A stretch of DNA of 64,000 nt from NCBI RefSeq assembly GCF_009914755.1, contig NC_060925.1; one strand, 5' to 3'. Under the pieces are notes generated by a model. The model searched no databases, had not been told where the DNA came from, and saw only the letters and a program-made list of their open reading frames with translations. Shown here piece by piece: positions 1 to 64,000 of this stretch; position 1 is the stretch's first letter; every line of letters begins with the position of its first letter. The position numbers and the translations under genes are program-made. The DNA comes from the human T2T-CHM13v2.0 reference genome, Homo sapiens.

Positions 1-71
1 GAGTGAGCCAACCTACAATAACCACCAAAAGGTTAAAAATAATCCTTTTTTCTGTTTGAAAAGATACGTAA

Positions 72-393
<322 letters not shown>

Positions 394-777
394 CATTTGC
401 AAGTAGTTCTATGAAAAATGGTTAAAATAGAAAATGTGCTTAATAATATTAACTACTTTTCAGTAAGCACTTTCAATATACCAGACTCCTTATTCATCTT
501 ATATCTAATTCTTCCAACAGTGTTTTAAAATTAATGAAAGAAACAGAGGCCCAGAGAAGGTCAGGAACATGCCATAAAGCCTGAAGCCAGTAAACAAGGG
601 AGCTGAGGTTTGAAATAGATTCTATGTTAGAGGATCCCTCAGTTAATGACAGGGAATTCAACCAGAACTTATGTCCAAGTAGAGTTAAACACCCCTCTCA
701 AAACAGCCAGAAAATATATTGATAATGCCTGTTAATGTGAACCTGCAGGTTTTTGCTGTTTGAGAAGCAATGATACC

Positions 778-1206
778 TGTTAAAAGGTGAACTGAGGCAC
801 AATAAAATTTGAAAGAGTTTATTTGCACAAACAGCGACTGATAAATTGAACAACTCCAAGCTGGAAGTGGTTCAGGAGATCCAACCAGGGAACACCAGGG
901 GAAGGCTTTTCTAGGGCAAACACAGAAGGAAGTAAAGAAAAGAAAACATTTGATTGGTTACTGTTATACAGTTGCCTTATTTGATCTATCTTGCTGGAAA
1001 GTCCTTAGTTAAATAAGTTATTTGGCAGCTTCTGATAGGTTAGTCTTAAGTTTCATTTTTTCTTTAATACAGGCATTTACAAGAAGTAGCACAAGTTTGG
1101 TTTATGTTTGCAAATTGAGCAAAGTTAAGGTCACTTATGAGACCTAATTGGCTTTATCTTCTCAGAGATTCTTCAAGTCTGGTCTCCATTTTAATTTACC
1201 TTTACA
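778..1206 (-). mobile_element. ERV1 solo LTR, MER57-like
   Basis: TG...CA termini, 4-bp TSD tacc/tact; CCAAT boxes and AATAAA on the minus strand; resembles the MER57F consensus as remembered. Confidence 0.75.
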
Positions 1207-1361
1207 TACTTAATTATTTTTTTAAAAAAAATAAGAAATTTGTTTCTAAGAGATGTGAAGAACTAACATACTGTATCCAGTGCAGCGCCAACTGATTTAC
1301 ACATTTTTAACTATTTTAATCACTCACCTCTGTCATGTAGGTATTAAAATTATTTAGTGCC

Positions 1362-1694
<333 letters not shown>

Positions 1695-4032
1695 TTAGAT
1701 TATCTCATTTCAGGTAAAGATAGGGACTTGCTACCTTTTCTCAGATAAACTCTAAACTGCGCAGTCTTACTCTTGCCTTACCCACTCTGCGTCTCACTCT
1801 GACATTACTCCTTGATCCCAGTCTGCCCTGTTTCACCCTTCAGACTCAACTGCTGTTGTCTTCCTCAATATAATGGGCTTCCCTTGTCTGTGTTTTTGCC
1901 TCCCACTCAGCTGGCCTCTGGAGGGCCCTTCCCCAGGCACAACTGCAGGATGCTTCCAGCTAGTTTAACCCAACCTGGCAGGTGGGACACAGGCAGGTAC
2001 ACAGACACGCCACTGCTCTGAGGGAGCCCATAGAGAAAAGGGAGGAAAGGAGATCAGTGAGTGGCCTCATTGCATCTGACCATTGTAATGATAGGAGGAA
2101 GGATGTACAAAAGGCTGCAGGAGGGAGTAAATTGCACCTGCCTTTCCATGATAACTCTGGTGGGACTGGATGAACTTGACACTCTGGAACAGAGATTATT
2201 CCATGCATTCAAGAAGAAATGAGGCATCTGAAATTTCTAAGTGGAGTTACAGCCATTACCAAGTTCAGGATTGGAAATGGGAGTAAGTGGTGGGAAAGAC
2301 AGAATCAAGAGATAAGCAGCCAGGGAAGGAGTAGGGAATAAAATAAATTTTATCTAAACCATTCTAATTTCTTGTTGCTCTCTCCCTGCTCAACAACCCC
2401 ACTGAGGAATTTAATTTAGCTCAGTATAAAATAATCTACAAATATATTCATTCATCAATTTCTTTTTAGGCAATTATTCTGAGATTTCTAGCTAATGGGG
2501 GGGTACTGAAAGATGTATGAAAATGTTGATTTTTGGCTTTAAGAGCTCCTATATGAAGTAAGAAAGCCAACTCTGAATTTAAAGGGATGTCTGTGGAAAG
2601 GAAGCTTAAATGTGTGTAAGTTGTAATGTGATGCAGGCTATTCTTTTCAGTAGTCCACTTAGTAGGGACTGTGCAGCCAGCGCAGTGCCAGACTGTAGTG
2701 GGTGCTTTGAATTATTTGTTAACTTAATGCATACATTAATGAATTGTACTACATCCGTTCATCCTAATAAGCTGAGAGTGAACAAGAACCTCTTTAGACT
2801 TCATTCACTAGGATTGAATAAACAGCTTTTCAGTAATGCTTCAAATTTGAGCTTTCAAAAATTCATGCTTTCCACTGTGGCCTAGTCTCTAACCATTGCC
2901 AATTCACAGGTTATTTGAAGGTGTCAGCAACCATGAGAGATTTCTCAGAAAATACCACAGAGTGTTGCTTCAAAGAATTTCCACAATTGCTGTCAAGTTC
3001 AGGATCAAGGAGGAAAAATAGAAGTAATAGATTTTTTTGTAAAGAAAAAATCTTGTATCTTACCTGAAAGTTTAATTTCAAAAGATAAATAGTGCTGTGT
3101 ATTATAAGATATGATTTTTCCTCTATTCTGAAACTTATGCTTAAAAATCTGAATACAGACATCACAATCACTTGATATATACTTGATAATGTTTATTTTT
3201 TCGTTTTTTTACCAAAGCTTTATTTAGAGTTCATATGTTCATGACAAATGAATTCTAGCAGAAGCCCAAAAAGATGATATGGTCTCATACAACTGAATGA
3301 TTAATGCAGCAGTAATTTCCAACTAAATTCTGTCTGTCTCAGAAGATTTTGTAAAGCCTTAGGTGAAATCCTTTTGGCTCAGTGAGCAGTTGCTGCATGA
3401 CTGCAGCGTACTTGTGATTGCTGGCTCATTTCATCGGTTCAATCTGAATTCTTAAAACAATGAAATCTGATATTAAAAATATCAAGTAGTGCATTTTCTA
3501 AAATCCCATGGATAGGTAATTCCACAGTTGTACTGCTCCACTTCATATTCTGTGAAATGATAGCCCTACTTTAAAATTGTAAGAGAAGAGACAAAACATA
3601 GGAAACTTCAGTTATCTCAAATTTTCCTCTGTTACTTGTAGTTGTTCAAAATGGCATTCTCTGCAGCTAAGGACTTTTCCCTCTCCCTGCAGTCCTGATC
3701 AACCTCATCACCCTGTCTTGACCTGGATTCTTCTGGGAAGCCACCCTGATGGGGACAGATGCCCCCACTCTGAGGTCCCATAACACCCCATTTTGAGTCC
3801 ATTCATGGCAATTATGTTATTTTATAATTCTACTTCTTTATGATTCTACCATCTTTCTACTATAACTCTGTCTTTATAATTCCACTGTCTGCTCTCCTTT
3901 TTATAATTCTGCTGTCATCATCAATATTTTATTTCCAGCAGCTGGCTTGGAGCCCATAAATTCACCTTCAATATATATTTACTAAATGAATAGACATTAC
4001 TGGACTGTGAATTTTTTGATGACCCTCATTAA

Positions 4033-4033
<1 letters not shown>

Positions 4034-4077
<44 letters not shown>

Positions 4078-4109
4078 CACACACTTAATATATATAGTTA
4101 ATATATATG
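4034..4109. repeat. (CA)n/(TA)n compound microsatellite
   Basis: Directly visible. Confidence 0.95.
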
Positions 4110-4614
4110 GGGGAAGAAAGAGCAAAAACAAAGCCTGAAAAAATGTTTCCACTTGAAAACCATTTTTCAAATCTTCTCTGCAGTTGATCATAGGTAACAC
4201 CTTTCAAGATCTCTAGTCTTTAAATTGCTGTAAACATGCTTTGTTTTCATTTTAAGACTTAGATCTCTTGGTTAAACTGCACATCAAATTTTGACATTTT
4301 TTGCTTCTACACTCGCATAAAGTAAATTGAAATTCTTCAAATAATGCAAATTTCAGAAATAATGTGTAATGTCACTGAAACAAAAGCTCTATAAGAGAAA
4401 GTATTTTGACTGAATTCTTTACTATTGTATCTCAATCTCCTAGAACACTTGGTACATAGTAAGTGCTAAATAAATATTTGTTGAGCGAAACATAGATTTA
4501 AACCAACACCCTAATCACAACCTGGATTTGGAAACATAAAGAGAAGAATCTAGAAAAAATGAACAGGACCAGACAAGTGAAAGCAACTCTTGTCTATCAA
4601 AGGACAAAAACAGG

Positions 4615-4845
4615 GCTGGTGATTAAAAACTCAGAAGTCAGGGGCAAACAGATCACAGTTCTAGGCCATTCACGAGTTCTTGACCTTTTGCACAAGTTTT
4701 TGAAACTCTTAGGGCCTCAGTTCTACCATCTGAAAACTGAATCTCATAATGCCTGCCTCCTAAGTGGGCTGTGAGGACTGAGTGAGAAAAGGTAATTAAA
4801 GAACTAAGCACAGTGCCCAGCACAGAAAAAGCACTAACAAGACAC
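4615..4845 (+). mobile_element. MIR
   Basis: MIR core (gcctcagttctaccatctgaaaa...gtgaggactgagtgag...agcacagtgcccagcacag); boundaries approximate. Confidence 0.75.
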
Positions 4846-6152
4846 AGATATTCTTATTATTTTGATGAGATTGGCCTTGGTACTGTCCAGAAGAATTATT
4901 AGTGCTATGGTAGCCATATGTGCTATGTACTTTCACATACTGATTCTTTCAATGTATTGGATTTCTGACAAGAGAGAAATTCCCATAATCCAGTGGTATT
5001 TTTAAAATCTCAGGAAAGTGGCTCCCACAGCTCCTATGAAATGATGAGCTGAGAAAAGTGAACACAGCTTAACAGTCAGAAGAAGTGTTGCCAAGCCTGT
5101 CACCAACTATAAAAGCCCTTCAGAAGCTATTTGATAAGCTCTTGTGTTGATTTTTTCTCTCTTCTTCTGTCTTCTTCCGATTTGGCTTCCACTGTCTATT
5201 GATTTTTTTCCCTTCTCTCTCTTTGAGCATGGTCTCAGTAGACACCAAGGACATTGGGTAGGACTGCCAATTTCATATTTTGTTCATGCCTATGTTATTC
5301 ACAAACCTTCTCAATTTTTATTATATTCAAATAAACCTTATGCTGGTGAAATGTTGCAAGGAACTCAATGATAAATATTACATTAAGCAAAATGTAGTTT
5401 GGTATGGTGATCCAAGGGCTGACTTTGAAGTCACAAAGACAAGGGTTTGAATTCTGGCAAGTCTCTTAATCTCTCTAAGATGAAATGTCCTCATCTGTAA
5501 AATGGGAATGAAGGTAAGTGACTTGCAAGATTAATTAAGGATTATAGATAATATATATAAAGCTCTCATATCACATGAGTGTTGAAATAAATTATATCTG
5601 TGGTTATTAGTGTAATCTATAATAGCATATACTCCAAAACATAAATGATCTAATCAAAATATGTGCTAAATAATGACAAATAATACCTTACATTCATTGA
5701 GCACTTCACTGAGCTGGACAACATCATGCAAATATGTTTTAGGAAGATGATAGGTACCTGGTGATCAATTCTCTTCTACTGCATGCTCAGTTATATCTAA
5801 GGTATATCTATTCAAAGTGATGGATTCCATGAGAAACCTGAAATCCAGTTCTGAGAGCTACTCATTACTTTTCAAAATGACTAAATCAGAAGACAACACC
5901 AACAGCTACTTATTTTAATGAAGACATTTTTCAGAAGAAATGTCAACCACAAATCTGTCTTGGCAGTTGCACGCCATGTTATTTTCTATCATTTTACTTT
6001 TCAACATTGGCAAGCGGGAGCTGCCTGAAGGATGAGCAGCTTTCAAGTTTCTATCAAGAGAAGGAAAATGGAGTCTGTTTACTTCTGTTTTTAGTTCTTT
6101 CTATCTAAAAATCTTACAGTTCCTTTTTAAAACATGTAATATTTATGGAGAG

Positions 6153-6154
<2 letters not shown>

Positions 6155-6218
<64 letters not shown>
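6155..6218. repeat. (GT)17(GA)15 compound microsatellite
   Basis: Directly visible. Confidence 0.97.
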
Positions 6219-6226
<8 letters not shown>

Positions 6227-7152
6227 TCAAGCGTGTGCTCATCTATGGGTGGGTGCTGCTGAGGGTCAAGAATGCAGAAGAATATAAGAAGAAAGTAAAA
6301 ATCACCCATTATTCTGAAGCCCAGAAATAACCATTGTTATCATTTTGAGTCTTTTTCTGTGCAGTGTTTTTCTATGATATTTTGACAGTATGATGGTTGA
6401 AATCATATTGTACTCTGCTTTAAAAATTTTTTAACTTAAAATTATTCACAAGCATGTTTACAAGGCATCAATTGGGCAATTTATTTACCCCCAAAAGCCT
6501 CAGTGGTAATGACCCAGTGTTTCTACTTCACAGAGTTGGCATGAGGTTCAAATTAGAAAACACGTGAGAACCCTTTGTAAGTCACTTACAGAACGCACAA
6601 ATGAAATTATTTGTTCTCATCTCCATGTCTTGAGGAGTCAAAAGGTCCCCATTGATTAAGCAGCTGCAGAACCCTCTGCAGATCACTCTGAGGATCTAGA
6701 AAAGACCAAGACAACTATTGGTCTGAGAGTTTACAGAATGATCCCAGAGATAAAGCCAAAACATGAAAACATTAAGGAAAAAAGTAGAGGCTTAAACTCT
6801 CCTTTTGACACAAGTAGAATTTTGTCTTAATTACTTAAAAAGATTATCCAATACTGAATTCCTTCTATCCTTAGCTCTTTCAATTTGAAAATGAGTCATG
6901 CTTCAAAAAATTATTTTTTCTTACCTCAGACAAAATTATAATTTTACCTGCAATAATGTGATTTGTCAGTTGAATAGTAAGTTTCCTATCCCCTGAAAAA
7001 AAAAAAGAGGAAAGAAAAAGCCTATTTTTGTAAATTCAGATTATTTATAAGGATTGGTTTAAATTAAAACCAGTGTTTTTACTGAGGAAAAAAAATCTTG
7101 AACTAAAACAAAAAAAAAAGAAGAAGAAAAGGAAAAGAATAAAAGAATTACA

Positions 7153-7465
<313 letters not shown>

Positions 7466-8299
7466 TTAAGATTCTATTAATTTATGTTATAGAAAAAATT
7501 AAAACTATTTGTTTTCACCACAAGCATATAAAGAATATTTTTTCATAATTAACATGTTACTATGGAAAATCCATATGTAGCATGTTAATGCCTGGAAGTT
7601 AAAATGGTTTTTATATTTTTTCTTATCCTTTTCTACAAATTTTTTATATGTATTCTGTAAACTTTTTTGTAAAAACTTTTCTGTAAATTTTTAACATGTA
7701 TACTGTTGATAATCTGAAAAAAAAATGGATAAAAATGGTTTAAAACAGCATATACTTCAAAGTAAAACATAACAGTAAACCAGCCAGCTGAAATAAATGA
7801 GGAATGGGAGAATTCAGCTCAAACAGACAAAACATAGCAATATGGTATCTGCAGGAAACCAATCAAATATTTGCCATAAGGGAAAGTGCATGCATAACTT
7901 ATTCGAACTTTTTATAAATCCTCTCCCTATGTAATTCGCTAGCTTTACTTCACATTATTTATTTGGTTTCATAGTATGTCAAACAGCTGTCAAATACAAT
8001 GGCAGTGTTTTTTCCTGCCTTCATGAAGTCTACCAGGAATATAAAATATCAGAAGTTGTCCAAAGTTAAACAACTTTGTCAGAGCCGGGAATTGAATTAA
8101 TAGGCCAAGGGACGAACCTTGAGTTAGCTGGAGCTGAGAGATAGATTGGTAAGGGACCAAGTAGAGTTTACCAATACTCAGAAGAAGATGAAGAATAACA
8201 CAGGAAAAGAGGTCAAATGAAGCAGTCAGCACAAAGAGAGGGAAATGGATTTTCTTAGGGGCCAGCCCATAGAAAGCACTAGGTTGTTTTCCCATTCAT

Positions 8300-8950
8300 T
8301 AATTCGGTAAGTATGCATTACCATTGGTGAATAGATTAGAGTTGAATAACATTGACTAGAGAGCAACAAAACATCTGAGCCAAAGCAACATCTTAGGACT
8401 GATAGAGGAAGAAGAGTCGGGGAGGGGAAGAGAAGGTGGTCAAAGATGTGAGAGAAAATGAGAATTGGGATATCATAGATGCTAAATTTAAAATGTTCCA
8501 GGGAGAGAAATGTCAACTGTCCAAAGTTGCTTCTCTGAGAAGTCAAGCAGGATGAGGACAGTAAAAGCCTGTTCATTTCAACAGCTGGCAGGAAGTTTGT
8601 GAGTTTTATCATCTATTGCTTGTTTGGTGGATTGACAGAGACAGAAACCAGGATAGAGTAGGCAGAGAAGTTAGGGGGGGTGGATGTCAGAAAATGGAGT
8701 TGGATGAGCAGATGCAGAAGACTAAAGACATCTGACTGCAAAGGAAAGAAAAAAACTAAGGCAGCAGTTAGAAGGGGAAAGGAGGAATGGAGAAAAGAGT
8801 TTTTGGTGTGTTTGTGTGCTTGTTTGGTTTGGTTTTGTATTACATTGGTTTTGTTTTTGGGAATGAGAGACTTGAGCATGCTTCAGTGCTGGATGAAGGT
8901 ACACATTTGAGAGGGAGAGACTGACTTTTAATCTGTGACTGTAAGCAGCC
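8300..8950 (-). mobile_element. Degenerate L2
   Basis: Purine-rich L2-antisense-like sequence (agaagtcaagcaggatgaggac...); boundaries approximate. Confidence 0.5.
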
Positions 8951-9449
8951 TTGTTGAAAAGTCTAGAATAGATCAAAACCAGCAATTCAACTAACTTCAA
9001 CGAATATGTGTTATTCTTATGGGCCAGGGATCAAACATGAACAAGATAAACTCCCTGCCTTTTAGAAGCTATAGTTTGGGGAAAACTTGCTCATAGGAAG
9101 GATATTCAGGCAACGGGCAGGAGGCCACATAATGAAAATGTGACAAAATACAGTCCAGAAGAAAATTACCAGAAAAATAAAGACCAATGCAAGCCCACAA
9201 GCCACCACAAACTCTCCCTTCTAGCTTGGCCTCCTAATGCTCCCTGTCCAGTTTTCCCATCCAAGCTTTGCTGCTCACTTGAGATGCTCTGGCTCTTCTA
9301 TTCTACCTTTCAGATCCTATATTTTACTGTCATTCATTATTTCACCTATTTTCCCTGACTACTCAAGCCTCTACAGTCTCCTCTGTTTCTAAATTCCTTT
9401 ACTACTTAATGTTCGTAACAGACATTTTGGTTCTTAAGTATTTCCTGAG

Positions 9450-9640
9450 AGGCAATGTGGTATTAAGGGAAGGAGCTCTAACTTTGGTCTCAAAGCGACC
9501 TGGTTCAAATCCAGCTTCTATCACTTACTACCTATAGGACCTGACAACTACTGTATTTAGTTTCTCCATCTCTAGAATGGACAGAGAAGTTTACCTCTGA
9601 TGGTTACTATTAAGACTAAGTGAAATAATATGTATAAAGC
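9450..9640 (+). mobile_element. MIR
   Basis: gacctggttcaaatccagcttctatcacttact...tttctccatctctagaatgg. Confidence 0.75.
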
Positions 9641-9732
9641 AACTATTAAGACTAAGTGAAATACTATTAAGACTAAGTGAAATAATATGTATAAAGCAAC
9701 TTATACAAAGTTTGGGCAACTTATACAAAGTT
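9606..9732. repeat. Complex serial micro-duplication (A-B-A-A-B-C-C)
   Basis: actattaagactaagtgaaat occurs three times (9606, 9642, 9663); gcaacttatacaaagtt occurs twice (9696, 9716). Confidence 0.95.
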
Positions 9733-9751
9733 GTGTGTATCATGAGCCCTG

Positions 9752-10124
9752 TGTATTAGTCCATTTTCATGCTGCTGTTAAAGACATACTGAGACTGGGC
9801 AATTTATAAAAGAAAGAGTTTAATTAGACTCACAGTTCCACGTGGCTGGGGAGGCCTCACGATAATGGCAGAAGGCAAAGAGGAGCAAGTCACATCTTAT
9901 GTGGATGACAGCAAGCAAAGAGAGCTTGTGCAGGGTAATTTCCATTTTTAAACCCATCAGATCTCATGAGACTCATTCGCTATGACAAGAACAGCGCAGG
10001 AAAGACATCCTCACCCCCGCCGTAATTCAGTCACCTCCTACCGGGTTCCTCCCAGGACATGTGGGAATTGTGGGAGTTACAATTCCAGGTGAGATTTGGG
10101 TGGGGACACAGCCAAATCATATCA
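9752..10124 (-). mobile_element. THE1 (MaLR) solo LTR, THE1A/B-like, inserted into a MIR
   Basis: tgtattagtccattttcatgctgctg...gacacagccaaatcatatca; 5-bp TSD ccctg/cccta. Confidence 0.93.
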
Positions 10125-10849
10125 CCCTACTCTGCTGTGGCATCTTGGGTAGGTAACTTACCATGACTGTGCCCCAGATTCCTCCTTATAAAAAATGATT
10201 CCTAATTGGTATCCATCTCATAGAGTTGTTGAGAAGAATGGGGCAATAAGAAGAATGAGGGAATACACATATGGTGCTTAGAACAGGACCAGGTTCTTAG
10301 GAAATAAATGTTTGTTGGATTTTTTTTCTTTACTGCCATTATGTTATCACAGTAAAGGATAGTTTACTTAAAATGTTTGCAACTCACCCTCAAGCAATAT
10401 TGACATTCTTATTTTCAGATCATTTCACTTCAGTGAGCACAATGTTTTAATTTTTAAAAACGTTTTTGCATTCTTTTGATTTTTCTCTTACGTGGTTTAA
10501 AAAGTGGGCTTTATTATATATGCTTCCTCAATTGTAGTTCAATACTTTAATACTTTAAAACCGCCATTATCTGTCCAAGCATATATTAATTAAATGACCT
10601 GGTCATTTAAATATATGTCATTTAATGTCACAACTCATGAGCCACTGGAAGGATCACTATGGTATCAACTAATCTTTCTTCATAGCCTATACTTCCTTAT
10701 TGTATACCAAAAAACCCAAAAGATTATAAATAATTAAGACTCATAAAGTTACACATTATGCAAATCACAATCACTTTTTAAAAGCACCCCAACAGAAAAC
10801 TTTCTCTAAGCAGGGCATGAAGCATGAATGCACAGAAGAAATAGAAATA

Positions 10850-11140
10850 ATCATCAAACAAATTATAAAAACTTGTTTTACAAGTCATCAGAAAAATCAA
10901 ATCAGTAGTAAGACTCCATGTTTATATGTGTCAAATTAAAAGAGATTGCTTTAAAGCATAATGTTCAGTGTTGGCTGGTAATATAAATTGCTGCCACTTT
11001 GAAAAGTAATTTGGTAATATGAATCAAAATCCTTAGCCATGTGCATACCCTTTGACCCAATAATTTCACTCTTAGAAATCTGTCCTGATGCAATGACCAT
11101 AGATAAGGATAAGTGTTTATGAAGAAGAATATTCAAACAC
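10850..11140 (+). mobile_element. Ancient L1M(E) fragment
   Basis: ccactttgaaaagtaatttggtaatat...cataccctttgacccaataatttcactcttagaaatc, typical of the end of L1M ORF2. Confidence 0.65.
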
Positions 11141-11144
11141 ATAA

Positions 11145-12240
11145 TCACTTCCTTGGTGGTCTCATTTACCCTCATGTTTATAGACATCCCTATACAATGC
11201 TGACTCTCAAATTTATATTTCCAAGCTTGACCTCTTCCTTGAACTCTGGAGTCCTATATGCAACTGCCCATTGACACCTCCACTTGGATGTCTAATAGGC
11301 ATCTCAGGTGTAACACATACAGACTGACCCCCTGCCTTCTCAGCCCCCAACACATACAACCCTATGCTACTACCAGTCTTCTCCATTTCTGTTGGTGGCA
11401 CCTCTATCCTTCTATAGGAGTCTGAGCCAAAAGCTTTGTGGTCTTTTTCAATAAGTCCTACTGGTTCTTCCTTCAGAACATATCCAGAATTCCACTGCTT
11501 CCCACAGCCTCTACCACTACCACTCTTGTCCAAGCCACACCATCTCTCTACTGGATTCTTGCCGTGGCCTCTTAACTGGTCTTCCTGCTTTTGACCTTGC
11601 CCTCTTGCAGTCTAGTCACATAGCAGCCCAAGGAAACATTTTTTAAAGTTAATAAGATGATGTCACTTTCCTATTTGAACCCTTCAATGACATTCACTCT
11701 CACTCAGAATTAAATCCAAAGTCATTCCCATGTCCCAGGAGGCCTTCTGTATGATGTAGTATCCTGTTCTCTCTATGACCTTATCAGCTCCTGCTTTCCT
11801 CTTTGTTTATCCCACTTCTCTCACTGTCCCCCCACTGTTGTTAGAGGCCCCATGCACAATTCCACCTCAGGGCCTTTTGCTGTTTCCCTCTGCTTCCATG
11901 CTGTGCCCTGATAGTCACATGGCTTGCTTCTTACTCTCTTCAAGTCTTTGTTCAAATGTTACCTTCTCATTGAGATCTTCCTTGACCCACTATTAAAAAT
12001 GCAACACCCCTTAACCACACTCCTGATCCTTCCTACCTGCTTTATTTTTCTCCAGGACATTTATTACTTTCTAGTATACCATTTCATTTATGTTATTCTT
12101 TGTCTACCTCTTCTGGTTAGATTGTAAGCTCCATGAAGGCCGGGATTTTTTTTGTCTGTTTTATTCATTGCTGTGCAATGCCTAGAGTGGTGCATGGTAC
12201 GTGGAAAGTGTTCAATAAATATTTGTTGAATGAGTTAATA
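11145..12240 (+). mobile_element. L2a, 3' portion
   Basis: ctccacttggatgtctaataggcatctc; ends ...gttcaataaatatttgttgaatgag (L2 tail). Confidence 0.88.
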
Positions 12241-12404
12241 AATTTACAAGAGCAAAAAAAGGAAATAAAGTCCAACAATAGAATTGTCAGTTATATCATG
12301 GTACATTCAAACAATGATATGTTAATGGACATTAAGAATTAGTTTTCAGAGACTTTTAATACCATAGAAATGTATGGAATTAAAGATTATCTTAACACAT
12401 TATA

Positions 12405-13510
12405 CTTTTTAAGTTTTATTTTTTAATTGACATATAATAATTGTACATATTTATGGGGCACATAGTGATATTTCAGTACATGTAAGGTGCAATGATCAGA
12501 TCAGGGTAATTGGGTTTTCTGTCATTTCAAACATTAATCATTTCTTTGTGTTGGGAACATTAACTATCTTCCTTCTAGCTATTTGAAATTGTATGATATG
12601 CTATTGTTAACTATAGTCATCCTATAGTAGTATGTAACTCTAGAACTTATTCTTTCTATCTAGCTGTAATTTTGTAGCCCTTAACAAATCTCTGTATCAT
12701 CCCCTTCCCCCTACTCTTCCTGGCCTCTAGCATCCTTTGTTCTTTTTACTTTTGTGAGATCAACTTTTTCAGCTTCCACCTATGAGTGAGACCATGTAGT
12801 GTTTAATTTTCTGTTCCTGGCTTATTTTACTTAACATAACGTCCTTCAGTTCCATCTGTATTGCTGCAAATGACAGGATTTCATTATTTTTTGTGACTGA
12901 ATAGTATTCTGTTGGATGTGTATAGGACATTTAGTTTATCCATTCGTCTGTTGATGAACATAGGTTGATTCCATATCTTGGCTTTTGTGAATAGAGCTTC
13001 AATAAACATGGGGGTACAGCTGTCTCTTCAGTATACTGATTGCTTTTCCTTTGGATAAATGCCCAGTAGTGGGACTGCTGGACCATACAGTACTTCTACT
13101 TTTATTGTTTTTGAGGAGCCTCCATACTGTTCTCCATAGTGGCTGTACTAGTTTACATTCCCAACAACAGTGTATGGCCTACCCCTGTTTTTGCACCTTC
13201 ACCAACATTTGTTGTTTTTTTTATCTTTTGATAACATTCATGCTACCTGGTGAGATGATACTTCATTGTATTTTGTTTTGCATTTCCTTGATGATTAGTG
13301 ATATTGAACATTTTTTCATATATTTGTTGGCCATTTTTCTTCTTTTAAAAAATGCCTGTTCAGGTCAATGGCTCATTTTTTAATTGGATTGTTTGTGTTT
13401 CCGCTGTGGAGATGTTTGAGTTCCTTGTATATTCTGGATCTTAATCTCCTGTTGGATGAATAGTTTGCAAGTATCTTCTCCCATTCTGTAGGTTGTCTTT
13501 TTACTCTGTT
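12405..13510 (-). mobile_element. L1MA 3' portion
   Basis: taattgacatataataattgtacatatttatgggg... followed by antisense L1 ORF2-end sequence. Confidence 0.88.
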
Positions 13511-13657
13511 AAAAAAAATTTTCCTGTCACCTGGGCTGAAGTGCAGTGGCACGATCCTAGCTCAGTGCAGCCTCAAACTCCTGGGTTTGGGCAATGTTAT
13601 ACTTTGTTTCATCTTGAAGGAAATATAGCAAATTATTAACTCTGGTGTTCTGTAGGT

Positions 13658-13991
13658 CAGCAGTCCCCAACCTCTTTGGCACAAGGGACCAGTTTTGTGG
13701 AAAACAATTTTTCCATGGGGTTGGGGGATTGTTTCAGGATGAAACTGTTCCACCTCAGATGGTCAGGCATTAGTTAGATTCTCATAAGAAGCACACAACC
13801 TAGATCCCTTGCATGTGCAGTCCACAATAGGGTTCACGCTTCTGTGAGAATCTAATGGCACTGCTGATCTGACAGGAGATGGAGCTCAGGCAGTAATGCT
13901 CCCTTGCCCACTGCTCACTTCCTGCTGTGCAGCCCAGTTCCAGCAGGCCATGGACAGGACCAGTCTGTGGCCTGGGACTTGGGGACCTCTG
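13658..13991 (-). mobile_element. MER1B (hAT-Charlie MITE)
   Basis: TIRs cagcagtccccaa / ttggggacctctg; 8-bp TSD ctgtaggt/ctctaggt. Confidence 0.92.
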
Positions 13992-14133
13992 CTCTAGGTG
14001 ATGTTTCCAAGAGGTTTCTTTTATCTCTTTTGTAATTCTCTTTTATTTCTAAATATGCACATTGCTTTTATAATCAGAGTTTTCTTTCAAAAGCTATATA
14101 ATTCATGTTTCTTTTCAAAAAAACATGTAATGG

Positions 14134-14245
14134 CACTGCTTGGGCGATGGGTGCACCAGAATCTCAGAAATCACCACTAAAGAACTTATCCATGTGACCA
14201 AACACCACCTGTTCCCCGAAAACCTATTGAAATAAAAATAAGAAG
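14134..14245 (+). mobile_element. 5'-truncated L1PB 3' end
   Basis: gggtgcaccagaatctcagaaatcaccactaaagaacttatccatgtgacc...aaataaaaa; flanked by a TSD-like aaaaa(c)atgtaatgg. Confidence 0.8.
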
Positions 14246-14942
14246 ACTGGAAAAAATGTAATGGAAATTAAATCATAATAATAATTATAGCTACTATTGA
14301 TAAAGGGTATCAGAGACTTTATGCACAAGGGCTAGGTCTTCTATGCCCATTATGAAAGAGACAGAAAAAAACAAGTTTTATAGTCAGGTCCTACTTAGTT
14401 TCTTTAAGCCTCTATTTGCTCATCTGTGAACTAGCCTAACAATACCCCCAGAGAATTTCTCTGCAGATTAAATGAGGTTAGGCATATAAAATATTTGGTC
14501 CAGTGCCTAGCACATTATAAGCCCTTGATAATTTGTAGGTGCTATTCCTATTTTTGTTTTGGTTGCCATCATTATCTCCCATATGTTTAACAACCTTTAA
14601 TTATAATATGGATAAGACTATTATATTTATAGAGATAAAATAATTTGTCCAAGTTCACACAGCAAGTGAGTGATAGATCCAGAATTTGTTTCATCCCTGC
14701 CAAGATGCAAAGCCCATGCCTGGTCTCTCTACCACACCATTCTACCTCTACCCCAGGAATAAGGGTTGCAAAGCTTTATTTTCACAGTGAGCACCAAAGT
14801 GTATGGTATCAAGTTATTCATACTCAGCTGCCTTATTTTTGACATTCTCCTCTGGATGAATGTGTGAACATGAACCATATGTCTTAGAGTTAAACTTTCA
14901 GGAAAGAACGTGTGATTTTCAACTTGTGGACAATTTTTAGTT

Positions 14943-15202
14943 TATAGTATCTCTACTCTTCAGTAAGGTCAAATCATAATGACAAGAGGTTGTCACCGGG
15001 CTACAATGCTGGTAAATTACTCAGTGACTTAAAATTCGCTTTTAACTTATATATACCTTAAGCAGAAGACTTAGTATTTTTTCCATCTTTAAAATAAAGG
15101 TTTTTGACTCATATTAGCCTTCACCCATCATTGTTAAATGTCAACGGTCTACCTGTGAATAGTATCATCTTCACTTCAGAAATGCCAAGGCTCTGAAGCT
15201 AT
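14943..15202 (+). repeat. Left arm (donor/template) of a 260-bp inverted repeat
   Basis: Reverse complement of 16427-16686 with a single mismatch (15139 vs 16490). Confidence 0.97.
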
Positions 15203-15504
15203 TTTCTGTTGGTCTTTGGTTCCGAAATTAATCATTCTCAGGCAAACTTGTGAGGTGTATTAAAGGAGGCTCTTTATTTCTTCCAATTGAATCATGAGTT
15301 CATTATTTAATAGTTATACATGCATCCTTAAGGATTAATATAGTATATGGGTTGAGTATCCTTTATACAAAATGCTTGGGACCAGAAGTGTTTCAGATTT
15401 GGGGTTTTTTTTGGGGGGAGGGTGGGATTTTGGATAATTTGCATATACATAGTGAGATATCTTGGGCATAGGACCCAAGTCTAAACATGAAATTTATTTA
15501 TGCT

Positions 15505-15731
15505 TTTTGGATTTCTGGTTTTTGTTTTTTGAGACAGGATCTCACTCTGTCACCCAGGCTGCAGTGCAGTGGAGCAACCATGGCCCACTGAGACCTCCCA
15601 GGCTCAAGCCATCCTCCTACCTCAGTTTCCCAAGTAGCTAGGAGCACAGGCATGCACCACCACACCTGGCTAGTTTTTTTTTGTTTGTTTTGTTTTTTTG
15701 TAGAGACAGGTTTTCCCTATGTTGCCCAGAC
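15505..15731 (-). mobile_element. 5'-truncated AluJ inside Tigger4
   Basis: Right monomer plus part of the left; TSD ttatttatgct (15494-15504) / tcatttatgtt (15732-15742). Confidence 0.88.
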
Positions 15732-15736
15732 TCATT

Positions 15737-16679
15737 TATGTTATATATATATATATATATTATATATATGTTATATATATGTTATATATGTTATATATAT
15801 GTTATATATATGTTATATATATGTTATATATGTAATATATATGTTATGTTATATATGTTATATATATGTTATATATAATATATATGTTATATATACGTTA
15901 TATGTTATATATATGTTATATATAATATATGTTATATATACGTTATATGTTATATATATGTTATATATGTTATATATAATATATGTTATATATACGTTAT
16001 ATGTTATATATATGTTATATAATATATGTTATATATAATATATGTTATATATAATATATGTTATATATTATATATAATATATGTTATATATTATATATAA
16101 TATATGTTATATATTATATATAATATATGTTATATATTATATATAATATATGTTATATATTATATATAATATATGTTATATATATTATATATTATATGTT
16201 ATATATATTATATATAATATGTTATATATATTATATATAACATGTTATATATAATATATATGTTATATATTATATATAATATATGTTATATATATTATAT
16301 ATAATATATGTTATATATAATATATATAACATATGTTATATATAATATATATAATATATATGATATATAATATAAAATATATGTGATATATATTATATAT
16401 AATATATATGTTATATATATATATATATAGCTTCAGAGCCTTGGCATTTCTGAAGTGAAGATGATACTATTCACAGGTAGACCGTTGACTTTTAACAATG
16501 ATGGGTGAAGGCTAATATGAGTCAAAAACCTTTATTTTAAAGATGGAAAAAATACTAAGTCTTCTGCTTAAGGTATATATAAGTTAAAAGCGAATTTTAA
16601 GTCACTGAGTAATTTACCAGCATTGTAGCCCGGTGACAACCTCTTGTCATTATGATTTGACCTTACTGAAGAGTAGAGA

Positions 16680-16730
<51 letters not shown>

Positions 16731-16870
16731 ATATATATTATATATAATATATATGTTATATATATGTTATATATGTTATATATATGTTATATATAATATA
16801 TATGTTATATATAATATATATGTTATATATGTTATATATATATGTTGTGTATATATATACACACACACAC
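15737..16870. repeat. TA-rich VNTR/low-complexity array with a 23-bp higher-order unit (interrupted at 16427-16686)
   Basis: G residues recur every 23 bp from 16060 to 16244; unit GTT+ATATATTATATATAATATAT. Confidence 0.95.
16427..16686 (-). repeat. Right arm (inserted inverted copy) of the 260-bp inverted repeat, embedded in (TA)n
   Basis: atagcttcagagcc...agagatactata equals the reverse complement of 14943-15202; flanked by (TA)9 (16412-16429) and (TA)22 (16683-16726). Confidence 0.97.
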
Positions 16871-17489
16871 ACCTTATACACATAGCCTGAAGGTAATTTT
16901 ATGCAATATTTTAAATAATGTTGTACATGAAACAAGGTTTGTGTACATTGAGCCATGAGAAAGCAAAGATGTCACTATCTCAGCCACCCATGTGGACAAT
17001 CTGCGGTTGTTGGCATCACCATCATTCCTGACTCTGAATTCATATGCTAATGATAAGCAATCATTTTCTTACACTTACTCACACATAGGACTTAATGGTA
17101 AAAAATATAGCATATCATTAATACAGTGAAAAAATAATGTGTTCCGTGTAGCTAAGCAGCACAGTAGCATCACCAGAATCCCTGTACGGGCTGAGCCTTC
17201 CTAATCTGAGTATCTGAAATCTGAAATGTCAAGTGTGGAATTTTCCACTTGTGGCATCATGGCAGCACTCAAAAAGTTTCAGATTTTGTTCATTTCAGAT
17301 TTTCAGATTAGGGATGTTCAACCGGAATATATAATCTTAATTTTATGATCCAGCTCCATTTAACAATTAAAGGTGGTTATGTATCACTCCTTAGTCAACC
17401 TATAATATTTGCAGTTTATGTCAAGTCTACCAAATGCTTGATTTATTTAAGTGGTGCTCATTCATCCTTATTAAAACCCTTATTCAAAG

Positions 17490-17610
17490 TGTTTGAGATG
17501 ATGGATATACTGATTACCCTGATCTATTCACCATAAATTATATGTATCAAAACATCACTATGTATGCCATGAATATGTACAATTATTATTTGTCAGTAAA
17601 AAATAAAATT
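17490..17610 (+). mobile_element. L1MA 3' end fragment
   Basis: gtttgagatgatggatatactgattaccctgat...aatatgtacaattattatttgtcagtaaaaaataaaa; flanks share tattcaaag. Confidence 0.8.
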
Positions 17611-20600
17611 ATATTTTAAAATGTTTTATAAAAAATTATATTCAAAGGAGTTTTTGTTATCCACTTTACAGATCAGAAAGCTCAAGTTCAGGGAGGCTAA
17701 ATAACCTTTCTAAAATCAGAAAGTCAGTGATAAAGCCAGGCTTCAAACCAAGATCTGTCTAATTCCAAAGCCTGTGCTCTCCCCAGTCCACAAGCTCAAA
17801 ATTATTGAGAAGAGTATACATTTTTATCAAGATCCAGTTTTAAAATATAGAGAAATATCAAACATTTTAGAGAAGTGTTTTATTAGAAAATTGTTTTTTC
17901 TTATGAAAGCAGATGCTCCTATTATTTTTCCCTAATTTTCTTCTTCAAATAAATAATACATACTTCTCTCTTGGAATGTTGTAGGCTTTCCCAAATTATT
18001 CATAGTAATACAGTCCTCTGTTGTCATCTTGATCTGCCATCACATGTATTAATCTTTTTGTCTCCTATATCAACTGATCATGAGAGTTATATTAATTATG
18101 GCCTCTTTATATAATCCGAAGATAAAAATGGGACCATACTTCCTTTTGCATTATATACAGTATAGAAAAATGGTAAATGTGAATTCTTTAAAATAAGAAT
18201 GTACAATATTAGAATTACTTGTATTATAAAGAAATAGTATTTTACTTTAGAGGTAACCATTGCTTTCTAAAGGTAGGAAACATTTGAGTAGTTTCAAAAA
18301 GTGTTTTGACAAAAGCATTAAGGATAAATTTGTCATAAATTATTAAAGGAAAACAAACAAGTTTTAGAGTTAAGAGTGTAGTCATGCCCTTCCACAAAAC
18401 GCACTTTAATGCCGCTGCCAATAAATGGCATTTGCAATATGGCATTTGCTATTAATGTGAGATAGCAGTTATATCTGCTTTGAGAAAGTCATATAATTTC
18501 TCCATGTTGCTTTCCTTCCCAAAGCAGCATCCAGTGTTGTAGGGAGGAACTTTTCCCCGCAGCTCCTGTTCTGTCCTTGCAGAATAAGTCCAAAGTGGCA
18601 GGAGCTGCCTGCTGTGAGCCTGGGAGTAGAGACTAGACGGGTGTCTTCTAGAGGGTTCTGATCCCACCCTGCTGGTCCTCACCTGCTCACTCCTGTCCCA
18701 AGCCACGGGTACACAGCTTTTGTTTTCACACTTCACCTCCAGCTCCGTGGAGAACTCCAGCAGTGAGCTTGGCTGCCCTAACACTTTTCCCCGTAAGTCA
18801 CTGAAAAGCTCAAATCTCAAAGCTGAAAGGAAGCAACTAACAGACAAACTCTGTCTCACAAACTCACACGCAACCTCAAAGCCCTACAGGCTCTCTCAAA
18901 GTAAACTTTCACACCATGCAGAAAAAACTACAAACAGACTTGGGGGGACTTGGATCACAATTTATTTTCCAACTTTTTGCATGATTACTAGATAATCCAC
19001 CACATTTTAATGAAAGGGGTTTAAAAACTTTAAAGATGAAAATAAAAATTAAAATTAAAAAAAACTTTAGAGATGGATCAGGATTCTCAAAGGGGACAGT
19101 GGATAGAATGGAATGGACATGACATTCTTCCTCTTGGCTGTTCTCCCATTTAGTACAGTCTCTTGTACTGGAAAGTCACAGAGAGTGGAAGGAAAGAAGT
19201 CTTTTACCGCACTGTGGGTAAAAAGTGAGTGCCAGACTCCAACCCCAGCCCAGTCCAGCTGGGCAAACCTGCCAAGCAGTGCCAGGCCAGCAGCTTGGGA
19301 ACCAGATTCTGGGATCCTCCATCCCAGCTGCACATAGCTTCCAGACAGGCCAGGGCCTCCTGAATCATTCAAGTGCTCCTGAAGTTATTCTGGCTGTCCA
19401 TTGCTATCCTAAGTTGACAATGAGTGCCATACTTTGTTCTACAGCTTCTTTTGAAGTCTTTCTTACCAGTTATGCTTTCTTCTTTCTAAATCATTTATGT
19501 GTGGCTGGATGTCACATTTCATTACCTATGACTCCATCCCATGCTGACCCAGAGAGGATGTGGGTATGAAAGGAACTATAAATATTTACACTCCCTTTCC
19601 ATTTGCATGTCTTCACACAGTTAAGGCACATCCCCCTTGCAGTCAGAATTCTGCTTAGGCTCTGATTCATGGTAATGTGCTTTTATTCCTAACCACAGTT
19701 CTCACATGACCAGGACCCCTTCTTGGCACCATTTAGCATCTTCCAAGGATATATTTGTATGGGTTATTTAAAGGAGCAGTCCCACGCTGTCCAGGAGCTG
19801 GTTATCTAGTCTGTCTATTCTCTATGCAAGAGGACGAAGGGGCTCAATATTATAATTTTCCCTGAAGCCAGGAGATCTCCAGGTGGAAAGAGTACTTTAC
19901 AGCACTGGAGGTGCTATTTGGAAAGGGGGTTTCAACCCAATGACACTATCAGTCCTGCTGGTAAGTCCTTCCCTATCTTGAGTACCTTAATCTGGTTAAT
20001 TTTTTTTTCTCATGGCCACCCACCCCACAGGCATTTAATCGTTCACTTGAGAGTATAGTGCAAAGAATGTAGGCTTCCAAGTTGGGAAGATGTAAGTGCT
20101 GACCTCTGACTCAGCTGACACTGGAGCAATTTACTGTCCATCTGGGTCAGCTTGCTTCTTTACAGGCAGAAATGAATAACTCCTCCTCTACAGGTTATTA
20201 GAAGGACTTAAAAAGATAAGGAGCTTGGCATTTAATAAATGGAAGTCTCTATGATTTCACTATTCCATAGATAGTATGCAGACTAAAGAATAATGGAGGG
20301 AAAAGAAATTAATAGTTATTAAGTTCTGATACTTATTAACACTCCTTGGAAAGATCCATCATGGGAGAAGGAAGAGGGAAGGAAGTAACAGAATTAGGTG
20401 ATTTGATTGGTCAAACTGCTTGACCTCTCAGAAGTGATCAGTAGAAAGACTTGCACTTCCCCATGAAGGTGTGAGTTCATCTGAACTTTTGGGTTTCTTT
20501 TATCTGCTTCTGATTTTGTTTATCAATCTTTTTCCCAATTCTTACTAATGCAACATGTGCTGTTAGCATGTCCTTATCTTTGATAAACCACTTCAAATAA

Positions 20601-21251
20601 TACCACATACTTCTCATACATTTTTAATCACTGTCACTTACCAGACCTTGAATAATAACACTAGATTTAAAACAAAAAAAAAAATTCCTTGGAAATGTTA
20701 CAGTGAATTTTAGAAAAGTGCTTAATGAAAATCTAACAACAAAAATTGCACAACAAATAGAAATGGATGCCATTTTCTCTTTCACAGTAAGTTATGAAAA
20801 TGCAACCATTAACCCAATCATGATAATAATTTTTATGAGCCCTTGAACACCAAAATTTAGACATCCAAAGACTTCCCACACACCACTCTCACCTTTTTAA
20901 TGGAAAAACAGTTATTACATTTCAACACTCCAGGAAATTAAAAGAAGAGGCATCTTCAACAAACTAGGCTTGTGGTTAAATCTCTATGTTTAATATTCTG
21001 AAAAAGAAGTATGACTCTTAGTCATTCTTAATACATTTAACTTACAGTGTCAAAATATCAATGTTTCCTAATGAGCTTCTAAACCTTGTGTTTTCTTTGA
21101 TCAAGAAGAAGTATCTACCAAATCACTTTGGATATATAAGGACTCAAAATTACTCATGCAAAAAGTAGTATTGGGTAAAAGAGACTGGGAAGTCTTGTAG
21201 TCACCTGAATGTCACAATTTTCAAACATTTTGGTGTTCTTTCTAAATAAAA

Positions 21252-21259
21252 TGTGTGTG

Positions 21260-21292
<33 letters not shown>
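21252..21292. repeat. (TG)n microsatellite
   Basis: Directly visible; one TG>CG interruption. Confidence 0.97.
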
Positions 21293-21883
21293 ACATGTGA
21301 GATGAAAGCATCTTGTATATATGAGTTAGTGCCAAATATTTGTTCTTAGAATTTTAATGTGAGCATTGACCAGTGACAAATCCCACATAAACACCACTTC
21401 AGTGGCCGCCTTGTATTCTATTATAGGGATCTATGTCATTTGTTTCACCATTCTTTTATTCTTTGATGTTTAGGTTTCCAAGTTTTTAACCATTATAAAA
21501 ATGTGACAAGCATCTTTGCTTTCTTTATGTCCACACTTTTAATTATTTTTTTGGAATTGTGTCTAAGAAGGAAATTTCAGATTATTTTTTATCCTCTTGA
21601 TACATATTGCAAAATTACTTTCCAGAATAAGCTTGTAACCGTTTATACTCCCACCAGTTGTGTAGGAAGTTCCCACTTCATAACATCCTTGCCAGCATGG
21701 GCACTCTCATTTAAAAAAAAATATTTTACATTTGAGGCATAGACTTCAAAGATGAGAGTCTTAGATGCCATTTAGTGTAACCTTTTATTCAATAATTTGT
21801 CCTCCCAATGCTCTAACCGTAAATTCCTTGAAGAGGATTCCATGTTATCTATTACTATAATCCCCAATTGCTTACATATATTA

Positions 21884-22305
<422 letters not shown>

Positions 22306-23078
22306 TCAAAATTTAACTGTGTACTCCCTGAAGTAAATTGTAAATTTACTTTTGCTTTTGAAGTTACCATATTCTTCATTTTTTAAATTATTGCGAAATC
22401 TTAAGCATTACACTGTAATAAGTATATCAGAAAAGCCTACTTAAAATATTATCCTAACATCAAAAATTGCCCAAGAAACTATATGTATGCCTTTCAGCCC
22501 ATAAAATACATATATAGAGTAAATGTGTCATTTCTGAGATTTTCATTTAGAACACTGTCATTTCCCAACGGAATTAATTCTAGCTCATAGTCCGTAAGAA
22601 CTCACCTGAAATTAGATTGGTATCTCAGCTTCTTTACTGAGGCATGTACCAAAAACATAGAATTAAGTTTTAGCCTCTTAATTTGCACCATTCTCAATAC
22701 TGTCTCATAATAATTCAAAGTGGGTTTTTTTGTTCTCTTGGCCAAGCAAAATGCCCTTGGGCTTGCTTTTACTCTTTCTCTTTTACCTTACTTGATAGCA
22801 AAGTGTCCAATTAATTCTCCAAGTAGTTATCATGAAATCCTCCCAAATAGAATTTCCTTCAGATTGAAGTTCTCATTGCATTTCAGTTCAGTCCTTTTAT
22901 GCCAATTGAGGTAATGCTTTTTTTTTTTTTTTTTTTAAGAACCAAGAGAAGGAAGCCCAAAGGTCAGGTTTAGTAATACCCCTTCCAAATATGTTTTATA
23001 TTCCTGGGTCTCTTTTTCTATAAGTACGACTTTGTTTTAAAGAAAGAGTATATAGTAGAAAAACTTAAAAGTTGTCAT

Positions 23079-23340
23079 TGAGGCTGAGGTGGAAAGATCA
23101 CATCAGGCCAGTAGTGCGAGACCAACCTGAGAAGCACAATGAGACCCTATCTCTACACAAAATGTAAAAATTTAGCCAGATGTGGTGGCACCTATTTGTA
23201 GTTCTAGCTACTCAGGAGACCAAGGCAGAATGTTGCTTGAGCCCAGGAGTTCAAGGTTACAGTGAGCTATGATCTCACCACTACTCTCCAGCCTGGACAA
23301 CAGAGTGAGACCCTGTCTCAGAAAAAAAAAAAAAGAAGAA
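23079..23340 (+). mobile_element. 5'-truncated AluJ
   Basis: AluJ diagnostics (gcttgagcccaggagttcaagg, gagaccctgtctc) and an A-tail. Confidence 0.9.
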
Positions 23341-23489
23341 GTTATTGAAAAATCAGTTAAATATTCACTACAGTTATCTGATTTTCTGATTTGTCCATTT
23401 TAATTATATTAGTAAATGCATTCTTACCAAACTCTTAAAATTAATTATTTTCCTTTTGACACGGGCCTATGTACCCTCAGTAACAAGGT

Positions 23490-23705
23490 CACCATTTATT
23501 CTGTGCTTATTACATGCCAGGCAATGAGCTAAGTGACTCATATTTATTATCTCATTTAGTCCTCTCAATAACGCTGTACTATAGGGTATTATTAGTTTCA
23601 CTTTATAAATGAGGAAACAGGCTAGAGACACTTGAAGATACTTGGCCAAGTCACTGAGCTGAAGAGCAAGAGTGTTTTAATTGAGTCAAGCCAGGTCAGA
23701 CCTTA
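23490..23705 (-). mobile_element. MIR
   Basis: ctcatttagtcctctcaataac...cactttataaatgaggaaacaggctagaga...cttggccaagtcac. Confidence 0.78.
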
Positions 23706-25154
23706 CGCTCATGATACTTGGAGGTAACACAGAGTAGTGCAGATCATCAACCTAAAGCAGGAATTACAAAATAATTTTATCTGGCATGCCAAACTTGATC
23801 AGTAGCCCATTTACGTGCTGTGTTGAGGCAGGTGAACAATTTGAGTTCTATCAGAAAGAGTGTCACATTCTGCAGTAAATGCAGGAAAAGGACATCAGGG
23901 CATGCATGCTGGGGATCTGCCATCCCAGGCCTAAAAGAAACAATATCAAGTGGAAATAAGAACAGCCTCAGAGCTGTACTTCCCTAGGTGCTGATGCTCC
24001 ATGCCCCATCTCCTACCTTCTCCTTGGGCTTTGTTAAATGTGCCAAGAGATTTTCTTTTTACAATCTATAGGTTACAAATGTTTTGATGGACTGGATCTT
24101 CAGCTATTCTGCAAGTCTTCCTAGGTCCCTGTCTAGGAGTATTTGCAATATGTCATCTGTAGAGCTGGGAAACTGAATCATCTTAGTGCTGCACTTGGCC
24201 CTTTCCTCCTACAGCCACACAATAGAATGCAGCTCTTCAGAGACGCTGTGATAATCAAATAGATTCAAAGCATTGGTTGTGTATGGGAGATAGTGTAGTG
24301 CAAAGGATCATGGTTTGGAATTTGGAAGCCTGCGACTGACTCTTCACCCTGCCACTTGCTACATGTGTAACCTAATGACTGAACATCTGAACCCCTGTTT
24401 CCTCATCTGTGGGAATAAATAAATCATGTTAATATTTATTTCCCTAGGCCGCTGTGATGCTTAACTGAGAGAATGAAGGTACAAATGTATTGTAAACTAT
24501 CAAGACCTCGTTATTAGAGATTGGTGTAGTAGCTAATGCTGATATTTTTAAAATGTTTAACAGTTTCTTATGCAAAATACAGCAGTAAAATTTATACTGC
24601 AGTGTCGAACACATTCAGCACAGCTTCAGACTCCTGGCTGTGCGTGAAAACTCCAAGAGGATACCACTGGTTTATGTCACTTGAGACTCCAGACATTGAA
24701 CAGTAATTAGGGAACATGACAGTAATTTGATTTAAAGTCTGCAGCCACAGAGTTCAGGCTCCATCCCTCTCTCCATCATTCTCCCTGAGTGCAAATCCAG
24801 AGGGAGGGCAAGTAGGTCGAAGCAGACTCTGATGGTGTTTACTTACTTGCCAGAGATTAGAGAAAGTGTGCCCACTAGGTCTACAGTAGTGCAAAACCAA
24901 GCCAAAAAGTGAGCACTTCAGTGCACTCAATGCCAAAAAAAAAAAAAAAAAAAAAAAAACATGTCTTACTTTTTTTGTCATTACTGACTTCATGAGTAGT
25001 GCATGTAACTATTTCTATGGGTCTTCTCTTTGATTTTTTTTCTCTTTGATTTTCAAAAAGAACCATTAACATTTTAATGTTATATTTACTGAGAGGTTGC
25101 ATGATATCAGCCAAAGTAAAAGGGATATGGATGAAATAAGAAATACAGAAGTCT

Positions 25155-25430
25155 GGCCAGGCACAGTGGCTCATGCCTGTCATCCCAACACTTTGGGAAG
25201 ACGAGGTGAGAGGATCACTTGAGTTCAGGAGTTTGAGACCAGCTGGGCAGCATAGTGAGACCTCCTGTCTACAAAAAGATAAAAAAAATTAGCTGATCAT
25301 CATGGCTCCTTGGGAAGCTGAGGTGAGAGGATCGCTTGAGTCTGAAGGTTGAGGCTGCAGTGAGCCAAGATGGTGCCACTGCACTCCAGCCTGGGCAACA
25401 GAGTGAAACTCTGTCTCAAAGAAAAGAAAG
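25155..25430 (+). mobile_element. AluJ with a small internal deletion in the right monomer
   Basis: TSD gaaatacagaagtct / gaaatatagaagtct. Confidence 0.93.
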
Positions 25431-25749
25431 GAAATATAGAAGTCTCACTTTAATCATTAAGTCACACCATTAAATAACACTGGTCCGTACTAAAGCTGAA
25501 ATAAGCAATTATATGACTCTACTTGAATACTTAAATAAATATGACAATAATTTGCCCCAGCAGTACGAAGCAGCTCCTCTCCCATCTTTTGTGGGCTGTT
25601 TCTCCCCTCAGATTCTGTGTTGTCTTTCTTGGTTTCTCTCTTGACTCTTGTCATACTCTTTATGGAAGCTCGAAACACATATACCAGACTCCCTGTCAGT
25701 GGGGTCCTCTCTACTTGGGTGTCACACAACCAACTGAGTTTAACACAGT

Positions 25750-26480
25750 TTATCCAAGACTGAATTTATAGTTTCTTCCCATCCCCAAACATGCTTCTTT
25801 CCTATGTCCCTTACCTCAATAAATGTCAACACCATCTCCTAAGATGCTTATGTCAAAAACCTCAGTCATGCTAGACCACCCTCTCTCACTTAGGCCCAAG
25901 TTCTCATCACCCCAACCTCTTGATGTCTCTTCAGGTCAGCCCCTCCTCATTAGTCCTGCTGCCACTGTTTTGATTTAGTCTCTTCCTCCCTCCCATGCCA
26001 TCTTTTCTTGCTGACATTACTACAATAACTCACTGCTTTCCCTTTTTCTAGCCTAGTCCTTTCCAACCAATATCCACATGCTTCATGGGCAATGTGTATG
26101 ATCATGTCACTCAACTGCTTAAAATCCTTTAGTGCTTTCTTATTATCTCTTGGGTAAAATGAGGATCTCTTAGCATGACACTTAGGGCTACTCTATCATG
26201 TTATCTTCTGACTGTATAGAAATACTAATCGTTCCTTAAGCGGGTGATATAGTTCCATACTTCTGTGCTTTAAGAGATGTTCCTTTACATGCCTTGTTTC
26301 TTTTTTTATTTAATTTTTCTTGTTATCCTGTTAGCATCCCAGTATACCTTTGCATGCCTTTTCCCCTAGGAGAATGCCCAATGACTCTTTAAGCCTTAAC
26401 TTGAATATCACAATCTCTATGAAACTTTTCTCCTTTGTGTTCCTATAGCAACCTGTAAATACTTCCTTGATAGCACTTAT
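25750..26480 (+). mobile_element. Degenerate L2
   Basis: gatcatgtcactcaactgcttaaaatcctttagtg and other L2 hallmarks; boundaries approximate. Confidence 0.65.
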
Positions 26481-26823
26481 CATGTTGTTTTATTATGAAT
26501 TTTTTTTCTAAACATCATGAGACAATTTTATTCAAATTTCTTATATGCATCTCTAACATCGGGTATATGTCATCATAAAAGCCACTCTTTAAGTTCTCTC
26601 AGTTTTCCAGAATGCATGAAACTCACTTCCACGTAAGCTGTTTGAGACACAGCGCTTTAAAAATCCATGTAGGGTGTTATGAAAATTTTATCCCAAGTCT
26701 TGAATACCCATTTGAATAACATTTAATTTTTTTCATTCTTCTTATATGTGCATATTGATAATCTCTGCAATGTGATGACTTACATTGTAAGGTCCTTACA
26801 CTACAGGAGAAACAGTATAATAG

Positions 26824-27119
<296 letters not shown>

Positions 27120-28749
27120 TAATAGTATTTGAAGGCAGACTCTGATTAACTAAAAATTCATATTAAAGCAAGTTTGGATTAATAAAAAACCTGGAGAGAG
27201 AATATGTGAAAAAAATATGCAGATGGAACTGAGAGAGCTCTCCAGGGAAGATAAAGGAGCTATTAAGGTAACAAGAACTAAGGTTGATGCAATTAAAATG
27301 TCAGGAATGCTTACAATCTCTAGGCTGAGGGGAGTTTTAGATAGGCAGGACAGCAAACTGCCGTCAGTCTGAATAGAAAAGAGGTAAAATAAACAGTATT
27401 GGAAGTGGGTTATTATTCCAGCTGTTATGTTTGAGATGGGCCTGCTTTCATAGTCTTGGAGGTCTGGGCAGAAACACACCACAGCAGGCACAAGAGACAA
27501 CATGCTGGGTTGCTGCTCTGTAAAAATCATGTTTCCTAATCCTGCTCCCCAGGCCCACAGTTTTGTGGCCAGAACCTGTCATGTGTTCTTTGATCTTTGT
27601 GGGTCTGGGGTGATCCAGCATGAGAGGAACCAGCGGTTGAACAGGAAGGAGCACTGTGTGGCAGGGGTCCCTTGCTTTGGGTAAGCCCTAGCAGAAAGCT
27701 TCCGATGGCTGTCTTCCCCATAGATAAATACCTCCCTTGCGATGGATGCAGTTGGCATCTTCAGCACCCCTTCTGGAGACTTGCCTACTGTGGTTCACAG
27801 AGCACATTAATCATCATCATTATCGCAGATCCCAGAAAGGAAGAGGCTTTAGGTTTCTTGCTTCCTTTCTCTGCTGGCAGCAGGTGACAGCAGAATTATT
27901 TATCCTTTGGACTTAGGAGTCCCATAGATTAGCGTCAGAGATTTGGCCTAGGACTCTGCACAGATTTAAAGGGCCACTGGTTGTTGTATTTAGTGTCCTT
28001 TGTTCCTAGTAACCCAGGTAACCTTCATGGTGGCAGTATGATCCCCTGATACTGCAGGAAACGTAAGGGTGAAGGAGCATGTTCTGTGTTATAAATTTAT
28101 GACTTAATTAGTTACTTTCTTAACATCTTAGGTAGGAATTTGGGCTTAAGCAGGGCACATCTATCTTTAAAGAATACACAAGTTTTCCAAGTTGAAATTT
28201 GAAAGTAAAATAAATGTAAGGAACAGAAACAAGAGAGATTATATACTTCATTACTGCTGTTTGATCTCCATGCTTTCATTGCATGGTAATTTTTCTCAGA
28301 TTTTAACTTGTATATTACATGAATCTAACAAACATAAATAACGTATCTGGGTCAGTATTTAACATATACATTTCGTAAAGGTCTTGAAAGCCAATGGGGT
28401 CTAAAACATGTTTGATTATTTATTGTAAGAAGGCTGGATTTTAAATCTGCTTCTGTAGCATCTCAACAGCTTGCAGGGTTCCAAGGAACTCATAATTATT
28501 AATGATAAATCCTGAAGTGTCCCACTGAGCCCACAGAGTAAAGAATGCTTGAGTAAAGAATACTATTAAGAAGGCAGACACTGAATGAGCCAGCTGAAAT
28601 GCAAAGACACGAGAGTGCAATTTCTCTTTGGCATCCTCCTCGGCAAGGTGGGATGCCAGAAACAACTGCTGAGTACACCATCATGCCAGCCCTGGAGGTT
28701 GGAAGGATAATGGGGTGACAGGCAAAACCCAAGCCTAGAGCCCCCAGAG

Positions 28750-29430
28750 CAGTAATAATAGCTCACGTTTATCAAGCACTTGCTGAGTACCAGATTCTGT
28801 GCTAAGTACTTTATAGCCAATCCTCTCAAAATACCCTCATTTTTGAGACTAGAAAGGGTAGGTAACTGCCTCAAGTCACACAACTAGTTAAGTGATAGAG
28901 CCAGGACTCTAGAGCCTGCATTTCCAACCAGTTGCACTCTACCATTCCCCACATTTCATCTGGAGGAGTCTCACTCAGTTCCTCAAATATTTATTGACCA
29001 TTTACAATGTACAACACATGTGCTATGCCCCAGTGGAAAACTGTGAACATATTTACTGATTTAATCAACAATCATTTATTAAGCATCTTCTCTGTACCAG
29101 GCACTGTGCTAAATAAGCACTGGGGAGTGCAAATATGACTAAGACATGATCCCTGACCTCAAGGAAAGTATAGGCTAGTGTTGGGCACAGACAAGTCACT
29201 CAACAGTCCTGGGTACCATGTGCTGTCAAGATGTGTGCCGCAGAGACAAGGCCATCTAAGAAGGTCAGAGAAAGTCTCCAAAGAAGAGGTGGCCCTGAGC
29301 TGAGTCATGAAGGGAAGATAGGAATTAGCTGGGTGAAGTGTGGGGACCAAGGCATCCTAGCCAGAGAGAGCATGGAGGTGAAAGTGTGGCATGGTGAGGA
29401 AACTCCATTGTGGCTGGAGTTTAGAGTGAG
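28750..29430 (-). mobile_element. MIR followed by L2 fragments
   Basis: MIR core (ggtaactgcctcaagtcacacaactagt), then antisense L2 tail (catttattaagcatc...ccaggcactgtgct). Confidence 0.65.
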
Positions 29431-29562
29431 GTAGGACTTTGAAGAAGTGACTCTGAAAATCCTAACTCCACTTTTCATTTTAATACTGTTAATGCTTTAA
29501 GCTTGAGGGTCTCTCGGAGCATTAATTCTCTCTTTCTTAAGCAAAAGATTCATTTTAGCACA

Positions 29563-29905
29563 TGCTATAGATTGAATGTTTGTGTTCCCCCCCGAATTTG
29601 TACATTGGAACCTAGCATGTAATGGAATTAGGAAGTTGCTTCCACATCAACAACCTTTGGAAGGGGCTAGAGAGACCTTTGGGAGGTGATCAGGTAATAC
29701 CCAGATGGCTCACTTTACCCTTCTACCCTGTGAAGTTATAGCAACAAGAATGTTTATGAACTGGAAAGAGGGCCCTCACCAGACACTGAATCAGTCAGTG
29801 CCTTGATTTTGGACTTCTCCTCCACCAGAACTGGGAAAAATAAATTTCTGTTGTTTGTAACGGACCTAATCTATGATATTTTGTTATACCCAATGGGCTA
29901 AGACA
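29563..29905 (+). mobile_element. MLT1A-like MaLR solo LTR
   Basis: tgctatagattgaatgtttgtg...aataaatttctgttg...ctaagaca; 5-bp TSD gcaca/gccca. Confidence 0.88.
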
Positions 29906-30840
29906 GCCCAGATTCCAGTCACTTATTTATTTCTTCAACAGATATTTAACACAGGCCAGCTATGTACAAGACACATGTACAAGACACCATGCTTGGCACC
30001 AAAAGAACAAAACATGGTCCTGCTTTGAAAGACATTGTGTACAGGAGGGCAAGACAGACATGCAAACAAGCAGTAGCAAAATATTACTTTACTAAGTGCT
30101 CAATAGTGGGATATCCTTGACTTCACAGGGGTTTGCTTAACAGGTCTGAACAAAGGAAATCTGAACAATTTTCTTCAGCTTATAAATATTTGGGGTTCCC
30201 AGGTAACTCTATTTTATCATTACCACTATTCTCCTACTATTACCCACTAGAGCATTCAGAGTTCTCTATTTTGTATATTCAGCTAAATTATAGAGACACT
30301 TATTTAAAAGTAACTAACATCTTACTAGGTGAAATAAATTCCACATTGACATGGAAGCAACCCTAATAAGGATGCTAGATAGCATTAAAATAAACAAAGT
30401 AGTAGATTAATGAGAAAAAACTTAAATGCATTATTGCTTGCCAGACCTCCTCCGCCATGCACATGCCACACCCCTCCACCCACCCTCTGCACAGGGAGAG
30501 GCTGCCCAGGTCAAAGGTGGTTGCTGCATTGCCTGGAGATCTCGGACAACCATTTTCACCAGTTCCTCCATGAACTTTTATAAAAAAGATTTTCAGACAT
30601 TCTTTTCATTAAGAAATCTTTTTCTGCATTAAAAATGATATTAAGTCCTTTCAATCGTTTTCCCATAAAAGAACCCAGATCCTTTTACACTTTCTCGTAA
30701 GACCCATTTTATAATCTTTTAATTTTTTTTTTTTTTTTTGCTTATTTCTGTTTATAAATTATGCTCAAAATGCAAAACTGGAGCAAATGATAGTACCAGA
30801 TTTAAATATTGCCATTTCCACTAAAGATGTAAAACACTTT

Positions 30841-31143
<303 letters not shown>

Positions 31144-33618
31144 TAGAACACATTTTTGTATGTTTTTATTCTATTTTATCCCACCAACCATCTGTGGATT
31201 CTTGGGCAAGTCATTAACATCTTGGGGCTTTGGTTTCCTCAACTGCTAATAAAGAGTTAACATGGATACTAAGCACTGTCTAACAGATCTTCTAGCCTTC
31301 AAACCCTATAGTGATGGATGTTATTGTTAATAATAATACTCTTTCATCCAGAATCACAGTATTCTTGAGACACCTTTCATCTTGAGCCTAAATCCTGCCA
31401 AGTTGATTGCTAAAAGTAAAGCTTGTTCAGACAACCCACTTATGGTCCTAAATAAAAGAAATACAAAGAGAACAAATGAATATGTTCACAAATTCATTTG
31501 TTATACCTAAATAAAGTGTATCCCTAGAACATAGTTTAGTACCATATTAGAAAAACCATTATTATGATAAATGTCAGCAGAATGATTCAAAAACATCATA
31601 ATGAGTATTTGAATAGATTGCTTTAAAAGACATTTGATTAAAGTCGTACATTTTTCTGGAGTTTTTGAAAAGTAAAGTTTAAGCATAAAATTACTCTTAA
31701 AGTAATATTTACTGAAAATTAAGAGTCACTATACTTAACAAAAATATATTACACACATTTCCAAACAAAACAAGAGTACACTTTAGTGCACTCAAGTTAT
31801 CTATATTATTAAGGATTCCTGCCACTGTGAGAAGTCATAAAAAATGGGGGATTAACACAGGAATAAAGAAAGACAAAGATTACCATTTGCAAACCATTTA
31901 TGGTTAGGAAATCCAGGGTAATAAACTGAAAGCTATGTGTGATGATCTAGAAAATCTAGTAAAGTGATCATAAAATGAACAATAATGAAGGAAAAGAGAT
32001 GCCATTCCCCGTATCAAAAAAATGCTAAATATCTGCTACTTATGCTAATATGGCATTCTCTAGCACTGAATAAAAAATATTATGAAACCTTCATGGGAAA
32101 AGCAAAGGACTATTTGAGTAAAAGCCAATATATTTCTTGTTTCTGACCCTAATGTTGAAGAACCGTCAAAGTTACTACAATTCCAATTAAAATATCAAAA
32201 TGTAATATCAACATGTAAAGAACTTTATAAAATATGAAATATAGAGATATGTTAAATCAAGTGTTTTTAAGTGATAATAATGCCCTATGAAATGAGTAGC
32301 TATCAACATTAAGAAAAATAAGCCACAATGAACTCTAGTTGAATGAAACAGTTAAATATATGGGGTTTTTCAATTTAAAATGTAATATAATTGCTCCAGT
32401 TATTAAGGAAAATGTATTTCCCTTCACTATTGAGCAAATAGAAAAAGGGTGGATGAATTTCATTATTAAAAGATTAAAAATGTTATATTAGAGATATAAT
32501 AAAACCACCATGAATATGACAGTTTCTTCATATCTAAATTTCACATTTTTAAAAAAAGCCATAAGCATAATAGCAGGCCCTTATTCTACAGATGGGCACG
32601 AACAGACATTATTTAGAAAAAAGTTCATACTTGGCTGTTAATCAGGGAAATATTAAGTAACTCAAACGTGCAGTACCACCTCACAACTACTTAAATTATC
32701 AAAAATAAAGAAACTCTACAGCGACAGAGCTGTAGAGTATATTCATACATTGCAGGCAGCAGTGTTTTACACTATGGTTGTAAAAGATAGTTGAAAGAAT
32801 GTAACAAAATCTTTCAAAATCCTTTTTAAGTGCAATATTTCTAGAACTATGTAGTGATGGTGATAATTATATCTACTACACTTACTGGAAAACTAAATTA
32901 AGCCCTGCACTGGACACTTTATAGATATTATTTCATATCCTTACTGAAATGCTACAGGTGGACATTACTGACTGTGTTTTAAAGATAAGGAAATTGAGAC
33001 TCAGAAAGGGACTCAGAAAAGCTACATAAGTCGATCAGATCAGAGAGATTCAAGTCTTGGTTTACCCAAGCTCTTTCTACCACCCCATGCTGCCTCTGAA
33101 ACAGTGCAAAAGAAAAACAGAAGAGAAAATAAGGAAAAAGAAAGATGAAGGAAAATAAAAGAAATAGGACACCTTTCTGAACTAATCCACATGCCTCATA
33201 ACAGAAACTAGAAATAATTCAATGCCCAACAGTCACTATGGAAGTGAGTTCAAAGTATATAATAGCATCTATCAAAATGGACACACCCCTCGTATGCAGC
33301 AATACTTCTAGGATTCGGTAATGATGACACTACTACTACTACAAGTGATAACCAATTAGTGAATAGCAGGACTGAGGGTTGTTTGGTAGTCGTGGAGTGA
33401 GAGGCAGAATGGTATAGTGGAAGTACATCGCCTGGGTGCAAGTCCTAGCTCTGCCCCTTACTAGATGTAGAACAGTAAGTTTAACTCTTAAACTCTATTC
33501 ATCAACAGCCAAAATTTGTTGATTAATATATTGCTATTAAGTGGGTGAGATGCTCAGGACAGGGCAGTTTTCTTCATGTATCAGTGACATTTTGGGTAGT
33601 CTGACTTCATGAAGGTAA

Positions 33619-33952
<334 letters not shown>

Positions 33953-35132
33953 AGACTTTACAAAGTTTTTAAGTGTGTGTTTCTGTTTCTGTCTTCTCCC
34001 TCTTCTCTGCACCCCTCTCAAAATAATAAATATTTTGGCTACATTTTACTATTAGGCATCAAATTCCCACTGTTCATAAATATGTGTGGTCAACGAAAAG
34101 GCCTTTTGAGGAAAGCTTTCAATATGAATGCAGGTGCAATATACACAACAAAAAGCAATGAACCTGGAAGAAATGGAGGTAACACAGGAAATGCGAGAAA
34201 ACATTAGCAGCAGTCTAGTTACATCTTCAGAGAAATATGAGAAAGTAGTGTCACCACAGAACAGGAACAGGATTCCATGAGAGAATGAATCATGTAGTAG
34301 AAAAGAGTGGCATAATAGTATTTAGAGATCACAACCATAGGAGGTGAAAAGTGGTATAAGAGATAAATCCTAAAACTGAGAAATCAAGAAATAGCAGTCA
34401 AATATATTGTTTATAATGGCAATAACTTCCAGCGGAAACAGCTAAAATAAAAATAAGTTTGCCTGCAAGAGAGTAGACTGCTATTTTTCATGAAGCCTTT
34501 TGATATCATATTATCTTTCTTTTCAAACTCTGTGTATATATTACTTTGATTTAATTATTTTTAAATTTTTAAGAGGCTTGGAATAGTCATAACCTTGCTT
34601 AGTATAATAGTTGTGTTCCTGGCAATCACAGAGTAATTTTTAATAAATCAATATTAGTTTTCTTTGAGCCCTTAGTAAATCAAATACATTATTTTAGGCT
34701 GTGTGTGAAATTTAGAGACTTGCAAGAAGTCCATTCCTTCCAAGAGTCTATCATTTATTCAGGATGGCAATATTATAAGGCAACATATTCCAAATATTAA
34801 ATAAGAGTAACAGACTGACACTGTCTGTCTCTGGACTTAAGGGTGGAGATGATGTAGGCTTCAGTTCATGGAGAAGGGGGCTAGAGCTGAGTGTTTAAAA
34901 GAACCTTGTGATTACACAGAGGAGTGTGGAGGACTGTGGGGTGAAAGGGAGCACACAGGAGCAGAGGCAGGCAGCTCATATGACACTGTGAGATGAGTAG
35001 TAAGCCAGGTTGGCAGCAGCATAAGATATGTATTGAAAGGGTGGGGGAAAATCATTATGAAAGGGCAGCCTGAAGATACCATGTCAGGGGAGGATTTTAT
35101 CTCATAGGAAATAATAAGTCCCTGAATGTCTT

Positions 35133-35639
35133 GTATGTGTTTGAAAATTTCTGGAGTGTATGATAAAAGCTGTTACATATGTATAATGTGTAGTGATCAA
35201 GTCAGAGGTATTCAGGGCATCCATCACCTGAGTACAATACATTTTTGTTAAGTATAGTCATCCTACTCTGTTATCAACATCATTTAATTTATTCCCTTTA
35301 TTTTAACCTATTTCTCTTCATCCTCCCCTCTCCCTGCCTGCGCTCACCCTTCCCAGTCTCTATTATCTATTTTTTTCACTTCCTACCTCTATGTGTTCAA
35401 ATTTTTTCTCTCTCACATGTAAGTGAGAACATGCAATATTTGTCTTTTTGTGTCTGGCTTATTTCACTCAAGATAACGACCTCCAGTTCTACCCATGTTG
35501 CTGCAAATGACAGGATTTCATTCCTTTTATGGCTGAATAGAATTCCATTGTGTAAATGTGCTACATTTTCTTTGTCCGTTCATCTGTTCATGGATGCACA
35601 GGTTGATTTCATTTCTTAGCTATGGTGAATAGTGCTGCA
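35133..35639 (-). mobile_element. L1MA5-like 3' end inserted into an L2
   Basis: gtagtgatcaagtcagaggtattcagggcatccatcacc...; TSD cctgaatgtctt / cctgaatgtttt. Confidence 0.85.
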
Positions 35640-38175
35640 CCTGAATGTTTTTGAGCAAGATATAGGCAAGATCAGCCTGCTGGTAATATGTGGCTTGCTG
35701 TGACCAGAAGACTAAGCCAGAAGTCAAGAAGGAGTTAAGCAATTATAGCAACCTTTCAGCTAGGACATGAGCATGACTTTAACTTGAACAATGGCATTGG
35801 CAATGGAAAGGAGGAATATTAGAATGTTAAAGATACAAAAACTTAGGGATACACAATTTTTTCATCTCTGAGGAACATTAAATATTATTTTACCCTAATT
35901 GTCACTGTAAATTTCTAGAATGTCATTATAATCAATCAGAGCTTTGACCAGCATGAGTTAACCACTATTACTACTAAGTTGACAAGGCCAAGCAAAGAAA
36001 CTCAAGGTTTTAGCTTACATTTAGAGCATCTTCGTGACATAAATACAATTCCCATTAGGCATTCTGAAATGCAAAATATTTTTTAAAGTAACTTGTGGAT
36101 GCTTATCACTGCTTTCCTAAACCCCAATCATACTCCCAGGCTGGAAACCACTGACTGGACCTAGAACGTCTTCATTTATAGGTGAAGAAGCTTAATCACA
36201 TGTGTCTGAAAACATACTCCAAGTGATGAGCAGCATGGAGTCAAAACAAGCCTCTTGCATCTTGCTTAAAGTTAGCTACATTCTGCTGGGAATTAACAGG
36301 ACTTGGTATCTGATTAGTAACATTTTTAGGGAACAACTGAATCATTTGAAAAGCAAATAATCATCCTTTCATTTATCTTTTGTTTAAGACTGGCTTTCCA
36401 TTAGTAAAGGTTTGCTCAGAGCAATGTAAACCATTATTTCTGTGTTAAAATTGGCTGCTAAAACCACCACCTGGATACTTTTGTCTAACATTGATTTCTC
36501 AGCTGCTTATTTTCTTATTATCCTGCCATTTTAAATGACAAGCATTACTGTTTCTTGATCCATTATGACATAATGCCATATTAACAATCATATTGTTTGA
36601 AAGTTCCATTGTCATGCACATATATAAATGAGGCTTTAAGAGACTCAAGGTTTGAATTCCTCTTATTCTACTCTGTAACATTTTTTCTTCCATAATTCTG
36701 CAAATACAATATCACAAGTGTTGGGCATTAATTGCTTATTCAGATCAATCTCACTGGTCTCCGTAGTGACATGCATATTTTATGATACAAGTCAAGCTGC
36801 TAGATTAACAGATGTTTGTCTTTAAAGGAAAGGAAAAGTGAAACAGCAGTCACAGCATCTCTGTCCCTGTATGCATTCAATGTTAAATGCTACATTTAGA
36901 GAACAAATTAATAGGTGTATTATCTCTGAATTATCATCACCCCAAGCACTGTCCTCTGTCAGTAAGTTATTTTCAGCATTCAGGTAGTCTTTGCCACTAA
37001 ATCTTTAACATCTGAGAAACCCAAAGCCATGTAAAAGAACCTGGTCATTCTTTTGGTTGTTTTGTTGTTGTTGTTGTTGTTGTTGTTTTTGCATTAAGCA
37101 TTCCTCATGTATGGGAAACTATGATAATTCAGAATGAAAAACGTGGGAGAAATACCTTTAAAATGTTATCAGCTACATAAAGCCTGACATTTAAGAAAAC
37201 TATTATGCTCTACTGAAAACAATGTGGGAAGCATAAGCTCTATGGAAAAAAAAAAAAAAGATTAATTACAGCCTTGAACTTTCTCCACTTGGCCAAAAGG
37301 AGAATAAGAGAATGTGAAGTGTGAAAGCTCTTTTGACGTGGTGACTGGAAGGGCTGCTGTTGCAATGGACAGTCTGAATCACAGACCGCAAATGAAGGAA
37401 GCAAATTCAGAATATCAGGGAAGTGGAGGAAAGTAGAAGAGAAGAACCAGGAGACTGGATGGAAGCAGAGCTAGCTCCGAAATGAGAACTACCTTGTCTG
37501 GAAAAAAGAAGGCTTACTGATAGTCAAGCAGCATAATTAAGGATCAGTGAAGCTTACAACGTTGAGAATAGTAACTGACTTCTTTGACTAGAGAGCAGCC
37601 TGAATTGGAGGGGACTGTACTGTGGGACCCTGTGAGGTATGAAAGTGGATATCCCAAGGCTGCCTTTCTGATGTCTCCAGAGAGAGACTGTAGAATTACT
37701 TTGATGTGATACACTATTGGTAAAAGCCAAGACCACATCTGCCTGAGAAAAGAAAATGGTGGAAATGAGGGAATAGAAACATTCCATTTTCAAACGTGTA
37801 GTTAAGATGTTTGCAAATTCTTGTCCCAAACGCCAGGAAAGAAAGTGGATGAATCAATGGCTACTGCAAGAATAGTTTCTGTGCCTTGCTAATAGGGAAG
37901 AAGGAAGTATCATTATCTGGGCCACTGAGGCTGCCTGAAACAGGAGAAATGCTGGATTACATAAGTTAAATACAGAAAAGTGACAGAAGGATGTAGTGAG
38001 GAGGAGAAGATGACTGCAGAAAAAAGGAAGATGGAGGAAATGAATACAATTTTAGCTTTTCATAGAAACTGATAGTGTGATTAATAGGAAATTTGTGAAA
38101 ATTTGGGAGGTTAAATAATTGCAAATTATTTTATGCATAATATGACACCACAGTGTCTCTAAAATTTGTTTTTTA

Positions 38176-38499
<324 letters not shown>

Positions 38500-39516
38500 T
38501 CATGGCAGGCAGACTTCAAGCCTTTGGTCTGTCCAAATTCAGGAGTGAGAAGAGGGTCTCAGCTGGACATTCAAGGTCTATTTTAACCCTGTAATTCTGT
38601 GATTTGGTGAAGGATCACCAGTTATGAAGGATAATTAGCCATTCAGTAAGAGACCTGCAGAATATTAAGAAATTCATTCTGTTCATTTCTGACATTCCTA
38701 CCCAGGTAAAATCAGTTATGTTTAGTTTCTTTAAAAAGCCACATAAGCACAGTTCTAATGGTGTGAAATCCCTGTACCAGGCATTCATCTATAATTATTT
38801 ATAATTGCATTATTTGTCATGGTTTACAAAACACAGATGCAAAAGTTTTTACTAGAGCACATATTTCACTATGTGAAAATTATTTCCCTAGACTACTGCA
38901 TATATGTTGGATGGCCTCATTACTCAGTATCAGTAAACAGTTAACTGATAAAAATGTTATTCTGGACACTCAGGTGAGAGGGGAGAAGCCCATTTTAGCT
39001 CAGAGTTGATGATGCTAACAACTTACTCTTACACAAAAGGACAAGCCCAGACCACTTGTAATGAGTGAATGAAAAAAAGGCAATAGGAATAAACATGGAA
39101 CCAGGGAGATCATCAAAATCACCAATCTGTTTTAAAAAGTAGAAAGGATTTTATTTCAACTTTGGAAGAACATAGGAAATAAAAGCAAACACAAAATGTT
39201 TAAAAGTTCTTAAATAATATTTTTGTTCAACTTAATTTACATCTTTTTATGTATATAATACTATATGTAGAATAGCATGATTTTTTTATGTTTAAAGATG
39301 AAGGAGCTCTAAAAAAGCTAAAGTAACAAAGAAAGGCAGAGGCACCTTAATAAGAATACTTAAAATGTTTGTGTACAATCACTTTGGAAGAACAATAGAT
39401 TATTTGTGTCTGTGTATTTTAAGGAAGCTGTAGAAAGATTTGGTTAGCCATTATTTATTTACTTGAAACCTGTATTGCTGTCAAAATTATTATCAAAATA
39501 ATCCACGGACAAACTT

Positions 39517-39850
39517 TGTCTTGGGTTAGATCTCCTGGCAGCAGACCCTCTGACAAGGTCTGTTGAGGGAGTTCTCTCAGAAGACACCTGTCATTGAGCG
39601 AAGGGAAAAGCAGAAGGGAGGAAAAGGAGTCAGACACAAATAAATGGGTTCAGGAGAAGTCCAGCCTCAGCCTGGTTGCATGGGCAGGTAGGATGATTAT
39701 GGAAACAGCCCCAGGGGTTGAGTCCTGCTCCCAGACAGCACCCATTAGCTAAGAGCAGTCCTCTAGAGAAGGGTGCAGAAGTGAGCTCTTAGCTCTTAGC
39801 TGCCAACACTCACAGCAGCTGAGGCATAGGCACATCACCCTGGTATACAT
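39517..39850 (-). mobile_element. Old ERVL-class LTR fragment (LTR33/LTR16-like)
   Basis: tgtcttgggttagatctcctggcagcagaccctctgacaagg resembles the antisense LTR33 terminus as remembered. Confidence 0.5.
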
Positions 39851-39886
39851 TTATTTGTCTGTCTCAGTACTTTATGCAAAAAAAAA

Positions 39887-39978
39887 AATATATATATATA
39901 TACACACACATATATATGTATATATATACATATATACATATATGTGTGTGTATATATATATACACATATGTGTGTGTA

Positions 39979-40027
<49 letters not shown>
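39887..40027. repeat. Alternating purine-pyrimidine (TA/CA/TG) compound microsatellite
   Basis: Directly visible; follows an A-run. Confidence 0.95.
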
Positions 40028-40029
<2 letters not shown>

Positions 40030-41424
40030 CTCCTCAGGCTGTTGTTGCAGTATCTATCCATCCCAAGTGTTCAATTAATAGCTAATGGGTGAATGAACAG
40101 ATGGATAGGTGCTACAAAAAAAAGACACTGAAGAACCAGATTCTAAGAAATAAATCATAATAATAACCAGCATCTAGAAAACATTTCCCATGTGCAGACA
40201 CACTGCTTGGATTATTTTCATCAGGTAGGAATTGTTATTATCTTGATTTTATGCCTGCAGAAACTGAGATGGATGTTTTCCAGAGCCACATGGCTGGTGT
40301 GACATCAGAGCTGACACATTTAACTTCTTCGTTACACCAAATGCTCAGAAATTAGGAAGGTGAAATAAATGGGGTGAAACAAATATTGATAACTACTTAT
40401 CCTGAGTCATTTATAGCTTCATAGAGTGGCTTTGTTTTCCTTTTAGAAGATAGAATTAACAGCTGCATTTTCCTCGTTCTACAACAAATGGACAGGTATG
40501 TAGACTCCAACATACTCCTTGAATAAAAATGAGAAATTCTAGAATCCTTGGATCATGCAGAGTACTTGAAACATCCAGAAGATTCTCAGTATTTTTGTCT
40601 CCGCTATATTACAGATTAACCATTGACTGTGAAGATATATAATTATACAATCTAAATTGATTATGTTTAGGCCTGCCTGTAGTTTAAAATATACTATGAG
40701 TATTATTACAAGGCATGAGATTAAAATGGATGTTAATTTTTCAGTATTCCTCCTAAGCACAAGTTTCCAAGCCCAAATCTCATGAATGGAATGTGAAAGA
40801 GCCTCTGATACATTTGAGGCCTTTTTAATGAGTTGCTTAGCTCTTCTTCAGGGTAATTACTGATTTGTTCTGTGCTGTATATGAGATAACTGACTTAAAG
40901 TTTAAGCCAAAATCCCTCTGTAATTCACTTGACATATTAGAGAAAGAAATAAAATAACACATTTTAAACAAACACTAATGTTTTCTTAAAGTGAGATAAG
41001 TATCTGGCTACTTACAAATCATTAAAAATTATGTATCTGGATTTTAGAAAGAGAGAACCTATATTGGTTTCTCTTCCGTGTGTGCCCAGGGAGTTGTGTT
41101 CAACTCTCTCGGCTGTCATTCAGCTGTGTTAATTGTGACTGGCAAACACAGAATCCAAATCCGCACATTCATAATAATAGTTCTGACTCTTCTGACAAGA
41201 CCGCTAAGTAGGTCATGATTTTATGCCAAAAGGAAATGGCCTTTTGGTGGCCAAAGGAATGATTGCTGGGTTTTTTTTTTAATATAATTCATGGAAATCT
41301 ATTCTGCAATCTAGTGTTAATGTCATTGTTGTAGTTTCTCATTCCAAATTCATCACTTTGCCCACCATGTCCCATTTTGCCCTTCCAACCAGGACATAGT
41401 AGTGGGATTTCCTTTAAAATATTT

Positions 41425-41666
41425 TATTTATTTATTTAGATTTATATTTTTGAGACAGGGTCTTGCTCTGTCACCCAGGCTGGAGTGCGGTGATGTGATC
41501 ACAGCTCACTGCAGTCTCGACCTTCTGGGCTCAATCAGTCTTCCGACCTCAGCCTTCCAAGTAGCTGGGACTGCAGGTATGCCCCACCACACGCAGCTAC
41601 TTATTTTTATTTATTAATTAATTTATTTTTTGTACAGACAGGGTCTCACTATGTTGTCCAGGCTAG
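41425..41666 (-). mobile_element. 5'-truncated AluJ
   Basis: (ttta)n tail, gagacagggtcttgctctgtcacc; TSD-like taaaatatttt/taaaatctttt. Confidence 0.9.
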
Positions 41667-42270
41667 TAAAATCTTTTAAAACTGAGGAAAGCATTTTGTG
41701 ATACTGTAACTATAGTTATTACTACTTCAGAGTAAACACATCAATCTAGCTAGTTGTCAGGGCATAATTTTTGTAATACCTTTTACTTCTTTTGGAGGAA
41801 AAGCCATTGAGACAGCAATTCATTTATTCACTTGCAGGGCATCTCCTTTAAGTTAGTGTCTGCTTGATTCAAAAGCGATTATGGAAATGTGAAAGCTAGG
41901 CACAGATTGGGACAATTTGTTGCTATTGTGGCTTTTCTTTTATCATTGTTATAATGGTATTTATGAAATAAATGTAAAACGGGATTTTTAAAAAGTAGTG
42001 ATCATGAGAGCTAAGAAGTTGTCAGAAAGATATGTAAGTCATTTTGGACTTAAAAGAATTTATCCCACCTCAAATACTTCCAGAAAACGTGATTCTACAT
42101 AGACAACCACTTGCCACTTCCCAGTGTGGTAATTGGCAACACTTAGATTTACTACATGCAAAGTTCTGTACTAATAATGGATTTTCTACCTTTCAGCATT
42201 CCATACCCACATGACACTATTTTCTAGACGAGGAAAGAAGCTTAGAGAATCAGTAACTCCTCCAGAGTCA

Positions 42271-42784
<514 letters not shown>

Positions 42785-45700
42785 TCAGATAAAGAGTATG
42801 TGGTGGGGCAGCCACAAACTCAAACAAGGATCTTCATGGGCCTGGAATATTGTGGGCTCAAATTCTCTCTCTCCTATGACACTTTCTTTAATCCTCATTC
42901 CCACTTACTCCACAAAACCTTCTTAATCCTCCTTCCCTCTCTGGGACCAGTTAATCCTTCTTTCTCTTTTGATCTCCTACTGTAGTTCTCTATACAGCTC
43001 TGTGACAGCCCTTATTTTGCATTAATGTTAGGGTTAAGTAAAAGTCTCCCTCATTGGATTGTGGACTCTTTAAAGGCAAGAGTCCTATTTTACTGAACAA
43101 TGAACTCTAGTGCATGGCATATAGTAGGTGCACAACAAGTTTTTGTAATGAATTAATTAATATAAATGGCCACACAGTAATGTCACTTTCTCACTCATCT
43201 CTAATGGAAGTTCCTACTTGGACAGGGAGAGGACATTCTTAAAAGGTCAAAACATAATCTATATTATATGATACTAGAGAAAAACATCTTTTCATACTAT
43301 CCGCAACAAATGTATGTACTCAATAAATATTGGTTGAGTCATAATCAACTGTTAAAAACTTCCAATGAGCTTGCGAATTCAAGAATTTACTGGGAAGTTT
43401 ACCAAAAAATTAATTGTAACTCACATAGCTTTTAAGAGACACAGGATCTAAGAATACTCAGGACAAGAGACCTTTAAATCTGCACTCCCCTCAGTAATTT
43501 TAAAAGTGAATATGAGGGCCCTCCTCTCCCTCATTTGTTCCTGCAGTGAAAGAAGGAGATCACTTTGGGAGAGTTCAAACATGATATTGATCTCCTACAC
43601 TGCTGAGAGACATAATGGATTCTTTTTTTTTTAGGATAAGAATGGAGCTTTGTTTGGAAGAAAAGGGGTCCTGCAAAATGTGATAAACTTTCCAAATATC
43701 CTACAAAGTCTCTTTGTCATTTTGTAAAAGTGGACATACTGCCTTTGTTTTTGTGTGATCAAGTTTGACTCATTCTGCAAAGCCTGAGGGTTGCATTTAA
43801 AATTGGCATTAATTTTGTTTTTCACAGGCTTAGCTTTTTTCCCTGAGGCTTCTAACAAATTCTAGTTGGCTTCTGTCTCTATTATTGACCATGTGTACCA
43901 AGTGGAATATTGTCTATAAAAATTTGAAGGCATCTGTTGCTTTGCAAAGACTATGTGCCTTTTATGCCTTAGGTAAGCTTATCAATTCCAGTCCCCTTTA
44001 AGAGGAGGCTGACCATGCCCATGGTTGCAGAGGTGAAAATATAAAGAGAAGCAGATGTGGCTTGAGGCAGCAGAAGGCTAAGAGGCTCTTCAGAGCCTGT
44101 GCTCACTTTGTCTTTGAGTGAAGCTGCATCTTTGCAGAACAGCATCTCTCATTGCAAATGTCTTTGGAAGGCTCAAGCATATTTGAAAAAAATAAAAGAG
44201 GCATAACTAAACAAAACATAACCTCAAACAAAAGTGATAGAGAAGGTTGAGCCAGGACACATATAAACAGGTTTCGATGGGATGAGAAGTTATTCGAAGG
44301 CCTCCAAATAACTGTAGGAAGCCAGAAAGAGCATCGTCTATTTCTTCTCGGATAATCCCAAGATTCTTATCTATATCCCCTGACTCACTCCTCTTCATCC
44401 CCTCTATCAGCCCAACTCAACTACTGCCTGAAAGATCTATCAATACCATTCTTACTCAACAGGATCAACATTAGGCTATACATGATTCTGAACTTGCTGA
44501 GTTCATAGTTCATTGATATGTGGCTAAAAAATTATTTTTCTGTATGATCCACAATTCAGAAAATAAAATGTAGGTATGGATGGCAGGTAATCTCTTTTTC
44601 TACATGTTGCTTCCTGTCAAAGCCAATTCTTCTGCCATTTTAGTGGAAGAATAAGAAGAGTAACTACCCATAGAGTTGAGTCAGCTAAATTCACATAAAG
44701 TCTTAGCATCAAAAGCATTTATAAGGATTTTTAAATCTATTTGCATATTTTCTTCCTCTGCCCATGGAGGTAAATGTCAATTCCATTATTGTAAATCTGA
44801 TTTCCAGTCTCATAATTTTCTTTGTCTCTCCTGCTTCATTTATACTTTTCCTAAAACTTGGGGAAAAATTGTTCAATTACACAAAGAGCCCAGTAGCCCA
44901 GTGGCTATTAAGTTGTTAAACAAGCCCCCATTCTGTTTTCATTCTGTAATTATTTCTTAAATCAAGCCTGTCATAGCCATCTTGCTAATAAGTTAATTAT
45001 CCTGAAACAAAGATCAATTTGGTGTTTTGGGAACTTGGTACAAACAATATTAACACAAAGTTATAGACCTGGGAATAGTGAGTAAGGGAAAAAATGAGGA
45101 TGGTTGTTTAAACGGCTCTGAATTTGGAAATGACCCTCAAGCTAAAAATAGGAAGGAAAAACAAATGAATGTGGGATAACTAGGAACATAGGATTTGTTC
45201 TTGCAGAGCTGAAATAGCTTAATGCTTAAGAGCACAGGCATTGTAGTAAGACAGACTTGAGTTCTTATCCAAGATGTGTTCTTCCCTAATTGTATGACCT
45301 TAAGTAAGTACTTAGCCCTTTAAATTCTTTCCTTGGGAAAGTGTTACGTTGTGATTGTTCTGGGATTTAACTGGGATGTTTGCAAGATGCTTTGCCTATT
45401 ACCTAGCATATATAGTAAATGCTTAATAAATGGTAACTCGTGCCATGCACATGAGCCCACCTGTCACATTCCTGTGTGCCCATCACAGCACCCACTCACT
45501 ACAGACACATGCCCAGGGATTTCTGGTAGAGAATAGTCAGCTACCAGGTGTTAAAATCCCAAGAAAGCCTTCAGATAACTGTAAGAAAAGGACATCTCCC
45601 CTTCTCAGAATAATCCCAAGATTTTAAGGCAGAGGCACCCTCATCTTCTTCAAAGAAGTTACATCTTTCTTACCTTCATTTCTTCTCACGGCACTTCCTC

Positions 45701-46113
45701 TCCCTGGTATGCCCTTCCTTTCCTTTCTTCACCTGCTTAGTCTCACTTGTTCAGAACCTCCCCGAGCCCCACATTGCCACACGTACCCACCGCCTGGCCC
45801 CCAGGACCTCCAAGCACACCTCCATCACAGCCCTTCCCACAATGAAGTAATGATTGTCTTAGCAGTCTCTTGGCGCTTCCTCCGTCATGAGGGCAGAGAC
45901 GTTGCCGTGTTTGACTGAATTAAATTATTTCCCCCAAGTCATCCTTACTTTGAGTCCACTTCTCCAACAGGGGGAAACATTAGCACAATTTTTCTAGCAG
46001 CTACTTTACTATCCAGAATGATTGTCCACTAATCCAATTAAATTTTTTTAATAAACATTAAGCTTCTCACTACTGGCAACATTAAATGTGTGTATTAACT
46101 AAAAAGAAATTTG

Positions 46114-46420
46114 GGCTGGGAGCACTGACTCACATCTGTAATTCTAGTACTTTGGGAAGCCAAAGCAGGAGAATCACTTGAACCCAAGAGTTCGAAACCA
46201 GCCTGGGAAACATAGTGAGACCTTGTCTCTACAAAAAATTTAAACATAAAAAATTAGCCAGGTATGGTGCCACGTGCCTGTAGCCCCAGCTACTCAGGAG
46301 GCTGAGGCAGGAGCATCACTTGGGCCCAGAAGTTAGAGACTGCAGTAAGCTATAATCATCCCACTGCACTCTAGTCTAGGCAACGGAACAAGACGGTCTC
46401 TAAATAAATAAATAAATAAA
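46114..46420 (+). mobile_element. AluJ with (TAAA)n tail
   Basis: Dimeric Alu with AluJ diagnostics. Confidence 0.92.
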
Positions 46421-48759
46421 ATTAAAATCTAAAATCCAAATGCTTTTTCTACTTTATTAGTGGTATCTCTCATCATAATGTCCTGTCTTCCTACTGCAAG
46501 ATGCATTCCCCTTAGTTTTCCATCTTCTAAGCTGTTCTTTTTGATTCCACTTGATCTCCATTGAATCTTACAATAATTATGAACTGACCATATTTGGCCA
46601 TGGTAGTTAACGTCAAAATTGCAGGAGATAAATTTTTTTAAAGGATGAATCACATGGACTTAAACAAGTAATAATAAAAGGAAAGAGAAGGAAAAATAAT
46701 AAAAGAAAATAGAATGAGCCTGATCTTCCCAGGGCCTAAATTAGCCCCTAGTCACACATCTGTTGCTCAGGCAGCACAGCGGGTTTTTTTCAGGCTTTCA
46801 GGGTACCACTTAGAGCTCTGTAGCAGGGAGACACTCGAGCATTAAAGAGAATGGAGCCTGTAATTAGGAGAGGTACCAATGTCACATGAGGCTGAAATTT
46901 GACTTCTGAGGCTCTAACGAATTTCTTTAGTTTGGAAGCTTTCTTGGCAAAGCTTTAAATCTCAATGCCACTACTTTGTAGTTTTGCAAAGCCTCAAATT
47001 GCTGGAATGCTGGGAGGAGAGAAGAGAAAATAGAAAGGGGAAAAGGGTATGTTAATTAATTTAATTTTCTGGTTAATTCAGCTTGACGAGTATTTGTCTA
47101 ACTGCTGGGCTCAGAATGCTGTAGGTGCAGTAGAGAAAAAACGAGAACTGCACAGTGTAATTCTTGTCTAAAACGAGCATATCATTTTTCTCATTTTCTC
47201 CCTTTAACGCTTTCTTTACCAAGTCATTTCAAAGTATTTTAGTCCTCACTAGTGGTTTAATAAGTACAGAAAAGCCAATATGATTTAATCTTGCTTCCAT
47301 GCATCTCCAATGATCAGTCTAATACCTAGAACAAAGTAGGTGTTCAATATATCTATATTGAATTGCATCCTGTAGGTGGTATACGAGATTGGGTCCAATC
47401 TATATGGATCTCAAGAGATATTCTAAAAGTTTATTTATTTGACGAAATCTATTAATCACCCTATTTTCTGGGCTACAGATCCCTTTCTTAAGCAACTTTT
47501 GATTGAGAAGCAATGCATTATCTAGTCAGTATCATCTTAATGAAATCTTAAATCCTCTTGGTATTTACTACATTGGGGTTTATTTCAGCTACCCCCAATA
47601 GAAGTAAGTGCTTTCTGCAGCAACTTAATTTTAGAAGTGTTCTGTCATAGTACCCAAAGATTAGCGAGCAGAATATTGGGCACTTGATATCTGCTCATGA
47701 TCTGGACATTGGTCAAGCTAAGGATGTTTGCTCTGGGGCTGTACCTGAATCTATAAAATTTAGACAATCGGCCACTGCAGCCACCCTCCCTTCAGCTAAA
47801 GAATTGTTCCGAACCCCGATTACCACCACTGACTTGGATTCTTTTCTCTTGGGCCCTTTTCTCTCAACCACAACCTCCTGCATGGCCTGAAACCGAGCCT
47901 CTCCCTTCTTATTGTTAGTGGTCTGGCTTTGAATCGACTGTCTCCTAATTAGACAGCCAGATCAAGGGGCTCTGGGAAAGGAGTCTGGAATGCTTTCTCT
48001 CAGTCAAAGGGGATAGGGGGCCAAAGCCCTGGTTGGGCTGTGAGGGAGGGGCAGCTAAGCTGGGCCCATGTGTGTGGGTGCTGGTGGCTGGAACTCTGGG
48101 ACAGAACCAGAGCAGCTTCTTTAGGAAGTGCCAGACCAGACATGGCCCATATCAGAAATCCATTCTCCCATCTCAGAGAGGCTCTTGGAAGGAGGCTAGG
48201 CCCACTCTTCCTTTGATTCCTGAGGGAGACCGAATAGTGATGAGAGGAGAAAAACAGAATCCATGCTAGATGACCTCAATCCTCTCAGCAAACTAAAAGG
48301 CAGGGTTATTTGCAAAGAGGTTTAGAAGGCTGCTGTGGGGTGCAACTAGAGTCAACAATAGACAAAGAGGATTGCTGGGCAGTAGCCAGTTTCCCTGTAG
48401 CTTTAAGCTACCAACCCACACAGACCCATAGGAGTTGGGAAGTCATCTGCCTCTTGCAGTCAACTTTGCCTGCCCTTGCTCCTTCTGATTTCCTGGCCAG
48501 TCTGCAGGAAGGTTCTTCTGCCAACAACCACAGCCACCCAGCAAGGTACATGCATCATGCAGAGAAACAGAATCACCTACTAAGGTCCCCAAATGGGGAA
48601 GAAGATAAAGAATATTTCAGTATATTGCATCTGGACCTGGCTTGGCACAGTTTCTGAGGATTCTTGGGGGTCCATCCTAAGACTACTTCCAAAAGCCCTG
48701 CTTTGTTCTGCAAGTGCCCAGCTAAGATCTGATCCTGCCAGCCTTGGCATCTGCATCTG

Positions 48760-49005
48760 TCTGATGCAGACAGATGTGGATTTGGATCCTGGCTCTGCAA
48801 TGTAGTTACACAACCTGGACAAGTTATTTAATCTCTTTGAGGCTCAGTTTTTGAATCTTTAAAATGGAGATAATGTTTTATAATGTTATTGTAGGAATCG
48901 AATAAATCCATATAAAATCCAAGTGATAAATTAAAATTGATAAAAAATGTATAAAGAAAACCTCTAATGCAGTGTGTGGCACATAGTAGTTGTTCAGTAA
49001 ATGGC
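48760..49005 (+). mobile_element. MIR
   Basis: atttggatcctggctctgc...ggacaagttatttaatctctttgaggctcagttt...ggcacatagtag. Confidence 0.75.
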
Positions 49006-49499
49006 GTTACCTGGTGCTCCTGTTGTTGAGTGCTGATGAAGATTCCAAAAAATATTCTCTGAGCTAATGTCGTAGGAATAATCAAAGTTATCTTAAGTTA
49101 ACCTTCTCTGCTAGGTTTCTATAGCAGAATAAATCAAAGTCACTATTACAGTGTTAAGCTTCATGTTCAAGGAGAAGTTTTTCATAAAACAGTTCATAAA
49201 TATCACAACAATTTTCTCTAGTATCTCTTTATTGTGTTGACTTTTTCCCCACAAAGTTCTCTGGGTGCTGCCTATATCCAGTGAAATAAAGATTCTGTAC
49301 AGAAGGCTTAGAAAATAAGTGTTTTACTCAGATATACACAGCCTTCAAGTGTTCTGTACTCATCCCTTTGCATACCAATCATGTCTGTTTTTAGATCTGT
49401 CTTCTTTCATGATTTGTCCTTCTTTCATTCTGTTAAAAAAAAAAAAAAAAAAAAAAAAAGTATGTTCCGCCAAGCTTGGTTCAGCAGGGCTGTACCACA

Positions 49500-50150
49500 G
49501 GAATTCTCATCAAAACATGGGACTGACTCTACTTTCTCAGAGAATTGTTCCCACCCATCTCACTCACCACGTCCACTTAGGTGTTTCTCTTTCAAATTTT
49601 GTAGTTAATTATGAGGCTTTAGAAATATGGTTCTGCAAAGTAGTCTCAATGGTTGTTACTCCATTGCTGATAACTTCACTCCAGGAGCCATGAGTTTTTA
49701 AAGTTTATTACTCTTTTAGTGCAATCTTCAATTTTTAGTTGAAGAAAAACAAAGTCACTGCAAAGAGAACACCAATCAATCAATCTTTTGGAGGGACATC
49801 TCCAAACATATAAAAGAAATTTTGAAGGGCCAGTTATTTGCATGTTGAAGGAGCTTCAGTAACAAACAAGAAATGCCATTGGTGGAGAGCCTGCTTAATT
49901 GAAATCTCTTGCATGAATCAAGGGAGAAGTAAAAATTTCAAGAAGCTCATTTGGTTCTTAGAGAATGACACTTATGGGATATATAACACTGAAACAAAAC
50001 AGCCAATTGATTTCCCCATCAAGAAGGAGAGGAAAAAAATGGGAGACAGACCTAAGTTTAATCAAAAGCAGAATCGCAGAGGAAAGATTGAACTGGTACC
50101 ATCCCTTTTCAGTCCATTTAGGGTGTCTCATAGACATAACATTGCTCATT
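49500..50150 (+). mobile_element. Probable ancient hAT (Tip100/Zaphod-like) transposase C-terminal fossil
   Basis: Frame-broken motifs in the order expected for the hAT dimerisation domain: ALEIW, PNI, PV..C*RSFS, KSRIAEERLN...SVH...IDI. Confidence 0.4.
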
Positions 50151-50787
50151 ATGTGGCAAGCCCTATCTCTATTGCAGTTTGAAAATCAGAGCCAAAAGAA
50201 AATAAAAACAAAAACTCATTTCCGCCATTAAAAATGCAAACCATGATTATAGTTTTCTCCTCAGATGGTGCATAATTCTCCTCCCTCTGCTATAATTCCC
50301 TTTCCTAATCTAGATATATTTTGTAGACTTTTGAAAGTTGTTACTGCATTTGTTATTCAAATTAAAACATGTGTTGTGAATGAACTAGGGAATTTGGTGA
50401 GCATTTCATTTTGAAATTTCCAATTGACCTCTCTAGCCCTCTTATATTAAATGACATAAAACAGATTATGCAGACCACATCCTCTGCAAATTCTGTCCTT
50501 AGGAATAAGAAAAGGATTTTCTTAAGATTCCTAGACATTAAATAACAATTACCTAAAACATAGCATCCATCTAATCACAGAATTTCAGAGCTGTGAGCAA
50601 CTTTAGACATCATCTGGTCTATTGTCCTGCAATTATATCTCCCTGGATCCTTTTCTGACCCATGAAATGTAAATAAATTTTTATTCCTAGAAACTCATCA
50701 CTCTACCTATGCTACCGCTGCAGCACTATCACTCCTGCTACCCTTTGTATTTTGAAGTTAACATCCAAGGTTCTTGTAGCTGAAAAC

Positions 50788-52643
<1,856 letters not shown>

Positions 52644-52704
52644 TCACTATTTCAATTTCAAAACACTGTTTAAAAATCCCAAAGTCAAGAAAACCTAATG
52701 TATG

Positions 52705-52905
52705 TAAGGGCTTCACAATTTTTTCACGACTGACATTTTATGAGATGGGACAAATCTTTGTTGTGAGGATGGCTGTCCTGGGTACTGTAGGATATTTAGC
52801 AGCATCCCTGGCAAGTAGCCCCCTGACCCTCTGCAAGTGTGACAACCAAAAATGTCTCCTGCCATTGCCACGTTTCCTTGGGGGAGTGGGGATCGTTTCT
52901 GCTTG
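52705..52905 (+). mobile_element. MER20 (hAT-Charlie)
   Basis: ggctgtcctgggtactgtaggatatttagcagcatccctggc...gtgacaaccaaaaatgtctcc. Confidence 0.85.
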
Positions 52906-53834
52906 TTAAGTATCAACATATGTTGTTTATGAAAAACAAGTGAGAAAAAAATGTTGATGATCTAGAAGCCAGTTCTCCCTTCACCATACACACAACCTCT
53001 CCAACACTGAATGTCATCATTTTGTAAAAATCTTTGCCAATTAAGTGGCAATTATGATAATATTCAATCAGAATGCTCTTCAGGGTTCAGTGCCATAATA
53101 TTTGCTAAAAGAATTAAAAGAAAAGTCCCATGCCACTCTGGAGTTGTAGAAGTGAAATGTTGTAGAAAATGAAATCTGACTTAATTCTGTGGTCCTGATA
53201 TAAGAGTAAATTGGCTTCAGCAGCATCTGCGCCATCCCATGGCTGAGTTGACTATATGAATGTTATCTTCATTCCTCATGGCTCTACGTTTGTATGTCCA
53301 GAGCTTAAGTGGTCAGTTGAAGAATCCACATGTGAATAGCTAGTACATAGTAGTTATTCAACAAATACTTGTTAAATGATTTTATGAATTGTGCTTTATC
53401 TTTTCCTCTTGAATTGGACAATCAGCCATTTTAGTCTATGCTGGAAATAAAAATATTCTTGTTCAAATTACTCGGAGGATATAAGACCCCCTAGAAAGTC
53501 TCAACGTTTCTTATATTCCTCACTCTACATCCCCAAGTTTTAAAAAAATGTGTATGTGTTTGAGAGAGGGAGAGATCATATGCATGTATGTTACAGAAGC
53601 AATCAAAAATATATGGGACATGGTCTCTCAGCCGTAGGGTCTCAAAGAGAGAAATGAAAGTGACAATTTGTGTCAGGCTTTATGCTGGGATATTAAATAG
53701 ACCATCTCTGTAGTCCTCACAACAATCCCTTGAGGTGGATATTATCACCACTATTGTATAGATGCTAAGAAATAAGTTGCTCAAAGTCAGACAGCTGCTA
53801 CACGGGAGAGCAGAAACTCCAGTTAAGCACTAGC

Positions 53835-54500
53835 TGTGTTTTCAGCTGTCTGAACCGGGTTTACAAGCCTCCCATGGCTCACTTGGCCTCATGTGCCCCC
53901 TTGGCCTCGGTTGCTTCTTGAATGGAGAGCTCTGTCTGCTACTGCCCTGACTGTCACCGCATATCCTAACCTTGGTGATGGCCCCAGCCAGCCTCTTCAA
54001 GGTTGAGGGCTGGACCTCATCATTCTCACCATTGTGGGATCTCCTGCAGAGCCAGTACCTAGACCCCAGCAGACCAGACTTACAGAGGTGCTGGCTCTTT
54101 CAGCACTTCTAGATTCAGGGGCTGTGCTGCTCCCTGAGCCCTGGCTTCCCAGTGGCTGCTCAGAGAGGCTGGGCAGTGCAACCAAGAAGTGGGGGGATCC
54201 AACTCCCCCTAGGAAAACTTGGAGCAGTGAAAGACAGGAGACTGGAGGAACCAGCAGCTGAAGTCCCCTCACTCCCTCCCCCTACCAGACTGGCCTGAGA
54301 TAGAGTAGCTCCATGTAGCCTTTCTGGAGACCATGTTGCCGGCTGTGTTTATTAATGAAGCTGGGGTGCAGCTCATAACATTGCCCTCCTTCTTTGCCTT
54401 ACTCCCCTTTTCCACTTCACGCTTAATGCCCACACACTTAAAATGTTAACTTGGAAGTTTTGCCTTAGTTTCCATTTTCTAGGGAACCCTGGCTAAAACA
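53835..54500 (+). mobile_element. Old ERVL-class LTR (LTR41/LTR16-like)
   Basis: GC-richer block ending ...ttctagggaaccctggctaaaaca; the family assignment is tentative. Confidence 0.5.
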
Positions 54501-54714
54501 TAAATCTTTAATTTATAAAATGACAGTGCTGCTGCCCATCCCTCAAAAGTTCAAGGAAAAATAGAAACAAAACCCCTGTTAGTAGATATTGCCCCAGACT
54601 GATGATAACTAACAGATATCTGAAAAGAAAAACAGCCAGCATATGTAGATGTGAAAAGCAGTGCATTGAGATGGCACTCACTGTACCTTTGTGGCCACCT
54701 TGTATCTGCCCTAA

Positions 54715-57230
54715 ACTACCAGTTTTCAAGACACTGGACATCAAGCAATGAAGTGGTCCCTGGTAGAAGGGAAACAAATGCAGTGAGCCCTGTGATTGCT
54801 TCAGAGCCTGGAGATGTTTCCAGGCCACGGTGCAGGAAAAAGGAAACCCTTTGGAGGCTGGTGGACTCCATGAGTTGAGGAGATGGAACTGAGAGTCCAA
54901 GAAATCAAGGTGGCTAGAGTTGCAGGACAAAAGTATCAGAGATGAGAGAGATACACAGTTGACTCTGGAAATATGCAGAGGGCCTAATCAGATATTCAGT
55001 GGCCACCTTGTATCTGTCCTAATGATATCCTGTTTTTTCCCCCTTGCTTTTAGACAGAAGGGCTGTGTCAACACTTACTGGAGTAGAATGGCTGCCTTTG
55101 TCTTACTATAATGACCATATGCCACCTGGTAAGATGGAAAGTGTCAGTCATCCCAAGTTCAAATCTTAGCTCTTCTGCATGCACATGAGGAAATTGCCTG
55201 ATGCTGAGGAAAAAAAAAAAACATACAAAAGGATTAGAGAAAACAGTACCTGGTGCTCACACCAGGCTTGGAATAGTGCCAGTGTCCTTCAGGCAGACTG
55301 GAAAACTTCATAATTCACAAAACATGGGGAGAGGCTTTGCTCAACAGTGGGGAATAATTAGCCCTAAACACTGCTCTGATCCAACCTAACAAATCTTAAA
55401 AGCAAGACCTGAAAGATGAAACTGTTTCCAAGTAACTAAACTGCATTCCAGAACAAAGCTCAAGAATATTTATAGAAATACAAAAATATCCAGCATCCAA
55501 CAAGGTCAAATTGTCAATGTCTGGCATCCAGTAAAAAATTACCAGGCATGCAAAGAAACAGGAAAATATACCCCATAATGAGGTAAAAAAAAAAAAAATC
55601 AACTGAAACTGACTCAGAACTGACACAAATGTTACAATTAACAGAGAAAGACATTAAAAGTAACTGTAATTTTATTTCAGATGTTCAAAAGCTTAAATGG
55701 AGACATGGAAAATTTTTTTAAAAGGCTCAAATCAGACATTTAGAGTTGAAAACTACAATGTCTGAGATGACAGATATCCAGGATGGGCTTAATATATCCA
55801 CACAATGGAATACTAATGAATAATGAAAAGGAATGAACTAAGGATATAACAACATTGATGAATCTCAGAATAATAGTACTGAGTGAAAGAACCCAGACAA
55901 AAATAGTTGCATACGGTATTATTCATTTTATGTAAAAATCTAGAAAATGTAAAATAATCTGTGGTTACAGAAAGCAGATAAATGGTTACCTGGGGAGAGG
56001 AGAAGGAAAAGGGATTCCAAAGGGGCATGAGGAGTCTTTGGGGGGTGATGGGTATGTTAACTATTTTTATTTTTATGATGGTTTCACGGGTGTAGACATA
56101 TATCAAAACTTATAATTTGTTTTTTTAAATATAATTTCAATTTTTATTTTGATTTGGGGTACATGTGCAGATTTGCTACCTGGGTATGTTGCATGCTGCT
56201 GAGGTTTAGAGTATGATTGACGCCATCACCCGGGTAGTGAACACAGTACCCAATAGATAGTTTTTCAAACTTTGTCCCCCACCTTCCCTCCCCTCTCTAG
56301 TAGTCCCCAGAGTCTGTTGTTCCCATCTTTATCTCCCTGCATAACCAGTGTTTAGCTTCCACTTATAAGTGAGAACATGTGGTATTTGGTTTTCTGTTCC
56401 TTTGCTAATTCACTTAGCATAATGGCTTCCAGATGCTTCCATGTTGCTGCAAAGGACATGATTTCATTCTTTTTTATGGCTGTGTCTTATTCCATGATGT
56501 ATATGTACCACATTTTCTTTATCCAGTCCACCATTGTTGGGGACCCAGGTTAATTCCATGTCTTTGCTATTGTGAATAGTGCTGTAATGAACATATGAGT
56601 GCATTTGTCTTTTTAGTAGAATGATTTATTTTCTTTGGATATATACCCAGTAATGGAATTCCTGGGTCAAATGGTCAAAGAACCTGTTTTAAGTTCTTTG
56701 AGAAATCTCCAAACTGCATTCCACAGTGGCTGAACTAATTTGTATTCCCACCAATAGTAAAAACATTTCCTTTTCTCTGCAGCCTCTGCAGCATCCATCT
56801 TTTTTTGTCTCTTTAATAATAGCCTTCTGACTGGTGTGAGATGGTATCTCATTGTAGTTTTGATTTGCATTTCTCTGATGATTAATGATGTTGAGCATTT
56901 TTTCATGTTTTTTGGCCACTTGTAAGTCTTTTTTTGAGAAGTGTTTATGTCTTTTGCCCACTTTTTAATAGGGTTATTTGTTTTTTGCTTGTTGAATTGT
57001 TTAAGTTTCTTATAAATTCTGGATATTAGACCTTTGTTGGATGTGTAGTTTATGAATATTTTCTCTCATTCTGTAGGTTGTGTGTTTACTCTGTTGGTAG
57101 TTTCTTTTGCTGTGCAAAAGCTCTTTGGTTTAATTAGGTCCCACTTGTCAATTTTTAAAACTTATAATCTGCATACTTTAAATATGTGCAGTTCATTGTG
57201 TATCACTTAGAACTCAGTAAAGTTATTTTT
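54715..57230 (+). mobile_element. L1MD-like element: 5'UTR/ORF1 start joined directly to the 3'UTR, interrupted by other inserts
   Basis: 5' part: ttttcaagacactggacatc...aactacaatgtctgagatg. 3' part: atatccacacaatggaatac...tttaaatatgtgcagttcattgtg. Confidence 0.7.
56120..57156 (-). mobile_element. L1PA15/16-like 3' fragment nested in the L1MD 3'UTR
   Basis: TSD aaaacttataatttg (56105-56119) / aaaacttataatctg (57157-57171). Confidence 0.9.
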
Positions 57231-58528
57231 ATTTTTGTTTGTCATGTTATCTATTTTTTTCTTTTTTAATTTTTATTTTTGGTTTGGGGGCACATGTAAA
57301 GGTTTGTTACATAGGTAAACATATGTCATTGGGGTTTGTTATACATATTATTTCATCACCCAGGTATTAAGCCCGGTATCTAATAGTTATATTTTCTGCT
57401 TCTCTGCCTCCTCCTACTCTCCCCACTCAAGTAAACCCCAGTGTCTGTTGTTTCCTTCTTTGTGTTCATAAGTTCTTATCGTTTAGCTCCCACTTACAAG
57501 TAAGGACATGTGGTATTTAGTTTTCTGTTCCTGCATTAGTTTTGTAAGGACAATGACCTCCAGTTCCATCTGTGTTCCCACAGAAGACATGACTTCATTC
57601 TTTTTTATGGCTGCATAGTATTCCATGGTATATATGTACCACATTTCCTTTTTCCAATCTGTCATTGATGGGTATTTAGGTTGATTCCATGTATTTGCTA
57701 TTGTGAATAATGCTGCAATGAAGATTCACGTGTATGTGTCTTTATGGGAGAATGGTTTATACTCCGCCAGGTATATGCCCAGTAATGGGGTTGCTGGGTC
57801 AAATGGTAGTTCTGCTTTTACTCTTCGAGGAATTGCCGTACTGCTTTCCACAATGGTCAAACTAATTTACACTCCCACCAACACAACCTCACTACCATCT
57901 GTTATTTTTTCACTTTTTAATAATAGTCATTCTGATTGCTATGAGATGGTATCTCATTGGGGCTTTGATTTGCATTTCTCTAATGATCAGTGATATTGAG
58001 CTTTTTTTTCATATGCTTGATGGCTGCATGTATGTCTTCTTTTGAGACATGTCTGTTCATGTCCTTTGCCCAATTTTTAATGGAGGTATTTGTTTTACTC
58101 TTGTAAATTTGTTTAAGTTCTTTGTAAGATGCTGGATAGTAGACCTTTGTCAGATGCATAGTTTGCAAATATTTTCTCCCATTCTGTAGGTTGTCTGTTT
58201 ACTCTGCTGGTAGTTTCTTTAGCAGTGCAGAAGCTCTCAAGTTTAATTAGATCCCACTTGTCAATTTTTGCTGTTGTTGCTATTGCTTTTCATATCTTTG
58301 TCATGAAATCTTTGCCCATTCCTGTGTCCAGGATGGTATTGCCTAGGTTGTCTTCTAGGAATTTTATAGTTTTGGGTTTTACATCTAAGACTTTAATCTA
58401 TCTTAAGTTCATTTTCATATATGGTGTAAGGAAGGGGTTCAGCTTCAATCTTCTGCATACGGCTAGCCAGTTATCCCAGCACTATTTATTGAATAGGGAG
58501 TCTTTTCTGCATTACTTGTTTTTGTCAT
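57231..58528 (-). mobile_element. L1PA12-14-like 3' fragment inserted at the 3' end of the L1MD
   Basis: TSD agtaaagttattttt (57216-57230) / agtaaagctattttt (58529-58543). Confidence 0.9.
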
Positions 58529-58756
58529 AGTAAAGCTATTTTTAAAAACTAAAGGGACAAAAATGTGTTAACAAACCACTGAAAAACTCAGAAAATAGAG
58601 AATTCATAAATATAACTATGTCATTTTAAAATATTTAAAATTTTGTAAATTTTAGAGAATTATAAAATAAATATTTAAATCTATAATTTTTGTTATATCT
58701 AAATCCATAGAATCCACAGACCACATCTATAATATTGTATCTAGTATAGTATCTGA

Positions 58757-59081
<325 letters not shown>

Positions 59082-59476
59082 TCTTTGTGTTTTTGTTTTT
59101 GTTTTTAACAATAAGTTTAGAACATCTACTGTTTAGAACTATATATTTTCATGTTTTTCAAATTAGAAAAATGAAGTCAGAAAGCCACAAGATAAATTTC
59201 AGTTAGTTTTTCCAAATGTGCTCCATAAATTAAGAAAATATTACACTTTTTTTTAACCATAAGTGACTGTACATTTATTCCCTAATACTCTTCTCTGTTC
59301 GATAGGAGGTTTGGGCTTAAAACCCTCTAAATGTCTGATTAAAGACTCAAATGCTTTAATTCCTGTTGTTCTGCTTCATTAGAGATACAGTTGTGTGATG
59401 GATGCTCATTATATTTTTGAATTAACTAATTTGTGTATTCTCACATTCCAAACTTGTCTGTCCTGATTTCCCCCAG

Positions 59477-59567
59477 TTTGATGCCGACCGCGATGAGGAT
59501 GAGGTGTTCTATGACATCAGCATGGCAGTTGACAACAAGTTATTTCCAAACAAAGAGGCTGCAGCAG
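59477..59567 (+). CDS. AK5: Internal coding exon of adenylate kinase 5 (end of the first AK domain), 91 nt, starting in phase 0 and ending in phase 1
   Basis: Polypyrimidine tract and ...tttcccccag acceptor (AG 59475-59476); donor CAG|gtaagt (GT 59568-59569). Translates FDADRDEDEVFYDISMAVDNKLFPNKEAAA+G, which matches AK5 ...GLIMTFDADRDEDEVFYDISMAVDNKLFPNKEAAAGSSDLD... as I recall it. CpGs are locally retained. Confidence 0.95.
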
Positions 59568-62500
59568 GTAAGTCACTGTGTCCTTTAGACAACAGTACGC
59601 CGTGATCACCTGCCAAATGTCTGGGGCTTTGTATTAATGGTTGAAGTTCAACAAACTGCTGCAAGTTTTGAAGGATGACAAAGTCTTATACTTTCTGGTA
59701 TAAAAATAAAAGTATAAAACAAAGTAGAGAGGAAAGGCTATAAATCTGTTCCTTATAGTTGCTGCTTTTCTTCCAGTCATTGCACATGTAAATTACCAGG
59801 TAGTCACAATGTAACATAGGGCCTATGTTACTATAATAGAAAAATATCTAACCTAACCCATACTTTGTACAATTAAAATTTACAATATCTCCAGGACCCC
59901 CTAACTCATACGATAGGTTTCTACCTCATTGCCTGGATAAAAGCATCCCCTCCAATCTGGTAGCCACTCCCATCCCAACCCACAGCTCCTGTGTGACCCT
60001 ACCTCTTCTCTTCCTAAGTGCTCTTGCCTGGAATTTTGACTTTGGACTCTGATGTAGAGTAATCATACCTCCTAATGTAGGCAGTACTCATGGTTCTGTC
60101 CTGACCCCCCTCTCATTCTCTCCGTACTCTGACCCTGAGCCAACTCATTGTCACAGGTGGCTTCAACATCAATTCTATGTGGATGACTCTCCAATCTTAG
60201 TCTCAGTCCTGACCTTCTTTCTTCTGAGTAATGATCTCAAAGGGTAAAGACCAAAAGCTTGGGGCCACAAAGAAAAAAGGCTAAACACTTAACATTTTAA
60301 ATCACTATTTGAAGCCACCTAAGAGTAGCTTCAAAGAAAGACAGAATTACAAGGGTAAGGTGGTAGTCTTTCTGGGCAGACCCACAGAACACAGATAACC
60401 GATGTAAACTCATCTGCCTAACTTTCTGATGAGATTTATAAAAAGTTGGCCTATTGCAAGAAAGATGAAATATTGAGAATCATTTAAGATTATGAAAACA
60501 TGACTACTGCTGCTCTGAAAAATACTATGACTCTGTGCTTTTCAAGTTAATATTTTATTTAGAAGATGCTTTAGAAGTGACTACCTCTAACGACAAATAT
60601 CTAACTGCTAGATATCCTCAGTTTGCTAATACAGTGGGATGGAGGGGCTGATTTAAGCCACCCCTTCTTTGGGACACCCAGCACTTCGTGGCTCCCTAGC
60701 GGTGTTTCTCCACTAGGGAGCCTTGTGCCCTGCAGTGATGCAACTGTGCTGGTTTCTGTACCAATAGGAAACCGCCTGAGGACACGTGCTGTGTCCTCAT
60801 TCTCTTAAGGTCCCCTTGGTAAAGTGCATAGTGCCTGAGCCTTAACAGCAGTTTCCAGGTGTCTACTTTCTCCTCTCTGTACCTCAGAGCTCATAAACAG
60901 AAGACTCTGTGCTTGCAGCCTCAACTCCCGCTAACTCTTCCACTCCTGAGACCCCCTGAAAGCTGGCTTCTGCTTCAGCCTTAGAATAAGTTTGTTTTCT
61001 CTAAAACAGCCCTAGGTGAATAAAGTGCAGTAAACTAGAAGTAAATGGTGCCTCCCCTGCAGGAGGCAGATACTGTGTAGCTCCAGGAAACTGTCGCTGT
61101 TAAGGAACAATGGTGAAATCTCCTGGCTTATAAATGTTGATGACTCACCCAATAAATAAGTCATATCCATGGCCTCTGCTCTATGAATTGTCAGCCTCCA
61201 GGTTTGGTCCCGCCACTGTTTTTTTCTCTCTCAACTCTCTTTCTGCAGAATCTCAGCTGCCCCACAGCTCCCATATCGCCTCCTATGAATGGCATCCAAT
61301 TCTCTTTCTCTCACCTTGACCTTTCTCCGGGGAGCCAGGCAGAAGTGTTCTTGCCCTCACACTCCACACTGATCATCAATCCACGGGGGCACCTTGGGAG
61401 TCCAAACCTTTATCTTTATTCCCACTGCAGTCACCAAACGCTTTGTCATTCCTCATCCCTGGCCTCTCCTGTCTGTCATGAATGTCCTGCTGCCATGGAG
61501 ATCTTCACAGAATGCAGCTCTAATCATCCTGCCTTTCTGAAAAAAAACAAAACAAAACCTTCAATGACTCCTGCAGGCTGGCCACGAGTACCCTTAGCAC
61601 AGAAGAAAGCCCCAAATCCTTTGCTTTCCTGCAGTGGTCCTGTTACTGCCATAACATCCCCTCCCCAACGTCACTGGCACCAGCTTCCCCCAGTTCTCTG
61701 AATACCTCAAGTTCCTTCCTGCCTTAGGCATTTTCCACCTGCTCTTCTCTCTGCTTAGAAAATGCCTCTCCTCATTTGCATCCCTCTCACTCTCCCAACC
61801 CCATAGAGCCCCATCCTGCACCTGGCCAGATTCTACTTTGCGCCTCAGAGTAAACGTGGTGATTTTCTCAAGGAGACTTTCTCAGACCCCACCCCAGACT
61901 AGATTAGGCCCTTGAATAGCACCCTGTGACCCACAGGTGTACCAGGACTTTTCTTAGAGACTACCATTGCTCTGATCGTCTGCTTCTTCAAGGCCTGTCT
62001 ACAGTGTCTCCCCCTCAATGAAGCCCTCCACCCACACTTCTAGCAAAGCCATCTGGCTGCGTCACTCAACTGCTCTGGGCCTCCATCTCCTTATCTATAA
62101 AGAGGGGATAATAATAGCAGCTACCCCAGAGGATTGTTCTGAAAAATAAATGGTTTCTGTATGCAAAGTATGTGGTTGTCACATTGAAAAGGCTATCTAT
62201 GGGTTCCTGTCTTTGCAGCAGATTTGAGGGCTCATGGGGAGAAACCACATCTTACACAATACAACTTTCTCCACTTTTCCTGGATCTACTTCTTCTCTCT
62301 TCTCCTTCTCTGCCCTCCTCCCTGCCCCAACCCTGTCCTGGAGTAACTGAAAAACTCCCCACTTCCCCTTCTCACCCAGAGCAACCCATCAACACCCAGA
62401 TCCCTCAAAGAGTTCTAGTCCCAAATACCGTCAGAATATTTTTCCAAGTAAATACAGTGCTCTTCCTACACATTGTAATGAACACTTTCCATGCCTGTGG

Positions 62501-64000
62501 AATTCGAGCTGGCCTCTCAGTGCTTAATGCAGGTCAGGCACTTATAGGAGACATTTAATGTTTGTAGCATGGATCAATGAGAGCAAGACCTGTACAGGTA
62601 AAGTGGAAGTGTCCTTTCATTTTTAGTCATTTGGTACGTATGCATTGAACACATGTACCTTCTAAGTTTTGTTCTTAGATTCAGAAATGAAACACAACCC
62701 TTACAGGTTTAATTTTCGTTAAAATTAAACTGTAACGAAACTGTTAATGAAAATAAAACTGTAAGCTACGCTGTAAGGGACAGGACAAGGGAGAAACTGC
62801 TTTCCTCAGAGGGTGCAGTTTAAGGGTTGGAGGAGTTTTATTTACGGACACCCTTCACTGCTTAAGAAGCCCTGCAATTGTAGGAGTGTCTTTATGGGGT
62901 ACTCAAAGTGGGAGGAGGATTTTCCTAAAACTTTGAGTTAAAGATCCACTAGGAGGAAAAACATCTGTAACGTTGACCCAGAAAGTAATATGGTTAGTCT
63001 CTGGTACCTCTAAAGCTAATTTGTATCACCTTCCCCCTTAAATTTAAGGAGCCAACCTGAAAATAATATTTCTGAAGGCCATTCTAAAACTAGCAGCACT
63101 GGGTGCTTCCTCTAGGGTTCTGTATTTCAGCGCATACCTTTCTCTGTCATCTATAGAAATAATATTTTTAAATCTGGAGAGAAATTGAAAAATTCAAAAC
63201 GGGGAAAATGAAAGCTACACTATCACTTTTTCGTAACATCCTAATTTTTCTGTCTTTTTTGAGTAACAATATCATTGCAGTTGTTTTATGTGTTAAATTA
63301 TCCAACGAAAGAAGGCAGTAATGTGTACATTTGTCTATATTTTCCCTCTATTTTTTGTGTCAAACCTTAGAGTATTATTAAAGGTCCCATTTTCAGCAAA
63401 CCAAGAAACCAATGCTAAAAGAAAATGAAAGCCATTCAATCATTATCCAAGCTGATAATGATATCCTTTGTCTGTTGCCTCCTATGATATATTAATCCTG
63501 TTGCCAGGAGTAACAATGTTTCAAGAAATTTCATCCCTAATGATACAATATAATTCCTGTTGAAAGCATCTTATTGCAACAGAGGGAGACTCTGTCAAAA
63601 AAAAACAACATACATTTTATTAGGAAATCCAATCTCTTCTTACTTATAAGCATGAAGCTTTCTTTTAAACAAAGGTATTTTCATTCTACCATTGCTGATG
63701 ATAGTTTTCTAATTATCTTGCTCCGTTTTCAAGTATTAACGTGTAATATCCGTTAACTGAGTTGTTTAAGAGCCTTTCACATTGTCGTTTTTGAAAACAA
63801 CGGAAAGAACACTTTGTAATTAAATAAAATAAGTAGGACACGGGTACTAAAAGCAGCTATATGTTTAAAAAGATTTCATGTTCAGATCACAGTACTCACT
63901 CCACATGAATCACTCTAAGTACAGGTGAAGCAAAGGTATCATTTGAATCCAATAGCTATCACCACTTCCACCAGTCAGTGGCAGATAATAATCATATTGT
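59568..64000 (+). other. AK5: AK5 intron (part) downstream of the exon
   Basis: Begins with gtaagt; the next expected exon (GSSDLDPS...) was not found in the window. Confidence 0.85.
61320..61930 (+). mobile_element. Degenerate L2
   Basis: Pyrimidine-rich L2-like sequence (ttcctgccttaggcattttccacctgctcttctctctgcttagaaaatgc); boundaries approximate. Confidence 0.55.

What the first reader, a model, noticed from the sequence alone, without database searches (positions are those of the whole stretch)
14943..16686. 260-bp inverted templated insertion inside a pure (TA)n run: a recent DNA-break repair scar that creates a long inverted repeat
Seen: 16427-16686 is the reverse complement of 14943-15202, a segment I do not recognise as a repeat, at 259/260 identity (only mismatch 15139/16490). 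It sits between (TA)9 and (TA)22, and both junctions share TA microhomology with the template ends (TATA at 14943-14946, TAT at 15200-15202). There is no TSD or poly-A, so it is not retrotransposition. Established: long (TA)n runs extrude cruciforms, stall forks and are cut by MUS81/SLX4; Pol-theta end joining and MMBIR/FoSTeS leave local templated inserts with microhomology. Inference: a break in the TA run was patched by copying the opposite strand ~1.2-1.5 kb upstream. Near identity implies a very young, possibly polymorphic event. It gives a 260-bp stem with a ~1.2-kb loop in DNA and in AK5 pre-mRNA, a potential non-Alu ADAR substrate and a substrate for recurrent inversion of 15203-16426.
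Basis: partly seen in the sequence, partly recalled or inferred. Interest (0 to 1): 0.85.

Follow-up and report, generated by a model that had tools for sequence, protein, structure and literature searches.

The report
Inverted repair copy inside TA repeat
A 260-base piece of an AK5 intron was copied backwards into a TA repeat 1.2 kb away, most likely when that repeat broke or stalled replication; this is a known kind of repair scar, and here it leaves a long, almost perfect hairpin-forming repeat.

Summary
16427-16686 is the reverse complement of 14943-15202 at 259/260, and the only mismatch is 15139/16490. It is the only pair of at least 95% identity and 100 bp in the window. The 260-mer occurs only at these two places in the whole assembly.

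The right arm is the derived copy. It splits one TA-rich array that carries the same TGTTATATA units on both sides. That array lies inside an old interspersed repeat whose two halves sit next to each other in 10 of 11 other genomic copies. This rules out a TIR transposon.

Both junctions overlap the TA phase, by 3 and 4 nt. Only about 0.1% of random 260-mers do this.

Best reading: a microhomology-primed template switch at a stalled or broken (TA)~29 run. Sequence alone cannot separate a replicative route from Pol-theta fold-back.

This kind of variant is already described: 277 germline inverted duplications with a median of 284 bp, most with 1-15 bp microhomology (PMC12350158).

Age and polymorphism are untestable here; one difference in 260 allows 0.05-21 Myr.

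A small hand-picked survey suggests that sequence islands inside TA runs are often local templated copies: 6 of 16, against 2 of 320 controls.

The parts
14943..15202 (+). Template (left arm): unique intronic DNA, 65% A+T, unmasked
   Evidence: arm of the inverted repeat; only two copies in the genome. Flanked by unique sequence on both sides. It contains an internal (TA)4 at 15048-15055 that was copied through.
15203..15339 (.). Unique spacer, contiguous with the template; start of the 1224-nt loop
15340..15503 (+). 5' part of an old interspersed repeat with terminal inverted repeats (mariner-type, MARNA/Hsmar2-like; the name is recalled and untested)
   Evidence: 2792 candidate copies in the genome, 40 scored, at 77-82% identity; its end pairs with 17285-17330 as a terminal inverted repeat.
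15504..15735 (-). Antisense, 5'-truncated Alu-like SINE nested in the old repeat, with ATTTATG-like target duplication
   Evidence: Reading. Partly inside NCBI's masked stretch 15589-16436. The family name is recalled and was not tested against a repeat library.
15737..16426 (.). Left part of the degenerate TA-rich array (TGTTATATA units), ending in pure (TA)9 at 16412-16429
   Evidence: TRF. (pure runs); 36 TGTTATATA units here and 0 outside the arrays.
16427..16686 (-). Inverted templated copy (right arm), 259/260 identical to the template. Net non-TA insert is 16430-16682. Junction microhomology: ATA at 16427-16429 and TATA at 16683-16686.
16687..16859 (.). Right part of the same TA-rich array, beginning with the pure (TA)22 run (16683-16726)
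   Evidence: 8 TGTTATATA units.
16864..17330 (+). 3' part of the same old interspersed repeat
   Evidence: in 10 of 11 other copies this part begins 2-22 nt after the 5' part; here the two are about 1360 bp apart.

Best explanation
An old mariner-type repeat in AK5 intron DNA acquired an Alu and grew a TA-rich array with a pure core of about (TA)27-29. A lesion arose in that core, either a fork stalled at a TA hairpin or a cruciform-derived break. It freed a + strand 3' end ending in ...TATA. That end paired by 3 nt with TAT at 15200-15202 on the same (+) strand 1.2 kb behind it. This strand would be the lagging-strand template of a rightward fork, or the end's own resected tail folded back. 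The end was then extended for about 257 nt, down to TATA at 14943-14946. It returned to the TA run through that 4-nt homology, and the gap was sealed. The result is an inverted duplication that splits the run into (TA)9 and (TA)22 and creates a 260-bp inverted repeat with a 1224-nt spacer. What is shown: the copy, its polarity, its uniqueness, and the non-random junction homology. What is inferred: the lesion, the enzymes, and the route. My split is about 55% replicative FoSTeS/MMBIR-type switch and about 45% double-strand break with Pol-theta or Pol-delta fold-back synthesis. In AK5 pre-mRNA (+ strand) the arms should form a 260-bp duplex.
For: Copy and mismatch. The 260-mer has only two copies in the assembly, so it is not a repeat family. 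Polarity: the halves of the host repeat (window ~15500 and ~16864-16875) lie 2-22 nt apart in 10 of 11 other copies. TGTTATATA units occur 36 times left of the insert, 8 times right of it, and 0 times elsewhere in the window. So the right arm entered a pre-existing array. Junction overlaps of 3 and 4 nt occur in 0.10-0.12% of random 260-mers. Literature, passages read: the MMBIR templated-insertion signature is an insertion in inverted orientation near its template, flanked by microhomologies (PMC8421209). Germline inverted duplications: 277 events, median 284 bp, most with 1-15 bp microhomology, replicative origin proposed (PMC12350158). TA repeats extrude cruciforms that are cut by MUS81 or ERCC1-ERCC4; the breaks are repaired by Pol-theta MMEJ, with the TA repeat supplying the microhomology and a tendency to templated short duplications (PMC13645644). 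Four other TA-run islands carry dispersed local copies at 95.8-98.1% identity, three of them inverted. Folding: 258 of 260 arm pairs form in register in the RNA minimum-free-energy structure, and the arm duplex is -465.5 kcal/mol.
Against: No ancestral (empty) allele was seen, because no other human or ape assembly was reachable. The pure TA runs could have changed length since the event. TA on both sides could hide a target-site duplication. A 257-nt tract copied from 1.2 kb away is longer and farther than typical Pol-theta inserts (recalled: mostly under 30 nt) and beyond the 100-bp template distance that MMBSearch uses. An internal (TA)4 in the template was copied through without switching back. 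Read-level support for the assembly was not checked.
Confidence: 0.85

Rival explanations
1. An older inverted duplication by any mechanism landed in ordinary degenerate array sequence, and the pure (TA)9 and (TA)22 runs grew at its edges afterwards. On this reading the TA run is a consequence of the event and not its cause.
For: Pure TA runs mutate fast. The identity of 259/260 allows up to about 21 Myr. Older examples (L030, L034, L044, at 96%) also sit beside pure TA runs.
Against: Both template ends carry TA-phase homology (3 and 4 nt; 0.1% by chance). That implies TA sequence was already at the junctions when copying started and ended.
Confidence: 0.06
2. RNA-templated repair: the broken + strand end annealed to nascent AK5 pre-mRNA, which has the same sequence as the + strand, and a reverse-transcribing polymerase copied it.
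For: The geometry is identical to fold-back on DNA, since the template lies in a transcribed intron on the sense strand. No call tested this.
Against: There is no poly-A and no splicing signature. A local DNA template explains everything. The germline expression of AK5 that this needs was not examined here. Direct-orientation cases such as L030 cannot arise this way.
Confidence: 0.04
3. Assembly artefact: a chimeric or fold-back read in a hard TA-rich region.
For: TA-rich arrays are hard to sequence. Read support was not examined here.
Against: Both junctions lie inside the array, and the array and the host repeat resume correctly on the far side. A simple fold-back chimera would not give a 1.2-kb spacer. 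Similar, more diverged events exist elsewhere.
Confidence: 0.03
4. The two arms are the terminal inverted repeats of one DNA transposon, 14943-16686.
For: The form is 260-nt inverted termini. TA dinucleotides could be read as a Tc1/mariner-type target duplication at both outer edges.
Against: The arm sequence exists only at these two places in 3.1 Gb. The DNA outside the right arm continues the array and the host repeat that begin inside the loop. So the unit did not insert as a whole. Identity of 99.6% is inconsistent with long-dead human DNA transposons (established knowledge).
Confidence: 0.01
5. L1-mediated retro-insertion or twin priming.
For: The abstract of a preprint attributes about 85% of inversions under 2 kbp to L1 twin priming (10.1101/2021.12.20.472354; search listing).
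Against: There is no L1 sequence and no poly-A. The source is a local unspliced intronic segment. Both arms are unmasked and two-copy.
Confidence: 0.01

Closest known systems
Germline inverted-duplication structural variants (Schloissnig et al. 2025, PMC12350158; passages read)
   Same: Inverted copy of nearby sequence called as an insertion. Size of 260 bp against a median of 284 bp. Microhomology in the 1-15 bp range. A replicative origin is proposed.
   Different: Whether this one is polymorphic is unknown. The paper's tables that I could read hold no list of these events. The passages I read draw no link to TA runs.
MMBIR templated insertions (MMB-TI; Osia et al. 2021, PMC8421209; passages read)
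   Same: An insertion in inverted orientation to a nearby template, flanked by microhomologies. Such events are found as germline variants.
   Different: That tool looks for templates within 100 bp and inserts no longer than a read. Here the template is 1.2-1.5 kb away and the insert is about 257 nt.
Pol-theta MMEJ at cruciform-cut TA repeats (PMC13645644; also PMC12972899)
   Same: A TA run as the fragile site. The TA repeat itself supplies the microhomology. Repair tends to add templated duplications.
   Different: That is somatic, ecDNA or yeast data with short duplications. Here it is one long inverted tract in a reference genome, and the enzyme is unknown.
Palindromic AT-rich repeats (PATRRs; recalled)
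   Same: AT-rich, structure-prone DNA associated with breakage.
   Different: PATRRs are near-perfect palindromes with no long spacer. Here the arms are unique 65% A+T sequence separated by 1224 nt.

Membership tests
Templated inverted insertion (MMBIR/FoSTeS-type signature) | The insert is the reverse complement of a nearby template | tested here: met
   259/260 identity, with the template 1224-1483 nt upstream.
Templated inverted insertion (MMBIR/FoSTeS-type signature) | Microhomology at both junctions | tested here: met
   3 nt and 4 nt. 0.10-0.12% of random 260-mers do as well.
Templated inverted insertion (MMBIR/FoSTeS-type signature) | The insert is derived relative to an empty ancestral site | tested here: met
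   Indirect evidence. The host-repeat halves are adjacent in 10 of 11 other copies, and the same array units lie on both sides. No orthologous empty allele was seen.
Germline inverted-duplication SV class (PMC12350158) | Segregates among humans | not testable with these tools
   No other human assembly is held. Readable supplementary tables cover only Fst and mobile-element subsets and have no row at chr1:77.2049-77.2067 Mb.
Pol-theta TMEJ insert | Short templated insert, typically tens of nt (recalled), dependent on POLQ | tested here: inconclusive
   The length of about 257 nt is atypical. Enzyme dependence cannot be read from sequence.
TIR DNA transposon / MITE | A multi-copy family that moves as a unit and splits its target | tested here: not met
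   Two arm copies in 3.1 Gb. The right flank continues sequence that begins inside the loop.
L1-mediated retrocopy / twin priming | Poly-A tail and L1 or spliced mRNA content | tested here: not met
   None. A target-site duplication cannot be assessed because both flanks are TA.
PATRR | Near-perfect AT-rich palindrome with no or a very short spacer | tested here: not met
   The spacer is 1224 nt. The arms are 65% A+T unique sequence.
Known structured RNA family | Match to an Rfam model | tested here: not met
   0 matches at gathering score in 14000-17600.

The most novel reading that the evidence does not exclude
Long pure TA runs may be recurrent germline acceptor sites for kilobase-range local templated insertions in either orientation. 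If so, a sizeable share of the unique 'islands' found inside TA runs would be repair scars. Each scar breaks up a cruciform-prone run, limiting its fragility, while sometimes creating a new long inverted repeat. The AK5 case would be the longest and least diverged of those sampled. It might still segregate in people, giving some carriers a 260-bp perfect intronic dsRNA in a brain-expressed gene.
Probability: 0.4. Interest if true: 0.55.

Novelty: new member of a known kind. Interest (0 to 1): 0.38.

Why it matters
This is a clean natural example in which both the direction of copying and the pre-existing target can be proven from sequence alone, thanks to the split host repeat. It links two literatures, TA-repeat fragility and germline inverted duplications. 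It also creates a non-Alu duplex of 196 + 63 contiguous pairs. That is far above the median of edited human dsRNAs, which is 31 contiguous bp and 84.7% paired (PMC11838218). If polymorphic, it would be a natural test of editing or sensing of a perfect intronic dsRNA, and of inversion between 260-bp arms. By itself it is an expected product of known repair pathways.

Tried and rejected

**Independent copies of the locus.** Exact-pattern scans of genome contigs and viral contigs, looking for stray human copies, found 0 stretches each.

**Naming the host repeat.** Then 0 of 26 stop-free ORF pieces from six other copies matched any Pfam family. The name mariner/MARNA/Hsmar2 therefore rests on recall only. 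The Hsmar2 paper I read prints no sequence I could compare (PMC3770610).

**Population data.** Supplementary tables of PMC12350158 hold 18 rows on chr1:77.0-78.0 Mb and none at this locus. They list only Fst-differentiated and mobile-element variants, and only the first 2.0 of 4.0 million characters were open to the script. The largest supplement could not be read. This is no evidence on polymorphism.

**Structured RNA.** Rfam gave no match.

**Pattern counts.** The (TA)8-gap-(TA)8 pattern is not informative against its control: 656 versus 661 and 426 versus 311.

**Readings rejected.** TIR transposon, L1 twin priming and PATRR (see the membership tests).

**SOS splicing.** Splicing triggered by paired inverted repeats in RNA (PMC12779559) was considered. 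The repeat is intronic, so no effect on the mRNA is expected, and I did not pursue it.

Full report

Yes. The repeat finder lists arms 14943-15202 and 16427-16686, 260 nt, with 1224 nt between them. A direct comparison gives 259/260. The only mismatch is 15139 (T) against 16490 (A after reverse complement), and complementarity ends abruptly at all four edges.

In a self-BLAST of the 64-kb window, only 1 of 56 non-self HSPs reaches 95% identity over at least 100 bp, and it is this pair. The next best is 88.3%, between Alu-like repeats.

A search of the whole assembly (3.1 Gb) finds the 260-mer at exactly these two places (2 candidates, 2 scored). The tool warns that its counts are lower bounds for common words. 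Even so, the segment is not a repeat family, which agrees with it being unmasked in NCBI's file.

The copy is bracketed by pure (TA)9 at 16412-16429 and (TA)22 at 16683-16726.

**2. What surrounds it, and which arm is the copy?**

The TA runs are the core of a degenerate TA-rich array, 15737-16429 and 16683-16859. The unit TGTTATATA occurs 36 times left of the insert, 8 times right of it, and nowhere else in the window. So a single array was split.

The array itself sits inside an old interspersed repeat.
- Window 15330-15503 has 2792 candidate relatives in the genome. 40 were scored, at 77-82% identity.
- I aligned the 11 fetched relatives to the window's 5' part (to ~15500) and 3' part (from ~16864).
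- In 10 of 11, the 3' part begins 2-22 nt after the 5' part. The eleventh (L006) keeps only a distal 3' piece.
- In the window the two parts are about 1360 bp apart.

Everything in between is therefore secondary: an antisense Alu-like SINE at 15504-15735, the array, and the 260-bp copy. The 260-mer is not part of that repeat family.

Three things follow.
- The right arm is the derived copy and the left arm is the template.
- The loop is in the ancestral orientation in this assembly.
- The idea that 14943-16686 is one TIR transposon fails, because the DNA outside the right arm continues what begins inside the loop.

I recall the host repeat as mariner-type (MARNA/Hsmar2-like). Its ends form a terminal inverted repeat. 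However, 0 of 26 ORF pieces from six relatives hit Pfam, so the name is untested.

**3. Junctions**

The insert begins with ATA (16427-16429) and ends with TATA (16683-16686). Both continue the TA phase of the flanking runs and both are also present at the template ends (15200-15202 and 14943-14946).

Among all 260-mers of the window, in both orientations and excluding the arrays, only 0.10% start and end with alternations of at least 3 and at least 4 nt. The figure is 0.12% for 11-20 kb.

The non-TA insert is 253 nt (16430-16682). Removing 16430-16686 restores an in-phase run of about (TA)29.

The template also contains a (TA)4 at 15048-15055 that was copied through. The return to the run was therefore not at the first opportunity.

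**4. Mechanism**

The geometry is simple.
- A + strand 3' end ending in ...TATA inside the run pairs with TAT at 15200-15202 on the + strand itself.
- It is extended leftwards to 14943.
- It re-pairs with the TA run through TATA.

The + strand behind the lesion is single-stranded in two situations. One is as the lagging-strand template of a rightward fork, which gives a FoSTeS/MMBIR-type switch. The other is as the resected tail of a break, which gives fold-back or 'snap-back' synthesis. Sequence cannot tell these apart.

Passages I read support both.
- Osia et al. define the MMBIR templated-insertion signature as an insertion in inverted orientation near its template, with junction microhomology. 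They find such events as germline variants (PMC8421209).
- Schloissnig et al. report 277 inverted duplications with a median length of 284 bp. Most have 1-15 bp microhomology, and the authors suggest a replicative origin (PMC12350158).
- A 2026 study shows TA repeats extruding cruciforms that are cut by ERCC1-ERCC4 or MUS81. The breaks are repaired by Pol-theta MMEJ, the TA repeat supplies the microhomology, and repair tends towards templated duplications (PMC13645644).
- Yeast Flex1 (AT)34 work agrees on fragility (PMC12972899).

I put 0.85 on a microhomology-primed template switch at a lesion in the TA run, split roughly 55:45 between the replicative and break-repair routes. The lesion and the enzymes are inferred.

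**5. Age**

One difference in 260 sites gives 2-4 Myr as a point estimate. The Poisson 95% range is 0.05-21 Myr for 0.5-1.0e-9 per site per year.

The clock is weak in both directions. The mismatch could be a copying error by an error-prone polymerase (recalled). Gene conversion between the arms could have erased differences.

No other human or ape sequence was reachable.
- Earlier notes were closed.
- Scans for stray copies found nothing.
- The readable supplementary tables hold only Fst and mobile-element subsets, with no row at this locus.

'Young and polymorphic' is therefore possible but not shown.

**6. Consequences**

The + strand is the AK5 sense strand.
- Folding 14943-16686 as RNA pairs 258 of 260 arm positions in register. 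The MFE is -896.5 kcal/mol and the arm duplex is -465.5 kcal/mol.
- With DNA parameters, 259 pair in register.
- The duplex has uninterrupted stretches of 196 and 63 bp.

For comparison, a genome-wide dsRNA survey gives medians for edited human dsRNAs of 297 bp length, 31 contiguous bp, 84.7% paired and a ~2-kb loop. It counts only 4,597 edited non-repetitive dsRNAs (PMC11838218).

Structurally this is a strong ADAR substrate, but editing was not tested. Rfam finds no known RNA here. A 1.2-kb spacer makes cruciform extrusion in duplex DNA unlikely (established knowledge). Inversion by recombination between 260-bp arms is possible but was not seen.

**7. A small survey**

The pattern (TA)8-V-N{100,400}-B-(TA)8 has 426 matches per strand in the genome. 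Only chr1 and part of chr2 are listed.

How the sample was made:
- I picked 13 places from that list and 2.
- I chose by eye those where complex sequence abuts both TA runs, before knowing whether they had copies.
- I fetched ~4.7 kb around each.
- I left out compound microsatellites and obvious Alu cases.

Results, with the index case included:
- 6 of 16 islands have a non-overlapping local copy of at least 70 bp at 95% identity or more.
- Length-matched random segments of the same loci gave 2 of 320 (Fisher p = 1e-7).

| Locus | Place | Copy | Identity | Template |
|---|---|---|---|---|
| Window (index) | chr1:77.21 Mb | inverted, 253 bp | 99.6% | 1.2 kb upstream |
| L030 | chr1:48.12 Mb | direct, 164 bp | 96.3% | 1.08 kb downstream; two copies genome-wide |
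| L034 | chr2:97.63 Mb | inverted, 72 bp | 95.8% | ~1.6 kb downstream |
| L042 | chr2:13.85 Mb | inverted, 105 bp | 98.1% | 1.75 kb upstream; two copies genome-wide |
| L044 | chr1:191.17 Mb | inverted, 149 bp | 96.0% | 124 bp upstream; two full-length copies |
| L041 | chr2:3.89 Mb | tandem duplication | 97.8% | adjacent |

L044 also carries a direct 145-bp copy at 89.9% from about 0.6 kb downstream.

The other ten:
- L033 looks like a small processed pseudogene.
- L036 is single-copy.
- L038 has an 83-bp direct copy at 89%.
- The remaining seven show nothing clear.

The sample is small, hand-picked and seeded by the index case. It suggests, but does not establish, that TA runs are recurrent acceptors of local templated inserts.

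**8. Verdict**

This is a real, cleanly interpretable inverted templated insertion in a TA run. It is a new member of a known class of structural variant. Its age, population status, editing and inversion potential remain open.

Noticed in passing
L030:2262-2425 and L030:3506-3669 (G000 C1:48123661-48123824 and 48124905-48125068): A 164-bp direct-orientation copy (96.3%) of DNA 1.08 kb downstream sits between two TA runs. There are only two copies in the genome.
   Followed up: yes
L042:2207-2311 (G000 C2:13849506-13849610) against C2:13847656-13847760: A 105-bp inverted copy (98.1%) of DNA 1.75 kb upstream, abutting a TA run. There are only two copies in the genome.
   Followed up: yes
L044:2280-2428 (G000 C1:191171379-191171527): A complex island between TA runs. 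It holds a 149-bp inverted copy (96%) of DNA 124 bp upstream, plus a 145-bp direct copy (89.9%) of DNA about 0.6 kb downstream, which looks like a multi-template event. Its last 53 nt belong to a high-copy repeat.
   Followed up: partly
L034:2150-2600 (G000 C2:97.630 Mb): A TA-rich array carrying a 72-bp inverted copy (95.8%) of DNA about 1.6 kb downstream. The whole array is also bracketed by ~76-bp inverted arms (86.8%), giving a palindrome-like layout.
   Followed up: partly
L033:2249-2581 (G000 C1:225151948-225152280): A 333-bp mRNA-like island between TA runs, with an ATG-led reading frame and AATAAA near its end. It is probably a small processed pseudogene; I recall it as NDUFA3-like, which was not tested. 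It shows a different route by which sequence enters TA runs.
   Followed up: no
window 15340-17330: Nested history: an old TIR-bearing interspersed repeat (at least 2792 candidate relatives) was hit by an antisense truncated Alu-like SINE at 15504-15735. It then grew a ~1.1-kb TA-rich array from its own ...TATGTT..ATATAC... sequence.
   Followed up: partly
window ~32234 (CHM13 chr1:77222234): Supplementary Table 18 of PMC12350158 lists a polymorphic 238-bp truncated L1 insertion at this position, absent from CHM13.
   Followed up: no
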